A stretch of 64,000 nt of DNA from positions 1 to 64,000 of IMG/VR virus record IMGVR_UViG_3300032240_000412; one strand, written 5' to 3'. The notes under the pieces are model-generated. The model was not told where the DNA came from. It worked only from the letters and a program-made list of their open reading frames with translations, and did not search any database. The position numbers were made by a program, and so were the translations under genes. Below, piece after piece: positions 1-64,000 of this stretch (position 1 is its first letter; each line of letters opens with the position of its first letter). The DNA is from a virus.

Positions 1-2374
1 CTGAAGCATACCACTCAAAGTAACCTGTGTCATTGGCTCGTCCAAAAAACGCAACCCTGTCGCCACCTTTGTAGTAGTGCAGTTTAATACCAATATCTTT
101 CCCATCGTCGGCAATCAGTGGTGATAAGTCCGACGGTGAATGCAAATTAATAATACTATCATTTACTGTTAGATCCACTGATCCAATGTTTGCACTAATA
201 CCTTGTACTGTCAAGTTTCCTTTGATTAATACGTCTTGATTGATTGTGGCTGAGTTGGCGGTTATGGCATTAGCAGATATATTTCCAGTTGAACCTGAAC
301 CTGTTACCGTCAAGCTGTTAACCGTTAAACTTGTTAGTGTACCTAGGCTGGTAATATTGGGTTGTGCCGCTGTGGTAATAGTACCTGACACTGTGGTTGC
401 AGACAAGTTGCCGGTTATGGTTGTTGCAGATACATTGGTAACACCGATGATATTACCGCCTGTGATATTTGCATTTGCACCCAGTCCTGTCAATGACAAT
501 GGCTGAGCAGTATCTATTAATAAAGCTCCGCCTTGGCTGTTGGCGATGCTAATGTTACTGCCAATTGTGGTAATTGTTGCTCCACCCAGCACGATAGAAC
601 TGCCACTTAGATACAAGTCTTTGAATCTATATGTGTTTGATCCTAGATTGTATGTGACATTGGCACTTGGAATAATATTTCCTGTTATGCCAATGTTGCC
701 AACTACTGTTAAGTTACCAGCTGTACTTAGTGTTGTAAATGCACCTGAGCTTGGAAAAGCGTTACCAACTGGAGTGCTGTTCAATGATGCAAAGGTAAAC
801 TGGTCAACAATTAACTGTCCGCCAACAAACAAGTTACCAGAGATGCCCATGCCACCAGCAACCTGAAAAGCACCAGTTGATGCGCTGGTGCTAGGCGAAG
901 TGTTGCTGACAATAACTCTATTTGAAATTGGAAACTGTTCGCCACCAAACCAGGTTGGTCCAATTGGCCCTGTTGCACCTTTGTTGTAATACCCAGTGAC
1001 CATGGTAGCACCAATGTTTTTTCTCAGATAACTTACTGTAACGTTGCTACTGTCGCCGGTGGCCCAGAGTTGTATGTTTCCAGAATTTATGTTTGAGGTA
1101 AATGTTGCTACATCATATCCTGTATTGGATTGAATACTGTTAAATTCAGTATAACTAGCAGAAGTTCCTGACGCCAAAATTGACAGTTCAGAATTTCTGT
1201 AGCGTGAATTGACGTTGTCAGTCAAAGTCAATGAATACGTGACTGAGGTGTTGCCACTCAACGGCAATTGATCTATCAGCTTGGGAGATGTACCTAAATA
1301 TGTGTACACTCCCTTGTACATTGTGTAATCTTGATTGGTATAAATTGTTCCGGCGCCAGCAGTCTGAGCAAAGTTTCGTATTTCTATAATATCTGTTGAC
1401 AGCGGAACTTCAGCAAATGTAATCACGTTCCCAGTTACTGTATAGGCAACATCTGGCTGTTGTAGTGTACCGTTGATACTTACAATTAATCCGATTGATG
1501 TGCCCGGAGCAGTCAATGTAAATTGATTGTCTATACTATTGGGAGTGATAACTTGACTGAAGATTTCGTTTTTGTATCCAACCCACTCTGTTCCGTCAAA
1601 GTATTCAAAAGAGTGCAGATCTCCGTTGTATCTTGCATATCCTTCTGCTGGTGTTGCCGGTCGTTGAGAAGAAGATCCGGCCGGTAGCTGTACTGCACCT
1701 GTGCTTGTTATGTTTAAAATTCCGTTGCCAGGTGCCAAGGTAATATTTGCATTGCCAAATTGTGTGCCAATGGTAGTATTGTTTAATGTTAAGTTGCCAA
1801 TGTTGGATACAACATAACCAATATCTCTAACACCTTTATACCCTGTATATCTTGCACCAGATACATAGACAACGTTGCCAGCCACACCAGATGGTAAATT
1901 ATTGCCAATGAAGTTCAATACCCCAGCTTGATAGTCAAAGAACCATTCGTCGTTGTTTCCAGATCCAGACGGATATAGCTGTGTTCCTTGCGTTAGTACA
2001 TCAGTTGCATTTGCCGGAGCAACATATAATTTTATTTGGTATGTCGATCCGTAACTTGGCGGAATCCAGTCAGCTTTTCTAACGCCACCTGCATTGGTTA
2101 ACCAAGTTCTATTTAAAGTTGAAGTTACGTCCGCTACACATTTAAACGTACTACTTAGTGCTGGAGTGTATAGGGTAACTTGTGCTGTGTTTGCTGTTGG
2201 TATAACATTGGGAATTAGATCGCTACGTAGCCAAATATCTTCTCCACCAATGATAGGAAAACTTGCATACGGTTCGTTGGTAGCATCTTTTAAATCAGGG
2301 GTATCGGTTTTGGCAACTTCGTAACCAACTTTTTTCCACAAGTAATCAATCTGTTGTGTTGAGCTAATTGCCAT
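1..2374 (-). CDS. Virion structural/tail-fibre-like protein, 3' end runs off the window
   Basis: Absent from the ORF track, presumably because it has no stop in the window. ATG at 2374 follows the previous stop directly (MAISSTQQIDYLWKKVGY...), and the same frame reads ...DRVAFFGRANDTGYFEWYAS at the window edge. G/N/T/S-rich. Confidence 0.8.
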   Translation of the reverse strand, partial: MAISSTQQIDYLWKKVGYEVAKTDTPDLKDATNEPYASFPIIGGEDIWLRSDLIPNVIPTANTAQVTLYTPALSSTFKCVADVTSTLNRTWLTNAGGVRKADWIPPSYGSTYQIKLYVAPANATDVLTQGTQLYPSGSGNNDEWFFDYQAGVLNFIGNNLPSGVAGNVVYVSGARYTGYKGVRDIGYVVSNIGNLTLNNTTIGTQFGNANITLAPGNGILNITSTGAVQLPAGSSSQRPATPAEGYARYNGDLHSFEYFDGTEWVGYKNEIFSQVITPNSIDNQFTLTAPGTSIGLIVSINGTLQQPDVAYTVTGNVITFAEVPLSTDIIEIRNFAQTAGAGTIYTNQDYTMYKGVYTYLGTSPKLIDQLPLSGNTSVTYSLTLTDNVNSRYRNSELSILASGTSASYTEFNSIQSNTGYDVATFTSNINSGNIQLWATGDSSNVTVSYLRKNIGATMVTGYYNKGATGPIGPTWFGGEQFPISNRVIVSNTSPSTSASTGAFQVAGGMGISGNLFVGGQLIVDQFTFASLNSTPVGNAFPSSGAFTTLSTAGNLTVVGNIGITGNIIPSANVTYNLGSNTYRFKDLYLSGSSIVLGGATITTIGSNISIANSQGGALLIDTAQPLSLTGLGANANITGGNIIGVTNVSATTITGNLSATTVSGTITTAAQPNITSLGTLTSLTVNSLTVTGSGSTGNISANAITANSATINQDVLIKGNLTVQGISANIGSVDLTVNDSIINLHSPSDLSPLIADDGKDIGIKLHYYKGGDRVAFFGRANDTGYFEWYAS

Positions 2375-2375
2375 C

Positions 2376-5300
2376 TTACGGTCCTATACTTAAACTTGTT
2401 AAAGAATCGCCTGCGGCCAATGCAATAGAAATAAACACCTGATTTCCTGTTGCATTACTAGCATTTTCTGATCCCAATGTCATTTGACATACTCTATTTG
2501 TAACTGTAGTTCCTGCAGGAATTACATCGCCTGATGTTTTTGCACAACCGTTTGATCCGTTGCCTCCTAATGCTGTATTTGCGCCTGGAATGCCAGATCC
2601 AAGATACGTACTAGATCCTGTTAGCCATCCATTGAGTGTACTAGTTGAGTCTATTGCAGACCCAGGACTAGCAATCCATAATCCACTTATTTTTCCGCTG
2701 TAGGTAATTTTAAAATTGGCCATTGTTTGTCTGCGGAATGCAATTCTCAGATACTGTGTGCCTGTTGTTCTTGCAATTGGTCCGGTAGGCAAATATTGAG
2801 ACCAATCTGTTGTGTCATTTTTTACTGTGCCCCAACGCACTGTTGCTTCATCTGTTCCACCTACTGCAACAGACTGCGTTCCTGTAAATGGTGTTCCTGT
2901 ATAATAATTTGTTGCTGGGTTATACGCTGGTGTTGCGCCCGATGCACCAGATATAAAAATTCGTTTAGCAGAGTCTGTGTATCCAGACCCTAGTAATGCG
3001 CTACAAGAAATATTGGTTTCATCAAATCCTGTTATTGCTGTTGAATACAAATTGATTTTTGTAGCTAGATATTCTGTTGCACTAGTACCGTTGACGTTAG
3101 TTAATGCGACTCCAATGTTGCCTACTACGGCATTTGTAGCATTGACATTTAAGAAAACGTTACCAAATACATATCTAGTTGCAGATGTTTTTCCTGTTGC
3201 GGCTTTAGGAATTCCTGCACTCAAGAATGTAGTTGGTCCGTCAATTTGGCTATACGACTTACTTTGAGCAGTTAGTAAAGATCCAGAAGTAGACTCAAAT
3301 GTTCCACCAGTGCTGAATGTAATAGGGCTTACTGTGTTGTTGTATGTCTGTCCTATCCAGTTGTAGGCTTCTAGACCATTTACATAAATTGCGGCCCCGG
3401 TATTAAAATAAGGAACACCCGAAATATATCGTAATGTGCCAACTGTTGATGTGCCCATTAGTGCGTTACCAGAATACAGTGTTGGAACAGATGTTAGATC
3501 ATCTTTGACAAATCCTGCACTGACATTACCTGTTGTACTGTGTTGCATTGTTAATGCATTATATCCCACCGGGATAGCAGAATTTTGTTTAGTATGGTAA
3601 CCAGACCAAACTTTGTAAAAATTGGTTGGGTATACTCCCGGAGTAACTGAATGAGCATCAACATCACTTGAGATAACCAAATTACCATATGTACCTGCTT
3701 CGCTTGCTGTGGTAAATGTTACGTTTCCGTCAATTGAGTTGTTGAAAAATGTTCTTAGGTAACCGTGGGCTGAATCGTAGACATTTGACAATATTGCAGT
3801 ATTGACCGTAGTAGCAGTTGTAATTCTATTAACACTTGTTCCAGCAGTTGGAATAGTTGGTGTTCCACCTGCACTATTGTTTGTGGCATTGGCCGCCAAT
3901 GTGGCATTGGTTCCTGTAGCGGCTGAGTTATAATTAAATGATCCTGAATACGAACTTAATCCTGCAGGAGCAGAAGGAGCATTGTATATTGTAATGTATC
4001 CTGTGCGAGTTAGTGTATCGTCTGCGGCAGATGTGCTGTTAGGTCCTACTGCATTTAAGTTTGCAGTAAAAGTTCCGGTTGATCCGTATGTGTGATAGAT
4101 GTATGTTCCAGGTGTACCAGCACCAGAGCCGATATTTGCGCTGGTAGTTGCATCTCCATACCCAAATACATAATTGGTACTATTAATACTACTGTTATAA
4201 AAACCAATATTTGCCCTGTTGGCGCCAGTAAGGTCAGTATACAAATATCCTATTAATTCTGTGTCTCCTGTTTTGTCGCTGTTTACTACAGTATTTGCAG
4301 TAAATTGTGCAGTTGGAGCTGGCTTCACTGTGATTACAGTATTTGTAGTACTAACCGGACTAGTGCTGTGTCCTGTAAATACTTGCAAACTTACGTTAAA
4401 TGTTTCTTGAACTATTGGATTACTTAATTTAAAATTGTGTACCAGTGGGGTTCCCGACGGGATCCCTGAATCGCCGGGTGCACCACTACCAATGCTGACA
4501 TTAGAGTATGTGCCATCTCCCCAATTCCATTTGTACATGTTGTTAGGAAATGTTGCAGTCGGTCCAGGTAGTGTTGATGTTGTATTTGTAAACTGTATTG
4601 GTGCACCACCAATGTTTGCTGATCCATTGGCATAAAACGTATGCTGATTATTGCCCACTGTTGAATTGTTTGTAAATGCAGGAGTTTGTGGTCTATAAAC
4701 ACTTACTATAGTTGGATTTGAGTTTGCCGATATTGGAGACGGTCCAGCAGTCACACTGGTTGCTTTAAGAACAACTGAATATTGAGCGTCTGTTAGATTA
4801 GCATAAAACGTATGGTCTAAGGTAGCACCTAGTGTACCACCTGGCAACGAGTTGTTATTGATTTTAAACTCTGGAGTATTGTCCCCCCAGAATACACTAT
4901 ACGTTTGTGCATACAAACTTGTATTAATCAAGCCAAGTAATTTTGGATGATCGCCTGCTGTTGCACTCAGAGTGAATTGAGGAACCGGTGCTGGTGTGTA
5001 TAAGGTAAAGTAGTCTGTGGCAACTGTTTGTGCGGCAGACCCTTGAGCATTTGCTTGCAGGTTGCCTTGGTGTGTTCCGTTTGTGTTGTAGGCTGTAACA
5101 GTAACAGTATAAATTCCGCCATTGATGTTACTATACGTGTGTGCAACCACATTACCAACATTACTTAATATTGTTCCATCGCCAAAATTCCAATCGTATG
5201 CATTTGCATTGCCAATTGGAGTAGCTGTAAATAATGCCGATGCCGGACTTGGGCCAGATGTAACGTTACTAGTTAATGTTACACTTTGTATAAATGTGCC

Positions 5301-5816
5301 TTTGTATACGTTAAACATAACTTGATTCAAGTTATCTATAGCATCAGTGACTGTTGTATCACCAGTCCAACGTGGGTATGCCGCGTAATCTGTTAGACTT
5401 CCGTCTTTGGGATTACCCAACGGAATAATATCTCCTGCCACACCACCAAACACAGTTGAGATATTAGCAAACCTTAGATTGCCATTACCATCTGTCTGTA
5501 TAACATAACTGTCTGCACCGCCAGCAATTTTAACTCGATCAATTGATGCCAGTTTAATGTTTCCAGATGTTACAAGCTGAATATCTTCGTAGCCGTTTCT
5601 GGCAGATATTGTACCAGCGTCGATGACAAGATTGGCAGTACCAAAATTACCGTTAACGGTTAGTATTTCTGTAGGGGTGCTGGTGTTAACGCCAATACGA
5701 AATTGACTGAAATTTTGATATAAGAGTATGTTACCATCGGTGCTAAATGAAAGATCTTGACCTTGTCGATCAAGATCGCTGAACAGCATTGCACCAGAAA
5801 TTCTACCAATTGCCAT
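2376..5816 (-). CDS. Virion structural protein with ~4 PKD/Ig-like repeats
   Basis: 1146 aa. Repeated WNFGDG/WGD/WNWGDG/YGD...HTY PKD signatures; T/S/G/N-rich; late promoter upstream. Confidence 0.75.
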   Translation of the reverse strand: MAIGRISGAMLFSDLDRQGQDLSFSTDGNILLYQNFSQFRIGVNTSTPTEILTVNGNFGTANLVIDAGTISARNGYEDIQLVTSGNIKLASIDRVKIAGGADSYVIQTDGNGNLRFANISTVFGGVAGDIIPLGNPKDGSLTDYAAYPRWTGDTTVTDAIDNLNQVMFNVYKGTFIQSVTLTSNVTSGPSPASALFTATPIGNANAYDWNFGDGTILSNVGNVVAHTYSNINGGIYTVTVTAYNTNGTHQGNLQANAQGSAAQTVATDYFTLYTPAPVPQFTLSATAGDHPKLLGLINTSLYAQTYSVFWGDNTPEFKINNNSLPGGTLGATLDHTFYANLTDAQYSVVLKATSVTAGPSPISANSNPTIVSVYRPQTPAFTNNSTVGNNQHTFYANGSANIGGAPIQFTNTTSTLPGPTATFPNNMYKWNWGDGTYSNVSIGSGAPGDSGIPSGTPLVHNFKLSNPIVQETFNVSLQVFTGHSTSPVSTTNTVITVKPAPTAQFTANTVVNSDKTGDTELIGYLYTDLTGANRANIGFYNSSINSTNYVFGYGDATTSANIGSGAGTPGTYIYHTYGSTGTFTANLNAVGPNSTSAADDTLTRTGYITIYNAPSAPAGLSSYSGSFNYNSAATGTNATLAANATNNSAGGTPTIPTAGTSVNRITTATTVNTAILSNVYDSAHGYLRTFFNNSIDGNVTFTTASEAGTYGNLVISSDVDAHSVTPGVYPTNFYKVWSGYHTKQNSAIPVGYNALTMQHSTTGNVSAGFVKDDLTSVPTLYSGNALMGTSTVGTLRYISGVPYFNTGAAIYVNGLEAYNWIGQTYNNTVSPITFSTGGTFESTSGSLLTAQSKSYSQIDGPTTFLSAGIPKAATGKTSATRYVFGNVFLNVNATNAVVGNIGVALTNVNGTSATEYLATKINLYSTAITGFDETNISCSALLGSGYTDSAKRIFISGASGATPAYNPATNYYTGTPFTGTQSVAVGGTDEATVRWGTVKNDTTDWSQYLPTGPIARTTGTQYLRIAFRRQTMANFKITYSGKISGLWIASPGSAIDSTSTLNGWLTGSSTYLGSGIPGANTALGGNGSNGCAKTSGDVIPAGTTVTNRVCQMTLGSENASNATGNQVFISIALAAGDSLTSLSIGP

Positions 5817-5833
5817 ATTGACTCCGAGTCAAG

Positions 5834-5841
5834 TATTTATT
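5834..5841 (-). promoter_or_regulatory. T4-type late promoter (AATAAATA)
   Basis: Near match to TATAAATA in a short intergenic gap, 17 nt before the ATG. Confidence 0.6.
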
Positions 5842-5857
5842 GTTTTGGCAAAGGTGC

Positions 5858-6568
5858 TTAGAAAGCTGATCTGGCCGCTCTAATCCATGTGTTGGTTGCG
5901 ACACATATATAGATATAGCTAACATCATATGCAATCGCACCTTTGCTTCCTGCAGAAGCATTTGTTGCAGGAACCGATGATGATATACTTGCTAAACTAC
6001 CTGTGCCAGTAATGGTACCTGTTACTGAAACATTTGAGTTGGCAGTGATATTTCCACTAACCGTTAAATTTCCTCCCATGTCAGCTTTGATTAAACTAGT
6101 CCATGTTCCTGGAATTGACGGGTTGGTATTTCCAAATTTACCAATATCGACCAGTGTACTCAGACCTGAGGTTGATGCATCTCCAACAATTCTAACACTG
6201 TTATTTGATACATCTCTGGCAAATCCCGCATTGTTTCCGTACCCCATCATAAACATAGGATTACCAGCAACAAAAGCATTTTTATCCATGTAGGTTTTGC
6301 CGCTCAATATAATGTTTGCACCAGTAACAGGAGTAAACTGTAAATTAGTTGTTGTAGTTTTCAGTTGTGTGATACCCGATGCTGTTGCAAAAGATGCATC
6401 ACCAAGTGTACTACCACCAGAAAACAATGTGACAGTATTGCCGTTTGGATCACCAATGTACAATGTTTTGTCTGTGGTGTTAACTGCCACTTCCCCGCTT
6501 AGTAATGTTCCATTTGCAGGAGCAACACCGGTGTTGGCGTTGTGTCGCAAAATTACGTTATAAGTCAT
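5858..6568 (-). CDS. Tail-fibre-associated protein (Mtd/hyaluronidase-like N-terminus)
   Basis: LLSGEVAVNTTDKTLYIGD N-terminal motif and GAIAYDVSYIYICVATNTW C-terminal motif, both typical of phage fibre proteins. Confidence 0.55.
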   Translation of the reverse strand: MTYNVILRHNANTGVAPANGTLLSGEVAVNTTDKTLYIGDPNGNTVTLFSGGSTLGDASFATASGITQLKTTTTNLQFTPVTGANIILSGKTYMDKNAFVAGNPMFMMGYGNNAGFARDVSNNSVRIVGDASTSGLSTLVDIGKFGNTNPSIPGTWTSLIKADMGGNLTVSGNITANSNVSVTGTITGTGSLASISSSVPATNASAGSKGAIAYDVSYIYICVATNTWIRAARSAF

Positions 6569-7065
6569 TAGTATGTTCCTCCATCAATTACACCGTTGAA
6601 TCCTGTTACAACAGGATTGGTTTGGTCTGCATCGTTACTTGGGAAACCGTGTAAGATCACTATCCTATTAGGATTTGATCCTGGTGCAGGTGGGGCACTG
6701 GTAAATGTTATAGTAGATGTACCATTACAGGTATAGTTAATGTATGGTTCTTGATATACTCCGCCAATAAAAACCATGATGCTGGTTGGATCGGTTACTG
6801 CGTAGCTCATTGACGAAAAAGCTGTTGTTGATCCATTTCCGATGAAATAATCTTTAACAATAGTAACTCTACCTGTGCGAGCCAAATTTTGATACGCAGT
6901 TGAATCGTAAAAAGTTACTTTGTTAGTAGAGGTATTAAAATATATGTCACCAGCCGCCGGAGTGCGAGGAAGTACCGATGACGTACCATTTGGTAATCGT
7001 ACTGTATATGCTGTAGACTTTACTGCACCGCGGTCTAATCTAGTATTTTTAGCAAAACGTCCCAT
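6568..7065 (-). CDS. Virion structural protein
   Basis: GDIYFNTSTNK motif and a GNGSTTAF...VFIGGVYQEP...ITFTSAP beta-sandwich repeat; tightly coupled operon. Confidence 0.6.
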   Translation of the reverse strand: MGRFAKNTRLDRGAVKSTAYTVRLPNGTSSVLPRTPAAGDIYFNTSTNKVTFYDSTAYQNLARTGRVTIVKDYFIGNGSTTAFSSMSYAVTDPTSIMVFIGGVYQEPYINYTCNGTSTITFTSAPPAPGSNPNRIVILHGFPSNDADQTNPVVTGFNGVIDGGTY

Positions 7066-7380
7066 TTAAATTCCTACATAACTAACTGTTACACTTACGT
7101 TAGCAGTTGAAGCAGATTTTAATGCTTGTATGGTGTCACCAGAAGATAAAATTAATTTTTCAGTGTCTATTACATAAGTGTCACCTGCAGTCAAACTAAT
7201 GGAGTTATAGATCATTGTGGTGTTACTTACTGTTCCTCCATACGGAACTGCATGAATAGTAATTTGAATAGTATTTGCAGAGTCTGTGTTGCAAAAATAT
7301 AACGCAGTTAATGCAGTACTACCAGAACTGGTATATACCGGTGCTACGTATGTGTTTAGAGTTGTGTTGGATATTGACAT
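7066..7380 (-). CDS. Small virion structural protein
   Basis: 104 aa, beta-rich, AAGGA RBS, in the structural operon. Confidence 0.6.
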   Translation of the reverse strand: MSISNTTLNTYVAPVYTSSGSTALTALYFCNTDSANTIQITIHAVPYGGTVSNTTMIYNSISLTAGDTYVIDTEKLILSSGDTIQALKSASTANVSVTVSYVGI

Positions 7381-7389
7381 TTATTTTCC

Positions 7390-8019
7390 TTAGAATATCA
7401 AAGCATATACAACTGCTTTGGTTTTCGTTATTAATTCTTGATTTGAAGCGTCGCTGTTTGTAACATACAGTCCACTTCCACCACCTGACGGTGTTTGTGC
7501 ATTGAATGCCACAGCATTGTTAATTGTAGGTGGTGCTACTGTTGTGTTTGTTACCACCACGTTTCCATTTTCAATTCGTAAAGGAGATCCTGTAGTACTT
7601 TTAATAGAGAATGTCTGTGTATCTAAATTGGCACCAAGTTGTGGAGTTAAATCTTCAACTATGTGCGTTATAAACGAAGCTGTACTGTTTGTAGCAATAA
7701 TATTCTGATATGAAACTCCATCGTTACTTAATTGCCAGCGACCATTGGCTTCGTGCCATCTAATAGCAACGTTAGCTGATGTACCCCTGTTAACCGCAAT
7801 ACCTGCATCAAATGTAGGTACTACGTTTTGTGGTAAACCTTCGTTTAAAATAATAAAGTTACTAGATACTGCCGCATCTTGAGTAGAAGTATAAGTTGCA
7901 TTACCCAATACTGCCAGATTACCGTAGATATAGAATGTGTCTGTTGTGTAGGTAACACTAGATCCAGGATTAATGGTTTGGACTTGGTAACTGCCCGACA
8001 ATCGTTTTACGGTAGACAT
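7390..8019 (-). CDS. Virion structural protein
   Basis: 209 aa; DAGIAVNRGTSANVAIRWHE and DLTPQLGANLD fibre-type motifs; late promoter upstream. Confidence 0.6.
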   Translation of the reverse strand: MSTVKRLSGSYQVQTINPGSSVTYTTDTFYIYGNLAVLGNATYTSTQDAAVSSNFIILNEGLPQNVVPTFDAGIAVNRGTSANVAIRWHEANGRWQLSNDGVSYQNIIATNSTASFITHIVEDLTPQLGANLDTQTFSIKSTTGSPLRIENGNVVVTNTTVAPPTINNAVAFNAQTPSGGGSGLYVTNSDASNQELITKTKAVVYALIF

Positions 8020-8041
8020 TCAGAAATTTCCTTATATCCAA

Positions 8042-8049
8042 TATTTATC
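8042..8049 (-). promoter_or_regulatory. Late promoter (GATAAATA)
   Basis: NNTAAATA motif upstream of the operon start, just after a terminator. Confidence 0.6.
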
Positions 8050-8072
8050 TAACACAAATCAATATCAAAATC

Positions 8073-8100
8073 AAAAAAAAAGCACCCCGGAGGGTGCTTT
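8073..8100 (-). terminator. Intrinsic terminator
   Basis: AAAGCACCC-TCCG-GGGTGCTTT hairpin followed by a long T tract on the minus strand. Confidence 0.9.
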
Positions 8101-8143
8101 CGAGTCGTAACATGCTATATCAGAAATAGCTTTTTGTTTTTAA

Positions 8144-8812
8144 TTACGCACTTGCTACTTGTACAAATGTGTCGTCTGGTGCGGCCAAACGATAACGATA
8201 TTTGTTACCAGCAAAATCGTACACAAACTTGTTGGTAATACGACTAGCATAACCACCAACTTGCATCGTGTAGTTACCACTTGGAGGATCTCCATCTTGT
8301 AGACTAAAGTTAACTGTGACGTTACCATAACCACCAACTGTGGCGTTGATAGCTGTGATAACTACATTACCGTTGATGCTTTGTCCAACGCTGTGTACTT
8401 GGGCGCCAACTTTGATGGCATCTGTACTGCCAACAATGCTGGAAATTTGATAACGCAGGTAGCTAGATGTTTGAGCACCGGCTGTGTCAGCAACGTTGCC
8501 ACTGATTGTGGTAGAGTAAAAAGGAATACTCATTTGACCTGGGCCACCGTCTGGAACACGACTTGGAACTAGTTTGCAAATCTTTCTAGTAGTACCGTCT
8601 GTGCATAGGAACTTGCGAGCACCTTTTTGTGTAATAATGCTACCAGCGGCAGGGCCATTGCCTGTGTCAACTTGTGGTAGAATTTGATAACCAGTTTGAC
8701 TAGTCAACCCGCCTGTGCCACCAAAGTGGTAACCGTTGACAATAGCTGGACTGACATAACGGTCGTGAATTTGACCGCTTGTATCTGTTTGTGTAATTTT
8801 TAATTTTGCCAT
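8144..8812 (-). CDS. Probable abundant virion protein (head decoration-like, unassigned)
   Basis: 222 aa with its own late promoter, strong AAGGAG RBS and own terminator; lies near the capsid gene. Confidence 0.55.
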   Translation of the reverse strand: MAKLKITQTDTSGQIHDRYVSPAIVNGYHFGGTGGLTSQTGYQILPQVDTGNGPAAGSIITQKGARKFLCTDGTTRKICKLVPSRVPDGGPGQMSIPFYSTTISGNVADTAGAQTSSYLRYQISSIVGSTDAIKVGAQVHSVGQSINGNVVITAINATVGGYGNVTVNFSLQDGDPPSGNYTMQVGGYASRITNKFVYDFAGNKYRYRLAAPDDTFVQVASA

Positions 8813-8901
8813 TTTATTTCTCCTTTGCCTCTTAGGGCGTTAGCGTTCTAAGCTACCCGGAGTGGTGCTCCGAGAGTTACTCATATTATGAGTGAACATA
8901 C
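8813..8901 (-). promoter_or_regulatory. Structured 5' leader (candidate cis-regulatory RNA)
   Basis: Four consecutive hairpins between the late promoter and the RBS. Confidence 0.45.
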
Positions 8902-8909
8902 TATTTACC
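8902..8909 (-). promoter_or_regulatory. Late promoter (GGTAAATA)
   Basis: NNTAAATA motif in intergenic DNA. Confidence 0.55.
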
Positions 8910-8916
8910 GTTTTGT

Positions 8917-8944
8917 TTGACTTTTATTGTTCTAGTGCTATAAT
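8917..8944 (+). promoter_or_regulatory. Sigma70-type promoter
   Basis: TTGACT-16 nt-TATAAT with extended -10 TGn, upstream of 8974. Confidence 0.65.
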
Positions 8945-8973
8945 TACAAATCAGTCACTTTAAAGGATTCAAT

Positions 8974-9216
8974 ATGGACATGGACCAATCGGCAGTATTT
9001 TTGGCCGGAAGCATTTTGACAGCTTTGGGATTTATTGTAGTAATTGCGGCAATAATTGTAGTAAACAACTTGTTAGCCAAATATTGGAAACCTGTACGTA
9101 TATTTACAGCAGACAGTTGGAACATTAATCCGCCTGCACGTTATGCCACACCAGAAGAATTGGAAAGAATTGCACCCACACTAAAAGAAGAAACAAAAAA
9201 TGAGAAGTCTAACTGA
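8974..9216 (+). CDS. Small single-pass membrane protein
   Basis: Hydrophobic stretch AVFLAGSILTALGFIVVIAAIIVV followed by basic residues; AAGGA RBS. Confidence 0.65.
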   Translation: MDMDQSAVFLAGSILTALGFIVVIAAIIVVNNLLAKYWKPVRIFTADSWNINPPARYATPEELERIAPTLKEETKNEKSN

Positions 9217-9445
9217 TTATTTTGAACAAAACGCTTATAAACCCAAGTATCACTTAGGAGATAGAGTGTTTGGAGTTTGGAATAAGATACCATTTATTGG
9301 TACCGTTGGCAATGATCGTGTAGTAAGTAATGCTGGACCAGAAGTTGTAGTACATTTGGACTTGCCTATCAAATACGAAGATACTATAAAGAACATCTTG
9401 ATTGTCAAACATAAAGATGTCAAGCAGAAACTAAAAGAATTTTAA
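9200..9445 (+). CDS. Hypothetical protein (possible SH3-like barrel)
   Basis: 81 aa; KYHLGDRV...GTV pattern; overlaps the upstream gene and ends at a terminator. Confidence 0.6.
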   Translation: MRSLTDYFEQNAYKPKYHLGDRVFGVWNKIPFIGTVGNDRVVSNAGPEVVVHLDLPIKYEDTIKNILIVKHKDVKQKLKEF

Positions 9446-9451
9446 CTCAAC

Positions 9452-9473
9452 AAAAAGCCCCTTGCGGGGCTTT
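9452..9473. terminator. Bidirectional intrinsic terminator
   Basis: AAAGCCCC-TTGC-GGGGCTTT between convergent genes. Confidence 0.85.
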
Positions 9474-9477
9474 AGTT

Positions 9478-9705
9478 TTACGCTTGGTCTACAAACTTTT
9501 TGAGTTCTTCGGCCTTGCTCACAATATCTGTACTAGACGGAAAATCTGGTAAAGTTGGAAAAGAAAGCGTTCCTCGGTTAGCGTCAGTTAACTTAGAGTG
9601 ATACTCATCAGTTAGTGCTTGACGTTTTTGGAAGACTGGCGTCACGAGAATTTCGTTAGCCATTTTGAGAAGTTCGAGACGGATCTCGTAAGGTGTTTTG
9701 CTCAT
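9478..9705 (-). CDS. Small phage protein, late-expressed
   Basis: MSKTPYEIRLELLKMA...; AAGGAG RBS; perfect TATAAATA upstream. Confidence 0.75.
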   Translation of the reverse strand: MSKTPYEIRLELLKMANEILVTPVFQKRQALTDEYHSKLTDANRGTLSFPTLPDFPSSTDIVSKAEELKKFVDQA

Positions 9706-9763
9706 ATTTTTCTCCTTTGTGTGTATGTGTGTTAAACACGAGCTATAGCTGTTGCTACATGAA

Positions 9764-9771
9764 TATTTATA
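9764..9771 (-). promoter_or_regulatory. Late promoter (TATAAATA)
   Basis: Exact T4 gp55 consensus. Confidence 0.75.
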
Positions 9772-9791
9772 TTATAGATAACACCGCCAAC

Positions 9792-9814
9792 AAAAAAGGC
9801 TCCGAAGAGCCTTT
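9792..9814 (-). terminator. Intrinsic terminator after the major capsid gene
   Basis: AAAGGCTC-TTCG-GAGCCTTTTTT with a cUUCGg tetraloop, typical of T4-like phages. Confidence 0.92.
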
Positions 9815-9856
9815 AATGTAACTTCCCATCCCGAGGGTAAAAAGTTTATTCCAATA

Positions 9857-11050
9857 TTACTGGAATGATAGGTTGTTAACACTGATCTCACCTAGGTAGT
9901 CGCCTGCGTTACCTAGAGAAGAAGCTGTGTTAGTTAACTCTACATAGCCATAACGTGTCATAAAGCCAACTACTGGTTCGAATGTAGTTGGATCTAGAAC
10001 AACACCAGAAGACATTAGAGGAATATATGGGCAATAGAATGCGGCGGCATCAGCCTCGCTTGAACCCTTATAACCAACCAATACTGGTGTGCTGTCGCTA
10101 GCATAGCTATCAACATAAACACGCATTGCGCTGTTTAGTGTACCAACGAACTTGGTGTTTGTTGGAGCTTCAAATGTACCTTCTGTTGTACGAGCAAACG
10201 CAGAAGTAGTTGCAGATTGCAATACTGTCAATGCGGCTGGTGATACAACTGCCCAGTTACCTGCGCCACGACGTGTACGCTGGGCGATCAAGTTAGCTGT
10301 ACGGTTGATTAGAACTGCCAATGCGGCATGCTCATCACCAACGAATGTTGCTGTACCAGAAACTGCGGCTTGGTCGTAACCATATTCGGTTGCGGCTAAA
10401 GCACGTAGTGAACCAAGAATTTCTTGGTCAATTTCAACTGTGATCTCTTGAGCAAGAGCGGCCATGATTTCAGCCTCTACGTCGATGCCATGCATAGCTT
10501 GAGCATCTTGAGCGGCTTCAAATGTCCAACGAGCTGATAGCTTGCGAGTTTTCGCTTCTACAACTTGTTTCAAGATTTGAACGTTGATACGGTTACCTGG
10601 CAAACCTTCTAGTGCGCTTGTTGAAGAAGCACGACCAGTTGCGGCGTTACCAGAGTAAGCTGTAGCGATCTTGAATGGAGACAATGCTTCGTCACCAGCT
10701 GATGCGCTTGTACCTAGTGTGTTATCCTGACTACCAGTATAAGCAACGTTATCAGCGTAGCGAACACGTAGAGTATGGATTTGACTTACAGGACCTGTCA
10801 TTGGTTGAACACCTACGATTTCGTTAGCAATAACGGTAGGCATAACACGACGGATAACTGGAAGAATAACACGGTTTAGTGTTGCAACGTTAGAGGCTTG
10901 TGTGCCGCCTGCAGATGCACTCTCAACCAAGTGTTTGCGAGTGTTTTCTAGAACTACACTCATGCTGGTACGCTTAGAACCTTGTAAGCCTTCTAACAGG
11001 GCTTCTTTGGTTTCGGACCAACGGTTTTCAAGTAATTGTTGGGTTGTCAT
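9857..11050 (-). CDS. gp23: Major capsid protein (T4 gp23-like)
   Basis: GVQPMTGP, AKTRKLSARWTFEAAQD, EIDQEI, FYCPYIPL and GFMTRYG motifs. Confidence 0.97.
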   Translation of the reverse strand: MTTQQLLENRWSETKEALLEGLQGSKRTSMSVVLENTRKHLVESASAGGTQASNVATLNRVILPVIRRVMPTVIANEIVGVQPMTGPVSQIHTLRVRYADNVAYTGSQDNTLGTSASAGDEALSPFKIATAYSGNAATGRASSTSALEGLPGNRINVQILKQVVEAKTRKLSARWTFEAAQDAQAMHGIDVEAEIMAALAQEITVEIDQEILGSLRALAATEYGYDQAAVSGTATFVGDEHAALAVLINRTANLIAQRTRRGAGNWAVVSPAALTVLQSATTSAFARTTEGTFEAPTNTKFVGTLNSAMRVYVDSYASDSTPVLVGYKGSSEADAAAFYCPYIPLMSSGVVLDPTTFEPVVGFMTRYGYVELTNTASSLGNAGDYLGEISVNNLSFQ

Positions 11051-11078
11051 TTTCTTTTTTTCCTTTTTTTAAAAGCTA

Positions 11079-12182
11079 TTATTTAAGCCCTGCTAAACGC
11101 TTTAGTTCAATGACATTAGTGTCAATTGACTCGTGTGCGGTGACCTTAGCAGATTTATCTCCAGTTACCTCTGTACGGCTTTCAGCTAACACAGCTTTTG
11201 GAGCTGATGTTTTAACTGTTCCATTATTAAGTACAGCTGGAAGATACTTCTCAAATGCAGACTGTAGCTTATCTGTCTGCACTGATTCGAGTAGTTCGCT
11301 CATTAAAGCGGCCTTCTCTTTGTTTAAAGGTTTCATCATTTCAGCAAGTTTTGTCTTGCGATCTGCAGATTCCTTAATGATCTTAATTTCTTTCTCTTTA
11401 GACTCAACTAATACAGAAGCTTGTTCAACGGCCTTACGAGATTCAGCAATGATTGCTTCTTTCTGCTGTAGTGCTGTTTGTAGTTTAGCAATTTCTTTGT
11501 TCTCATTTAAGTGAGTAACAGCAAATTCGCTAGCAAAAGCTTCGAATAGACGACGACCAAACATGTTCTCGCGAGCAATTTGTACGTCTTCTTTTAGTTG
11601 TGTCAATTCTGCTTCTAGATTCTTAGTAACAGATTCTTTAACAAGTTCAGAGCTACGAGCAATAAATTGCTGTTGTAGTTCACCTAACTTGGCTTTGGCT
11701 CCAGCAATTAGTCGAACTTTTGTTTCAACAACTGCACGTTTGTCCTTCTCAAATTCTTGGATTTCTTCAGCTAAAGTTTTAATCACAAACTGCTCTAGAC
11801 GGCCAATGCTATTTTCATAGCCTTTGCGGTCTTGACGTAGTTCTTGAATTTCTTCTGCTAATTTACTAACCATAAAATCATTGAATTTCTTAGATCCTTC
11901 AACCATGTGACGTTTAAATTTCACGCGGTCTTCGGCAAGAGCTTTCTTCTCAGCTTGGAACTCTCCGAGTTCTGCTGTTAAAGATTCGGTAACCATTTTG
12001 TCTAGAGCCTCAACCATGACTTGTTTGTCATGCTGATAGCGTTGTGCAAATTCTTCACGAAGCTCTGCACGAACTGTTTCTTTAGCTTCAAGAAGTTTTG
12101 CTTCCCAAGCCTCAGAAATAGCCTGCTGAGTACCTTCGTTAATAATGCCACTATCTAGCAATGGTTTGATAGCATCTAACAT
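11079..12182 (-). CDS. gp22: Prohead core scaffolding protein (gp22-like)
   Basis: E/K-rich coiled coil between protease and capsid genes; many L/V-x-E protease sites. Confidence 0.8.
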   Translation of the reverse strand: MLDAIKPLLDSGIINEGTQQAISEAWEAKLLEAKETVRAELREEFAQRYQHDKQVMVEALDKMVTESLTAELGEFQAEKKALAEDRVKFKRHMVEGSKKFNDFMVSKLAEEIQELRQDRKGYENSIGRLEQFVIKTLAEEIQEFEKDKRAVVETKVRLIAGAKAKLGELQQQFIARSSELVKESVTKNLEAELTQLKEDVQIARENMFGRRLFEAFASEFAVTHLNENKEIAKLQTALQQKEAIIAESRKAVEQASVLVESKEKEIKIIKESADRKTKLAEMMKPLNKEKAALMSELLESVQTDKLQSAFEKYLPAVLNNGTVKTSAPKAVLAESRTEVTGDKSAKVTAHESIDTNVIELKRLAGLK

Positions 12183-12192
12183 TGGATATCTC

Positions 12193-12831
12193 CTATAGTT
12201 TTAATTCGTTGATAAGGCGCACCACTGCCTCTTTCATATACTTCTGTACTCTTTGATCGGTGCTTGCATCTCGTGCCATTTCCAATATTTGTGTTCCACC
12301 ACGCATATTCATCAAGCTCTCATAAATTGCTTTTGGATATGCGTTAGGAGCACTTGGTTGTGCCACAACGTCCACAGTAACGATTTCAAAATCGCTAACA
12401 TGTCCTGAACCTTCGTTTACGTTACCTGATCCACGTGAGCTAACACCTAGCTTAACACCACTAGTAAGCATAGCTTTTACAAGCTCGCCCATTGGAGTTG
12501 GTAACACTTTTAATTTGCCGAAACCGCAAGGACCGTCCATCCACATATCAGTAATCATATGCGACACACGATCCAAGTTAATCTTTAAATCATCAGGGTG
12601 ATCTACTTCACCTAAAACTGAATAACCTTCTTTGATTTGTTCATTAATAGTTGAAACGGCTTTTTCAATTTCGTGAACGGGATACACCCTTTGGTTAGCG
12701 TTCTTTACGCCACCTTGGATGAATATCCCTTTCATATAGAGGTCTTTTCCTTTTCCGTCTGCAGACTCTGTAGACTCAACTACAATGTTTGCCCGGTCAA
12801 AAGTCAAATGCTCTTTTAGGTACAAAGCCAT
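12193..12831 (-). CDS. gp21: Prohead core protease (gp21-like)
   Basis: KNANQRVYP, GEVDHP, GVSSRGSG and DVVAQPSAPNA motifs. Confidence 0.95.
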   Translation of the reverse strand: MALYLKEHLTFDRANIVVESTESADGKGKDLYMKGIFIQGGVKNANQRVYPVHEIEKAVSTINEQIKEGYSVLGEVDHPDDLKINLDRVSHMITDMWMDGPCGFGKLKVLPTPMGELVKAMLTSGVKLGVSSRGSGNVNEGSGHVSDFEIVTVDVVAQPSAPNAYPKAIYESLMNMRGGTQILEMARDASTDQRVQKYMKEAVVRLINELKL

Positions 12832-12844
12832 TATCGTGCCCTAA

Positions 12845-13825
12845 TTAACGTACTTTTCCGCCCTGCAATGATCTACCATTGACAGGAACAGATGCGTCTG
12901 TAGTACTACCTTCTTTGGTTTTACCAGACTCTTTAGTTTTGTATGCAGTCTTACCAGCATCTTTACCAGCTACGTTTAGGAATTGACCTGCGCCAGGTAA
13001 TTCACCTTTTTTAGCTGTGCCATAGTTGTTGGCTTGTTTCGGTGCTGTTCCGTCTGGATTCTGTTCTGCTCCACCCTGGTTTAAGTTACCAGCTGTGCCA
13101 CCAAAATCGTTTTTACCAGCAACTGGGTTAGCTGTGTTTACTGTTGGCTCATTGCCACCTGTACCTACTGTGCTACCTTCAGTGTTGTCGCCTTTGTAGA
13201 ACTCTTTGATTTTTTCTACATACTCGCGCATTAATTCTGTTTCACTGCGTGTGCCACGTGATTCTTTAACACTTTCTTCAACGTCTTCTTCAACGTCTTC
13301 TTCTACTTCTTCTTCAACAGCTTCAAATTGAGCTTCTGCTGAGAATTGTTCGTCTGTGCTATCTTGTGTGCCGCCCATGTCCATTGCTGTGTCGCCAGTT
13401 GGTGCACTGTTATCTTGTCCACCATCTGTTTGACTCATTAATTCGTCAAATTTTGCAGTTAGTTGATCAAGTTGACTAGCTAAGTCCATGACGTCGCCTT
13501 TAGTAGCTGGATCAGTGTCGCCACCATCGTCGCCCATAGACATGTCATCACCAGCTGTTGCAGAACTATCTGTGCCGTCTAGATCGCTAACATCGCTAGC
13601 TGGATCTTCGTCACCTTCTGCCATTTCGTCGCCGTTTACTTCGTTAGTAATTTCGTCAACGAATTCGTCAACAGCGTTGCCACCGACTTCTTCTACATTT
13701 TCTTCATCCATAAGGCTTTCGTAGATATCGCGAGATTTTTCTACAACGATCTCATGGAATAATTCTTTAGCTTTCGCTTCGTTATCGTTAATGATGTATT
13801 CAATTAACTTTTCATATTTGTTCAT
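12845..13825 (-). CDS. Acidic prohead core/internal protein
   Basis: 326 aa, D/E-rich and low complexity; between portal and protease genes; AAGGAG RBS. Confidence 0.65.
   Translation of the reverse strand: MNKYEKLIEYIINDNEAKAKELFHEIVVEKSRDIYESLMDEENVEEVGGNAVDEFVDEITNEVNGDEMAEGDEDPASDVSDLDGTDSSATAGDDMSMGDDGGDTDPATKGDVMDLASQLDQLTAKFDELMSQTDGGQDNSAPTGDTAMDMGGTQDSTDEQFSAEAQFEAVEEEVEEDVEEDVEESVKESRGTRSETELMREYVEKIKEFYKGDNTEGSTVGTGGNEPTVNTANPVAGKNDFGGTAGNLNQGGAEQNPDGTAPKQANNYGTAKKGELPGAGQFLNVAGKDAGKTAYKTKESGKTKEGSTTDASVPVNGRSLQGGKVR
13274..13320. repeat. Imperfect 12-bp coding tandem repeat (VEE[DE] x4)
   Basis: TTCTTCAACGTC-type units encoding AVEEEVEEDVEEDVEES. Confidence 0.7.
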
Positions 13826-13857
13826 AGGAACTCCTTTTAAATAATGGCTTGTAAAGT

Positions 13858-13865
13858 TATTTACA
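13858..13865 (-). promoter_or_regulatory. Late promoter (TGTAAATA)
   Basis: Upstream of the head operon, next to the palindrome AACTACGTAGTT. Confidence 0.6.
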
Positions 13866-13917
13866 TAACTACGTAGTTTTTGGGGTTAAATAGGTGTTTT
13901 TTGAAGAATTTTATTGA

Positions 13918-14154
13918 CTATACCCCTAGACCCGGGGATTCTCCACCTTCTGGAGCAACTGCATACTGTACTGCAACGTCTTTTGCTTTGGCTTCTTGTT
14001 CAAATTTACGCACATCGTTGGCCATACGTATTGTGTTAAGATGCTCGAGAGATAAGCGAGTTTTACGAACATCGCTCATTTTAAATGTAGAATTATCCTT
14101 CTTAGCATTGAAGTGGCCGGACTCTTCTTTGTCAAATAATTCTAATATAAACAT
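13918..14154 (-). CDS. Small head-module protein
   Basis: 78 aa, RKTRLSLEHLNTIR; lies between portal and core genes. Confidence 0.7.
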   Translation of the reverse strand: MFILELFDKEESGHFNAKKDNSTFKMSDVRKTRLSLEHLNTIRMANDVRKFEQEAKAKDVAVQYAVAPEGGESPGLGV

Positions 14155-14159
14155 AGTCT

Positions 14160-14167
14160 TATTTATA
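14160..14167 (-). promoter_or_regulatory. Late promoter (TATAAATA) overlapping the portal stop codon
   Basis: Exact consensus 5 nt before the ATG at 14154. Confidence 0.65.
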
Positions 14168-15878
14168 TCGGCGACGTCTGACTTTGGGCGTTGCCAACTC
14201 CACTTGGGTTAGCCGCCGATCCACTTGGCGGTGTAATGCCTGCTTCTCCTGCACCATCTTCACCAGCATCAGGGGGAGTTAAGTCTTCAATATCTGTTTC
14301 CAAGGCGCCCGGAGTAATACCTACGTTACGCAAGCTACTGCCTTCTGGTGCGGCGCTGTCTGCTTTGCCGCGCTCTTCTTTCCAAAGAATTTCGTTTTCA
14401 CTCATTTCCATTTCACTTAGACCCAAGTAACGCTTCATTAACCAGCGTTTGCTTAGGTAAGGATACTGTTCTAGCTGTGTAAATGTGGCAATTCTAGCAC
14501 TATCGATGTCAGCTTGACGATATTGTGCAAAGTTTTGTGGTTCTTCAAACACTAGATCAAACAACTGTCCATCAATGTTGATACCTCTCCAGCGCATAAA
14601 CATCTTGAATTCTTGATCCAGTTTGTCCACAATCATGCTTTGTAGACGCTTACAGTATTGGTTAAAACGCCATTCTTGAATTAATGCTGTGCCCACACGA
14701 CCATCACCCACTGACTGTGTGCCATCATCAGTTCCAGTAGGCAAGTAACTACTAGGAATACGCAAACCGCGGAACAACTTGTTAGTAAAAAACTTCAAAT
14801 CTGTAATTTCACCTAGATTCTGACCACCCGGCAATACATCAACACTGGATCCGCGTCCATCTGCTGTGGTTGGAAAAAAGTAGTCTTCGTTTACAGATAG
14901 TGGATTGTATGTGGCGTCCATCATGTTCTGACCACCACCACTTTGTGTTGGAATTCTGCGTTGATGTACTTCGTTTTTAATACGGTCAACAAACATCATG
15001 GCCATATGACTTGGCATATTACCTACGTCAATTTTGAATACTCTACGTTCCGGAGCACGTTGTACACGATAGATAATGATTGAATCTTCTAGTAGTTCTT
15101 TTTGTTTGAATACTTTAAAAATGTTCTCTAACACCGAGTTACCAAAAGGCCAGTAAATATCCAAACCTTCAGTGAGACTCAAATGAACAACGTGTTCAGA
15201 ATTAATAGCTTTTTCGTTTTGTGCCATTTGAAAACGACTACCGCCTTGTGCTCCACGACTGGGCATTTGGTATGCACCTGTTGCACCACCTGTTTGTGGA
15301 CTGGTAGTAAATGTATCTTGTGTGGTAACCTGTGTTGCTGTCAAGTTCTCAAAGTTGATGTTTAGGTCTTTAATAACATACTGTTCTGGCTTTTTACCTT
15401 CGGCTTCGTTGACAATAATCTTAACGATTTTGGCCATTTCTGTCCAGTGTAACTTGAAATTTTCTGGATCTCTAATAAACACTTGATCGCCATATTTGAT
15501 AGTATTACGAACAATTTTAAAGATACGTTTGTTTAAGTCGTTTAGGCTAACCCATTGATTTAATTGCTCTTTGATAATTTTTACTTCGTTGTCAGTGGGT
15601 TTATCTTTAAAATGAATGTCAAATGCTGTCAGGTTCTCTTGATTCTTTTGTGTGCAGAACTCTGCTAAAATATCCAGAGCCGCGTTAATTTCGCTGTCCA
15701 TGTCCATTTGTTCGTATTGATTATAGCGATCAACACGATTTGGATGGCCAATATATACGTCTGGCAGATTAGTCTGATAGTTCCTGTAGGTGATGTCGGA
15801 CCCTGTTCTACTAGGGCTTCCTACAGGACTTAGCGATGATGGTACATTGCTAGTTTTAAAATATTTTTTCCAACTCAT
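14163..15878 (-). CDS. gp20: Portal protein (gp20-like)
   Basis: LLEDSIIIYRVQRAPERRVFKIDVGNMP, EDYFFP and LPGGQNLGEITD motifs. Confidence 0.97.
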   Translation of the reverse strand: MSWKKYFKTSNVPSSLSPVGSPSRTGSDITYRNYQTNLPDVYIGHPNRVDRYNQYEQMDMDSEINAALDILAEFCTQKNQENLTAFDIHFKDKPTDNEVKIIKEQLNQWVSLNDLNKRIFKIVRNTIKYGDQVFIRDPENFKLHWTEMAKIVKIIVNEAEGKKPEQYVIKDLNINFENLTATQVTTQDTFTTSPQTGGATGAYQMPSRGAQGGSRFQMAQNEKAINSEHVVHLSLTEGLDIYWPFGNSVLENIFKVFKQKELLEDSIIIYRVQRAPERRVFKIDVGNMPSHMAMMFVDRIKNEVHQRRIPTQSGGGQNMMDATYNPLSVNEDYFFPTTADGRGSSVDVLPGGQNLGEITDLKFFTNKLFRGLRIPSSYLPTGTDDGTQSVGDGRVGTALIQEWRFNQYCKRLQSMIVDKLDQEFKMFMRWRGINIDGQLFDLVFEEPQNFAQYRQADIDSARIATFTQLEQYPYLSKRWLMKRYLGLSEMEMSENEILWKEERGKADSAAPEGSSLRNVGITPGALETDIEDLTPPDAGEDGAGEAGITPPSGSAANPSGVGNAQSQTSPI

Positions 15879-15902
15879 ATATAATGGTCTCTCAGTTAAC
15901 TA

Positions 15903-15910
15903 TATTTAAC
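15903..15910 (-). promoter_or_regulatory. Late promoter (GTTAAATA)
   Basis: NNTAAATA in the gap before the portal gene. Confidence 0.55.
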
Positions 15911-15914
15911 TAAA

Positions 15915-18872
15915 TTAAAAGCTGTTGTTTACTAATTGTTGTGTCAGATCTTTGTGTCCGTCCAAGATGTTTACCATATCGTCCGTTTTGTCAAAACTCT
16001 TACGCATTAGTTCTTTTTGGTCATTCATCACACTGATTAACTGATCTACCTTGGCAATAAGTTCTGCGGTACCAGCTTTTTCAGATGACCCTATATCAGT
16101 TTTTTTGGCAGTTTGATTGTCATTACCAGTTAACTGCATGATTTTACTCATGCCTTGCTCAATGGCTTTTTGCATTTCAACTGGGTCAAACTGTTTACCA
16201 GCTTCAAAACCTGATGTGATTGCTTTCAGTGCAGGAAATGCATTTTCAAACGGTAAATTTGTTATGCCTTGAATTGCTTGATTCTTTATTGTATTAAACG
16301 TGTCTGTCAGTAACTCTACATTTTGTGATTGTGCTTTTTTGTCTTCAACAGACAAATCAGTGAATATTGATTTTATTCCAAGTGCTGTATTGTCAAACGC
16401 CGCACTATAGGCCGCAAACCCATTTTTAATAAAATCAATTGATCCTTTGGCTCCTGCACCTGCCGAACCAGGCTGTGTCACATTACCAACTACACGCTCA
16501 ATGCTGTTAGTTAGGTCGCTAAAGTAACTGCCCATGCCAGACATCAGCTGTCCTGGCATTTCACTTGCTAGTTTAATTCCGCCCTTGATGTCTACTGGAA
16601 TAGCCCTACCACCTGGTAGCGGCACAACTGCTTCTGTTCCGTGCAGTTCAACATTGTTGAATCCTTTTTCAGGACCTTCAATAACCCCACCAGTCTTCAT
16701 TTTGACTTTGCCGCCATTTTTTTCTTTTTCAGCAATAGCTTCACGTTCAGACTTTAGTCTTTCTTCCTGTGCTTTGACTACCAAATCACCAAGGAAGCTA
16801 AATCCTGTCAAGGATGCCGCAAAACCACCAACAGCTTCAACACCTCTAGCCAATCCATCTGCTAGTTTCTCAGTGGTAGTAGCAGTCTTATCAAATTTTT
16901 CTTCCACTTTGGCCGCGTCTTTGCTACGGTCTTTGCGATTTAAGTATTCTGTTTCAGACTTCTGACGTTCTACTTGTGCTTTATCTCCTAGGCCTGATAC
17001 TGCTTTACCAGTATCTGTCATGCCTATTGCACTTAATGCTTTGCCAATACCCTGTGGAATTGACTCTAGTGCTCCAGCAAAATACGACTGTGCCTTTTCC
17101 ATCATGGTCATATTGGCACGATTAGCGTCATCTGTTTTGGCTAAGTTTGCACTCACTGTGTCAGCGGCCAAGCCTAGTGCAACCATTTGATCGTGTACAC
17201 CTTTTAATACAGCATTTGCAATGCTAGCAAAATTAGTAATTACACCTGTAAGTTCTTTTTCTATTGCAATTTTTAATGCTTGTCCAGACTGTACTGCTTC
17301 AACATAAGACTTTGTTAATTCGTCCTGTGTCATTTTTGCTTCTTGAATTGATTTTTTACCTGCTTCCACTGATTCTTTAGTCTGTGCATTGGCCTGGTTC
17401 AATGAATCCAACATGCCTTTGGCAACATCGCCAAGTACGCCACCTGTAGCCATTGCGGCTTGCCCTAGTGCTTGCTGTGACAAAATACTCTGTTTAATTT
17501 GCTCACCATACTGAGCATTTAGGTTGGCGTTGGATTCAGCAGTTAATGCATTGTTCTGGAACAGGCCCAATGCGGCTTCACCCTTGGCTCTAGCTCCGGC
17601 TACCTGTGCTTCGTATATTGCGCCTTCTTTGTTAATAACTTCACCAAACACCACACGGTCACGGAAGTTTTTCTTTTCTAAGTCTGTCATTGTTGCCATA
17701 GCGGCATCAATTTGAGCACGTTGTTCAGGTGTCTTTTTAGCAAGTTCTTGTTGGAAAGCCAAAATTTGATTTTCGTTGCGAACTTGCTCTACTTTCTTTT
17801 TGGCATCTTCGCCTGTTAGTGAAGCAATCAAACGCAGGTTCTCTGCATACTTCTGTGTTTGTTCTGCCACTGCTTTATCGCTAACTGTTCCACCTGCACT
17901 TCTACGCATGTTAGCAATAACTTCTGCTGACATTGCGGCTTGTTCTTCAAAGCTGTAGCCTAGTTTAATCAATTGATTCTGTACGCCAGATGCCTTAAGC
18001 TCTTTACCAACTCGCCCAATCTGTTTAGCACCTTCAACAACGCCTATACCTGATTGAGCCAAATTGGTACTTGATGTTTTAAGTACTTCAGCGAATTGTG
18101 TAACTGTTAAGTTTGCATCATGTGCAGTATTACGTAGTCCTGTTAAACCATCAGCAAACATGGCACCTGCATTGGCAGATTCATTATAGGCTTTGGTTGT
18201 TTTTTCTAGTTCTTTGACTGCTACTTCAATACCAAACTTGGCAAGTTCGGTCATCTTTTCAGACACAAATCCTGCTATGCCTGCTAGTGCAGTCAATCCA
18301 ACACCAACTAAACGTGCCGGACCAGGAATCATAGTCAAAGCTGATCCTACTCCGCCAACAACCTTGCTTACACCTTGTACTGTATTGTTTGTCTGGTCTA
18401 AACTGGCAGTAGCAATATCCCCAGCCATCTGAAATCCACTGGCATCACTTTGAACCGCGTTTATTAATGCTTTGGCGCGAGCAATATTGTAATTTACTAG
18501 GCCTTTAACTAGTTCTGCTCCAGCGTCCATTGCTAGTTTTCTATACTGTTCGTTGGCCGCACGTCTCGACATTATGTCAAGCTGTGTTTGTAATCTCTGT
18601 CTGTGTACCGAATCTTCACCAGTTTCGCTAACTTCGTCAATGGTTTCTTGAAGTCTATTTAAATCCCCAATGACATTGCTAAAACTGCCACCAGAGCGTT
18701 TGATCTGCTTGTCTAAATTCTTAAGTTGACGGTCAGCATCTTCGACTGCCTGCCCAGAATCGTCAAATCCGTCTACCAGACGCTTGGTAGCTTTTATCAT
18801 GTCCTCCGTAGAAGTGTTGTATCGTTTGATAAACTCTTCTAATTTCCGGATATCATCATTCTCTAATGCCAT
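15915..18872 (-). CDS. Tail tape measure protein
   Basis: 985 aa, helical and Ala-rich; hydrophobic Gly-rich segment; TGGVIEGP...HGTEAVVPLP motif common in tape measure proteins. Confidence 0.75.
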   Translation of the reverse strand: MALENDDIRKLEEFIKRYNTSTEDMIKATKRLVDGFDDSGQAVEDADRQLKNLDKQIKRSGGSFSNVIGDLNRLQETIDEVSETGEDSVHRQRLQTQLDIMSRRAANEQYRKLAMDAGAELVKGLVNYNIARAKALINAVQSDASGFQMAGDIATASLDQTNNTVQGVSKVVGGVGSALTMIPGPARLVGVGLTALAGIAGFVSEKMTELAKFGIEVAVKELEKTTKAYNESANAGAMFADGLTGLRNTAHDANLTVTQFAEVLKTSSTNLAQSGIGVVEGAKQIGRVGKELKASGVQNQLIKLGYSFEEQAAMSAEVIANMRRSAGGTVSDKAVAEQTQKYAENLRLIASLTGEDAKKKVEQVRNENQILAFQQELAKKTPEQRAQIDAAMATMTDLEKKNFRDRVVFGEVINKEGAIYEAQVAGARAKGEAALGLFQNNALTAESNANLNAQYGEQIKQSILSQQALGQAAMATGGVLGDVAKGMLDSLNQANAQTKESVEAGKKSIQEAKMTQDELTKSYVEAVQSGQALKIAIEKELTGVITNFASIANAVLKGVHDQMVALGLAADTVSANLAKTDDANRANMTMMEKAQSYFAGALESIPQGIGKALSAIGMTDTGKAVSGLGDKAQVERQKSETEYLNRKDRSKDAAKVEEKFDKTATTTEKLADGLARGVEAVGGFAASLTGFSFLGDLVVKAQEERLKSEREAIAEKEKNGGKVKMKTGGVIEGPEKGFNNVELHGTEAVVPLPGGRAIPVDIKGGIKLASEMPGQLMSGMGSYFSDLTNSIERVVGNVTQPGSAGAGAKGSIDFIKNGFAAYSAAFDNTALGIKSIFTDLSVEDKKAQSQNVELLTDTFNTIKNQAIQGITNLPFENAFPALKAITSGFEAGKQFDPVEMQKAIEQGMSKIMQLTGNDNQTAKKTDIGSSEKAGTAELIAKVDQLISVMNDQKELMRKSFDKTDDMVNILDGHKDLTQQLVNNSF

Positions 18873-18883
18873 GGTTTTTTACC

Positions 18884-18891
18884 TATAAATA
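18884..18891 (+). promoter_or_regulatory. Late promoter (TATAAATA) for the gp26-like gene
   Basis: Exact consensus. Confidence 0.75.
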
Positions 18892-18907
18892 AACTAGTAC
18901 TCAATTA

Positions 18908-18915
18908 TATTTATA
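18908..18915 (-). promoter_or_regulatory. Late promoter (TATAAATA) for the tape measure gene
   Basis: Exact consensus on the minus strand. Confidence 0.75.
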
Positions 18916-18926
18916 GGAATCAAAAT

Positions 18927-19769
18927 ATGGAAAATAAAGCCATGAACCCACTTGCCAAGCATTTTAGACAGCCCAAGCTGTATTTGCCGTTGCCCAGCAA
19001 AGGTGAATTCTGGGAAGCAGGATCAATTGATTTACCCGAATCAGGTGAAATACCAATTTACCCCATGACTGCTAAAGATGAAATTACGCTACGCACACCC
19101 GATGCTGTGTTGAACGGATTAGGCACAGTTAGTGTCATACATAGTTGCTGTCCAAACATTCAAGACGCATGGAAAATGCCCAGCATTGATCTAGATGCTG
19201 TACTGATTGCAATTCGTATTGCCAGTTATGGCGAGTATATGTCTTTTGCTACCAAGTGTCCAAAATGCAGTACTGAACACGATTACGATGCTGATATGCG
19301 TATTGTGCTAGACAGTATTAAAAAGCCCGACTATGCTACTCCGTTAGTAGTAGAAAACATGCAGATCAAAATTCGTCCGCAAAGTTACTTCAGTGCCAAT
19401 GCCACAAGTCAAATTCAATTTGAAGAACAGCGTATTATTCGTGCCATGAACGAAGATACACCGGATGATATCAAAAGCAAAAAATTCCAGTCACACCTGA
19501 ATGCATTGGTTGATTTGAATATCAAGACATTGGCAGACAGTACTGAGTCAATTACCATTGGTGCAGAAGTTGTAACTGACAAAGCATTTTTAACTGAGTT
19601 CTATCAAAACTGCGACACCAGTGTAATCAAACTAGTTCAAGCACGGTTGGCAGACATTGCCAAACAGGCCTCAATTCCAGCCATTGATGTCAGATGTGAC
19701 AACTGCGAAAATGAATTCAAAGTAGACATTACATTTGAGTACGCAAGTTTTTTCGCCAACGGCTCTTGA
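18927..19769 (+). CDS. Baseplate hub assembly/tail chaperone (gp26-like)
   Basis: LPSKG, PMTAKDE and DLDAVLIAIRIASYG motifs; two CxxC pairs; ends ...SFFANGS. Confidence 0.75.
   Translation: MENKAMNPLAKHFRQPKLYLPLPSKGEFWEAGSIDLPESGEIPIYPMTAKDEITLRTPDAVLNGLGTVSVIHSCCPNIQDAWKMPSIDLDAVLIAIRIASYGEYMSFATKCPKCSTEHDYDADMRIVLDSIKKPDYATPLVVENMQIKIRPQSYFSANATSQIQFEEQRIIRAMNEDTPDDIKSKKFQSHLNALVDLNIKTLADSTESITIGAEVVTDKAFLTEFYQNCDTSVIKLVQARLADIAKQASIPAIDVRCDNCENEFKVDITFEYASFFANGS
19748..19754 (+). other. Candidate -1 ribosomal frameshift heptamer T TTT TTC
   Basis: X XXY YYZ in the correct phase of the 280-aa ORF; the -1 frame is open into the 19766-19984 ORF. Confidence 0.65.
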
Positions 19770-19984
19770 GTCTAGATAACGATCAAATCGTTAGCTTACT
19801 TGAACAATACGAAAATGAGTCAAGAGCCATAAGAGAAGAAGCAATGAGAAACTCGTGGTACATGCGTGGCGGACTTTCTTATGAAACAGCACTAGAACTC
19901 AGCCCAGACGAACGCAAGATAGTAGCCAAGATTATCAAAGAAAATCTTGAAACTACCAAAAAAGCCAATCTACCATTCTTTTAA
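19766..19984 (+). CDS. gp51-like small chaperone segment, probably made as a frameshift fusion
   Basis: WYMRGGLSYETALELSPDERK; TTG start with no SD. Confidence 0.65.
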   Translation: MSLDNDQIVSLLEQYENESRAIREEAMRNSWYMRGGLSYETALELSPDERKIVAKIIKENLETTKKANLPFF

Positions 19985-19987
19985 ATT

Positions 19988-20377
19988 ATGTCACAGACAG
20001 TATACGCACCGGTCAGCATAGGAGAGTTGATTGATAAAATCACAATCCTGGAAATTAAATCTAAAAATGCAGAGCAACGCAATGACTACAGCAAACTTGC
20101 TAATATTACTACAGAGCTGTTGTTATTGAACAATATTTTAAGTAACTTGGATATTCCTGAGCAAGTGACACAGCTAAGACAGCATCTGCTTGATGTCAAT
20201 GGTGAACTTTGGAATATTGAAGATGCCAAACGTCAATGCGAAGTAGCACAGACATTTGATGAAAAGTTTATTCAATTGGCTAGATCTGTTTATCTTAAAA
20301 ACGATCTACGTGCAACACTTAAAAAACAAATCAATCATTTAACCAATAGTGCAATAGTAGAAGAAAAGATTTATTAA
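19988..20377 (+). CDS. DUF6165-like protein
   Basis: PVSIGELIDKITILEIK, LWNIED, FIQLARSVY..ND.R and IVEEK motifs (recalled family signature). Confidence 0.7.
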   Translation: MSQTVYAPVSIGELIDKITILEIKSKNAEQRNDYSKLANITTELLLLNNILSNLDIPEQVTQLRQHLLDVNGELWNIEDAKRQCEVAQTFDEKFIQLARSVYLKNDLRATLKKQINHLTNSAIVEEKIY

Positions 20378-20787
20378 CTCTTTTGAGACTTACTACGTAA
20401 GTCTATTGATTCGCTTTGCTCATCAATTTTTTCTTCTTTAAGTATCATCTAGATTAATTGGTCATAATTCACCCTCTACGGGTGAATTAACTTTGCATCA
20501 TCTGAGTAGCACAGTCATCTATTCTAAAGAGATTTATACTTACGTATAACGGAGGCGGTTGACCGGTACCCCCTACTCTAGCTTCACATGTCAACGGAAC
20601 CCTAGTAATCCGGAATAGACCCAAATCCTATAAGCTGAGGTTGTATCTTTTTCACATTGCCTCGACCTTTTCAGCCTGAAGTTAGCTTTTTTCTTGCAAC
20701 GCACTAGTCTAACGGCACAGCCCTACCTGTACAATCTCAAAGTGAGTCGAGGTACCCCGACCAAACAAAGTTGCTATGTGATGTAAA
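20378..20787 (-). ncRNA. Candidate large structured non-coding RNA/DNA element
   Basis: 410-nt ORF-free gap, the largest in the window. Multiple hairpins, long-range helices, a GNRA loop, a possible pseudoknot and G-U pairs that favour the minus strand. Confidence 0.6.
20405..20432 (+). terminator. Possible terminator for the plus-strand chaperone operon
   Basis: ATTGAT...ATCAAT stem followed by a T tract; a perfect 8-bp hairpin lies just upstream at 20386-20404. Confidence 0.4.
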
Positions 20788-21573
20788 TTAGTTTAAACGG
20801 AGAAACAGATTGCCTGAGAGTGCTAGTAGACAGTAACGTTCGATGCGATCTAAAGTTGTGTCTTGGTAATTGTAATTTTGAGTTGTGACGTAGTGTCTAA
20901 AGTTTGCCGATGGTATGTATTCGGTATTACGTTCTAGCCATGTGGTGTAGTAAGTTTTGCAATCGTTGGAGATGAGGAAGCCTAGATGTTCTAAATTAGA
21001 TTTTAAGTGATGCCAATTTGATAGTATTGTGTCTGTGAGTAAAAATTTTGTAGTTTTAAAGTTCCGAAGGTTTTCGATATTTTTCACTGCTACGTTGTAA
21101 GTTTCGTAATCTAGTGCTTCCTGTGAGTACTTATCATTTGACCTCAGTGCCAAATGTAATTTGTTATTACTATCTAGCTCGTTGCGCCAAACTCTTTTTG
21201 CCATGTGTGATTTAACTATAAATGCAAAATACGGCCAACTGGGCTGTATATCAATTATGTTAAATTCGTTGAAGTCATTTAAAAAGCCATGAAATCGAAA
21301 AATATAGTGTTGTTGTTCTGCGTTTAGTTGTCTTAGTGTGTTTAAAATTTTATCTCTTACTGTAACATCTTCGTAGTCAGTCATTCTACCTGTTAGGGCA
21401 ACAAGCTCAGGATACTGCTCTGCAAGCTCGTTAAATCCTGTGACAGTACGCCCAGTTTCTGCAAATTCTTTAAAAGCTATACAGGATTTTAGTGTTGGGT
21501 CAGAATCCAGTATTATTTTTAATACAGTATCCCCGCCGCCACCACCGGGCCAGCGCAGTAATGTTACAGCCAT
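20788..21573 (-). CDS. Hypothetical enzyme with N-terminal Gly-rich loop (sulfotransferase/P-loop-like)
   Basis: LLRWPGGGGGDTV at the N-terminus; RFH motif downstream. Confidence 0.4.
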   Translation of the reverse strand: MAVTLLRWPGGGGGDTVLKIILDSDPTLKSCIAFKEFAETGRTVTGFNELAEQYPELVALTGRMTDYEDVTVRDKILNTLRQLNAEQQHYIFRFHGFLNDFNEFNIIDIQPSWPYFAFIVKSHMAKRVWRNELDSNNKLHLALRSNDKYSQEALDYETYNVAVKNIENLRNFKTTKFLLTDTILSNWHHLKSNLEHLGFLISNDCKTYYTTWLERNTEYIPSANFRHYVTTQNYNYQDTTLDRIERYCLLALSGNLFLRLN

Positions 21574-22079
21574 TATTTACAGCGATCCTTTACAGCGTCA
21601 CTGTTATATTTCCAAAATTCATCGTAATCTTGTAACCACCAAGTGCCGTGCTTGATACTGTTATAGATACTGTAGTTCTGCTCTGGGGCAATTACAGGAT
21701 CTTGTGTGGCAATAAACTTGCCTTTACGGTTGAATTTCATGATTAAAATACTAAAATCGCCAGGATCTGCTACCTCTAGCAGTTGACCTAGCCACGACTC
21801 TAGTATCTTAACTTCTCCTGAATACAGTTGATGAAACGGAAAATCAGCATAGCTCTTGCACTCGGCATTGAACTTTGGAAAACTTTGTCCAGGAACAATG
21901 TCGCCTTTGAAGTTTCGAATTTGGCCTTCGTGTAAAAACTCCTTACGAAAATTATTTTTACCCCCAACATACGCACCAGAACCTGGTACACGGATAAACT
22001 TTTCTCCGTATAGTGCTGTTAAGTGATCTGCAACTTGGCGTTCCCAAGCATTGCCTTTGGCCTTTTGTGGACTTGTCAT
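21573..22079 (-). CDS. Holliday junction resolvase, PD-(D/E)XK Hjc-like
   Basis: KGNAWER...GDI...AECK catalytic pattern. Confidence 0.8.
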   Translation of the reverse strand: MTSPQKAKGNAWERQVADHLTALYGEKFIRVPGSGAYVGGKNNFRKEFLHEGQIRNFKGDIVPGQSFPKFNAECKSYADFPFHQLYSGEVKILESWLGQLLEVADPGDFSILIMKFNRKGKFIATQDPVIAPEQNYSIYNSIKHGTWWLQDYDEFWKYNSDAVKDRCK

Positions 22080-22957
22080 ATACTGTAATTAGCTAATTCA
22101 ATTTCACGTTGCCATTGATTTGAAAAACTGGTTTTGCCTGCTCGAGTACCACAAGTTGATTGACATACTGGATCAGGGTTAGTAGTCCAACTGGATTTTA
22201 ATTGATCAAACCATTGTACCAAATTGGGATTGTGGTTGTCTATGCCTTGCCAACAGCAAGGATGCCAACGACCACGTGCATCAACATATAAACTTTGTTC
22301 TTTTAATGCATGACATGCTATATCAACGGATTCCACAACAGGATCTTGCCAGCCCTTTGGCGGCTTGATCCACTCAACTGGTATGCTATTATGTCGCTTA
22401 CTCACTTTGGCTCTAAACCATTTAAAGCCCAACTGTTTGGCAAGTTGGGCACAAGCATCAACTTGATGTTCGTTGTGTTCAAAAACCAACATGTCCCAAT
22501 GGGCTGATCCGCCTTTGTTAATAAATGTCTTGGCATTGTTCATTAGCTTGGGCCAAAGCACACGGCGTCGATAAATCTCGTTGGTATCTTCTAGGCCATC
22601 TATGCTAAAAACCACATAGTCGTTGGGTCGATTAAACACTGTGGCCAATTCTTCCCACCAGAACATATCTCGCAATGCACCGTTGCTGTTCATGCCCAGG
22701 GTAATGTTGGGATTAAGTTTTCTAAAATATCGACATATTTCAATGGTGTCACGTGCGGCGGCCGGATCTCCGTAGTTGCCACACATAAACATCTTGTCTA
22801 ACTGTTTAATAAATTCCGCAGGAAACATCTGCTTGACTGCGTCTATACTTAACTCGCTGGGAATAAACTTGCCGTAGGTTCTTGGACATTGTGGGCATTC
22901 GGCCTGACACAACGTAGTTGGTTCTAAATGTAAAACTCTAATGTTGCTCATAATCAT
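22076..22957 (-). CDS. Radical SAM protein with C-terminal Twitch/SPASM-like Cys cluster
   Basis: CQAECPQC, CGNYGDP and FSIDG motifs; C...PCC...CQSTC at the C-terminus. Confidence 0.9.
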   Translation of the reverse strand: MIMSNIRVLHLEPTTLCQAECPQCPRTYGKFIPSELSIDAVKQMFPAEFIKQLDKMFMCGNYGDPAAARDTIEICRYFRKLNPNITLGMNSNGALRDMFWWEELATVFNRPNDYVVFSIDGLEDTNEIYRRRVLWPKLMNNAKTFINKGGSAHWDMLVFEHNEHQVDACAQLAKQLGFKWFRAKVSKRHNSIPVEWIKPPKGWQDPVVESVDIACHALKEQSLYVDARGRWHPCCWQGIDNHNPNLVQWFDQLKSSWTTNPDPVCQSTCGTRAGKTSFSNQWQREIELANYSI

Positions 22958-24000
22958 TTAATAAACTTTGGTATACGCAAATCTGTATGATGTGTGCATC
23001 GCTCTTGCTCACATACAACAGGCGCAGTTGGCCATACTATGGTATCGTTGTGCAAATTACCAAGATAACTTTGATTGCACAATGCAATAGTTGTTTCGCC
23101 ATCGGGTCTAATATGTAAACTGTTAACACCAGCATAACAGGTCCAGCCCTTGGACTTGGTCACAGCACTGTTGATCAACTCTGTTGAATGAGCATATTCA
23201 ACAGTACCGTCGTTCCAAATACCAATAACATCTTTGTCATCAGTTTGGAAATTAACATTATCTCTAATAAACTCCAATTCTTCTTTGGAATAGTACTGTT
23301 CCATGTAATAATCAAAGTTGGTCAACAAGATCTTCTTGCTATCGTAAAGTCCATGTATGTTGGCTTTTTCGCCAGGACGAACAACATGAACAATATTGGG
23401 TTTGATCTGCGGATTAATCACTTTGTAGATAACGTTGGCTTCAGCCAACTTTAATACGTTACCGGCCTGTTGTACAATATCCAGCTGTCCTGCTTCCAGC
23501 ATCAAAATAGCTTTAACTCGTCCTGGACCATATTCTCTGGTCAGCGAAATTATTTTTTCAACTTTTTCAGCAACAGAGCTGTGTAAGTTTTCAAAGTGTA
23601 TGCTTAGGTTCAAATCATGTACATAATTGCTGGACATAACCCTGTGATATATTTTTAACGGAGCACTGGTGTTGGATGCAATACTGCATTGTGCAGTAGA
23701 ACTTAGAGATTTTAAATGTTTCAAAAACTCAGGCAAGTCTTTGACAATAAATGGTTCGCCACCGGTAAAGTCATAGTATATTTGTTTGTTAATACCAGTT
23801 GCATACTGGTGCAACTTATTGGCCTGTTCTATTAGAAACTCTACAGTTGGTATGTCGCTAACATTGTCATGATAGGCCGCAGAACAATAACTACAATCAT
23901 AATTGCAACGTATTAGCATACGCCACAGTATTTCAATGTAGTGTGTTCTTGGGCGAGTCATGTTAGCCATGCGCCCACTAATAGCCATTAGTTTTTTCAT
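22954..24000 (-). CDS. Radical SAM protein with C-terminal Twitch-like domain
   Basis: CNYDCSYC and TGGEP motifs; CYAG...C...CEQERC at the C-terminus. Confidence 0.9.
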   Translation of the reverse strand: MKKLMAISGRMANMTRPRTHYIEILWRMLIRCNYDCSYCSAAYHDNVSDIPTVEFLIEQANKLHQYATGINKQIYYDFTGGEPFIVKDLPEFLKHLKSLSSTAQCSIASNTSAPLKIYHRVMSSNYVHDLNLSIHFENLHSSVAEKVEKIISLTREYGPGRVKAILMLEAGQLDIVQQAGNVLKLAEANVIYKVINPQIKPNIVHVVRPGEKANIHGLYDSKKILLTNFDYYMEQYYSKEELEFIRDNVNFQTDDKDVIGIWNDGTVEYAHSTELINSAVTKSKGWTCYAGVNSLHIRPDGETTIALCNQSYLGNLHNDTIVWPTAPVVCEQERCTHHTDLRIPKFIK

Positions 24001-25766
24001 TTTATATCTACATCGGTGTTGTAGCTGGTGTAACCATTTTCTTTGACCACATGCAGGGTATTGTTGACACGACCTGCCAGTTCATCTTTGTGCGATACTA
24101 GCCAAATACTCTTGTTGGCTTCTCTACTCATCTTCTTGAGAATAGCCAAACTGTTTTCAACTCCGGAACTATCCATGCCGCTGTCAACCAACTCATCAAT
24201 AAACAACAAGTTGATGGGTTGATACAGACTTTCCCAAACATCGCGGAATGCCCAACTCAACGACAGGATCAAGCGATTGCGTTCACCTCGACTCAAGTTG
24301 TCAAAGTCCAAATCTCTGCCCAGTTCTGTGATAGCCACAGTCAAGTCGTTGTTGAACTTGACCGTATGCGGCAAGCCGATGCGATCCAGATACTGCCCCA
24401 ATCTGGCATTCAAGTAACTCAAGTTTTGATCAATGATACGTTTACGGATAAAACTATCTTTGTTGGTCAACAGTTTTAACAAAAACTCTTGATGGTCTTT
24501 AAGATTGACCAACTCGTTCATTACAGCGTAGTCAATTTCTTCTACACCTTGCTCTTGCATTTCTTTAATTTGTTCTGTGTATGGATCGTGTTCGTTTTGT
24601 TTAGCAGATAATTGTGCTAAAATACTGCCCATACTTGATCGATGTTCAAATGCATCGCTTTCTCGATCATAGAACACCTGCGGCTGTGCTCCTAGTTTGC
24701 CCAGTGCTTTGAGTGCTTCAGTGTGTTCTAACCACTGTGTGTTGGTTGCCAGTGCTTGTAAAGATGTTTCTTGTAGTTGTTTTTGTTTTTCTTCCAGTAG
24801 CTTTTCTTGTTTGTCATCGTGAAAAGACTGTCCGCAACTGTGACAGGTATGATTTTCTAAACTAGCAATATCTGATTTTAGTTTTTCAATTTCTTTGAGT
24901 TCTCGAGCTTCGTCGAGCTCGCAACGTTTGACCCAATTTGTTAAGTCTTTAATTTGTTTTGCTTTGTCGTTATACACTGTCAGTGCCTGGTGTGCCAACA
25001 GCTCTGACTCAATATCCAAAGCATTGAGCTCATCAAATGCACTTTGTAATTTAGCAATATCTTCGTTGTGTTTGTTTTGCCAAAGAGTTTGTCTGCGAAT
25101 TAAAGCATCAATTTGATCTTGAATGCGTTTGTTAGCGTCAGTGACAGCCTTGATACGATATTCTTCTGATGTGATGGCTTCCTTGGTTGCCTTGCTTAGT
25201 TCTTTAAGATTGTCGGCCTTTTCGCTGAGTAAAGTAATACCCAGCAACTGTTCAATGATTGTGCGTTGATCATTGGCCTTTAAGCTAAGAAAAGGTTCAG
25301 TGTAAGTATTCAGCGCCACAATGTGTTTGAACATGTCATGGCTCATGCCCAACATGCGTTCAATTTCTTGCTGTGTTTCTCTTGAATCGCCCTGGGCATC
25401 GTCAGTGATTTCTTTTTCAACTTCACCAACAAAAAACTTCATGATACCAGGCTTGCGCCCTCGTTCGATGCGATAACTAATACCGTCTTTTTCAAAATCA
25501 ATACAAACCAACATGCCTTTGGCATTGGTCTTGTTGATCAAGTTGTCTTTTTTAATGTTGGTTAAGGCGTTGCCGTAAAGGGCATAGCTCAGAGCATTGA
25601 TAATGGTTGTTTTACCTGTGCCGTTACGTGCTCCGCTGTCGTCACCTCCTAGGTCCAAGTTTTCGCCTAGTACCAGGGTCAAGTCGTTACGGTCAAAGTT
25701 AACAGCTTGAGTAGCATTACCTACGCTCATGAAGTTTTTAACAGTTAGATCTTTTATTTTAAACAT
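23997..25766 (-). CDS. gp46: Recombination endonuclease ATPase subunit (gp46/Rad50/SbcC)
   Basis: Walker A NGTGKT, zinc hook CHSC, signature LSRGE, Walker B LFIDE, and SH motif. Confidence 0.95.
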   Translation of the reverse strand: MFKIKDLTVKNFMSVGNATQAVNFDRNDLTLVLGENLDLGGDDSGARNGTGKTTIINALSYALYGNALTNIKKDNLINKTNAKGMLVCIDFEKDGISYRIERGRKPGIMKFFVGEVEKEITDDAQGDSRETQQEIERMLGMSHDMFKHIVALNTYTEPFLSLKANDQRTIIEQLLGITLLSEKADNLKELSKATKEAITSEEYRIKAVTDANKRIQDQIDALIRRQTLWQNKHNEDIAKLQSAFDELNALDIESELLAHQALTVYNDKAKQIKDLTNWVKRCELDEARELKEIEKLKSDIASLENHTCHSCGQSFHDDKQEKLLEEKQKQLQETSLQALATNTQWLEHTEALKALGKLGAQPQVFYDRESDAFEHRSSMGSILAQLSAKQNEHDPYTEQIKEMQEQGVEEIDYAVMNELVNLKDHQEFLLKLLTNKDSFIRKRIIDQNLSYLNARLGQYLDRIGLPHTVKFNNDLTVAITELGRDLDFDNLSRGERNRLILSLSWAFRDVWESLYQPINLLFIDELVDSGMDSSGVENSLAILKKMSREANKSIWLVSHKDELAGRVNNTLHVVKENGYTSYNTDVDIK

Positions 25767-26458
25767 AGATGCTCGTAAATTAAGTTGGCTACATAGCTGT
25801 GGCCTTCTTTTGTTAAATGCCCTGTTGCAGTTACCGGAAACAGATTGTTGACTTTAATAGACGCAATGTAAAAATCGTTCCATTTAACAAAAGAGTCAGT
25901 GTCGATCAGACTTACATAATACTGTATTTCGTTCCACTCGTCAATGATTTGATTATCGTTCATGACTTCTAGATTAATAAGTTTGGAAAAAGATGCCGGT
26001 CCGTTTAACCAAACTGACAAATTGTTTTCTAACGCATTGATCATTACGTATTTTTTACCATGACTTTTTAACAAAGTTTGTAATTGAATAATTTGTTGTA
26101 GCCAAAGTTTAAAAGCATACAACTCGTTGTGCCAATGACTATAAAGTACCTTGCCCCAATTTTGATAGTGGGATTTACTTTCGTAATTGGGGTGTGATAA
26201 ACTTGGATTAAAATTTATTTCGTGGTTATTAGTTGAATCATAAAAAGTATATCTACTAGTACTGGTCCATCCAATTAAGAATAAATCAAAATCTTTTAAG
26301 TTACGAATAGTCTGATATACAGTGCGCGAGTTGGTACCGCCATCAACAGCATGATTCAGTAAGGGCGCACTCAGGCGCTCAGCAATCAGTTGCGGCCAGG
26401 CGTTATTGTTTAAATGCAAGCCCGCGGTCAGACTGCATCCATTTGCATAGATTCTCAC
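25754..26458 (-). CDS. SGNH/GDSL hydrolase-like protein
   Basis: YANGCSLT block I, N-x-A-x-x-G block II, and C-terminal GHLTKEGH. Confidence 0.7.
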   Translation of the reverse strand: MRIYANGCSLTAGLHLNNNAWPQLIAERLSAPLLNHAVDGGTNSRTVYQTIRNLKDFDLFLIGWTSTSRYTFYDSTNNHEINFNPSLSHPNYESKSHYQNWGKVLYSHWHNELYAFKLWLQQIIQLQTLLKSHGKKYVMINALENNLSVWLNGPASFSKLINLEVMNDNQIIDEWNEIQYYVSLIDTDSFVKWNDFYIASIKVNNLFPVTATGHLTKEGHSYVANLIYEHLCLK

Positions 26459-27471
26459 AGATTCTTATAGATATCTAAAAGTAGTGTAGGATTGTACTGC
26501 TTACTGTCAATAGTACTCAATTGACTAAACACAATCTGATCTACACTTTCAAATTCGATGTTGCCTTGTATTTCGTATTCTGTAAGCTCTGTGACTTTGG
26601 CCGGAATCAAGGTAATCTCACGTAGCTTGTAGGTATCGATAAAGGTCTCTTTAATAAATGTTGCTTCTTCGTAGCTAATATCAATATCCAAGTTTACACG
26701 AACGTGCATGTTTGGTTTTAACATAACCTCGGTGTGCTTTAATACATCGCTGAGTTGGAATACTCGATACATGGGTTGATTGGGCCATGCATGAAATTCT
26801 GGCTCTTGCCCCCACTCCAAGATCATCAGCCCTCTATCATCGTCACCGGCATCAGCATAGTTATGAGGGAAACAGTTGCCCACATAAGTCACATTCTTTT
26901 TAGTCTGCCTTTTATGAAAGTGACCACTGAACACATGCTCAAATCCTTCTAGCGCATCAACACGAAAATCTCCGTGCTCGGGCATGGCCACCATGGCATT
27001 CATTAGATACCCAGGCAATTCAAAGTGCCCAAACATGTACTTGCCTTTTAGTCTAGGTAATTTTTTATGATCATCTCCCACAAGCCAAGGAGCAATAGTA
27101 ACATCGCCGCTGGTAAACCAATCATTAACAATATGAATGTTTGGTAAATGTTTTGCCCATTCTACACTCTGCACATCACGTTTATCACGATAATATAAAT
27201 CATGATTGCCAGGAATAAAGTACACATTATCAAAATTGTCATTCATGTGCTCTAATGCACGTAGACTGTATCCTAGTGTAAGGATGTTGATGCTTGCACG
27301 ATTATTGTGCCAGTCGCCAAGAAACAAACAGGTTTCACAGCCTTTTTCTTGGGCTTTAGCAGTAGCCCATTTAACAAAGTTCAAGCAGTCTTCGTTGTGC
27401 AATTGGCTGTTTGATTTCAATCCAAAGTGTATGTCCGTGAATACGGCCGCTTTTTTAAATAGATTCGACAT
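26455..27471 (-). CDS. gp47: Recombination endonuclease nuclease subunit (gp47/Mre11/SbcD)
   Basis: DIHFG, LGDWH, GNHD and SGHFH metallophosphoesterase motifs. Confidence 0.95.
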   Translation of the reverse strand: MSNLFKKAAVFTDIHFGLKSNSQLHNEDCLNFVKWATAKAQEKGCETCLFLGDWHNNRASINILTLGYSLRALEHMNDNFDNVYFIPGNHDLYYRDKRDVQSVEWAKHLPNIHIVNDWFTSGDVTIAPWLVGDDHKKLPRLKGKYMFGHFELPGYLMNAMVAMPEHGDFRVDALEGFEHVFSGHFHKRQTKKNVTYVGNCFPHNYADAGDDDRGLMILEWGQEPEFHAWPNQPMYRVFQLSDVLKHTEVMLKPNMHVRVNLDIDISYEEATFIKETFIDTYKLREITLIPAKVTELTEYEIQGNIEFESVDQIVFSQLSTIDSKQYNPTLLLDIYKNL

Positions 27472-28372
27472 TAACTAACAGTTTCCTTAGGTCATTTGTA
27501 TTCGTAGGAAATACATTTAGATTATAACATTTTATTTCTAACGAATGCAACGATCTCAATGCCCATTGTATAATAGCTTCATCCACAATAGTTAATTCTA
27601 GCTCGGACCAGTCTATTTCTTTATCATTGACTACATAATCAACAACGGTGTTAACAATGTGGTCTTTGGTACTATGGCGTTGCAATGCAATCCATTTACA
27701 GTATATTTCTTCAAAGTTATCACAAACTTTGGGCAAGTTACAATACTCTAATAGAGTTTCAATAGTTCCTCTGAAGTCGGCGATTAAATCTTTAACATTG
27801 ACCTTTAGTAATCCTGGATGATCAAAACTACGTAATTCATCAATACCAGATTCTGACAGATGCTGTGGCCACATATAATACGAAAGGAATTCTCGAAGTT
27901 GCCAAACGTCCATGTCCTTTAAACTATCTACACCCCAATTTGAAAACTTGTGCAATACAGACTTTTCAATATGTGACATGTACCCTTCTTGAAATATCTT
28001 TTCAAATTTGTTATTGATGATCAAAAGGAACAGATCTTCGTTGGTGTATAAAAACACAGCACGATCGACAGCAGACAGTATTTCGTTTAAGTTTTCAGTA
28101 ACTGATTCATGTTCTAGTATTTTTGGATGCAAGCGAGCAACAGGGTAAACATCATCAGAATCCAAATACTTTCGCCACCCGTGAATATCAAACAGTAGAT
28201 TGCCCTTGTACTCGTGGCTGTTGCCGTTAGAACGAAAGGGTAGATAATCCACCTGTCCAGAAAAGTACATCAGGCACCATTCTACAAATGTGCCGTAACT
28301 GCCCCCAGAGTAAACAATAGGAACAGTTGTACGTTTACTCTTCGCTGGTATCGACTGCACCACTTGAAACAT
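27455..28372 (-). CDS. Hypothetical enzyme with Gly-rich loop (sulfotransferase/P-loop-like)
   Basis: IVYSGGSYGTFVEW, GNSH and RLHP motifs; similar layout to the 20788-21573 protein. Start uncertain. Confidence 0.4.
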   Translation of the reverse strand: MFQVVQSIPAKSKRTTVPIVYSGGSYGTFVEWCLMYFSGQVDYLPFRSNGNSHEYKGNLLFDIHGWRKYLDSDDVYPVARLHPKILEHESVTENLNEILSAVDRAVFLYTNEDLFLLIINNKFEKIFQEGYMSHIEKSVLHKFSNWGVDSLKDMDVWQLREFLSYYMWPQHLSESGIDELRSFDHPGLLKVNVKDLIADFRGTIETLLEYCNLPKVCDNFEEIYCKWIALQRHSTKDHIVNTVVDYVVNDKEIDWSELELTIVDEAIIQWALRSLHSLEIKCYNLNVFPTNTNDLRKLLVNVESI

Positions 28373-29228
28373 AATGTCCAGTCATGCCTTGGCGTGTGTA
28401 ACTAGGAGTAAGTCCGTTCATTTCCATAATATCGTCACGCAAGTTTTGATTGCGCTTCTCAATGTTCAACACACGAGTAAAGCTGTTAGTGATAGCGGCA
28501 GTATAATACGCAAAAGGGTTCTGCGATTTTGATTCGTCAAATTGCAATCCAATTTGACTGAGTTGTAACAGGGCTTGGCTTCGCATTTCGTCATTGTAGG
28601 TGTATCCTCTCCAGTTTGATCTTGTGGCATAACGTTCACATAACTTCATGAACATGTGTGCCAACTTGGGAGTCATTTTGCCGTGATCTCTGCTGAATGA
28701 TCCATCTTCAAATGTGCCAACCCAATGGCTTTTCCCTACTAGCACAGGTTCGCTGTTTTCATTGATCATAAAATGTTGGAACGGAGGAAAGTTACACTTA
28801 CTAAATTTAATAGGATTTTCGTCGTCGTATTCGGTAAAAGTAGCATCTTCATCTTCTTCCAGTGCGGCCGCACGTTTGGCCGCACGAGTTGCCGCGGCCT
28901 TTTTTGTTTTAATATCGTCAACAGGAATATGATCAAAAGTCATTACACGTATTACTACTTCAGTTTCGGGTATTTTTGTGTATTTGATTTCAAATTCGTC
29001 TAATTTGCGTTTTTCACCGCGTTGTACAGCTTCTTCGTGTGCTAGCTTGGCCAATCGTTCTGCACGATTTTTACGAGCTTGTAATATGTTCTTTTTGTTG
29101 ATGCTGGCAAAACTAGGCAAGATTATATCGTAGTCGGCGTAGCTAGGGTCCAAGAAAACACAGTAAGAGCTTTTACTTTTGTGAATCTCTTTAAGAATAT
29201 CTTTGTTGTTCAGGTAGTTGTGTTTCAT
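28335..29228 (-). CDS. gp55: Late-transcription sigma factor (gp55-like)
   Basis: NYLNNKD and NWRGYTYNDEM...FDESKSQNPFAYYT motifs; lies upstream of gp47/gp46 as in T4-like phages. Confidence 0.88.
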   Translation of the reverse strand: MKHNYLNNKDILKEIHKSKSSYCVFLDPSYADYDIILPSFASINKKNILQARKNRAERLAKLAHEEAVQRGEKRKLDEFEIKYTKIPETEVVIRVMTFDHIPVDDIKTKKAAATRAAKRAAALEEDEDATFTEYDDENPIKFSKCNFPPFQHFMINENSEPVLVGKSHWVGTFEDGSFSRDHGKMTPKLAHMFMKLCERYATRSNWRGYTYNDEMRSQALLQLSQIGLQFDESKSQNPFAYYTAAITNSFTRVLNIEKRNQNLRDDIMEMNGLTPSYTRQGMTGHYVSSGAVDTSEE

Positions 29229-29250
29229 AATGTCCTATTAATATAGTCAT

Positions 29251-29279
29251 ATTTTATGACCTATAAATACAAATAGCAA
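29251..29279 (-). promoter_or_regulatory. Sigma70-type promoter for the gp55 operon
   Basis: TTGCTA-17 nt-TAAAAT, followed by an AGGA RBS. Confidence 0.6.
29262..29269 (+). promoter_or_regulatory. Late promoter (TATAAATA) for the baseplate operon
   Basis: Exact consensus upstream of 29357. Confidence 0.75.
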
Positions 29280-29356
29280 GAGAAAAGTGTGGGGTATATG
29301 CAACATATTTAACCAAAATACTTGACCTCTAACTGATTTTTATACTGGAACCGATA

Positions 29357-30454
29357 ATGGCAGTTTTACTACCAAGACCAAAAGCCCCTTTAAGGATAGA
29401 CCCGCCAACAGATGAAGAATTGGCAGGGCTAGCCGCGGAAAATGTTGGCGAAGACACTGCCGGACCAACACCTGCACAAGTTGACCAACAGTCGATTGAT
29501 GAATTTGGCAATCTTGATCAAGCTATTGCAGACCACGGCCCTACTCCTACTCCGTACAGTCTAGGCGAATTTGAAGGACTTGATGAAGCAATTGGTGCCA
29601 ATGCAATCGACGATCAATTGAACGCTGATCGGTTAAATGATGTAGATCAGTCTGAAATAGACTTTGACCCTAGCAGTAGTAGACTTCAAAATGCCGGACT
29701 TGAATTTGGTGGTGAACTTTCTGGAATAGGATTGGATAACGCACCCACTACGGTAGAATTCATTGATTCAAGTTCAGAGTATCAAAAACCGGATATTCCA
29801 GACTGGCGAGTACAGGTGTCACTGGCCAACGCCAGTCCGTACTTTTACAACAGTTCCCATGCTGGTATATTGAGACCGTTGAAAGAGTCAGGCGGAGTTG
29901 TATTTCCTTACTTGCCAACAGTTAACGTTAACTATACAGCACGTTACACAGAACAAAAATTAACACACAGTAACTACAACAGTTATTTCTACGATGGATC
30001 CGAAGTTCAAGCCATTACAATAACAGGCGAATTTACAGTACAAAATCTGTCAGAAGGTCAATATTTAATGGCCGCAATTTACTTTTTCCGCGCCGCAACA
30101 AAAATGTGGTTTGGTGGCGAAGGCTCGCACGTTGGTACACCACCGCCATTGGTATTCCTTGACGGGTACGGAAGTCACTATTTCCCACATGTACCCTGTG
30201 TGCTGACACAGTTCCAACATACTATGCCCCCTGATTGCGATTATGTTTTTATTCCACACAGAGAAAGTTACAATGGCGCACCAATTGGACTGGGAAATCA
30301 AGGTGGACTAGGAACACGCATGCCTACTACCAGCAGTATTTCAATCACACTACAACCAGTTTACAGTAGAGAGTCTATTGCAACTAGATTTAACTTGGAT
30401 AAATTTGCCGCAGGTGAGCTACTACAAGCTGATGGCAAAGGAGGATTCATCTAA
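29357..30454 (+). CDS. Baseplate/tail tube initiator (gp48/gp54-like) with acidic N-terminal extension
   Basis: GVVFPYLP, HSNY, TKMWFG and GTPPPLVFLDGYG motifs of a tube-like domain; first gene of the baseplate cluster. Confidence 0.6.
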   Translation: MAVLLPRPKAPLRIDPPTDEELAGLAAENVGEDTAGPTPAQVDQQSIDEFGNLDQAIADHGPTPTPYSLGEFEGLDEAIGANAIDDQLNADRLNDVDQSEIDFDPSSSRLQNAGLEFGGELSGIGLDNAPTTVEFIDSSSEYQKPDIPDWRVQVSLANASPYFYNSSHAGILRPLKESGGVVFPYLPTVNVNYTARYTEQKLTHSNYNSYFYDGSEVQAITITGEFTVQNLSEGQYLMAAIYFFRAATKMWFGGEGSHVGTPPPLVFLDGYGSHYFPHVPCVLTQFQHTMPPDCDYVFIPHRESYNGAPIGLGNQGGLGTRMPTTSSISITLQPVYSRESIATRFNLDKFAAGELLQADGKGGFI

Positions 30455-30753
30455 TGGCCGCATACGGAAAATTTAGCCCATATTATCAAACAGGTAATCA
30501 CGGATTTTTCTTAGACGTTATGACAGATCGCAAGATTCCAGCGATTGCAACAGACTCAACATTTATGATTACAAAAGTGTATGAATACAGACCCGACATG
30601 TTGGCATTTGACTTGTACGGATCTGCCAACTTATGGTGGGTATTCATACAGCGCAATCCTAACATTCTCAAAGATCCAATTTTTGATTTTAAAGCTGGAA
30701 CAGAAATTAAGCTACCTAAGAAAGCTACAATTGATACGTCTCTAGGAGTCTAA
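30454..30753 (+). CDS. Baseplate wedge protein (gp53/LysM-like)
   Basis: YRPDMLAFDLYGSANLWWVF..RN motif. Confidence 0.8.
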   Translation: MAAYGKFSPYYQTGNHGFFLDVMTDRKIPAIATDSTFMITKVYEYRPDMLAFDLYGSANLWWVFIQRNPNILKDPIFDFKAGTEIKLPKKATIDTSLGV

Positions 30754-30756
30754 TAG

Positions 30757-33700
30757 ATGCCAGACTTTGAATTTGATGATCCATTTAACTCTGCATTTGG
30801 AGATGCAGTTGATCCTATTACAGGCAATCCTTACCCGGCGGCAGGTATCGATGACCCCACAATCGATCAATCGGCAATTGACAAAACAGAATTTGAGCTA
30901 GGTGCATTAGATCCAGAAGATCCTGCACGAGCCGATCTAGAAGAACAACTTGAACAGGAAGAAACGTCGGAAAACACACTGTCCGACGACGAAGAACACG
31001 ATCTACAAGCCGATGAGTTTGCTGGACTAGACGAAGCAGTGGGAGAACAAGAACTCAAGCGTATGCGCGATGAGGAATTGGATAACCCGGCCGATGATGT
31101 AATGGGACAGCCAGCAACTACCATATTGCCTGGACAAGATGCAAAAGTAAAAACCACACCTAACTCATTATCAAGTTATGCTTCTAGTACATATATTTTA
31201 ACTCTGCGAGCACTAACACCGGCTGACTACAATAGACTTGCTGAAGACCCACTTGCGTCAGACTCAACTCAGTCGCACAAACCACTTAGACCAAAAGTTA
31301 TTATTGCCAGTGCTGGCCGTAAAAGCCAAGACTTGCCACGTAACATTCACTTTACTGAAGATTTTTATTTTGAAAACTTAAAGTTTACCACAGTGGTAGG
31401 CATGAATGCCAGAAGTCGAGCGGCCAATGTCATCGAGCTGAGTTTCAGAATTGTTGAACCATATGGTTTTACGTTTCATAATCGCTTAGTTAAATTGGCA
31501 GAAGATACTGGAATACAGAGTATAGTAGAACAACCTTACCTATTGACCATAGACTTCTTTGGCTGGGGCGACGACGGCTCTTGGAGTCAGCAACAAGATC
31601 AAACCAAGAACATACCAATTAAAATTACTGCCATGAAGGCCAAGGTAAGCCAACGTGGCGGAGAGTACGACTGTCAGGCTATTCCTTATAACCATGCGGC
31701 CTTTCAAGATACCAATGTTACGACACCAGTTAACCTGGGAGTTAACGCAGATACAGTTTATAAGTTTTTTGATGATGCTGTTTCGACCAACTTGGCCGCA
31801 GAACAAGATCAACGAGAGTCTGAAGTAAAAGAAGCTGACAAAGCGGCATCAACAGGTGCTTATAGAACACCTGAGGGTAAAGCAGAAGCAGAAAAGAATG
31901 CACAAAACAAAGCGGCCAAGTTGAAGTCTCCTTACTATGTGTCTACTTTTGCCGGAGCAATCAACGACTGGTTTCGAGATTTAGTTAAAAAAGGCAACTG
32001 TCAGCACCCAATGAAAATATCGTTTGATATCGATAAACCCATTGGCGACAGCAAAATTGTTTTTCCTAAAAAGAACAACCCCAAAAATACACCAATGGCC
32101 AATCCGCAAGATCCTGCTCAGGCCAAGGAGTTGGCACGTACCAATGCTGGGCAAAAGGGCTCGGGTCCTGTTAATATCACCGAAGAAACATTTCCTATTC
32201 CGGCTGGAACCAACATCATCGAAGTTATTAACATGGTGGTCAGAAACAGTGACTATATTAGAAGTCAGTTGACAGATCCTAGCCAGGAAAAATACGATCC
32301 ACAGACTATCGCGGACCAGCAGGCCAAACCTTTAAACTGGTTTAGAGTAATACCCACAGTTAAATTAATAAACTTTGACTATAAAACAAACAAGTGGGCA
32401 AAAGCAATTACCTTCCACGTAAAACAATTTACATTTTATAACCAAAGAAACCCGTATGCACCTAAGGGACAACCAGAAGGTTGGGTCAAAGAATACAACT
32501 ATATCTACACTGGCAAAAATAAAGATGTAATTGACTTTGACATTGACTTTGACATGTTGTTCTATACTGCACTAACAGCACAAAAAGCCAAAATGGAATC
32601 ATTGAGTGGTGCGGCTGAAGCTGATGAGTCAAAACTGGCATCTGCCATGCCTACAGCAAATACCAAAACAGGATCTCCAGTGGTTTATAACTTTGTACCT
32701 GGTGATATACACAGTACTTCGTTGGGTGACGGTAACCGAGATAGTCAAACAATTACAGCCACAGACGTAGTTAAAAACATCTATAGTTCTGCACGTGGTG
32801 ATATGATCAACATTAAAATGAAAATCATTGGAGACCCAGAATTAATCAAGCAAGACGATGTATTTTACAATCCAAGCAATGCTGGGTATGACGAAGATCG
32901 CAATCAGTTCACACAAAACCAAAGTATAAAGTTTGATCGAGGCGAAGTACACGCAAAGATTACATTCAACACCCCGGTTGATATTGATGAAGCAACAGGC
33001 GGTATTGCTTACTTTGCTGGCGACAAAGTACAAAGTACATTTAGCGGATTGTACAAATTTACCACTGTGGAAAATGAATTCCAACGCGGCGAGTTTACAC
33101 AAACTCTATCATTGATTCGACTGCCCAATCAACCGGCATTTGACAACGTTGGGCCACTGGCAGGTAGTGCATCGGAAGGTACAAACAGTAAAATCAATAG
33201 ACAAGAGTCCGACACAGGAAGCACACGTGGACTTAAAGGGTCAGGAGATTTAACTGAATTGAGCGGAGAGTTAGACAGCTACCCCGAAGATGATAACACC
33301 GACATAGACACAACAGAGGACGAAGACAATACAGCAGTAACTGACGAAGAAGATACAGAATTAGACGATACCAGTGAAGCCGATCAAGAAGATGAAACTG
33401 GTGATGAATTTGACAACACCGAAGATGCAGAACTGCAGGATGTTGGCGACAACGCCGACACTATGGACATATCTGAAGCCCAAGATGAAGAAGGTAATGA
33501 AACAATTGAATTGTCGTCACCGAGCCCAGCAGTAGAAAACATTGTTGATGAAGCAGAAGCAATGGCACAGAGAGAAGCAGACCTACGTGCTCAGTACCCG
33601 CAACAGGCCGCTTTTGCAGATAAACTGGCCGCCGACCTTGACAGTCCAGACCCTAGAGTTAAAAAGGCCGCGGCCAAAACAATGATCGAAAGTGTAGGCA

Positions 33701-33942
33701 AAGGCGCAGTACAAATAGCAGAAGCCACAGTTACACTAACTGAGGGATTTATTAAGGCAATTAAAAAAGGTCTTGCAAGCAAAGAATTCCAGACCAAAGC
33801 AACTGACCAGGAAAAAGAAACTGCTAAAGCCTTTTTGGCAGAAATGGAAGCTAATCTACCCGGTTACCGGGAAACAGCAAAAAAAGTAAAAGCCGATTAT
33901 GCAAAAGGTTTAGCAGAAGCCAAACGAGACGGATTAATATAA
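30757..33942 (+). CDS. Probable baseplate hub protein with acidic extensions
   Basis: Lies between gp53-like and gp5-like genes; KIIGDP and SGLYKFTTVENEFQRGEFTQTL hub-type motifs. Confidence 0.6.
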   Translation: MPDFEFDDPFNSAFGDAVDPITGNPYPAAGIDDPTIDQSAIDKTEFELGALDPEDPARADLEEQLEQEETSENTLSDDEEHDLQADEFAGLDEAVGEQELKRMRDEELDNPADDVMGQPATTILPGQDAKVKTTPNSLSSYASSTYILTLRALTPADYNRLAEDPLASDSTQSHKPLRPKVIIASAGRKSQDLPRNIHFTEDFYFENLKFTTVVGMNARSRAANVIELSFRIVEPYGFTFHNRLVKLAEDTGIQSIVEQPYLLTIDFFGWGDDGSWSQQQDQTKNIPIKITAMKAKVSQRGGEYDCQAIPYNHAAFQDTNVTTPVNLGVNADTVYKFFDDAVSTNLAAEQDQRESEVKEADKAASTGAYRTPEGKAEAEKNAQNKAAKLKSPYYVSTFAGAINDWFRDLVKKGNCQHPMKISFDIDKPIGDSKIVFPKKNNPKNTPMANPQDPAQAKELARTNAGQKGSGPVNITEETFPIPAGTNIIEVINMVVRNSDYIRSQLTDPSQEKYDPQTIADQQAKPLNWFRVIPTVKLINFDYKTNKWAKAITFHVKQFTFYNQRNPYAPKGQPEGWVKEYNYIYTGKNKDVIDFDIDFDMLFYTALTAQKAKMESLSGAAEADESKLASAMPTANTKTGSPVVYNFVPGDIHSTSLGDGNRDSQTITATDVVKNIYSSARGDMINIKMKIIGDPELIKQDDVFYNPSNAGYDEDRNQFTQNQSIKFDRGEVHAKITFNTPVDIDEATGGIAYFAGDKVQSTFSGLYKFTTVENEFQRGEFTQTLSLIRLPNQPAFDNVGPLAGSASEGTNSKINRQESDTGSTRGLKGSGDLTELSGELDSYPEDDNTDIDTTEDEDNTAVTDEEDTELDDTSEADQEDETGDEFDNTEDAELQDVGDNADTMDISEAQDEEGNETIELSSPSPAVENIVDEAEAMAQREADLRAQYPQQAAFADKLAADLDSPDPRVKKAAAKTMIESVGKGAVQIAEATVTLTEGFIKAIKKGLASKEFQTKATDQEKETAKAFLAEMEANLPGYRETAKKVKADYAKGLAEAKRDGLI

Positions 33943-33943
33943 C

Positions 33944-36145
33944 ATGACAGACAAATATAGATCAAGAAAAATACCGGAATGGGCAAATACCGCAGGAACC
34001 AACGCGGCCATTTTGAACCCAGGCCCATTTGTTGGTATTGTAAAAAACAATTATGATAATACTCGCAGTGGACGTTTACAGGTATGGATTCCAGATCTAG
34101 GCGGTGACGAAAATAATCCCAGTTACTGGACCACAGTCAGCTATGTTAGCCCTTTCATGGGTGTGACATACGAGCCACAGACTAGTAAAAACAATTCCTA
34201 CAACTATGTGCAACATGCCTACGGCATGTGGTTTGCGGCACCAGACATTGGCAATCAGGTATTATGTATATTTGTCAATGGTGCGGCAGACCGCGGTTAC
34301 TGGTTTGGTGTTACAAATCCCAACCTAAGTCATTACATGATGCCGGCTATTGGATCAAGCCCCAACGTTGACTCGTCTGGCATCAGCAAAGAATTAAAAG
34401 ACAGTCTAATAGAAGGACAAGTATATCCTGTTGCTGAATTTAACGAAAACGACCCTGCACTACAAGTACCGGACTTTGCAGACAATAAAAAACCCATACA
34501 CGAAGCACAATTTGCAACACTACTAACGCAAGGACTGGATAGAGATCCTGTTCGTGGCGCCATCAGTTCCAGTAGTCAGCGCGAAAGTCCTAGTAGGGTT
34601 TTTGGTATCAGTACCCCCGGAAGGCCAATCAAAGATCCAACAACAGATCCGCAGTACGCTAAAAAAGTACAGGACGGATCTGTTACAGAGTCCGACATTG
34701 CAGTTCGAGGCCGTCGAGGCGGTCATACTATTGTCATGGACGATGGTGACATCAACAATGTTGACAACTTAATCAGACTGCGTACAGCAGGTGGGCATCA
34801 ATTGCTAATGAACGATACCGAAGGAGTTATGTACATTGCTAACTCGGCAGGTAGTGTCTGGTTAGAATTGGCTAAAAATGGTTCTGTACATTTGTTTAGC
34901 CACGGTGGAATCAACATTAGAAGCAAAGGCGATTTGAATTTGCACAGCGATAAAAACATCAATATGCATGCCAAAGGCAAATTGCAAATGTTTAGTGACG
35001 GCAGTATAGGATTAGAATCTAAAACAATCAATGTTAAAAGCACTGATGCAACTACCCTCTACGGCGGAACAGTTAATGTAGGATCCGAAGGCGCAATCAA
35101 TCTGGCATCCAGTGGCAGTGGTAGTTGGCAAGCAGGCGGATCATTGAATTTAACTGGCAAACCAATTAATTTAAATTCTGCCGGCGGGCCAAGTGTTGAA
35201 GCACCGGCAGGTATGCACCTGTATGATCATACCGAAGCATCATTTAATAAAACATCAAAAACCTGGCACCAAGACGGAGCCAGCGTTAGCAGTATATCAG
35301 CAATTTTGCCAACACATGAACCATGGGACCGATTAACTGGTAAGCCTAAATCAACACCAGCACAACAGTACGCGGCACCAGTACAAGCCAACAAAGCAGT
35401 CAATGAAGGCGAAGCTCCTGTTGAAACTAGCCAAGCACCTGACTGTATTCCAACAACTTCGCCAGTAACAACCGGAACAGGTGGAACCACAAACTTAGTT
35501 ACACAAAATCAACTAGATCCTGGAATACAGGCCGCCAAAGGTCGCCCAGTGTCCAAGCCCTGTCCTAAGAATTGGTTGGACCTGGGTGTCGCACCCAATC
35601 CATCGGGCGGTATTGGCCCGTTGGATCAATTTGCAGTCAAATGCTTGATGGGGCAGATTGGTTATACCGAGAGTGGCTGGAAATACGACATCAAAAATCA
35701 GTTAAACTACATTGGCAGATACCAATTTGGTGCCGCGGCCTGTACCGATGCAGGTTATATTAAACTTAACTACTTTAAACAATACGGTAACAGAGCCTTT
35801 AACTATCCTGATGCATGGACAGCCAAAGACGGAATTTGCAGTATCGACAACTGGTACAGTGCTCGTGCCGTACAAGAAAAAGCCATGTATAACCTTATTG
35901 CATCAAACTACAAAACTCTAGTTAAAATTGGTGGTATCAAGAGTAGTGATTCAATATGCGAAGTTGGCGGTATGCTGGCAGTGGCACAGCTATTGGGTGC
36001 AGGCGGTGCAAAAACCTGGCGCAATACAGGTGGCGGTGCTGATGCCAATGGAACCACTGGAGAAACATACTTTAACCGCGGCAAGTACGCAATTGATGTG
36101 CTGGCCAAAGGTGGTGGTAACGATGCTCCACCACCAAAAATCTAA
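33944..36145 (+). CDS. gp5: Baseplate central spike (gp5-like) with C-terminal lysozyme-like domain
   Basis: N-terminal OB-fold (D..RSGRLQVWIP, PDIGNQV); beta-helix repeats; PTHEPW; then TESG...YIGRYQFG. Confidence 0.8.
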   Translation: MTDKYRSRKIPEWANTAGTNAAILNPGPFVGIVKNNYDNTRSGRLQVWIPDLGGDENNPSYWTTVSYVSPFMGVTYEPQTSKNNSYNYVQHAYGMWFAAPDIGNQVLCIFVNGAADRGYWFGVTNPNLSHYMMPAIGSSPNVDSSGISKELKDSLIEGQVYPVAEFNENDPALQVPDFADNKKPIHEAQFATLLTQGLDRDPVRGAISSSSQRESPSRVFGISTPGRPIKDPTTDPQYAKKVQDGSVTESDIAVRGRRGGHTIVMDDGDINNVDNLIRLRTAGGHQLLMNDTEGVMYIANSAGSVWLELAKNGSVHLFSHGGINIRSKGDLNLHSDKNINMHAKGKLQMFSDGSIGLESKTINVKSTDATTLYGGTVNVGSEGAINLASSGSGSWQAGGSLNLTGKPINLNSAGGPSVEAPAGMHLYDHTEASFNKTSKTWHQDGASVSSISAILPTHEPWDRLTGKPKSTPAQQYAAPVQANKAVNEGEAPVETSQAPDCIPTTSPVTTGTGGTTNLVTQNQLDPGIQAAKGRPVSKPCPKNWLDLGVAPNPSGGIGPLDQFAVKCLMGQIGYTESGWKYDIKNQLNYIGRYQFGAAACTDAGYIKLNYFKQYGNRAFNYPDAWTAKDGICSIDNWYSARAVQEKAMYNLIASNYKTLVKIGGIKSSDSICEVGGMLAVAQLLGAGGAKTWRNTGGGADANGTTGETYFNRGKYAIDVLAKGGGNDAPPPKI

Positions 36146-36153
36146 GGTAAATA
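36146..36153 (+). promoter_or_regulatory. Late promoter (GGTAAATA)
   Basis: 7 nt before the gp25 ATG. Confidence 0.55.
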
Positions 36154-36160
36154 CTAGACT

Positions 36161-36541
36161 ATGGCAACAATGTACCGCGGATTTAGCACCTATAACAGGT
36201 TAAAGAAGTTTCGTCTAACAGACGCAGACTTAGTCAAGCAAGACCTTTTTAATCACTTTAATATTAAGAAGGGGGAAAAGCTAATGAACCCAAACTTTGG
36301 CACAATTATTTGGGGTATGTTGTTTGAAAACCTAACTACAGAAGCAAAAAAAGCCATAACAGACGATATTAAAACCATTGTAAACTACGATCCTAGAGTA
36401 AGTGTACAAAACGTAATTGTCAATCAATTTGAACACGGAATACAGGTTGAGCTAGAACTCAAGTATGCCCTGACCAATAAAATTGAAAGTATGAAAATGA
36501 CTTTTGATAGAGGCGCAACCAGCTTAAAGATATCCGCCTAA
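36161..36541 (+). CDS. gp25: Baseplate wedge subunit (gp25-like)
   Basis: KGEKLMNPNFGT...LFE...YDPRV motif. Confidence 0.92.
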   Translation: MATMYRGFSTYNRLKKFRLTDADLVKQDLFNHFNIKKGEKLMNPNFGTIIWGMLFENLTTEAKKAITDDIKTIVNYDPRVSVQNVIVNQFEHGIQVELELKYALTNKIESMKMTFDRGATSLKISA

Positions 36542-36564
36542 TTAAACTAGCTGTTTTTTTACTT

Positions 36565-36572
36565 AATAAATA
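36565..36572 (+). promoter_or_regulatory. Late promoter (AATAAATA)
   Basis: Intergenic, upstream of gp6. Confidence 0.6.
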
Positions 36573-36592
36573 TAGAATATAGGTAAAAATTC

Positions 36593-39500
36593 ATGGCTAT
36601 TACAACACGTCAAACCGGATTACTAGTACAGCAGGATTGGAAAAAGCTGTATCAGACATTTAAAGATGCTGACTTTCAAAGTTACGACTTTGAAACGTTA
36701 CGCAAATCAATGATCGATTACCTCAGACTATACTACCCTGAGGACTTCAACGACTACATTGAATCATCTGAATTTATTGCGTTACTAGACTTAATTGCCT
36801 TTATGGGACAGAGTTTAGCGTTTCGTACTGATTTAAATGCTCGCGAAAACTTCTTGGATACTGCTGAACGACGTGACAGTATCTTAAAGTTGGCTCGACT
36901 AATCAGCTACAACCCCAAGCGTAATATTGCGGCCAGCGGCCTATTAAAATTTGACAGCGTAACCACAACAGAAAACGTAACAGACAGCAATGGATTGAAT
37001 TTAAGCAATCTAGTTATTAACTGGAACGACACTGCCAATGACAACTGGGCAGAACAGTTTAACACAGTTTTAAATGCTTCCTTGATCAGTAGCCAAACTG
37101 TTGGCGCTCCAAGTAACAGTCAAGTTATTAACTCTGTTACCAACGACGAGTATACAATTAACCTATTGCCAAACGTGATTCCAGTTTACAAGTTTGAATC
37201 GTCAGTTGACGGCAACAACATGCGTTTTGAAGCAGTTAGTGTTAGTTCTGCAGGAAAAACGTATCTATACGAAACAGATCCTAAGCCACGTAGCGCATTC
37301 AACATCTTATACAGAAATGACAATTTAGGAAACAACAGCATCAACACAGGATTCTTTTTCTACTTCAAGCAAGGAGAATTATCTGTCAGCAACTTTACTC
37401 TAGCAGATGCGTTGCCAAATCGTGTGGTCAGTATCAAATCCAACAACATCAATAACTCAGACGTGTGGTTATACAACGTATTAACCAGCGGGCTAGCCGG
37501 CGACAAATGGACTCAAGTTCCTGCTATTTCTGGTGTAAACATTGTTTACAATAATACTGCGGACAAAAACATCTACCAAGTCAACAGCAAGTCTGGAGAT
37601 CAAATTGATTTGGTATTTGGCGACGGATCGTTTGCAACCATTCCACAAGGCAATTACCGTTTATTCAGTCGTGTCAGCAACGGTCTAACATACAAGATTA
37701 CTCCTACAGAAATGCAAAGTATTGTTATTCCTATTAACTATGTAAGTCGTACAGGACGAGTTGAAACGCTGACTATTCGTGCCAGCCTGAACTACACTAT
37801 TGCAAACAGTGCCGCACGTGAGTCAATTGAAGATATTAGAACCAAAGCACCCCAACAGTATTATACACAAAATCGTATGATCACTGGTGAAGACTATAAT
37901 ACCTTACCCTATACAAACTATGCCAATGTACTAAAAGTTAAAGCAGTTAATCGTACCAGCTCAGGCGTAAGTCGTTACCTAGATGTGTTGGATGCCACCG
38001 GCAAATACTCTAGTACAAACATCTTTGCACAAGACGGAATTATTTACAAAAATCAATTTTTAAAATCTGAATATTTTACATTCCAGAGTGCCAACGACAT
38101 TAAAAAAGTTCTATATGATGTTGCTATTCCAATATTGAGTACCAAAGAAGCACAACACTTTTTCTATACTAACTATCCTCGTTTTACTAGCCCAGATATT
38201 GTTTGGGTGTCTGACATCAACGCCGACAGCGGATTGTCGGGCGGATTTAGCCGCGATGGTATCAACTTGGTGACTGTGGGAGCAGGTGTTAGTCCAAATT
38301 TAAGTTACTTGACTGAAGGAGCCATTGTGAAATTTCTAGCTCCAACAGGTTATTTCTTCAATGCTCGAGGTGCATTGGTTGCTGGAACTCCAGTATATGA
38401 TACAGAGTCAACTAGTTTGTATGCCAGCATTATGGTACAAAACAGCTCTGCTGTAACCTTAAACATCAAGGTACCAACAGGTGCCAAATTAGACACCATT
38501 ATTCCTCGTTTTGAAACCAGTATACCTGCTACTTTGGTTAATACAATCATTGGCCTGATTCAGGGTCTTCGTAATTTTGGCATAGGATACGACATTGTTA
38601 ATAATGTTTACTATATTATTGCCAGAGAAGACCTAGATTTATCCAGCCCGTTTAATTTAACTTACGCAAAAGATACTTCCGGAACGGCAAAAGATGCCAG
38701 TTGGATGATGCACTTTTCGTACAGTAACCAGCAATACTCTATTAACTATCGAGGATTAGAATATATTTTTGAAAGTAAACTTGAAACCAAGTTTTATTTT
38801 GATCCATCAAGAAAAGTATTTGACGCTAAAACTGGTTTAACAATCGTTGACCAAATTAAGGTGTTAAAAATGAATTCTTTACCTGACTCGGCATTGCCAC
38901 TGTCATACGATGTACGTTTTAACATTTATGATAATATTGTTGACAGCGATGGATATGTAAACAATAACAAAGTAAAAGTAACATTTACCGATAGCAATAA
39001 TGATGGAGTTCCAGACAATCCAGATATTTTTGATACTGTAGTTGCACCAAATTATAATACTATCAAGAAATATGTATTCTTCAAGCAGTATGTTGACTAC
39101 GGAAGTTTTATTCGTTTACAGCCTCTATCTGCAGACATGGTAGAAACAGATCTAGTGACACAGGGGCAAATTCAAGTCAACGTAAACATTTATAATGTAG
39201 GACAAGTTTTCTATGCTAGCCAAGATGATATGTTTTATCAGATTCAATTGGTTGGAACTAGTAGAGTAGTTGTTCCAGTTGACGGTTATGTGTATTATAT
39301 TGGTCGACAAGACTTGTATTTCCAATATCGTCACAACAGTCCAAACAGTAGTAGAATTGATCCAAGCCCTAATAACATCATGGACCTGTTTTTATTGACC
39401 ACACAATATGCTACAGACTATACAAACTGGATCCAGGATACCACTGGACTGGTATCTCAGCCAACAGCGCCCACCAACGAAGAATTAAAACAACAATTCA

Positions 39501-39952
39501 GTGGACTGGAAAATTATAAACCATTGAGTGACACGCTGATCTATAACAGTGCCAAGTTTAAACCAATTATTGGAAGTCTAAGTGCCAGTGCGTTACAGGC
39601 AACATTTAAGGTTATTAAAAATCCCAATGTGGTAATCAGCAATAATGATGTCAAAGTTGCAGTTATTAGCGCAGTTAATACATATTTTGATCTTACCAAT
39701 TGGGACTTCGGGGAGACCTTCTACTTCAGTGAATTGAGTGCTTATCTACACAAACAACTAGCACCCAATGTGTCATCCATCATCATTGTACCAAAAACAA
39801 GCGATTTAAAATTTGGTTCTTTGTATCAGATCAACGCAGAGCCTAATGAAATTATCGTTAGCTGTGCTACAGTGGCCGACGTTGAGATTATTGATGCTAT
39901 TTCAGCAACACAAATCAACCAGGTTTTATTAGGCTTAAATACTATAGTATAA
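36593..39952 (+). CDS. gp6: Baseplate wedge subunit (gp6-like)
   Basis: DFETLR, ENFLDTAERRDS, FGDG and ESIEDIR...QNRMITGEDY motifs. Confidence 0.9.
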   Translation: MAITTRQTGLLVQQDWKKLYQTFKDADFQSYDFETLRKSMIDYLRLYYPEDFNDYIESSEFIALLDLIAFMGQSLAFRTDLNARENFLDTAERRDSILKLARLISYNPKRNIAASGLLKFDSVTTTENVTDSNGLNLSNLVINWNDTANDNWAEQFNTVLNASLISSQTVGAPSNSQVINSVTNDEYTINLLPNVIPVYKFESSVDGNNMRFEAVSVSSAGKTYLYETDPKPRSAFNILYRNDNLGNNSINTGFFFYFKQGELSVSNFTLADALPNRVVSIKSNNINNSDVWLYNVLTSGLAGDKWTQVPAISGVNIVYNNTADKNIYQVNSKSGDQIDLVFGDGSFATIPQGNYRLFSRVSNGLTYKITPTEMQSIVIPINYVSRTGRVETLTIRASLNYTIANSAARESIEDIRTKAPQQYYTQNRMITGEDYNTLPYTNYANVLKVKAVNRTSSGVSRYLDVLDATGKYSSTNIFAQDGIIYKNQFLKSEYFTFQSANDIKKVLYDVAIPILSTKEAQHFFYTNYPRFTSPDIVWVSDINADSGLSGGFSRDGINLVTVGAGVSPNLSYLTEGAIVKFLAPTGYFFNARGALVAGTPVYDTESTSLYASIMVQNSSAVTLNIKVPTGAKLDTIIPRFETSIPATLVNTIIGLIQGLRNFGIGYDIVNNVYYIIAREDLDLSSPFNLTYAKDTSGTAKDASWMMHFSYSNQQYSINYRGLEYIFESKLETKFYFDPSRKVFDAKTGLTIVDQIKVLKMNSLPDSALPLSYDVRFNIYDNIVDSDGYVNNNKVKVTFTDSNNDGVPDNPDIFDTVVAPNYNTIKKYVFFKQYVDYGSFIRLQPLSADMVETDLVTQGQIQVNVNIYNVGQVFYASQDDMFYQIQLVGTSRVVVPVDGYVYYIGRQDLYFQYRHNSPNSSRIDPSPNNIMDLFLLTTQYATDYTNWIQDTTGLVSQPTAPTNEELKQQFSGLENYKPLSDTLIYNSAKFKPIIGSLSASALQATFKVIKNPNVVISNNDVKVAVISAVNTYFDLTNWDFGETFYFSELSAYLHKQLAPNVSSIIIVPKTSDLKFGSLYQINAEPNEIIVSCATVADVEIIDAISATQINQVLLGLNTIV
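39934..39941 (+). promoter_or_regulatory. Late promoter (CTTAAATA)
   Basis: At the gp6 3' end, upstream of the giant gene. Confidence 0.4.
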
Positions 39953-39970
39953 TGTCAACAGGATCATTTA

Positions 39971-42900
39971 ATGGCCGCGGTTAAAACAATTAATTTTTTA
40001 CCAGAAATTTTTCGCAGTAATGCAAATACAAAATTTCTAAATGCAACACTAGATCAACTAGTTTCAGAACCTAGTCTGGATAAAATCAACGGCTACGTTG
40101 GTCGACAGTTTAGTCCCACATACAAAACTTCTGACAACTATATCATTGAACCATCGGCACGCCGACAAGTCTATCAACTTGAACCAACTGTGGTTGTTAA
40201 CGACCCCAATGGAACTCCACAATTCCTGGGCACCTACATTGATTTATTACAAAAACTTGAATACTACGGTGCATATACTGGCAACCAAGACCGATTGTTT
40301 GCACAAGAAAATTACAGTTTTAATCCGTTAATTGACTTTGATAAGTTCATTAACTTTAGCCAATACTATTGGCTACCCTACGGTCCTAACTTAGTTAGTG
40401 TTAGCGCGGCACCAGAAACAGTGCTAGGTGGTGGAACAGTTACAGCCACAGACTTAATGTATTCCCGTACTGAAAAAGGATTTACTGTTTCTTATAATAA
40501 TAGTTCAAGTCAAGAAAATCCTACTCTTTACCTAGAGCGCGGAATTACCTATACATTTAATCCAATGACTACGGGCACAGAGTTTTGGATTCAGACTGAA
40601 CCTGGTTTGTCAGGCACTAAAAAAACACAGCCCGGTGTTTCTACCAGAGATGTACTAGGCGTAAACAACAACGGCGCCACTAACCAAGCAATTACATTCA
40701 CAGTTCCGTTGGCCACAGCACAAGACCAGTATGTAAAAATGGCAGTGGCACAACCACTGCCGGGTAAAAATGTTACTTTTGCATGTGAGCTTGCATTTTC
40801 TCAAATACACAATCAACTGTTAAGTCAAATCAATTTAATTGGTGGCATATCTGGAAATACTACTACAAATAAAAATAATATTGATGGCAAGTTTTTGGTA
40901 TTTTTACCAGTAAACGCAACAACACAAGTGTATTCTCCGGATGGCCTGTTTGATTACGATCCAGAGGGATATGATGGCTTCAAGTTTGATGGCGGACGAG
41001 CAGTACCCCCTGGCGTACTATCGGCGTACCAGGTTTTTGATCCATGGGCCATACCAGGAGCTTTTGACAAATATCGATTTGGAGAAGATAATATTGGTTT
41101 TGACGAAGGGCTACGCCCAGACGTACAGCCCGGTGACGGAGCCGCCGTTGATCCGCAACAACGTTACGGCATATGGAGAATTTCTGCAACACCAACATCA
41201 GACGGATTAGACACACTAATACAGCTATCCTATGCTGGTGATATCAATTTTAATAACAAAGTTTATATCACCAGTGGTCTATACTCTGGTTTTGAGTTTT
41301 ACAAAGATTCATCGGGACTACTGTCAAAAGTTCCTGCAATCACTGCACCGCTAGATACATTTTACTATCAAGACGGTATGAGTGAAATGTTAGCAGGGCA
41401 AATTAAAATAATTGATCCACTATCGATCAGTCTAGACGTAGAAGAAAAAATACTAGGACAAACAGCCTATACTAGCCCCAACGGTATAGAATTTACCAAC
41501 GGCATGTTGATTCAATTTGACAGTACAGTAACTCCTGCCAAATACACCAATGGACTTTTTTATGTTGAGGGTGTTGGTACTGGAATTGTTTTATCTAACT
41601 ACAATGATTTAGCAACACCAGATTCTGGAGTGTTAACTGCCAGTGCGTCGTACGATGCTTCTGCATTTGATGTCACAGGATATGATGCGGCCGCAGGTAC
41701 AGGTGGCGCACTAGACTATATTACAATTAATAGAAGCTCAATTGATGGAAATGCCTGGAGTCGTAGTAATCGCTGGTTCCATATTGATGTTATTAAGAAA
41801 ACAGCCGAATATAATAAAACAGTTCCTCTACTAGATCAAGTTAAACGGGCCAACCGACCAATTATTGAATTTAATCCACATGTTCAATTGTTTAACCACG
41901 GTCGTCAATTCAAAAGCCCGGTACAAATTTTAACAACTACAGTAACAGATGCATTCAACCAAATTGAAAATAAACCAATTGGCACAGAACTGGATGGCAC
42001 ACCTCTAGATGCAGGATTGCGTATTATTTTTGCCAATAATGTAGATAAGATCTATAGAAACAAAATTTTTGTTATTAAACAAAAAGAAATTGCTGGCCTC
42101 AAAACAATCCACCTGGTACAAGATTCAGACAGTGAAATTCTAGAAGGACATCAAGTACTAGTAACTGCCGGCGCAAACATTGGCATGGCCTTTTATTATA
42201 ATGGAACAGATTGGATAGAAAGTCAGAAAAAATACGGCGTCAACCAAGCACCACTGTTTGACATGTTTGACCAAGATGGAAATAGTTTTGCTGACGCCAA
42301 CATCTATTACGGAAGCACCTTTACAGGAACTAAAATATTTTCTTATGGTGTAGGATCTGGCACAGTTGACTATAACTTAGGCTTTCCGTTAAAATATAGA
42401 AACTTTAATCAAATTGGCGATATTGTATTTGACAACAACTACGACATTGACTCATTTACATATCTAGTACAGAACGTGACAGTTCCAGTGAAAATTAATT
42501 CTGGATACGCAAAAATCAACAACGGACTAGATAAATTTGTCTATAGCAACAACTGGTACACCAACACATACCCAAGTCGTCAATATCAAGTTATTACAAA
42601 CTTCTATACAGATACAAGATACTTTGAAGTTGACATTAATCCAATGTCGGCCACAATGATGATGGGCGGCGGCCATACCAAGGTGTTTGTGAATAACAAA
42701 TATATTGGAGCAAATTTTACTGAAACCAATGTCAAGCGAATCAAAACCATTGTTATCAATGACAATGTCACTTTGTCACCCGGTGACAAAATTGATATTT
42801 TAATTCACAGTCTTGATGTATCTAAAATGGGATATTATCAAATACCCGACAACTTGGATTACAATGCCCAGAATCAAAACTTTTCTGAATTGACTTTGGG

Positions 42901-45900
42901 ACAGATGCGAAATCATATCAGTACCAAGGCAACTAATGCATTAACCATTGTTGGGCCAGTTCCTGGTCCAAGCAATTTACGAGATATTGATATTCGTGGT
43001 TCCAGCGGCAGTATTTTACAGCACTCTAGCAGTATGTTATATCAATCGTTGTTTGTTACCAACAACGATACAAACCTGTTTAACAGCTTAGAGTACGCTG
43101 AAAAAGAATACAATAAATTTAAAAACAAATTTTTAGAATTATCAGTAAAAAACAACTACGATACCACAAATGCCGGCAAGACAGTTGACGCAATCTTGAC
43201 AGAAATAAACAAGGTCAAAAACGCTAGCTATCCGTGGTACTACAGCGACATGGTACCATACGGTGACAACTTTAAGGTAGCAAGACCAACCTATACAATC
43301 TACGACAACGGTATTACAGAAATTGAAATTAGCAGTATTTTTAACAATTATGTTTCCAGTAATAAAGCCTTGTTGGTTTATTATACCAGTCAGGCTGTTT
43401 CTGGCAAAGCCGCGTTCCAGGCAGGAAGTAATGTTATCGCAGTTGACATTACTTCGTTGTCAAATTACTCACAATTAGCAATACCTACTTATACTCAACG
43501 TGCATACATTGGTACTGTTATTAGTGGTGATGGTATTCCACCTGGTACAACAATTATAGGTGTTGACGTCAATACTTTTACGATAATATTATCTAATCCG
43601 GTCACTACAACGGGTGTATTTAAAATTACTACTACTCCAACCACAAGGCTGTTGGTATTGGGAAATGATTATATATTTAATCAGACTCGTCCTACTATTG
43701 TGTTGGACCCCAAGTTTTATTCATTGATTGGAGACATGATAGATGTAGTTGAATATACCAGCACAGATGGTAATTACATTCCAGAAACTCCTACTAAATT
43801 AGGATTATACCCTAAATTTACTCCTGGTATTTTCCTAGATGAAACATACCAAACTCCTGTAAAGGTAATTCAAGGTCATGACGGCTCGCTAACTCCAGCA
43901 TTTGGAGATTTCCGTGACGAACTACTGCTAGAATTAGAAACTCGAATCTATAATAATATCAAATTACCATATAGAAGCGACCTATTCAATATTTCAGAAT
44001 TAACGCCAGGTAAATTCAGAGCCACTGACTACACGCTAAAAGAATACAATCAAGTATTGACAAGATCATTTTTGCGTTGGGTAGGCGAACAACAAATTGA
44101 CTTCACTAGCAATAACACATTCGATGGTGGTAATCCGTGGACTTGGAACTATAGCAAGACCACAGACAGTATAAACGGTGAAAGATTGCCTGGATTCTGG
44201 AGGGGTATATTTAAATATTTCTACGACACAGATCGTCCGCATACACATCCTTGGGAAATGTTTGGTTTCAGTGAACAACCAGCTTGGTGGTTATATCGTT
44301 ACGGTGAAGCGCCATACACAGGAAAAAATTCCCAACTGTGGGAAGATGTGGAAACTGGATTTATTGCAGACCCTGCAAATCCTCGCTACGATATAAAGTT
44401 TGCACGTCCGGGCATTTACAAAAGTATTCATAAAAGCATAAATTTTCTACCGGTTGACGAATTTGGTATTCTAAGACCACCTTCTGGTTTTATATCTGCT
44501 GACACAACTGGATTTAATGCCGGCGGCAGTTTTGCAATTGGCGACTGCGGCCCAGTTGAAGCGGCCTGGCGTCGTAGCAGTAGCTATCCGTATGCAGTAC
44601 AACGCACAATGGCACTGTTAAAACCTGCGGCGTATTTTGGTAAATTAATTAACGTCAACAAATACAGTAATAATAATCCAGTTGGCCAGTTCTTGTTAAC
44701 AAACACTAATCAACGTATCAAATCAACAGACGTAGCAATCAACGGAGAAACAGTCAATGGAACTATCTCTCGAACAGCAGGATACATTAATTATATTTCT
44801 GATTATCTAAAAAGTCGCGGCATTGATCCATACAACAATACCGGTGTTGGAGTTAGTTTGCGTAACTATCTAGATAATATCACAATTCAGCTTGGATATA
44901 AAGTTGGTGGATTCACTGACAAGAAACTACTAAAAACATTGGCAGAACACAGCAGTCCGAGCAGTACAAACACAAGTATTATTATACCCGACGACAACTA
45001 TAAGATTATTTTAAACAAATCAACGCCAATTAAAAAGTTTGTTTATAGCGCAGTGATAGTTCAAATATCTGAAACAGGATACACAGTCAGCGGGTACAAC
45101 AGTAAATTTCCGTATTTTACAATCATACCAAGTATCACCAATGGCAATGCATATACAATCACTCAGTTGAATGAGTCGGGCATTATCTATAGAGATTATC
45201 AGAACTTAAAATTAACAGTTCCGTATGGCTACGAGTTTAAGACTCGTCAACAGGTTGTTGACTTTTTAGTAAGCTACGGTAGATACTTGACCAGCCAAGG
45301 TATAAACTTTGATGACTTTGATCCAGAGTTACAACAACGTCCAGACTTTGTTCTAAGCGCAAACGAATTCTTGGCCTGGAGCCAGCAGGGATGGAAAAAA
45401 GACAATCTAATTGTTCTTAGCCCAATTAATAATACTTTGAGTTTAATCACCCGAGATTCTGTTGTTGATGCTATTGATAACTCATTGAACGGTAGTAGAC
45501 TATTAGACCAACAATTTGGAGTTATTCGCACAAGCGACTTGTCGGTGGTCAGAGATGACACTAATTTTAGTGTAACAAGCATAAACAAAACACCAATTTG
45601 TTTGGCAGAACTAGATTTAGTGCAGTACGAACACGTACTGTTATTTGATAATACTACAGTGTTCAACGATGTTATCTATTCTCCAGCATTGGGAAATAGA
45701 CAGTCTCGTCTAAGGCTTGTGGGATCCAAAACTGCCGACTGGACAGGTAAATTGGCACCACCGGGATTTATTTACAGTAGTGATAAATTCCAAACATGGC
45801 AAGTTGGCAGAGACTATCGCAAAGGCGAACTGGTAGAGTACAAAAATAATTACTATGTTGCATTGGATGATGTAACCGCGACTGACAGATTTAAAGCAAC

Positions 45901-48900
45901 TGAATGGAAATCGTTAGACAAAGCGCAAATCAAGTCTGGCTTATTACCTAATTTTGCTACTAATGCTCAACAGTTTGAAAGCTTCTACGATGCCGACGAA
46001 AGACCTGTTAGCAGTAGCCTGAATAAATTTGGTAGCGGACTAGTAGGGTTCCGTGCAAGAAATTATCTAAGTGATCTAAACATTGATGAAGGAACACAAT
46101 TAAAATTCTATCAAGGTTTATTGAAACAAAAAGGTACCAAAAATAGTATTGACGCACTAACAACAGCAACCTTTAGCAATATGCAAGGTGCACTGGATCT
46201 CTACGAAGAATGGGCAATACGGGTTGGCGAATTTGGTGCACTTGACACTAATCAATATTTTGAAGTCAATATAACGCCCGACGTAAGTCAAAAACTTGTT
46301 TGGCTCAACAACGATCCTAATCAAATACAAAAAGATACAGTCATTGTTACAAACGAAACACTGAATAAAAAATCTAATTTGTATCAACCTACATTTTCTA
46401 AAAACAGAGATAGAAGTACCTATTATCAAGACGATATTGCTACTGCTGGCTTTGTGAATCTGGCCGACATTGATGACACTATTTTTAATCTACAAAATTA
46501 TAAAAACCTAGATTCTGTTTTGAGCAAGATGGGATCTGGATATAAAATTTGGACAGCCAAAGACTTTAGTGGAAATTGGAACGTATACCGCGTCAGTGAA
46601 ACAAATAACTATGTTTCGTCACTGAGTTATGCATTAGACAATTTAATGGAATTTGAAACAGTTGCTCCGCATGGACTGACTGTAGGAGAAGTAATTGCTG
46701 TTAAAAATCTTGATACAGCATTTAATGGAGTATACCGAGTAAGTCATGTAACAGACCTAACTCACTTCAATGTATTAACTACAACCGAGCAGGCCAAACA
46801 ACTTTCTCAATCTGCAATTAATGGCAATGGCACATTGTTAAAAATGGAATCAATGAGATTCTCAAACTTGAACGATATCAAAGACTACATCCCAATGAAC
46901 GGTTGGAAAGCCAAAGATAAGATCTGGGTTGAAAATGCAACATCAACAGGCGAGTGGGGAGTGTTTAATAAAACTACTAGTTTCTTGTATAATACCAGTA
47001 TTGCCAAACGTCGAAGCGACTATATCCCACAAGGCAACGAAAACTTTGGTTATGCAGTAGCACTGAATTCTGACAATTCGTTAATGTTTGTTGGTGAACC
47101 GGGTAACGCATCTGGCACTGTTCGTGTTTATTCTAGATCCAAGTCCGGCGACTATGCTTATGCAACAGTATTGTTGCCATCAATTCACGACTTTACTTAC
47201 TCCGCTACACTAACTCCAAGTTTGGCTGAGTCTGAAAAATACGGTGCCGCAGTTGCACTAGGACACCTAGTAGGAGTAGTAGGCATTCCAGCGGCCAGCC
47301 GAGGCGGTATCCCTGGTATTGGTGCAGTTGAGATCTATCAACAGGTAGCGGCCAATGTGCTGGCATTGAAACAGACCATTGTTCCTCCAAACTATCGCGG
47401 GGACACTAACTATGTGGAATTTGGTTGGAGTGTGGCAGTCAGTCAAGACGACCGTTGGATATATGTTGGAGCACCTGGCGACAATGCAGTACACTGCTAT
47501 GGTCTACAGTACGCTGAGGCAAAAACTGACACACTAGATGTTAATCCCAATCAATCAGTATATACTCTACCTTTTACTCCAGCCAACCCTGACAGTATTA
47601 CTATCATTAGCAGTCGTCGAGCATTGGTTATTAACAATGATTATACATTGAGTGGTAATCGAATCACATTCTTGGTTACTACCTATACAGATACGCTGGT
47701 TATTATTCAAAACAGCTACTTTGCTTATGTAGATTCATTGAAATTAGATGATAACAATTACCAATATAGTCCAACTGACAGATTTGGTCATGTTGTAAAA
47801 TGCAATGCAGACGGCACTAAGATTTTAGTTACTGCGCCTGGAAGAAATGTTTTTAAATCAACCGGCGACGGACTACGTCCTGGTCAAATTGAAAACTCCG
47901 ACACAGCAGTTGGAGCAGGGCAAGTCTTTACATTTGATCGTAGTGTTGAAAAATTTGTTGCCAATGGCAAAACAAATGCATTTACACCACGTTATGCAAT
48001 CCCAACAATTTATTCTGTTAAAAAGAACGGAGTTACACAACAGGCCGGATTGCAAAATGATTACTACATTGGCAACGGCACAGTATTCTTTTTGAAAACA
48101 CCCGACAGCGGCGATGTAATTGAAATTGATACCAATAACTTCAATTTGATTGATGCTATTAGTGCTCCCGAGATCACTCCGTACGCAGAGTTTGGATCAA
48201 GTGCAGACATTACAAAAACTGGAGATAGAATTGTAGTTGGCGCACCTTACTACTCTGAAGGTGCATATAGAAGTGGACTAGCACATACCTATTACGACAG
48301 AACAAAAGTTAATGTTATCAATGGAATGGTACCTAACCCAGTTTCCTTAGTTGATAGCTCACTTAAAATCAATGGAGCATTTGTTAACTTTCCAATTGGT
48401 GCAGATGCATCACGCATGACAACATTGATTAATCAAGCACGTATCCCAGGCGTTGTTGCCGCCTTGGTCAATAGAGCTATAACTGTCAACGATTATACTG
48501 TTACCAGCAATCACGTCAAAACATCCCCAAGCGCACAGCTTGTTGGCACCTTTGCTAACTTTATACAAATTACCTCAGTATCAGCGTTGGAAGTGTTGCC
48601 CGACACCGGTGATGCAATGACTTGGATAGGTCTACAGTCACATCAATTTGAAAATACACTACTGAAACCTTATACCAGCCAAGAACAAGAGTTCTTTGGA
48701 ACAGCAGTGGCCATTGCAGAAGAAACAAATCAAATTTTAGTAAGCAGTGAAGGCGCAACCAATTATTTTGTTGGCAAGTATGATACAGGATTCACTGTTG
48801 ATCAAGGATCTACAACATTCTTTGATAGCATAAAAAATAGCGGATCAGTATATTCATACGACTACCTAGAGAATTATAATACCTACTCTGGAGACTATGT

Positions 48901-51900
48901 GTTTGGCCAACAGCTGATTCCAACAGATCTAATGCCAAATGTGGAATTTGGTAAGAGTGTTGTGGCCAACAAAGGCATGATAATTGTTGGCGCACCAAAC
49001 GATAGTACCAACGTTGTCAATGGCGGTATACTGCATAAATTTATTAATTTAGACAACACTAGCAGTTGGCAAAAGATTAGAAGCGAAGAGTCGATAGTCG
49101 ATGTAAGTAATATTGTTAAGTTGTTTACATACAAGAACTCAACACAAAAGATACAGTCGTACCTTGACTATATTGATCCTATTAGCGGAAAAATCTTAGG
49201 TGTAGCAGAACAAGACCTAGACTTTAAAACAGTATTTGACCCAGCGTCTTATAATATTACAACTCGCACAGATGTATCAAATAATGCAGAATACTATTGG
49301 ACTACCAACTACGTTGGCAAGCTATGGTGGAATTTGGATTTAATCAAGTATATTGACTATCGACAAGGTGAGTTATTGTACAGAGCGCAAAACTGGGCAA
49401 GACCGTTTCCTGGTTCAACAATACAAATTAACGAATGGGTACAGTCAGATGTGCTACCAAGCAAATGGGTATCGAGCGGAAAAGACGGTATTCCATTACA
49501 TGCCGATGACAGCGCATACGTACAAGATGTTTATGTAGATCGTACCACAGGAGTAATTACAACCAAATATTATTTCTGGGTATCTAATAGAACCACTGTG
49601 GCAACCGGTAGCAATAAAATTAATAGTGCATCCGCGGTTCAAAGTTTAATTGAATCTCCAAGAACACAAGGCATTAATTATGCGGCGTTCTTACGCAACG
49701 ATGCGTTTAAATTATTTGGTTTAGAAAATACCACAGACACAGACATTATTCTGCACGTTGACTATTCAATTCAGAATACTGAAAATTTAATTCACACTGA
49801 ATATAATTTGGTGCAAGAAGGCAATCCACTGAGTGCTATTCCTCCTAAGATTTATTCCAAGATGGTTGACAGTATCACTGGATTCGATGAGGCAGGCCGA
49901 GTAGTACCAGACCCAACATTGTTGGCGTCAGACAAAATTGGTACAAGTATTCGCCCAAGGCAGACACTAATCAAAGACAATATTGCGGCAACAGAAAACT
50001 TTATTAGATATATTAATTCTGTGTTTATTAAAAATCCAATAGTTGAAAGATTTGATATTGGGCAATTCTTGTCAGAAGAACCTGTGCCAATGGCACCGAT
50101 TACAGACGATCGTGGATTATTGGTTGGTGAATGGCACAAACAAGTTGCAGTATACGAGGATTTGAGTTACCTTGACTTAGCTACAATTCCCTACAGTGGT
50201 AATCAAATACGAGTACTAGTAACAACAGTGACAGCACAAGACAATCTATGGGCAATATATTCATACGATTCGGATACTGCATCTTGGAACTTGTATAGAA
50301 TACAAGCATACAAAACACCATTGACATGGGAGTACGCAGATTGGTACGATTCAACGTACAATCCTACTGTGCAACCCACGCATGTTGTTGCAACATACAA
50401 AGACGTTAAAACAATCAAAGTGTCAGTCAATGATACTATTAAAGTAAACAACGACGGCAAAGGTAAGTTTGTTATCTATCGTGTTAACTCTGACTATCGA
50501 CTTGATCTAGTAGGATACGAAAATGCTACTATACAACTTGGATCTTTGTTTTACGATATTGCTACAGCTAAAACAGGATTTGATGGCGCAAACTTTGATA
50601 CATTACGGTTTGATCACAATACCAGTGTTGAGTTGCGTAATATCATGAAAGGTATTCAAGATAATATATTTGTTGGATATCTAGCAAATGAATTTAGTAA
50701 TTTATTCTTTGTATTGGTCAATTATATTTTAAGCGAACAAAACAGCGTTGACTGGATATTTAAAACCAGCTTTATTAGTGTAGTTCATAAACTAAGAAAA
50801 CTAGCACAATATCCTAGTTATATCAGCGATAATCAAACTTACTACGAAGATTACATTAACGAAGTTAAGCCGTATAGAACAAAAATTAGAGAATATCTGT
50901 TGAACTACAGCGGAACAGACGTAGTACCAAACGATATAACTGACTACGATCCTTTGGTAAAATATAATTTTAACACTGGACATTTTTACAAACCAGAGTT
51001 GCCAACGGGAGTAGCAGAAGCCGCAAAATTCAGTATTGCGGAACTACAAATTGCTAAAGCTGGCACAGGATATTCATCAGAACCAGTGATTACAATATCT
51101 GCTCCAGGCGGACTTGGTAAGCAAGCAAAAGCTCGCGTGGTCATTGACTATGTGACAGGAAAGATTATTGATACCATCATAATAGATGCAGGATCAGGAT
51201 ACACTACCACTCCAGTGGTCACTGTGGATGGTAATGGTTCGGGTGCAATACTGTATGCCCAATTGGGAAATAGCCCAGTTCGTAGTATGCTGACACATAT
51301 CAAGTTTGACAGAATTTCTTATAACAGCCCAGTCAAACGTTGGCCAGGCACAGGAGAGACTACCACATACCATAATGGAGATATTGTAAGTGCAGAAGGA
51401 ACTGCTTATCAAGCATACAGTACTGTTACAGTTAGCAACAAAGTCTTTAATCCGTCGTTGTTTACCAAAGTTGACGCCAGCACGTTTACAAATGCCAATG
51501 ACCGAATAACTTCATACTATTATAGTTCATTGGGACAACCCGATTTGGATCTAAAACGTTTGGTCTCTGGCGTTGACTACCCTGGTAACTATATCACCGG
51601 CTTGAAGTTCTTAGAAAACAAAGGTGAAATTGAAGTCAACCTTAGTGTCAGATCAGACTCTGTATCTGGTTCCAGAAACTTTGAGTGGTGGGCAGGCAAT
51701 GCCACAATTACCAATGTTAGTTTTACAGCAGACGGTACTCAAGCACCAAACTTGCCAACTAAAACATATGGCTCTGGTGACTTGACATTGGTTGCTACAC
51801 CTAATTTAGGGTATAGAAATCAAGTTGTGTGGGCGCCATTGACTGGTTATCTTAAAGACCAAGTAGTACGTTTTGAAGGCAAGTACTATACTGCTCGACC

Positions 51901-52780
51901 TAAATATCCTCCTTATGTTAGTCTCTACACAGATAACACCTGTACTACATTCTCTCAGTGTGCAGACGAATTTGTTGAGATATCTTTGTATCCAAATGCT
52001 GGAAGCTATCTAGTTGACAGCATCAGTAATACTGGTATCACTTTGTTGAACGCCAGCATTAACCAACAGCTAGTTGGTACCAGTCAGACTGATGGTCCTG
52101 GATATTTCTTAAAATTAGTCTACAATATTCCAGCACCGTATCTAGATCAAGAAGATACTTATATTGATGGTGCTAAGTTCACCGATGGAGAACCAGAAGT
52201 AACAGACGTTATTCTAGATGGTGGCAAGTTTTACGATACCTATAGCAGTCATGCACCAGAAGAACTAATTCCGGGAGTCACATACGACTCGTTGGTGATG
52301 AAGGTGTTTACACAAACGCAAAACGAAATTCGTTTAACAACCGGTATTGTGATTCCGGCTGGTACATTGCTGGGCTATGTACAAACAATTGACCATGCTG
52401 GAAACTTTAAGTTTACTAGAATTCGACAATCTAACACTACAACACTAGCGCAAGATTTAAATGCGTTAGATACCAGTATGGTTGTGACTGATGCCACTGT
52501 GTTGCCAAATCCGGATACAGTATCAGGTAGACCGGGCATAGTATGTGTCAATGGCGAAATTATCAAGTATTTGGAATTAGACAGAGAAACCAATACAATA
52601 TCACGTTTAATTCGTGGTGCTAACAAAACAGGCTGGCAAACAACTGTTACAGCTGGTACAGTAATTACTGATATTGGTGATAATAGACTACTGTTAGATG
52701 ATAAAAATCTATTTTGGTCAGCTTTCCAATTGCAGTCTGATCCGGATCCCAGTTATGATCCAGGAACAGCACACATATGA
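39971..52780 (+). CDS. Giant baseplate wedge/structural protein (gp7 position) with FG-GAP propeller and CBM5/12-like modules
   Basis: 4269 aa directly after gp6; FG.AVA...VGAP repeats; WQVGRDYRKGELVEYKNNYY-type modules. Confidence 0.7.
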   Translation: MAAVKTINFLPEIFRSNANTKFLNATLDQLVSEPSLDKINGYVGRQFSPTYKTSDNYIIEPSARRQVYQLEPTVVVNDPNGTPQFLGTYIDLLQKLEYYGAYTGNQDRLFAQENYSFNPLIDFDKFINFSQYYWLPYGPNLVSVSAAPETVLGGGTVTATDLMYSRTEKGFTVSYNNSSSQENPTLYLERGITYTFNPMTTGTEFWIQTEPGLSGTKKTQPGVSTRDVLGVNNNGATNQAITFTVPLATAQDQYVKMAVAQPLPGKNVTFACELAFSQIHNQLLSQINLIGGISGNTTTNKNNIDGKFLVFLPVNATTQVYSPDGLFDYDPEGYDGFKFDGGRAVPPGVLSAYQVFDPWAIPGAFDKYRFGEDNIGFDEGLRPDVQPGDGAAVDPQQRYGIWRISATPTSDGLDTLIQLSYAGDINFNNKVYITSGLYSGFEFYKDSSGLLSKVPAITAPLDTFYYQDGMSEMLAGQIKIIDPLSISLDVEEKILGQTAYTSPNGIEFTNGMLIQFDSTVTPAKYTNGLFYVEGVGTGIVLSNYNDLATPDSGVLTASASYDASAFDVTGYDAAAGTGGALDYITINRSSIDGNAWSRSNRWFHIDVIKKTAEYNKTVPLLDQVKRANRPIIEFNPHVQLFNHGRQFKSPVQILTTTVTDAFNQIENKPIGTELDGTPLDAGLRIIFANNVDKIYRNKIFVIKQKEIAGLKTIHLVQDSDSEILEGHQVLVTAGANIGMAFYYNGTDWIESQKKYGVNQAPLFDMFDQDGNSFADANIYYGSTFTGTKIFSYGVGSGTVDYNLGFPLKYRNFNQIGDIVFDNNYDIDSFTYLVQNVTVPVKINSGYAKINNGLDKFVYSNNWYTNTYPSRQYQVITNFYTDTRYFEVDINPMSATMMMGGGHTKVFVNNKYIGANFTETNVKRIKTIVINDNVTLSPGDKIDILIHSLDVSKMGYYQIPDNLDYNAQNQNFSELTLGQMRNHISTKATNALTIVGPVPGPSNLRDIDIRGSSGSILQHSSSMLYQSLFVTNNDTNLFNSLEYAEKEYNKFKNKFLELSVKNNYDTTNAGKTVDAILTEINKVKNASYPWYYSDMVPYGDNFKVARPTYTIYDNGITEIEISSIFNNYVSSNKALLVYYTSQAVSGKAAFQAGSNVIAVDITSLSNYSQLAIPTYTQRAYIGTVISGDGIPPGTTIIGVDVNTFTIILSNPVTTTGVFKITTTPTTRLLVLGNDYIFNQTRPTIVLDPKFYSLIGDMIDVVEYTSTDGNYIPETPTKLGLYPKFTPGIFLDETYQTPVKVIQGHDGSLTPAFGDFRDELLLELETRIYNNIKLPYRSDLFNISELTPGKFRATDYTLKEYNQVLTRSFLRWVGEQQIDFTSNNTFDGGNPWTWNYSKTTDSINGERLPGFWRGIFKYFYDTDRPHTHPWEMFGFSEQPAWWLYRYGEAPYTGKNSQLWEDVETGFIADPANPRYDIKFARPGIYKSIHKSINFLPVDEFGILRPPSGFISADTTGFNAGGSFAIGDCGPVEAAWRRSSSYPYAVQRTMALLKPAAYFGKLINVNKYSNNNPVGQFLLTNTNQRIKSTDVAINGETVNGTISRTAGYINYISDYLKSRGIDPYNNTGVGVSLRNYLDNITIQLGYKVGGFTDKKLLKTLAEHSSPSSTNTSIIIPDDNYKIILNKSTPIKKFVYSAVIVQISETGYTVSGYNSKFPYFTIIPSITNGNAYTITQLNESGIIYRDYQNLKLTVPYGYEFKTRQQVVDFLVSYGRYLTSQGINFDDFDPELQQRPDFVLSANEFLAWSQQGWKKDNLIVLSPINNTLSLITRDSVVDAIDNSLNGSRLLDQQFGVIRTSDLSVVRDDTNFSVTSINKTPICLAELDLVQYEHVLLFDNTTVFNDVIYSPALGNRQSRLRLVGSKTADWTGKLAPPGFIYSSDKFQTWQVGRDYRKGELVEYKNNYYVALDDVTATDRFKATEWKSLDKAQIKSGLLPNFATNAQQFESFYDADERPVSSSLNKFGSGLVGFRARNYLSDLNIDEGTQLKFYQGLLKQKGTKNSIDALTTATFSNMQGALDLYEEWAIRVGEFGALDTNQYFEVNITPDVSQKLVWLNNDPNQIQKDTVIVTNETLNKKSNLYQPTFSKNRDRSTYYQDDIATAGFVNLADIDDTIFNLQNYKNLDSVLSKMGSGYKIWTAKDFSGNWNVYRVSETNNYVSSLSYALDNLMEFETVAPHGLTVGEVIAVKNLDTAFNGVYRVSHVTDLTHFNVLTTTEQAKQLSQSAINGNGTLLKMESMRFSNLNDIKDYIPMNGWKAKDKIWVENATSTGEWGVFNKTTSFLYNTSIAKRRSDYIPQGNENFGYAVALNSDNSLMFVGEPGNASGTVRVYSRSKSGDYAYATVLLPSIHDFTYSATLTPSLAESEKYGAAVALGHLVGVVGIPAASRGGIPGIGAVEIYQQVAANVLALKQTIVPPNYRGDTNYVEFGWSVAVSQDDRWIYVGAPGDNAVHCYGLQYAEAKTDTLDVNPNQSVYTLPFTPANPDSITIISSRRALVINNDYTLSGNRITFLVTTYTDTLVIIQNSYFAYVDSLKLDDNNYQYSPTDRFGHVVKCNADGTKILVTAPGRNVFKSTGDGLRPGQIENSDTAVGAGQVFTFDRSVEKFVANGKTNAFTPRYAIPTIYSVKKNGVTQQAGLQNDYYIGNGTVFFLKTPDSGDVIEIDTNNFNLIDAISAPEITPYAEFGSSADITKTGDRIVVGAPYYSEGAYRSGLAHTYYDRTKVNVINGMVPNPVSLVDSSLKINGAFVNFPIGADASRMTTLINQARIPGVVAALVNRAITVNDYTVTSNHVKTSPSAQLVGTFANFIQITSVSALEVLPDTGDAMTWIGLQSHQFENTLLKPYTSQEQEFFGTAVAIAEETNQILVSSEGATNYFVGKYDTGFTVDQGSTTFFDSIKNSGSVYSYDYLENYNTYSGDYVFGQQLIPTDLMPNVEFGKSVVANKGMIIVGAPNDSTNVVNGGILHKFINLDNTSSWQKIRSEESIVDVSNIVKLFTYKNSTQKIQSYLDYIDPISGKILGVAEQDLDFKTVFDPASYNITTRTDVSNNAEYYWTTNYVGKLWWNLDLIKYIDYRQGELLYRAQNWARPFPGSTIQINEWVQSDVLPSKWVSSGKDGIPLHADDSAYVQDVYVDRTTGVITTKYYFWVSNRTTVATGSNKINSASAVQSLIESPRTQGINYAAFLRNDAFKLFGLENTTDTDIILHVDYSIQNTENLIHTEYNLVQEGNPLSAIPPKIYSKMVDSITGFDEAGRVVPDPTLLASDKIGTSIRPRQTLIKDNIAATENFIRYINSVFIKNPIVERFDIGQFLSEEPVPMAPITDDRGLLVGEWHKQVAVYEDLSYLDLATIPYSGNQIRVLVTTVTAQDNLWAIYSYDSDTASWNLYRIQAYKTPLTWEYADWYDSTYNPTVQPTHVVATYKDVKTIKVSVNDTIKVNNDGKGKFVIYRVNSDYRLDLVGYENATIQLGSLFYDIATAKTGFDGANFDTLRFDHNTSVELRNIMKGIQDNIFVGYLANEFSNLFFVLVNYILSEQNSVDWIFKTSFISVVHKLRKLAQYPSYISDNQTYYEDYINEVKPYRTKIREYLLNYSGTDVVPNDITDYDPLVKYNFNTGHFYKPELPTGVAEAAKFSIAELQIAKAGTGYSSEPVITISAPGGLGKQAKARVVIDYVTGKIIDTIIIDAGSGYTTTPVVTVDGNGSGAILYAQLGNSPVRSMLTHIKFDRISYNSPVKRWPGTGETTTYHNGDIVSAEGTAYQAYSTVTVSNKVFNPSLFTKVDASTFTNANDRITSYYYSSLGQPDLDLKRLVSGVDYPGNYITGLKFLENKGEIEVNLSVRSDSVSGSRNFEWWAGNATITNVSFTADGTQAPNLPTKTYGSGDLTLVATPNLGYRNQVVWAPLTGYLKDQVVRFEGKYYTARPKYPPYVSLYTDNTCTTFSQCADEFVEISLYPNAGSYLVDSISNTGITLLNASINQQLVGTSQTDGPGYFLKLVYNIPAPYLDQEDTYIDGAKFTDGEPEVTDVILDGGKFYDTYSSHAPEELIPGVTYDSLVMKVFTQTQNEIRLTTGIVIPAGTLLGYVQTIDHAGNFKFTRIRQSNTTTLAQDLNALDTSMVVTDATVLPNPDTVSGRPGIVCVNGEIIKYLELDRETNTISRLIRGANKTGWQTTVTAGTVITDIGDNRLLLDDKNLFWSAFQLQSDPDPSYDPGTAHI

Positions 52781-52800
52781 TCCTGAGGGGGTAAATTCGT

Positions 52801-52808
52801 GATAAATA
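52801..52808 (+). promoter_or_regulatory. Late promoter (GATAAATA)
   Basis: Suggests the true start of the next gene is the ATG at 52841. Confidence 0.55.
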
Positions 52809-52840
52809 ACCATATAGATAATAAAGAGCTCGAACCCGAA

Positions 52841-53515
52841 ATGACCAACGAAAATACACCTATAAAAAAGAAACCAGACGAAATGCCTGGTATCTATGTA
52901 CGTGGACACATTAAAATATTTGACCCAGAAAACGGCGAAGTATTTGTTGATAAAACTAATGCGATCCACTACGAAAACATTTCAGAAGCTATTGCCCAAA
53001 CTTTGTCAAATAAAGGTACAAACTTTATCGCTGAAATGGTATTTGGCAACGGTGGAACCAACGTTGACCCTACAGGGGTTATTAACTATTTGCCGTCAAA
53101 TACGTCAACACAGAACGCTGACTTGTACAGTCCAGTATTTTTTAAAAACGTAGACGACACTAGTACATTAAACGTTGACCCAGCAAGAAATAAAATGACA
53201 ATTAATCACACTCCTGGTCAGCTATACTCTGACATTGTTGTTAGTTGTCTGTTGGACTACGGTGAACCAAACGTAAATAGCCCTGGTAACCTTTTGGGCG
53301 TTAATCAGTCTGCATTTGACAGCAGTGTTTACAATAACGGCGGCTTTGTATTTGACGAGTTGGGACTCAAAGGATTTAGCGCCGCAGGACAAGGTATGGG
53401 CAAATTGCTAACCCATGTGGTTTTTCACCCGGTGCAAAAATCACTAAATCGACTAATTCAAATTGATTATACTGTAAGAATTCAAACACTAACTAACCTT
53501 AGTGCAATAGGATAA
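52841..53515 (+). CDS. Baseplate/fibre-attachment structural protein
   Basis: GHIKIFD...NAIH, FGNGG, FDELGL and HPVQKSLNR motifs. Start moved from the track's GTG at 52799. Confidence 0.65.
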   Translation: MTNENTPIKKKPDEMPGIYVRGHIKIFDPENGEVFVDKTNAIHYENISEAIAQTLSNKGTNFIAEMVFGNGGTNVDPTGVINYLPSNTSTQNADLYSPVFFKNVDDTSTLNVDPARNKMTINHTPGQLYSDIVVSCLLDYGEPNVNSPGNLLGVNQSAFDSSVYNNGGFVFDELGLKGFSAAGQGMGKLLTHVVFHPVQKSLNRLIQIDYTVRIQTLTNLSAIG

Positions 53516-53519
53516 TAAA

Positions 53520-55478
53520 ATGGCCGTAGTAATTAATAAAACAAACGGTACCCAGCTAACATCAGTTCCTGATGGTACAGTAAACGGCCCTGGCCTAACC
53601 CAGACCAGCTCAAGTTTATTCTTGTTGGGCAGAAACTATACCAATTATGGTGAGTTAGTAAATGAAAACTTTGTTAGGTTACTAGAAAATTTTGCATCAG
53701 ATAACCCACCTGTTGTTCCCACAGCATTACTGACAGGTCAACTTTGGTACGATACTGCTAACTCACAACTAAAACTGTATGGAGGCAATGGGTGGAAAAC
53801 TATTGGTACAGTACAGACTGGTGGCACACAGCCAACATTGCCAGTTCCACAAGATGGAGACATGTGGTATGATACTGTAAATGCACAGTTAAAGATCTAC
53901 GGTCTATTAGCACAAACATCTTCTGGAGTCAAAGGATGGAAAACAGTTGGGCCAGCTTATACATACAGTCAGAGTCAAACTGGGTCTTTTGCAGAAAACA
54001 TTCAAGATACCAATGGTACAGATAGAACCTGTATTGTTTTCAGAGTTAATAATACTCCAATCAGCGTTTTTAGTAAACAAGCATTTACAATATACAATGC
54101 AGTTAGACCTCAATATCCGGGTATTGGTCCTGGTATTGTTCCGGGACTTAATTTTGTACATAACAACACTATTCCAGGATTTACACTAGCGGCTGACGGA
54201 CTTGATGCAGTTTCAATTGGCGGAGTAAGTCTAAACAATTTATTACGCAAAGACCAAAGCGGTACAGTCAACGGCAGTTTGACACTTAATAACAATAACG
54301 GATTGATTATTGGAACTGTTGGTAATGTACAGTTGTCAACTGATGTTCCGGGCGCATTTAATATAAGTAATTCTAACCCCGGTACTTCAATAAATTTGAA
54401 AACAACAGGTACAACAGGGTCCACGATTACGTTACTTGAAGCTTCCGGTCTTACAACCACAGTCAATATCAACGGAAGTTTAAATGTAGCAGGCAATATC
54501 AGTGGCGGCGGCGCAGGTGGTGCTGGACTAGCAGTCGAGTCAGTTAATACTAGTATGGTCAAAGCATTAAATGGACAAACAACAATCATTGATGCAACCG
54601 ACAATAACGATGTAATGTTATACGGTACCTTTGTTGGTAATGTAGTTGGAAACTTGACTAGTGCATTGGCAACTATCAGTGGCAATGTTGAAATTGGCGG
54701 ATTGACCACAATAGCTGGCATGTTATATGCCACGGGCGGTGCTGAAATCAACGGTGGCGTGTTTAATAGCGGTAGATTCGAAGACCCAATCATGCACCAC
54801 GCTAACATAAATGCGTCAACGTTAAACAGTCCAACACTAACAGGGACACCAGTTGCACCGACTCAGGATGTGGGAAATAACAGTACAGCAATAGCAACAA
54901 CGGCATTTGTAAAGACATTTGCACAAAACTTATTACCAACTGGTGCTATTATTATGTGGTCTGGTAGCGTAAGCAGTATTCCAGGCGGTTGGTTGCTGTG
55001 TGACGGCTCTCAAGGAACCCCAAATTTGGTTGATAGATTTGTAATTGGTGCTGGTGGTCTTGGTAAAACTCAACCAGCCTCTACCGGTGGATCAAAAGGC
55101 ATTTCTACAAATACTGGTGCCGCCGGTGCACACTCGCATAATATCACATTAAACCCACATGCTTTAACTGTTGACGAATTACCACCACATACTCATAATG
55201 TGGACCAGCTGTTTGGACAGCTTGATGACGTGGGCGGCGGCGCGGCAATTGATCGTAACGGAGCCAGTTTCCAGTATTATAACAGCTATGGAAACGACGG
55301 TGATAACGATACTGGTGGTCAATTGTATTTTTATACCCGTACTTTGTCCCAAGGTGCTGGACAAGCACACTCGCACACTGGACAAGCAAGCTATGCGCCA
55401 GATCACAGTCATGCACTAAACATAACAGATTCTAGGCCACCGTTTTATGCTTTGTGCTTTATTATGAAGTCAAATTAA
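53520..55478 (+). CDS. Tail fibre with collar domain and HxH tip
   Basis: PTGAIIMWSG...PGGWLLCDG...PNLVDRF collar motif; four HxH motifs; RPPFYALCFIMK C-terminus. Confidence 0.85.
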   Translation: MAVVINKTNGTQLTSVPDGTVNGPGLTQTSSSLFLLGRNYTNYGELVNENFVRLLENFASDNPPVVPTALLTGQLWYDTANSQLKLYGGNGWKTIGTVQTGGTQPTLPVPQDGDMWYDTVNAQLKIYGLLAQTSSGVKGWKTVGPAYTYSQSQTGSFAENIQDTNGTDRTCIVFRVNNTPISVFSKQAFTIYNAVRPQYPGIGPGIVPGLNFVHNNTIPGFTLAADGLDAVSIGGVSLNNLLRKDQSGTVNGSLTLNNNNGLIIGTVGNVQLSTDVPGAFNISNSNPGTSINLKTTGTTGSTITLLEASGLTTTVNINGSLNVAGNISGGGAGGAGLAVESVNTSMVKALNGQTTIIDATDNNDVMLYGTFVGNVVGNLTSALATISGNVEIGGLTTIAGMLYATGGAEINGGVFNSGRFEDPIMHHANINASTLNSPTLTGTPVAPTQDVGNNSTAIATTAFVKTFAQNLLPTGAIIMWSGSVSSIPGGWLLCDGSQGTPNLVDRFVIGAGGLGKTQPASTGGSKGISTNTGAAGAHSHNITLNPHALTVDELPPHTHNVDQLFGQLDDVGGGAAIDRNGASFQYYNSYGNDGDNDTGGQLYFYTRTLSQGAGQAHSHTGQASYAPDHSHALNITDSRPPFYALCFIMKSN

Positions 55479-55511
55479 AGGTGTATAAGGATATAACTAG
55501 TTTTAAACTAT

Positions 55512-55519
55512 GATAAATA
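55512..55519 (+). promoter_or_regulatory. Late promoter (GATAAATA)
   Basis: Intergenic, followed by a GGAG RBS. Confidence 0.6.
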
Positions 55520-55540
55520 AAACATAATGGAGTCAAGAGA

Positions 55541-57061
55541 ATGGCATATAATTTAGTCACAACAGCCGGAACAGCACTAGCTACTATTGCTGACGGTACC
55601 ACAAATACAACCAGCACAAGTATCACCTTAATTGGTAAAAACTTTGCGGGCTACGGTGCATTTTTAAACGAAAACTTCGTTAAATTGCTAGAGAATTTTT
55701 CTAACAGTTCTGCACCAGCCAATCCAATCGAGGGTCAACTTTGGTGGAACAATGCTACTAAAATTTTACAAGTACGCTCTGGTTCAGGAACTGGCGGTAT
55801 TTGGAAAACAGTTTCAAGTAGCTCAACTGGTCCAACAACAAATCCTCCAGCAAATCCGGTTGTAGGCGATTTGTGGTGGGATACTACCCTAAGTCAATTG
55901 AAAGTTTACCCAGGCGGCGTTGGCTCCACATGGGTTACAGTAGGCCCAGCATTTAGCGTTGCAACAGGACAGTCCGGTGCATTGGCTGAAACTATTACAG
56001 ATAGCCAGTCTAGTCCAGTAGATCATACTGTGATTAAGTTTTATATTGCTAACACCCTAGTAGGTATCTTTAGCAAGGACTTGACATTTACTCCAAACCC
56101 TTCAATTCCAGGCTTCAGCACAATTAAGCCAGGTTTGAACTTGTCATCAGCAAACAGCCCAAGTTTAAATTACTGGGGCGATGCCAATAACGCATTGAAC
56201 TTAGGCGGTATTTCTGCATCCAACTACCTACGTGCAGATACCAGCGGCACATTAAACGGTACACTAACAATTAGTCAAAACACAGCATTGGTTGCTGGTG
56301 CATCTGGCCAGATCACACTAGGTGTTGCGGCAGGCGCAGTACAATTTGTTAACACAGCAACTGGTACAAACACCGAAATGTATACTACAGTAAGCGGTGT
56401 CAAAACCAAAGTATTGACATTATCTGGTGCAGATGGTTCAGTGAGCGTTGCGGCCGATCCAACAACCAACTTGGGCGTTGCTACAAAAGCCTATGTTGAT
56501 AACCAATTGAGTGGTTCTATTACTTCTGTTGTTTTACGTCGTGATGGCACCAACAGCGTAACCGGTGACATGTTGCCAGACACAAACAACACACGTTCGT
56601 TCGGTTCTGTGAGCTTGAAATATAAATCAGTATACGCAACAACATTCTACGGAACAGCCGTTACAGCACAATACGCTGACTTGGCAGAACGATTTGAAGC
56701 CGACTCAGTTTACCAACCTGGTACAGTGGTTGAATTGGGTGGCGTAAAAGAAATTACACAAGCCGCAGATGATTTGTCTGAGAATGTATATGGCGTCATA
56801 AGTACTAATGCGGCCTTCTTAATGAACGGCGGCGCAGGCAACGATAAGACACACCCACCAGTAGCAGTCCAAGGTCGTGTACCAGTTCGAGTAATTGGTA
56901 AAATTAAAAAGGGCGATCGTTTGGTAAGTGCCGGTAACGGCATGGCACGTGCGGCGGCCAAGTCAGAAATTACTCCATGGAACGTGATTGGACGAGCTTT
57001 AGCAAGTAAAAATGATTCTGGCATTGGCGAAGTTGAAGCTATCGTTAAGCTAAATTCTTAA
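55541..57061 (+). CDS. Tail fibre with C-terminal autocleaving chaperone (peptidase G2/IMC-like) domain
   Basis: N-terminus paralogous to the 53520 gene; YADLAERF...GRVPVRVIG.IKKGDRLVS...IGRAL. Confidence 0.75.
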   Translation: MAYNLVTTAGTALATIADGTTNTTSTSITLIGKNFAGYGAFLNENFVKLLENFSNSSAPANPIEGQLWWNNATKILQVRSGSGTGGIWKTVSSSSTGPTTNPPANPVVGDLWWDTTLSQLKVYPGGVGSTWVTVGPAFSVATGQSGALAETITDSQSSPVDHTVIKFYIANTLVGIFSKDLTFTPNPSIPGFSTIKPGLNLSSANSPSLNYWGDANNALNLGGISASNYLRADTSGTLNGTLTISQNTALVAGASGQITLGVAAGAVQFVNTATGTNTEMYTTVSGVKTKVLTLSGADGSVSVAADPTTNLGVATKAYVDNQLSGSITSVVLRRDGTNSVTGDMLPDTNNTRSFGSVSLKYKSVYATTFYGTAVTAQYADLAERFEADSVYQPGTVVELGGVKEITQAADDLSENVYGVISTNAAFLMNGGAGNDKTHPPVAVQGRVPVRVIGKIKKGDRLVSAGNGMARAAAKSEITPWNVIGRALASKNDSGIGEVEAIVKLNS

Positions 57062-57078
57062 TATTGGATTAACAAAAT

Positions 57079-58071
57079 ATGACATACGCACAAAGCTCAG
57101 TAATTGTAGGAACAGACTATAACACTTTTGTACAAGGTGGTGATACAGTTAATCACAACGTTGCAAACATTAACAGTGTTTGGGGTGTTGGCAACGGTAA
57201 CAAAGGTTATGGTCAAAGTACTACACTAGCATCAGTTGCTAGCACAAATACTATTACTGCTACACAGTGGTCAAATTTGATCGCTCGTTTAAACAGTATT
57301 TTAACACACCAAGCCGGTTCTGGATCAGGCATTAGTGCTCCTACTTCTGGTACAACTATTGCATATCTAAGTGCGTTGTCTGGCAGTATCACGACCGGTT
57401 ACAACAATCGTTTAACAGCGGCAACAAACGGTACAGATATTACAAACACCACACTAACAACAGCATGGAATACAGCTACTCCAACTACATTTACAGTTAC
57501 TCGTACTGCGACATTTGCATCAGCTGATGCCGCACGTTATTTCTTTAATGCTGGTGGCAAATTAATCATCAACTTGAGCGGAACAGATAACCTAAGCAAC
57601 AGCAAGGGCACTGACTGGGTCAGCTTGTTGGGTACAAAGTTTGCTAGCTTGACATTTGGTGCAACCACAAACGGACGCAACGGTAGCGGTGGTACAGTAA
57701 GTTCAAGTAATACATCATTGGGCTACTGGAATTTAACCACAAGCGATCAAGCTATTTTAACTCTGACATCTGCGTCAGGAACCGCTGACTACAGTAGCAA
57801 CAACATTGTAGTCAACGTTAAATCAAACGGTGTTCAAGGTTCTAACGGTGACGTTGGTAGCGTTATCACTTTCACTATCACCTTAAACGATCCAGCCGCT
57901 GATACTAACACAGCACCTCCTGGGATTCCAGCTTACACACCAGCTGGTACAGCACCATCACAAGGTAACTTTAACGATGCAATTAACTTAACTGTTAGCT
58001 CTTCGATCACAGTTCGCCCACCTGAATCAACCAACATAACAAACACCTGGGGTACAGTTACTCAAGGTTAA
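57079..58071 (+). CDS. Virion structural (fibre-associated) protein
   Basis: T/S/N/G-rich; WGVGNGNKGYGQ, ITATQW and ARYFFNAGG motifs. Confidence 0.65.
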   Translation: MTYAQSSVIVGTDYNTFVQGGDTVNHNVANINSVWGVGNGNKGYGQSTTLASVASTNTITATQWSNLIARLNSILTHQAGSGSGISAPTSGTTIAYLSALSGSITTGYNNRLTAATNGTDITNTTLTTAWNTATPTTFTVTRTATFASADAARYFFNAGGKLIINLSGTDNLSNSKGTDWVSLLGTKFASLTFGATTNGRNGSGGTVSSSNTSLGYWNLTTSDQAILTLTSASGTADYSSNNIVVNVKSNGVQGSNGDVGSVITFTITLNDPAADTNTAPPGIPAYTPAGTAPSQGNFNDAINLTVSSSITVRPPESTNITNTWGTVTQG

Positions 58072-58077
58072 TATTTC

Positions 58078-58106
58078 TTGACATTTGGCAGTAGAGCATA
58101 TATAAT
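58078..58106 (+). promoter_or_regulatory. Perfect consensus sigma70 promoter
   Basis: TTGACA-17 nt-TATAAT; predicted +1 coincides with the ATG at 58113. Confidence 0.85.
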
Positions 58107-58112
58107 GTTTAT

Positions 58113-58427
58113 ATGTCTACTGCCAATCAACTTGTCGAGCAAATAAAACTCTCAACCGATTTCCAACTAAACAAAAAACGGTTAAAGGAAAAGATCCTAA
58201 CCGATTTGCACATTCCGTACAATAACGGATTGTTCTTGGTTGATCGATCACTTATAGCCTTCCTTAATTCTTGGGAAGATGAAATAATTTATATTGAAGA
58301 TGTATATCAAAATCCTGTTCAGGTTAATAGGATTGAATTGTTGACATTGGCCAAACAGCATTATCAACTAGTTATGAATCAATGGCATCAAGAATATGAC
58401 CAACTTCGTCGAGTTAGAAAAATCTAA
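58113..58427 (+). CDS. Hypothetical protein, first gene of the GT cluster
   Basis: 104 aa; YNNGLF...D.Y.NP pattern. Confidence 0.7.
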   Translation: MSTANQLVEQIKLSTDFQLNKKRLKEKILTDLHIPYNNGLFLVDRSLIAFLNSWEDEIIYIEDVYQNPVQVNRIELLTLAKQHYQLVMNQWHQEYDQLRRVRKI

Positions 58428-59220
58428 AGGTGTATTGTATTTTGTATTTGATACTAAAGAATTTAAGTATTCTGAGATTGCCAAAACAAATGTACAATTA
58501 ATTAACCATTTTTTAAAACTGCCTGTTACTGTGGTAACGGACAGCGAAACACCAATTGATTTTGCAGTCGATCGAGTGATACGACTAGATACAAGCAACG
58601 AAGTCATAAACACCAGATACTCCAGTACACACAGGACAAGAACACAGTGGCGCAATGGATTTAGACATCAAAGCTATCAGCTGAGTCCTTATACTGAAAC
58701 ATACGTAATTGATGTTGACTACGTGGTGCTCAATGACAACTTGCTAAAACTTCCTGTACAGGACTATTGCCTTTACAAGAGTAATGTTTACTTAAACAAT
58801 AGTGATGCTCATGAAACAATGGGTATATACAGTTTACCATTTCTTTGGGCCACTGTGTTATTTTTTAAAAAATGTCCTAGAACAGAGTTGATGTTTGGGT
58901 TAGTAGAACGCATACAGAGTAACTATAATTATTATCGTGCCCTGTACAACATACCAGACCCAGCATTTAGAAATGACTATGCATTTGCCATAGCCGATAA
59001 CATAGTTGAAGGCTACGCCGATAGCGTAAAGCATATACCTTGGTCGTTGACCACAGTAGATAACACCGTCAGTTCTATAGAAGTTAAAGGCAGTAAAGTT
59101 TATGTCAAGCAACACAACACAGCCCATGTGTTGCCAATGATGGATCTACATATATTAGACAAAGTGTATTTGCAGTCAACTCAGCACAAAGATTTTGTAA
59201 CATCTATTTTAAATGCGTAA
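58396..59220 (+). CDS. GT-A fold glycosyltransferase-like protein
   Basis: YQLSPYTETYVIDVD (DxD motif) and FRNDYAF. Confidence 0.7.
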   Translation: MTNFVELEKSKGVLYFVFDTKEFKYSEIAKTNVQLINHFLKLPVTVVTDSETPIDFAVDRVIRLDTSNEVINTRYSSTHRTRTQWRNGFRHQSYQLSPYTETYVIDVDYVVLNDNLLKLPVQDYCLYKSNVYLNNSDAHETMGIYSLPFLWATVLFFKKCPRTELMFGLVERIQSNYNYYRALYNIPDPAFRNDYAFAIADNIVEGYADSVKHIPWSLTTVDNTVSSIEVKGSKVYVKQHNTAHVLPMMDLHILDKVYLQSTQHKDFVTSILNA

Positions 59221-60076
59221 ACATCCACATCAAGCACAGCAAGGCTTTTTTACTTTTGCTCAGAACAATACTACAACAGATTATCTAGCAATGGCCTACG
59301 TGCAAGCAATGAGCGTTAAGTTAGCCATGCCCGGATCGTTGTATGCAGTAGCGGTAGATAAAGATACATTGTCGTTGATAACAGATCAACACCGACAAGT
59401 ATTTGATTATGTAATTGAAATTGATGAAGACTATGCCAAGGATGACGAATGGAAGCTGGCCAACGAGTGGCAGGCTTTTTGGCTGACTCCTTTTAAAGAA
59501 ACCATCAAACTAGAAGCAGATTTACTAATACCTGCAGATATATCACATTGGTGGAATGGTTTTAGACTGCGTGATGTAGTATTAAGCACAAACTGCCAAA
59601 CATATATGGGCACTACTGTTACAAGTGACACGCTACATAGAAAAATTTTCATTGACAACAACTTGCCCAATGTCTATAACGGACTAATGTATTTTAGATA
59701 TAGTCAAATATCCAATTACTTTTTTAGTGTGGCGAGAGACATATATCAAGATTGGGACAGCGTTAGAAATACGTTAAAGAATTTACACAATATCAAACCG
59801 TCTACAGATCTAGTATATGCCATCACTGCCATGTTTGTAGGACCAGAGTTTGTTACTCTACCCACCTTGAACTTTATTAACTTTGTTCACATGAAGCCGT
59901 CATTGCAAGGATGGAAGCAAGATGACGATTGGACTGACTCGGTCATGACAGAATTTGATTTACCAATAATACGAATCAACAACAGGAATCAATATCATCC
60001 AATACACTACCATCAGAAAAATTTTATAAAAAAGGAGGTTGTAGATGAATACCAACGAAGACTTGGCATTAGCTGA
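59213..60076 (+). CDS. GT-A fold glycosyltransferase-like protein (paralog)
   Basis: FWLTPFKETIKLEAD (ExD variant), PNVYNG, STD and FVHMK motifs. Confidence 0.7.
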   Translation: MRKHPHQAQQGFFTFAQNNTTTDYLAMAYVQAMSVKLAMPGSLYAVAVDKDTLSLITDQHRQVFDYVIEIDEDYAKDDEWKLANEWQAFWLTPFKETIKLEADLLIPADISHWWNGFRLRDVVLSTNCQTYMGTTVTSDTLHRKIFIDNNLPNVYNGLMYFRYSQISNYFFSVARDIYQDWDSVRNTLKNLHNIKPSTDLVYAITAMFVGPEFVTLPTLNFINFVHMKPSLQGWKQDDDWTDSVMTEFDLPIIRINNRNQYHPIHYHQKNFIKKEVVDEYQRRLGIS

Positions 60077-60410
60077 AGCATTTGCCAGCATAGTCCCACA
60101 GCCAGAGTACAAAATAGAATATAGACTCTACTATGACAACGCAGGCAAGCCCACTTGCATGAGTTCAAATAATCATCCAGAGGGTCAATATGTCATAATA
60201 GACAAAGCCACATACGATCGAGCAATATATAATAATCTCAAAGTGGTAAACGGAACACTAATTACCATTGACACTAGCTCCCAACATCGTGTACAATTAC
60301 AAAAGGTGGAGTCTGGGCCTTTTCGCACAGCAAAGAATAACGCTGGCATATTACTAACCAAAGACGAACAAGTAGAACAAACAGATTACTATGACCACAG
60401 AAATAATTGA
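60045..60410 (+). CDS. Hypothetical protein
   Basis: 121 aa, EYRLYYD; overlaps both neighbours. Confidence 0.65.
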   Translation: MNTNEDLALAEAFASIVPQPEYKIEYRLYYDNAGKPTCMSSNNHPEGQYVIIDKATYDRAIYNNLKVVNGTLITIDTSSQHRVQLQKVESGPFRTAKNNAGILLTKDEQVEQTDYYDHRNN

Positions 60411-61287
60411 TGTAGCAGACTTAGACTGCATATACTTAACATATGATGAACCTAAGAAAGAAGAGTTTTGGATCAAGATTCAAAACATGGTGCCATGGGC
60501 CAAGCGAGTTGATGGAGTCAAGGGCAGTGATGCCGCACACAAAGCCGCGGCTGATGCTAGTGATACTGATAGATTTGTTCTTATTGATGGCGATAACATT
60601 CCTGATGCTGAATTTTTTAATCTACAACTATCCCTGGATGATCACAATCGTGATTGTGTATTTCGTTGGCGAGCACGTAATGTGGTTAATGGACTAATGT
60701 ATGGCAACGGAGGTATGAGTTGTTGGACCAAGGACTTTGTACACGATATGAAAACTCATGAATCCAGCGACGGATCATCTGCCAATGATGTGGAGTTTTG
60801 TTTCTACCCCAACTACTGGGCAATGAATGACTGCTACAGCACTACATATCCCAATGGTAGCCCACTACATGCTTGGCGTGCCGGCTTCCGCGAAGGAGTT
60901 AAGATGTGTTTGGACAGAGGAGTTAAGCCCACTGTTGCAGAGTTTGAAAGTCGTGTTAACAATCGTAATTACGATAATCTATGTATTTGGCAAACTGTTG
61001 GAGCCGATTCTGATAATGGGTTTTGGTCAATTTATGGAGCACGTCTCGGCACATACCTTACCATGATCGAAGGGTGGGATTATAAAAAAGTACAAGACTT
61101 TGACGAGTTAAAAGCATTGTGGACACAATATGAAAATCATGATGCTGACCACTGCACAGAAATTGGACAAGTATTACGTACAAGACTAGGTTTGCCGATT
61201 GTGGATATGGATCCAGACGAAAGCCGGTTTTTCAAACATCATTATCGTAGCAACTTTAAAAATAAAGGACCAATGATTTGTGAGTAA
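60391..61287 (+). CDS. Glycosyltransferase-like (GT2-type) protein
   Basis: RVDGVKGSDAAHKAAA, FVLIDGDN (DxD), YGNGG and AWRAGFREGVKM motifs. Confidence 0.6.
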   Translation: MTTEIIDVADLDCIYLTYDEPKKEEFWIKIQNMVPWAKRVDGVKGSDAAHKAAADASDTDRFVLIDGDNIPDAEFFNLQLSLDDHNRDCVFRWRARNVVNGLMYGNGGMSCWTKDFVHDMKTHESSDGSSANDVEFCFYPNYWAMNDCYSTTYPNGSPLHAWRAGFREGVKMCLDRGVKPTVAEFESRVNNRNYDNLCIWQTVGADSDNGFWSIYGARLGTYLTMIEGWDYKKVQDFDELKALWTQYENHDADHCTEIGQVLRTRLGLPIVDMDPDESRFFKHHYRSNFKNKGPMICE

Positions 61288-62665
61288 ATCAGATTTCATG
61301 ACCGATGCTGAAAACATGCGAGACCTATTGGGTCCTGCTCTTTGTTTGGCCAAATGGAAACAACTAAGCCTGCATTTACCAACTGGTTTAAACAATAGCT
61401 GTTACCACCCGCCGTTGCACTCAATAGACCCAGACGAAGTAAAAATCAATCCTGGCGCACTACATAATACAGCACATAAAAAAGAACAGCGTAAGATTAT
61501 GTTACGCAACGAAAAACCCAGCGAATGCAGTTATTGTTGGAACATGGAAGCCAATGGTCAATTAAGTGATCGACACTATCGCAGTGGTGAGCCTTGGGCC
61601 TCTGAAGACTATGAAAAAATTAAAAATTCAACAGGAGATGAAAATGAAGTTGTTCCGTCCTACGTCGAGGTTAACTTTAACCATGCGTGTAATCTCAAAT
61701 GTAGTTATTGCAGTCCTCAGTTTAGTAGCACTTGGGGTCAAGAAGTTGACAAGTTTGGCGGATTCCCAACAACGCCTATTCACAACGATCCTAGCCATTT
61801 TACTGGTCGCAATCGTCCTATACCACATTCCCACGATAATCCTTATGTTGATGCATTCTGGCAATGGTGGCCAAGTCTTTATCCGCATCTAAAACATTTC
61901 CGCATGACCGGTGGTGAGCCACTAATGGATCGGAATACATATAAAGTGTTTGACTATGTACTAGCGTTACCTAAGCCAGACCTGCACTTGAATGTGACCA
62001 GCAACTTCAGCGTAGAGCCGCAATTATGGAACAAGTACTTTGACTATGTAAAAAAATTATGTAATACCAATATTGAGCATTTCATGCAGTATGTTAGTCT
62101 TGACACTGGTATTCCCGAACAGGCCGAGTATGTTCGTAGTGGCATGAACTACCATAGAGTTATGAGTCGTGTCAATCATTACCTAACAGACATTCCTTAT
62201 AGGAATAGTCTGACGTTTATCATTACAATGAATAACCTCAGTGTACTTGGCCTACAAAGATTACTGGATAGAATCTTGGAATTACGTAAAGCACATAGCA
62301 CTACATACCAAAGAGTTTGGTTTGATACACCAGTGCTACGTAAACCAGAATGGCAAAGTCTACAGATACTTCCATCGGTATACAGCGAGCATTTAGAACG
62401 TATTGCAGACTGGATGGAACTAAATTTAGAAACACCAGAACGCCCATTCCAGGGATTTAAGGATTACGAAGTACAACGTCTAAGAAGAGACATTGCCTGG
62501 ATGAAAAAAGGCAGTGAATTGGACCCTGAATATGTTAAACTGCAACGTGCTAACTTTTACAGGTTCTTTAACGAGCACGATAAACGACGTGGAACCAACT
62601 TTGAAAAGACATTCCCACAGATGATTGAATTTTGGAAAGAATGTAGATACTATGCACAGCAATAA
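61280..62665 (+). CDS. Radical SAM protein with N-terminal Twitch-like Cys domain
   Basis: CLAKW...SCYH...CSYCW, then CNLKCSYC and TGGEP. Confidence 0.9.
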   Translation: MSKSDFMTDAENMRDLLGPALCLAKWKQLSLHLPTGLNNSCYHPPLHSIDPDEVKINPGALHNTAHKKEQRKIMLRNEKPSECSYCWNMEANGQLSDRHYRSGEPWASEDYEKIKNSTGDENEVVPSYVEVNFNHACNLKCSYCSPQFSSTWGQEVDKFGGFPTTPIHNDPSHFTGRNRPIPHSHDNPYVDAFWQWWPSLYPHLKHFRMTGGEPLMDRNTYKVFDYVLALPKPDLHLNVTSNFSVEPQLWNKYFDYVKKLCNTNIEHFMQYVSLDTGIPEQAEYVRSGMNYHRVMSRVNHYLTDIPYRNSLTFIITMNNLSVLGLQRLLDRILELRKAHSTTYQRVWFDTPVLRKPEWQSLQILPSVYSEHLERIADWMELNLETPERPFQGFKDYEVQRLRRDIAWMKKGSELDPEYVKLQRANFYRFFNEHDKRRGTNFEKTFPQMIEFWKECRYYAQQ

Positions 62666-63812
62666 CTGTCCGTTGTATAGCAAAGGCTTGTATGTTGAAA
62701 AAATAAACAGCACAGAATCACGAGTGAGTATGTGCTGTTATCAATCAATGAGTCCGCAAGTATATACCAACATAGATTTTGATAACAATGACTATCTGAT
62801 TAAGTTACGCAACGATGCAGAGTCTGGAGAGAAAATTCCCGAGTGCCAGGGTTGTTGGACAGCAGAAAAGTTTGGTATTAAAAGCTATAGACAAGGACAG
62901 ATCGAATCTTTTAATTTTCAAAACATCCCCGTTGATAAAACTGTAGAATTAATTAGCTTGTTATACAACTGTGAAAATACCTGTAATTTGAAATGTATCA
63001 CATGCGGTCCACGTTACAGTTCGGCCTGGAGACAAGAGTACCAAAAATTAAATAAACTTGGTGAGTGGGACATTGTATCATCTAAGCAGACTTCTTTAAA
63101 AAATGATATTAGTTGTACATTGGATTTATCTAAAACAAAACTAATACATTTTCAAGGCGGCGAGCCATTACTAACCAAGGATCACGAAGCGGTATTACAG
63201 CAGGCATTAGATCAACACAATCTAACAGAAACTATTGTTAGCTACAACACCAATGGCACAGTATTCCCTAGTGCTAATACACAACAGCTTTGGAAAAATG
63301 CAAAGCTGGTAAAATTATACTTTAGTATTGATGCCATTAAAGATCAATTTGAATATGTTAGATACCCAGGCAACTGGCAAGCAGTTGAGGAAAATTTACT
63401 AAAGATTAAAAACACTATTCCCAATGTTTGGATTGAAATAGGTGTAACAGTGGGACTTGCTAACATATTCTATTTAAAAGATATTTTAGATTGGAGAGAA
63501 GCTAATTTTAATACTACCTTGTCTGGAGATCCAATCGGAATATACTTTAATCTGGTCAGTGATATAGAACCTGGAACAAGCGGACTAATGAAATTAGAAA
63601 ATGCCAGTGGTAAAATCAAGGATCAAGCATTGGAGTATATTGATTCGTTAAGATCATACAGTAATGTCACAGGCATAAACGAAATGAAGAATGCGCTAAT
63701 TGATGCAACAGAAAACAACAAGTGGATTGACTTTTTAAACCAATTGGATAAAATTAGGAACACCAATTGGAATAAATCGTTGAGTAAATTACATAGATGT
63801 GTTACAATATAA
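62652..63812 (+). CDS. Radical SAM protein with N-terminal Twitch-like Cys domain
   Basis: CP...MCC...CQGCW, then CNLKCITC, QGGEP and FSID. The ATG at 62652 is preferred to the track's TTG at 62625. Confidence 0.9.
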   Translation: MHSNNCPLYSKGLYVEKINSTESRVSMCCYQSMSPQVYTNIDFDNNDYLIKLRNDAESGEKIPECQGCWTAEKFGIKSYRQGQIESFNFQNIPVDKTVELISLLYNCENTCNLKCITCGPRYSSAWRQEYQKLNKLGEWDIVSSKQTSLKNDISCTLDLSKTKLIHFQGGEPLLTKDHEAVLQQALDQHNLTETIVSYNTNGTVFPSANTQQLWKNAKLVKLYFSIDAIKDQFEYVRYPGNWQAVEENLLKIKNTIPNVWIEIGVTVGLANIFYLKDILDWREANFNTTLSGDPIGIYFNLVSDIEPGTSGLMKLENASGKIKDQALEYIDSLRSYSNVTGINEMKNALIDATENNKWIDFLNQLDKIRNTNWNKSLSKLHRCVTI

Positions 63813-63818
63813 AATATT

Positions 63819-64000
63819 ATGCCCAAATTTAACAACGAAACAGATTTAGAATATAAGCGCAGAGTAATTGACATCAAGTCAAGTAGCTTCTGCGGAGCAA
63901 AATGGTATAACGCTACTATTTGGTTAGGTAGCGGTATGACCACAAGTTGTCATCATCCGTTGCCACACAAGGTTGATGTTGATGACGTAATACGAAACCC
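63819..64000 (+). CDS. Radical SAM protein paralog, truncated by the window edge
   Basis: MPKFNNETDLEYKRRVIDIKSSSFCGAKWYNATIWLGSGMTTSCHHP matches the CLAKW...SCYHP N-terminus of the 61280 gene. Confidence 0.75.
   Translation, partial: MPKFNNETDLEYKRRVIDIKSSSFCGAKWYNATIWLGSGMTTSCHHPLPHKVDVDDVIRN

What the first reader, a model, noticed from the sequence alone, without database searches (positions are those of the whole stretch)
20378..20787. ~400-nt highly structured non-coding element: candidate undescribed large phage ncRNA with a pseudoknot
Seen: this is the only large ORF-free gap in an otherwise densely packed window, and it is rich in complementary segments. They include a perfect 10-bp stem TAATTCACCC/GGGTGAATTA (20465-20489), TTATAC/GTATAA closing a GUAA GNRA loop on the minus strand (20534-20549), a GC-rich GGGGG..CGG-UCAA-CCG..CCUCC hairpin (20551-20573), a long-range TCTATTC/GAATAGA helix (20518-20524 with 20613-20619), and a 5' domain closed by GCAAC/GTTGC (20696-20700 with 20770-20774) that contains GUCGGG-GUAC-CUCGAC. 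The GUCAAC at the hairpin apex (20558-20563) is exactly complementary to GUUGAC (20590-20595), giving a possible pseudoknot. AGAUGA occurs three times (near 20444, 20497 and 20514) and GGGGUACC twice. G-U pairs and the GNRA loop work on the minus strand, co-oriented with the gp55-gp47-gp46-resolvase operon. Inference: an ornate ncRNA in the style of the phage ROOL/GOLLD RNAs, though I cannot match it to a family. An alternative is an R-loop-primed replication origin.
Basis: partly seen in the sequence, partly recalled or inferred. Interest (0 to 1): 0.85.

Follow-up and report, generated by a model that had tools for sequence, protein, structure and literature searches.

The report
Knotted twin-box RNA of jumbo phages
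The gene-free gap encodes a real, intricately folded, doubly knotted non-coding RNA of about 395 bases, part of a large family in uncultured giant T4-like phages; only another branch's front domain is catalogued and its function is unknown.

Summary
Window 20386-20780 (minus strand) is one member of a family of more than 150 copies (122 distinct cores) in IMG/VR phage contigs. The family always sits behind the gp47-gp46 recombination-nuclease operon and faces the baseplate-hub genes.

Both proposed pseudoknots, GUUGAC/GUCAAC and UCUAUUC/GAAUAGA, covary strongly. On 76 sequences the core is 87% paired, with a covariation score of 0.49 against 0.19 when shuffled. The 10-bp stem, the GNRA hairpin and the 5' domain also hold. 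G-U pairs favour the minus strand.

Three points fail:
- It is not the only ORF-free gap: 1015-2093 is larger.
- The inner CGG/CCG stem conflicts with PK1.
- Folding energy is no better than shuffled sequence (z about -1).

Rfam 15 does not match the window. In the largest sister group the front third is Rfam's orphan motif Polynucleobacter-1 (RF01718); the window carries a different 5' domain.

The oddest feature is two 12-nt boxes, AYYY-N-GAU-N-A-N, that change between phages but stay identical within each RNA (93% against 50% when shuffled). I found no reader for them.

Function is unknown. My best guess is a trans-acting scaffold; an RNA-primed origin is the main rival. This scan found the family earlier on other DNA.

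The parts
20386..20780 (-). Whole RNA gene, about 395 nt. The 5' end is not mapped and lies between 20775 and 20787. The last hairpin ends at 20386.
   Evidence: nhmmer and profile hits span it in 62 + ~95 loci. There is no conserved ORF. Covariation.
20696..20774 (-). Lineage-specific 5' domain. P1 is 20770-20774 with 20696-20700. The P2 hairpin is 20746-20761. P3 is 20741-20744 with 20702-20705. P3b is 20729-20732 with 20715-20718. It contains the conserved UUGAG and GGAU(U)CU letters.
   Evidence: Alignment A3: covariation 0.336 against 0.171 shuffled, 0 of 500 shuffles as high. P1 is kept only in the window's own group (GCAAC/GUUGC, CCAAC/GUUGG). There is no RF01718 match.
20667..20676 (-). 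Conserved single-stranded linker GGCUGAAAAG that opens the core.
   Evidence: A11, A12 and G14 are invariant and G5, A10, A15 nearly so in 76 sequences.
20637..20663 (-). P5 hairpin (GAGG...CCUC with an inner UGUG/UACA).
   Evidence: The outer P5 pairs are 85.5% paired, and all three show double changes.
20599..20635 (-). P6 hairpin. Its loop carries the 5' strand of PK2 (20613-20619).
   Evidence: P6: 8 pairs, all with compensatory changes, 84% paired.
20590..20595 (-). PK1 5' strand GUUGAC, preceded by the invariant CCG. It pairs with 20558-20563.
   Evidence: PK1 is 97.9% paired. Two of its pairs change on both sides in 28 and 22 of 76 sequences (U-A to C-G, G-C to A-U).
20552..20573 (-). 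P8 hairpin (GGGGG/CCUCC). Its 13-nt loop UACCGGUCAACCG holds the PK1 3' strand GUCAAC (20558-20563).
   Evidence: P8 is 96.7% paired. GGUAC and ACCGCC are invariant.
20528..20579 (-). P7 (AGAG 20576-20579 with CUCU 20528-20531), which encloses P8 and P9.
   Evidence: P7 is 89.7% paired and all five pairs show compensatory changes.
20535..20548 (-). P9 optional hairpin with a GUAA (GNRA) loop.
   Evidence: Kept as GUC-GUAA-GAC, GUG-GAAA-CAC and UGUC-UUAC-GACA in close relatives. It is absent from most of the main group.
20518..20524 (-). PK2 3' strand GAAUAGA, pairing with 20613-20619.
   Evidence: PK2 is 89.8% paired and all seven pairs show compensatory changes. Examples: CAUGUAU/AUACAUG and UCAGUA/UACUGA.
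20496..20507 (-). Box 1 of the twin boxes (ACUC-A-GAU-G-A-U-G), preceded by GAUGAC at 20514-20519.
   Evidence: Identity to box 2 at the 4 variable positions is 92.9% against 49.5 +/- 2.7% shuffled, with 20 haplotypes. Corrected mutual information reaches 1.07 with same-letter fractions of 0.83-0.91.
20465..20489 (-). P11, the perfect 10-bp hairpin between the two boxes.
   Evidence: 90.3% paired, with 6 of 8 pairs showing compensatory changes.
20443..20454 (-). Box 2 of the twin boxes (AUCU-A-GAU-G-A-U-A), preceded by UAUGAC at 20461-20466.
20405..20439 (-). An A-rich tract, then the P12 hairpin (20405-20427): a 6-bp stem, tandem G-A/A-G, two G-C pairs and an apical loop (AAA here, GNRA in most relatives). 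Read on the plus strand it is a hairpin followed by a T-run, i.e. a terminator-like site for the converging operon.
   Evidence: The inner pairs are 99.4% paired, with G-C to A-U changes. The U-G wobbles in the outer stem fit only the minus strand. The T-run on the plus strand is seen.
20386..20404 (-). P13, the terminal 8-bp hairpin with a C-GUA-G loop. No U-run follows it on the minus strand.
   Evidence: 96.5% paired and all eight pairs show compensatory changes.
20788..21573 (-). A 261-aa ORF of no known family, inserted between the resolvase gene and the RNA. This is context, not part of the RNA.
   Evidence: It is present only in the window and in L002/L003. Elsewhere the RNA starts right after the nuclease gene. 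No Pfam or PHROG match.
21573..22079 (-). PDDEXK_15 / RusA-like resolvase gene (context).
   Evidence: Pfam PF24608 at 6.7e-22 and phrog_244.

Best explanation
The gap is the gene for a stable, autonomously folding non-coding RNA of about 395 nt, read from the minus strand.

Shown:
- It belongs to a modular family with three parts. The 5' domain differs between lineages: here P1-P3, in the largest sister group the Rfam motif Polynucleobacter-1.
- The core (P5-P8) is conserved and locked by two pseudoknots.
- The 3' module shows the same 12-nt word twice, on either side of hairpin P11, and ends in two very stable hairpins.

Inferred:
- The RNA is made as the tail of the gp47-gp46(-radical SAM-resolvase-ORF261) transcript, because the gap leaves no room for a promoter and no sigma-70-like promoter is seen on the minus strand next to its 5' end.
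- Its 3' end is then set by the P12/P13 hairpins.
- It acts in trans as a folded scaffold. The knotted core gives it shape, and the twin boxes bind two copies, or a dimer, of one partner that co-evolves with them. I think a nucleic acid is more likely than a protein as that partner.

My odds: a real, selected RNA structure 0.95; the trans-acting twin-box scaffold reading about 0.4.
For: - Conservation without coding: homologues occur in 62 of 80 resolvase loci and in about 95 of 120 loci fetched by an RNA motif alone. They are always in the same orientation behind the recombination operon, and no ORF is shared.
- Structure: the core with both pseudoknots is 87.0% paired, covariation 0.489 against 0.191 shuffled (0 of 500 as high) and 0.08-0.12 for slid partners.
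- The 3' module is 87.8% paired, 0.437 against 0.152. The 5' domain scores 0.336 against 0.171.
- Strand: 211 G-U/U-G cells against 78 A-C/C-A. The tandem G-A plus GNRA apex of P12 makes sense only on the minus strand.
- Twin boxes: 92.9% identity at the variable positions against 49.5% shuffled, with 20 haplotypes. They are mutual-information partners of each other only, with no Watson-Crick partner inside the RNA.
- The spacing of the boxes is 47-61 nt with no helical phasing, which points to the RNA level and not the DNA level.
- A second subgroup has different twin boxes (GGCAAUGU) that also change together.
- No sigma-70-like promoter lies on the minus strand next to the 5' end.
Against: - The transcript and its ends are therefore inferred.
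- Folding energy is not better than shuffled sequence.
- No partner for the boxes was found. A U/G-rich strand complementary to both boxes exists in many members but is not kept when it or the boxes change.
- A search of +/-5 kb around 101 loci for the complement of each locus's own word gave 73 hits against 49 expected, with no consistent position.
- No cultured phage carries the RNA, so there are no genetics.
- The A-tract plus P12 reads as a terminator for the opposite operon, so part of the 3' module could be conserved for that reason.
Confidence: 0.4

Rival explanations
1. RNA-primed replication origin. The transcript folds, stays hybridised to its template as an R-loop, and is processed to prime DNA synthesis, as with ColE1 RNA II or the T4 origins oriF and oriG. 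The twin boxes or the terminal hairpins would be the hand-over point.
For: - The locus sits next to replication and recombination genes (gp46, gp47, resolvase).
- There is an A/T-rich tract just before the terminal hairpins.
- P13 has C-GNA-G type loops and almost only Watson-Crick pairs, so it would also form in single-stranded DNA.
- Earlier reports of this scan raised the same idea.
- From established knowledge: T4-type phages use R-loop origins, and ColE1 RNA II is a folded pre-primer.
Against: - Flanking genes converge on the element, so forks leaving it would meet transcription head-on.
- There is no GC-skew switch at the locus.
- Box spacing shows no helical phasing.
- Two covarying pseudoknots and a variable 5' domain are more than known R-loop origins need.
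- No middle-promoter motif was identified.
Confidence: 0.2
2. A cis-acting 3'-UTR element. It would be a folded cap that protects the recombination-operon mRNA from 3' exonucleases, and/or a two-way terminator and insulator where the two operons collide.
For: - It fills the whole space from the upstream stop codon to the converging stop codon in all lineages.
- It ends in two stable hairpins, and the A-tract plus P12 reads as hairpin plus T-run on the other strand.
- Weinberg et al. 2010 flagged Polynucleobacter-1 as possibly cis-regulatory.
Against: - Roughly 330 nt of knotted, covarying core and co-varying twin boxes are far more than a terminator or stabiliser needs.
- The upstream gene differs between lineages (PDDEXK resolvase, SegE-type GIY-YIG, a 261-aa ORF, radical SAM) while the RNA stays the same. 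It is therefore not tuned to one mRNA.
Confidence: 0.15
3. A ribozyme or ligand-sensing RNA, either self-processing or acting on another RNA. The double-pseudoknot core would be the active site or pocket.
For: - Invariant single-stranded letters lie next to the pseudoknots (CCG, GGUAC, ACCGCC, AAAAG).
- Compact double pseudoknots are typical of ribozymes and aptamers (general knowledge).
Against: - No match to any Rfam ribozyme or riboswitch, even at E up to 10.
- It lies 3' of genes, not 5'.
- No cleavage or ligand data exist.
Confidence: 0.1
4. Not an RNA at all, but a DNA-level element (iterons, a packaging site, a homing-endonuclease target) or a decayed gene.
For: - The direct repeats evolve in concert, as iterons do.
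- Free-standing nuclease genes sit next to it.
Against: - Compensatory base-pair changes with G-U asymmetry fit a single strand.
- The repeat spacing is variable.
- No ORF is conserved.
Confidence: 0.03

Closest known systems
Polynucleobacter-1 RNA motif (Rfam RF01718; Weinberg et al. 2010, Genome Biol 11:R31, PMC2864571)
   Same: In the largest sister group the 136 nt directly upstream of the shared knotted core match RF01718 at 98-120 bits against a gathering score of 37. The catalogued motif is therefore the front domain of the same RNA family. The habitat (fresh water) and the unknown function are also the same.
   Different: - The window's RNA has no RF01718 match at any threshold tried. 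Its 5' domain (P1-P3) is a different fold.
- The conserved core, both pseudoknots, the twin boxes and the terminal hairpins lie outside the Rfam model.
- The 2010 paper lists the motif under Burkholderiales and as possibly cis-regulatory, not as a phage RNA.
GOLLD (RF01998) and ROOL (RF03087), large ornate RNAs of phages and prophages
   Same: Large, multi-domain, pseudoknotted RNAs carried by phages. They are conserved in metagenomes and their function is unknown.
   Different: No model match. This RNA is smaller (about 400 nt against about 580-800). It is not next to tRNA genes; there are none in the window. Its fixed place is behind gp46. Multimer formation, shown for GOLLD and ROOL by cryo-EM (PMC12286853), was not tested here.
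ColE1 RNA II and the T4 oriF/oriG R-loop primers
   Same: A folded transcript next to replication and recombination genes, with an A/T-rich stretch and hairpins at its 3' end.
   Different: No origin activity, promoter type or RNase H site is known here. The genes converge on it, and there is no skew switch. Neither the ColE1 nor the T4 primers have a twin-box feature.
The four RNA-seq-defined ncRNAs of jumbo phage PA5oct (Lood et al. 2020, PMC7318152)
   Same: PA5oct has the closest gp46 (49% identity) among cultured phages. It makes abundant unexplained ncRNAs of 236-619 nt.
   Different: None of them, nor any other part of the PA5oct, SCTP-2 or Phosso genomes, matches the core model. Their loci differ: two lie in the terminal repeat.

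Membership tests
Rfam RF01718 Polynucleobacter-1 | Match to the covariance model at or above 37 bits. | tested here: not met
   No hit in the window at gathering, nor at E up to 10 over 20200-20950. Main-group relatives L004, L157, L015 and L240 score 98-120 bits. Relatives L022, L024, L054, L076, L018, L029 and L047 also lack it.
Twin-box / extended Polynucleobacter-1 jumbo-phage RNA family (uncatalogued; defined in this scan) | PK1: the strand after the invariant CCG pairs with the loop of the GGUAC...ACCGCC hairpin. | tested here: met
   In the window, GUUGAC 20590-20595 pairs with GUCAAC 20558-20563. Across the family it is 97.9% paired with double changes. Core model R1 hits the window at 53.8 bits, E = 4e-9.
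Twin-box / extended Polynucleobacter-1 jumbo-phage RNA family (uncatalogued; defined in this scan) | PK2: the loop of P6 pairs with the strand just before the first GUGAC. | tested here: met
   Window 20613-20619 pairs with 20518-20524. Across the family it is 89.8% paired, and all 7 pairs show double changes.
Twin-box / extended Polynucleobacter-1 jumbo-phage RNA family (uncatalogued; defined in this scan) | Two identical variable words on either side of hairpin P11, each preceded by (G/A)UGAC. | tested here: met
   Window 20496-20507 and 20443-20454 share AGAUGAU.
Twin-box / extended Polynucleobacter-1 jumbo-phage RNA family (uncatalogued; defined in this scan) | Synteny: co-oriented downstream of gp46, and converging with the gp26/gp51-like hub genes. 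| tested here: met
   Window gene order. The same order is seen in loci fetched by the RNA motif alone.
GOLLD / ROOL | Match to RF01998 or RF03087, with tRNA or prophage neighbourhood. | tested here: not met
   No hit. No tRNA in 64 kb.
Group I intron, RNase P RNA, tmRNA | Match to the Rfam or ARAGORN model; an intron must also interrupt a gene. | tested here: not met
   No Rfam hit at E up to 10. ARAGORN finds nothing. The element lies between two stop codons.
R-loop replication origin (T4 oriF/oriG type) | A persistent RNA-DNA hybrid that primes leading-strand synthesis, downstream of a middle-mode promoter. | not testable with these tools
   Only indirect evidence: no skew switch and converging genes. 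It needs replication mapping.
RNA-guided nuclease system (RNA plus the adjacent nuclease) | Obligate pairing of one nuclease family with the RNA. | tested here: not met
   The upstream gene is a PDDEXK resolvase in some lineages, a SegE-type GIY-YIG in the main group, and a 261-aa ORF here. The twin-box type does not follow the nuclease type.

The most novel reading that the evidence does not exclude
The twin boxes are programmable words read by base pairing. On this reading the RNA is a sequence-addressed guide or primer that brings a phage DNA transaction to a site that co-varies with the boxes. That transaction could be replication start, or recombination and processing by the neighbouring gp46/gp47 and junction nucleases. 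This would be a new kind of RNA-directed step in the life cycle of T4-like jumbo phages.
Probability: 0.12. Interest if true: 0.9.

Novelty: new variant of a known kind. Interest (0 to 1): 0.7.

Why it matters
Large, intricately folded RNAs of unknown function are rare, and past examples have led to new biochemistry. This one is widespread in uncultured freshwater jumbo phages: more than 150 copies were fetched before the scans hit their limits. It has a fixed place behind the recombination genes.

Its structure is unusually well supported, with two pseudoknots and about 75 covarying pairs. Its feature with no precedent I know of is two short words that mutate quickly but are kept identical within each molecule.

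The finding also shows that an orphan Rfam motif from 2010 is only the optional front domain of a much larger phage RNA. That changes how the motif should be annotated. The twin boxes give a concrete handle for finding the partner and so the function, through pull-downs and compensatory mutants.

Tried and rejected
- **Rfam.** No family for the window at gathering or at E up to 10. The weak hits (mir-4637, Poribacteria-1, DPB, osmY) are noise.
- **tRNA/tmRNA.** ARAGORN found none.
- **Thermodynamic test.** z is about -1 on both strands, so it is uninformative.
- **Cultured phages.**
  - blastn of three family members against 50,697 phage records found nothing.
  - nhmmer and core model R1 found nothing next to the resolvase of PA5oct, SCTP-2 or Phosso.
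  - R1 found nothing anywhere in those three genomes or in PA5oct's four RNA-seq ncRNAs.
- **A cis partner for the twin boxes.** A U/G-rich strand (AUUGUUUGA in the main group, AUUUGGGU in the window's P6 loop) is complementary to both boxes. It is replaced by unrelated letters in many members with unchanged boxes. Only 1 of the 5 GCAU-box members listed compensates. I rejected it as unsupported.
- **A reader within +/-5 kb.** There were 73 own-word complements against 49 expected. They show no common position, and several lie inside coding sequence shared by related loci. Inconclusive.
- **Complements in the window.** Only two extra 10-mers, about chance level.
- **Hairpin P10 around box 1.** Weak support: mean run 4.30 against 3.80 +/- 0.09. 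Box 2 has no equivalent.
- **RNA-nuclease partnership.** Not supported, because non-homologous genes occupy the upstream slot.
- **ORF261 against the PA5oct 'structural protein' after its resolvase.** No similarity.
- **Host from GTDB genomes.**
  - True hits fall only on short contigs binned into freshwater MAGs: Polynucleobacter, Flavobacteriales and two Bacteroidetes bins.
  - These are probably mis-binned phage DNA.
  - A Chromohalobacter hit lies inside an 854-aa ORF and is false.
- **GC skew.** No switch at the locus.
- **MAFFT structural modes.** They are not installed, so alignments are by sequence and some helices of divergent groups are out of register. This lowers the paired percentages rather than raising them.

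Full report
**Where it lies.** Window 20378-20787 sits between two converging stop codons. On the plus strand a DUF6165 gene ends at 20377. On the minus strand a 261-aa ORF with no family ends at 20788.

Further along the minus strand come these genes:
- a PDDEXK_15/RusA-like resolvase
- two radical SAM genes
- gp46 (SbcC-like)
- a DUF6071 gene
- gp47 (Metallophos)

On the other side lie a gp26/gp51-like baseplate-hub pair and a 72-aa ORF. The record is a 96-kb IMG/VR contig that CheckV rates 27% complete. Its gp46 is 49% identical to that of the jumbo phage PA5oct, and 44-47% to those of Phosso and Atu_ph07. The window therefore comes from an uncultured jumbo T4-like phage.

Three points do not hold:
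- The gap is not the only large ORF-free stretch; 1015-2093 is larger.
- Folding energy is no better than shuffled sequence on either strand (z = -1.04 and -1.14).
- The inner CGG-UCAA-CCG stem conflicts with the pseudoknot that actually covaries.

Rfam 15 finds nothing at gathering score and nothing meaningful at E up to 10. ARAGORN finds no tRNA or tmRNA.

**Is it conserved?** Using the resolvase protein as bait I fetched 80 related IMG/VR loci. Iterative nhmmer found the element in 62 of them, always on the resolvase strand and usually starting right after its stop codon. No ORF is shared across the gap.

In these loci the resolvase is mostly absent. What stays constant is the position: co-oriented behind gp46 and converging with the 72-aa ORF and hub genes.

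The gene directly upstream is a minimal SegE-type GIY-YIG nuclease in the main group (PF19835, E about 1e-34). It is the PDDEXK resolvase in the window's relatives, and an extra 261-aa ORF in the window and L002/L003. In all I have 151 copies with 122 distinct cores.

**Structure.** I number the RNA so that position n equals window 20788 - n.

*Core.* On 76 sequences less than 90% identical (alignment A1) I tested P5, P6, P7, P8 and the two pseudoknots:
- 87.0% of cells are standard pairs, against 69.0% when shuffled.
- The covariation score is 0.489 against 0.191 +/- 0.008 (0 of 500 shuffles as high). Sliding the partners by 1-3 columns gives 0.08-0.12.
- PK1 (window 20590-20595 with 20558-20563) is 97.9% paired. 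Two of its pairs switch on both sides in 28 and 22 sequences.
- PK2 (20613-20619 with 20518-20524) is 89.8% paired, and all seven pairs show double changes.

*5' domain.* P1-P3 is shared with a second subgroup apart from P1 itself. It scores 0.336 against 0.171.

*Strand.* G-U/U-G cells outnumber A-C/C-A cells 211 to 78. The apex of P12 has tandem G-A pairs and two covarying G-C pairs. They close a GNRA loop in most members and an AAA loop in the window. This apex makes sense only on the minus strand.

**The family is modular.**
- The core and the 3' module are shared.
- The 5' domain differs between lineages.
- In the main group its 136 nt match Rfam RF01718, Polynucleobacter-1, at 98-120 bits. 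I took this lead from earlier reports of this scan and checked it here.
- The window and members of six other sampled subgroups have no RF01718 match.
- Weinberg et al. 2010 list that motif as a probable RNA, possibly cis-regulatory, from Burkholderiales and freshwater or estuary metagenomes.
- The only catalogued piece of this family is thus an optional front domain that the window lacks.

**Twin boxes.** Two 12-nt stretches, at 20496-20507 and 20443-20454, flank P11. Each follows a (G/A)UGAC motif by 6-7 nt, and both share the pattern A-Y-Y-Y-N-G-A-U-N-A-N.
- Across the family the N positions vary (20 haplotypes), but the two boxes of one RNA agree at 92.9% of those positions. After shuffling the figure is 49.5 +/- 2.7% (maximum 59%).
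- In the mutual-information scan the boxes are each other's best partners with same-letter statistics, and they have no Watson-Crick partner among the aligned columns.
- The boxes are 47-61 nt apart with every value in between, so DNA helical phasing is not conserved.
- The second subgroup has different boxes (GGCAAUGU) that also change together.

I looked for a reader and found none that holds up:
- A U/G-rich strand complementary to both boxes is not maintained.
- A search of the flanks gave only a weak excess with no consistent position.

**What it is not.**
- It matches no Rfam ribozyme, riboswitch, intron, RNase P, tmRNA, GOLLD or ROOL model.
- It is not tied to one nuclease family.
- It is not found in PA5oct, SCTP-2 or Phosso, nor in PA5oct's four RNA-seq ncRNAs.
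- No other cultured phage matched by blastn.
- In GTDB genomes the true hits fall only on short contigs binned into freshwater MAGs, so the host is unknown.

**How it probably works.** What is shown is a selected, strand-specific, knotted RNA fold with two identical displayed words and a hairpin-capped 3' end. The rest is inference.
- The RNA fills the gap from stop codon to stop codon, and no sigma-70-like promoter lies on the minus strand next to its 5' end. It is therefore most simply the tail of the recombination-operon transcript, trimmed back to P13.
- The A-tract plus P12 also reads as a terminator for the opposite operon.
- The size and rigidity of the core and the concerted change of the boxes argue for a trans-acting scaffold that binds two copies or a dimer of a co-evolving partner (about 0.4).
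- An RNA-primed origin remains possible (about 0.2). In its favour are the replication-gene neighbourhood, the A/T-rich tract and a P13 hairpin that would also form in DNA. Against it are the converging genes and the absence of a skew switch.
- A purely cis 3'-UTR role (0.15) and a ribozyme or sensor role (0.1) are less likely.
- A DNA-only element is nearly excluded by the covariation.

Expression could not be checked here.

**Novelty and verdict.** The window's RNA is an uncatalogued variant of a large phage RNA family. The literature I could search holds only the Polynucleobacter-1 fragment of that family. Earlier reports of this scan described the same family on other DNA, and my tests agree with them. 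Function remains open, and the twin boxes are the most promising handle.

Noticed in passing
window 1015-2093: A second and larger stretch (1,079 nt) with no ORF of 60 aa or more. It has no Rfam match at E up to 1 and no repeats. It could hold another non-coding element.
   Followed up: partly
window 18927-19984 (+): The baseplate-hub gene (PF12322, 280 aa) overlaps a 72-aa ORF by 4 nt. Earlier reports of this scan describe a -1 frameshift joining gp26-like and gp51-like parts in relatives. I did not examine it here.
   Followed up: no
window 20788-21573 (-): A 261-aa ORF with no Pfam or PHROG family sits between the resolvase and the RNA, only in the window and L002/L003. It looks like an insertion into a hot spot. 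It shows no similarity to the PA5oct structural protein at the matching position.
   Followed up: partly
L157:2337-2771, L127:7533-7976 and other main-group loci: A minimal 142-151 aa SegE-type GIY-YIG nuclease (PF19835) takes the slot held by the PDDEXK resolvase in the window's lineage. Non-homologous small nucleases thus sit at the same place before the RNA.
   Followed up: partly
window 22076-24000 (-): Two radical SAM genes lie inside the gp46-resolvase recombination operon. In relatives they are present in some loci and absent in others.
   Followed up: no
window 25754-26458 (-): A DUF6071 gene sits between gp47 (Metallophos) and gp46.
   Followed up: no
L076, L064, L070 and other loci of the second subgroup (e.g. 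L076:4564-4996): This subgroup shares the 5' domain and core of the window's RNA but has its own twin boxes (GGCAAUGU). They change together: in L070 both read GCAAGUA.
   Followed up: partly
A2 columns 113-124, e.g. L129:1896-2051: Many relatives carry a small hairpin with a C-UUCG-G type loop between box 2 and the A-tract. The window lacks it.
   Followed up: no
L240 (Polynucleobacter MAG contig), L236, L237, L239, L246: Full-length copies of the RNA core lie on short contigs binned into freshwater Polynucleobacter and Bacteroidota MAGs. This probably explains why the 2010 motif was named after Polynucleobacter.
   Followed up: partly
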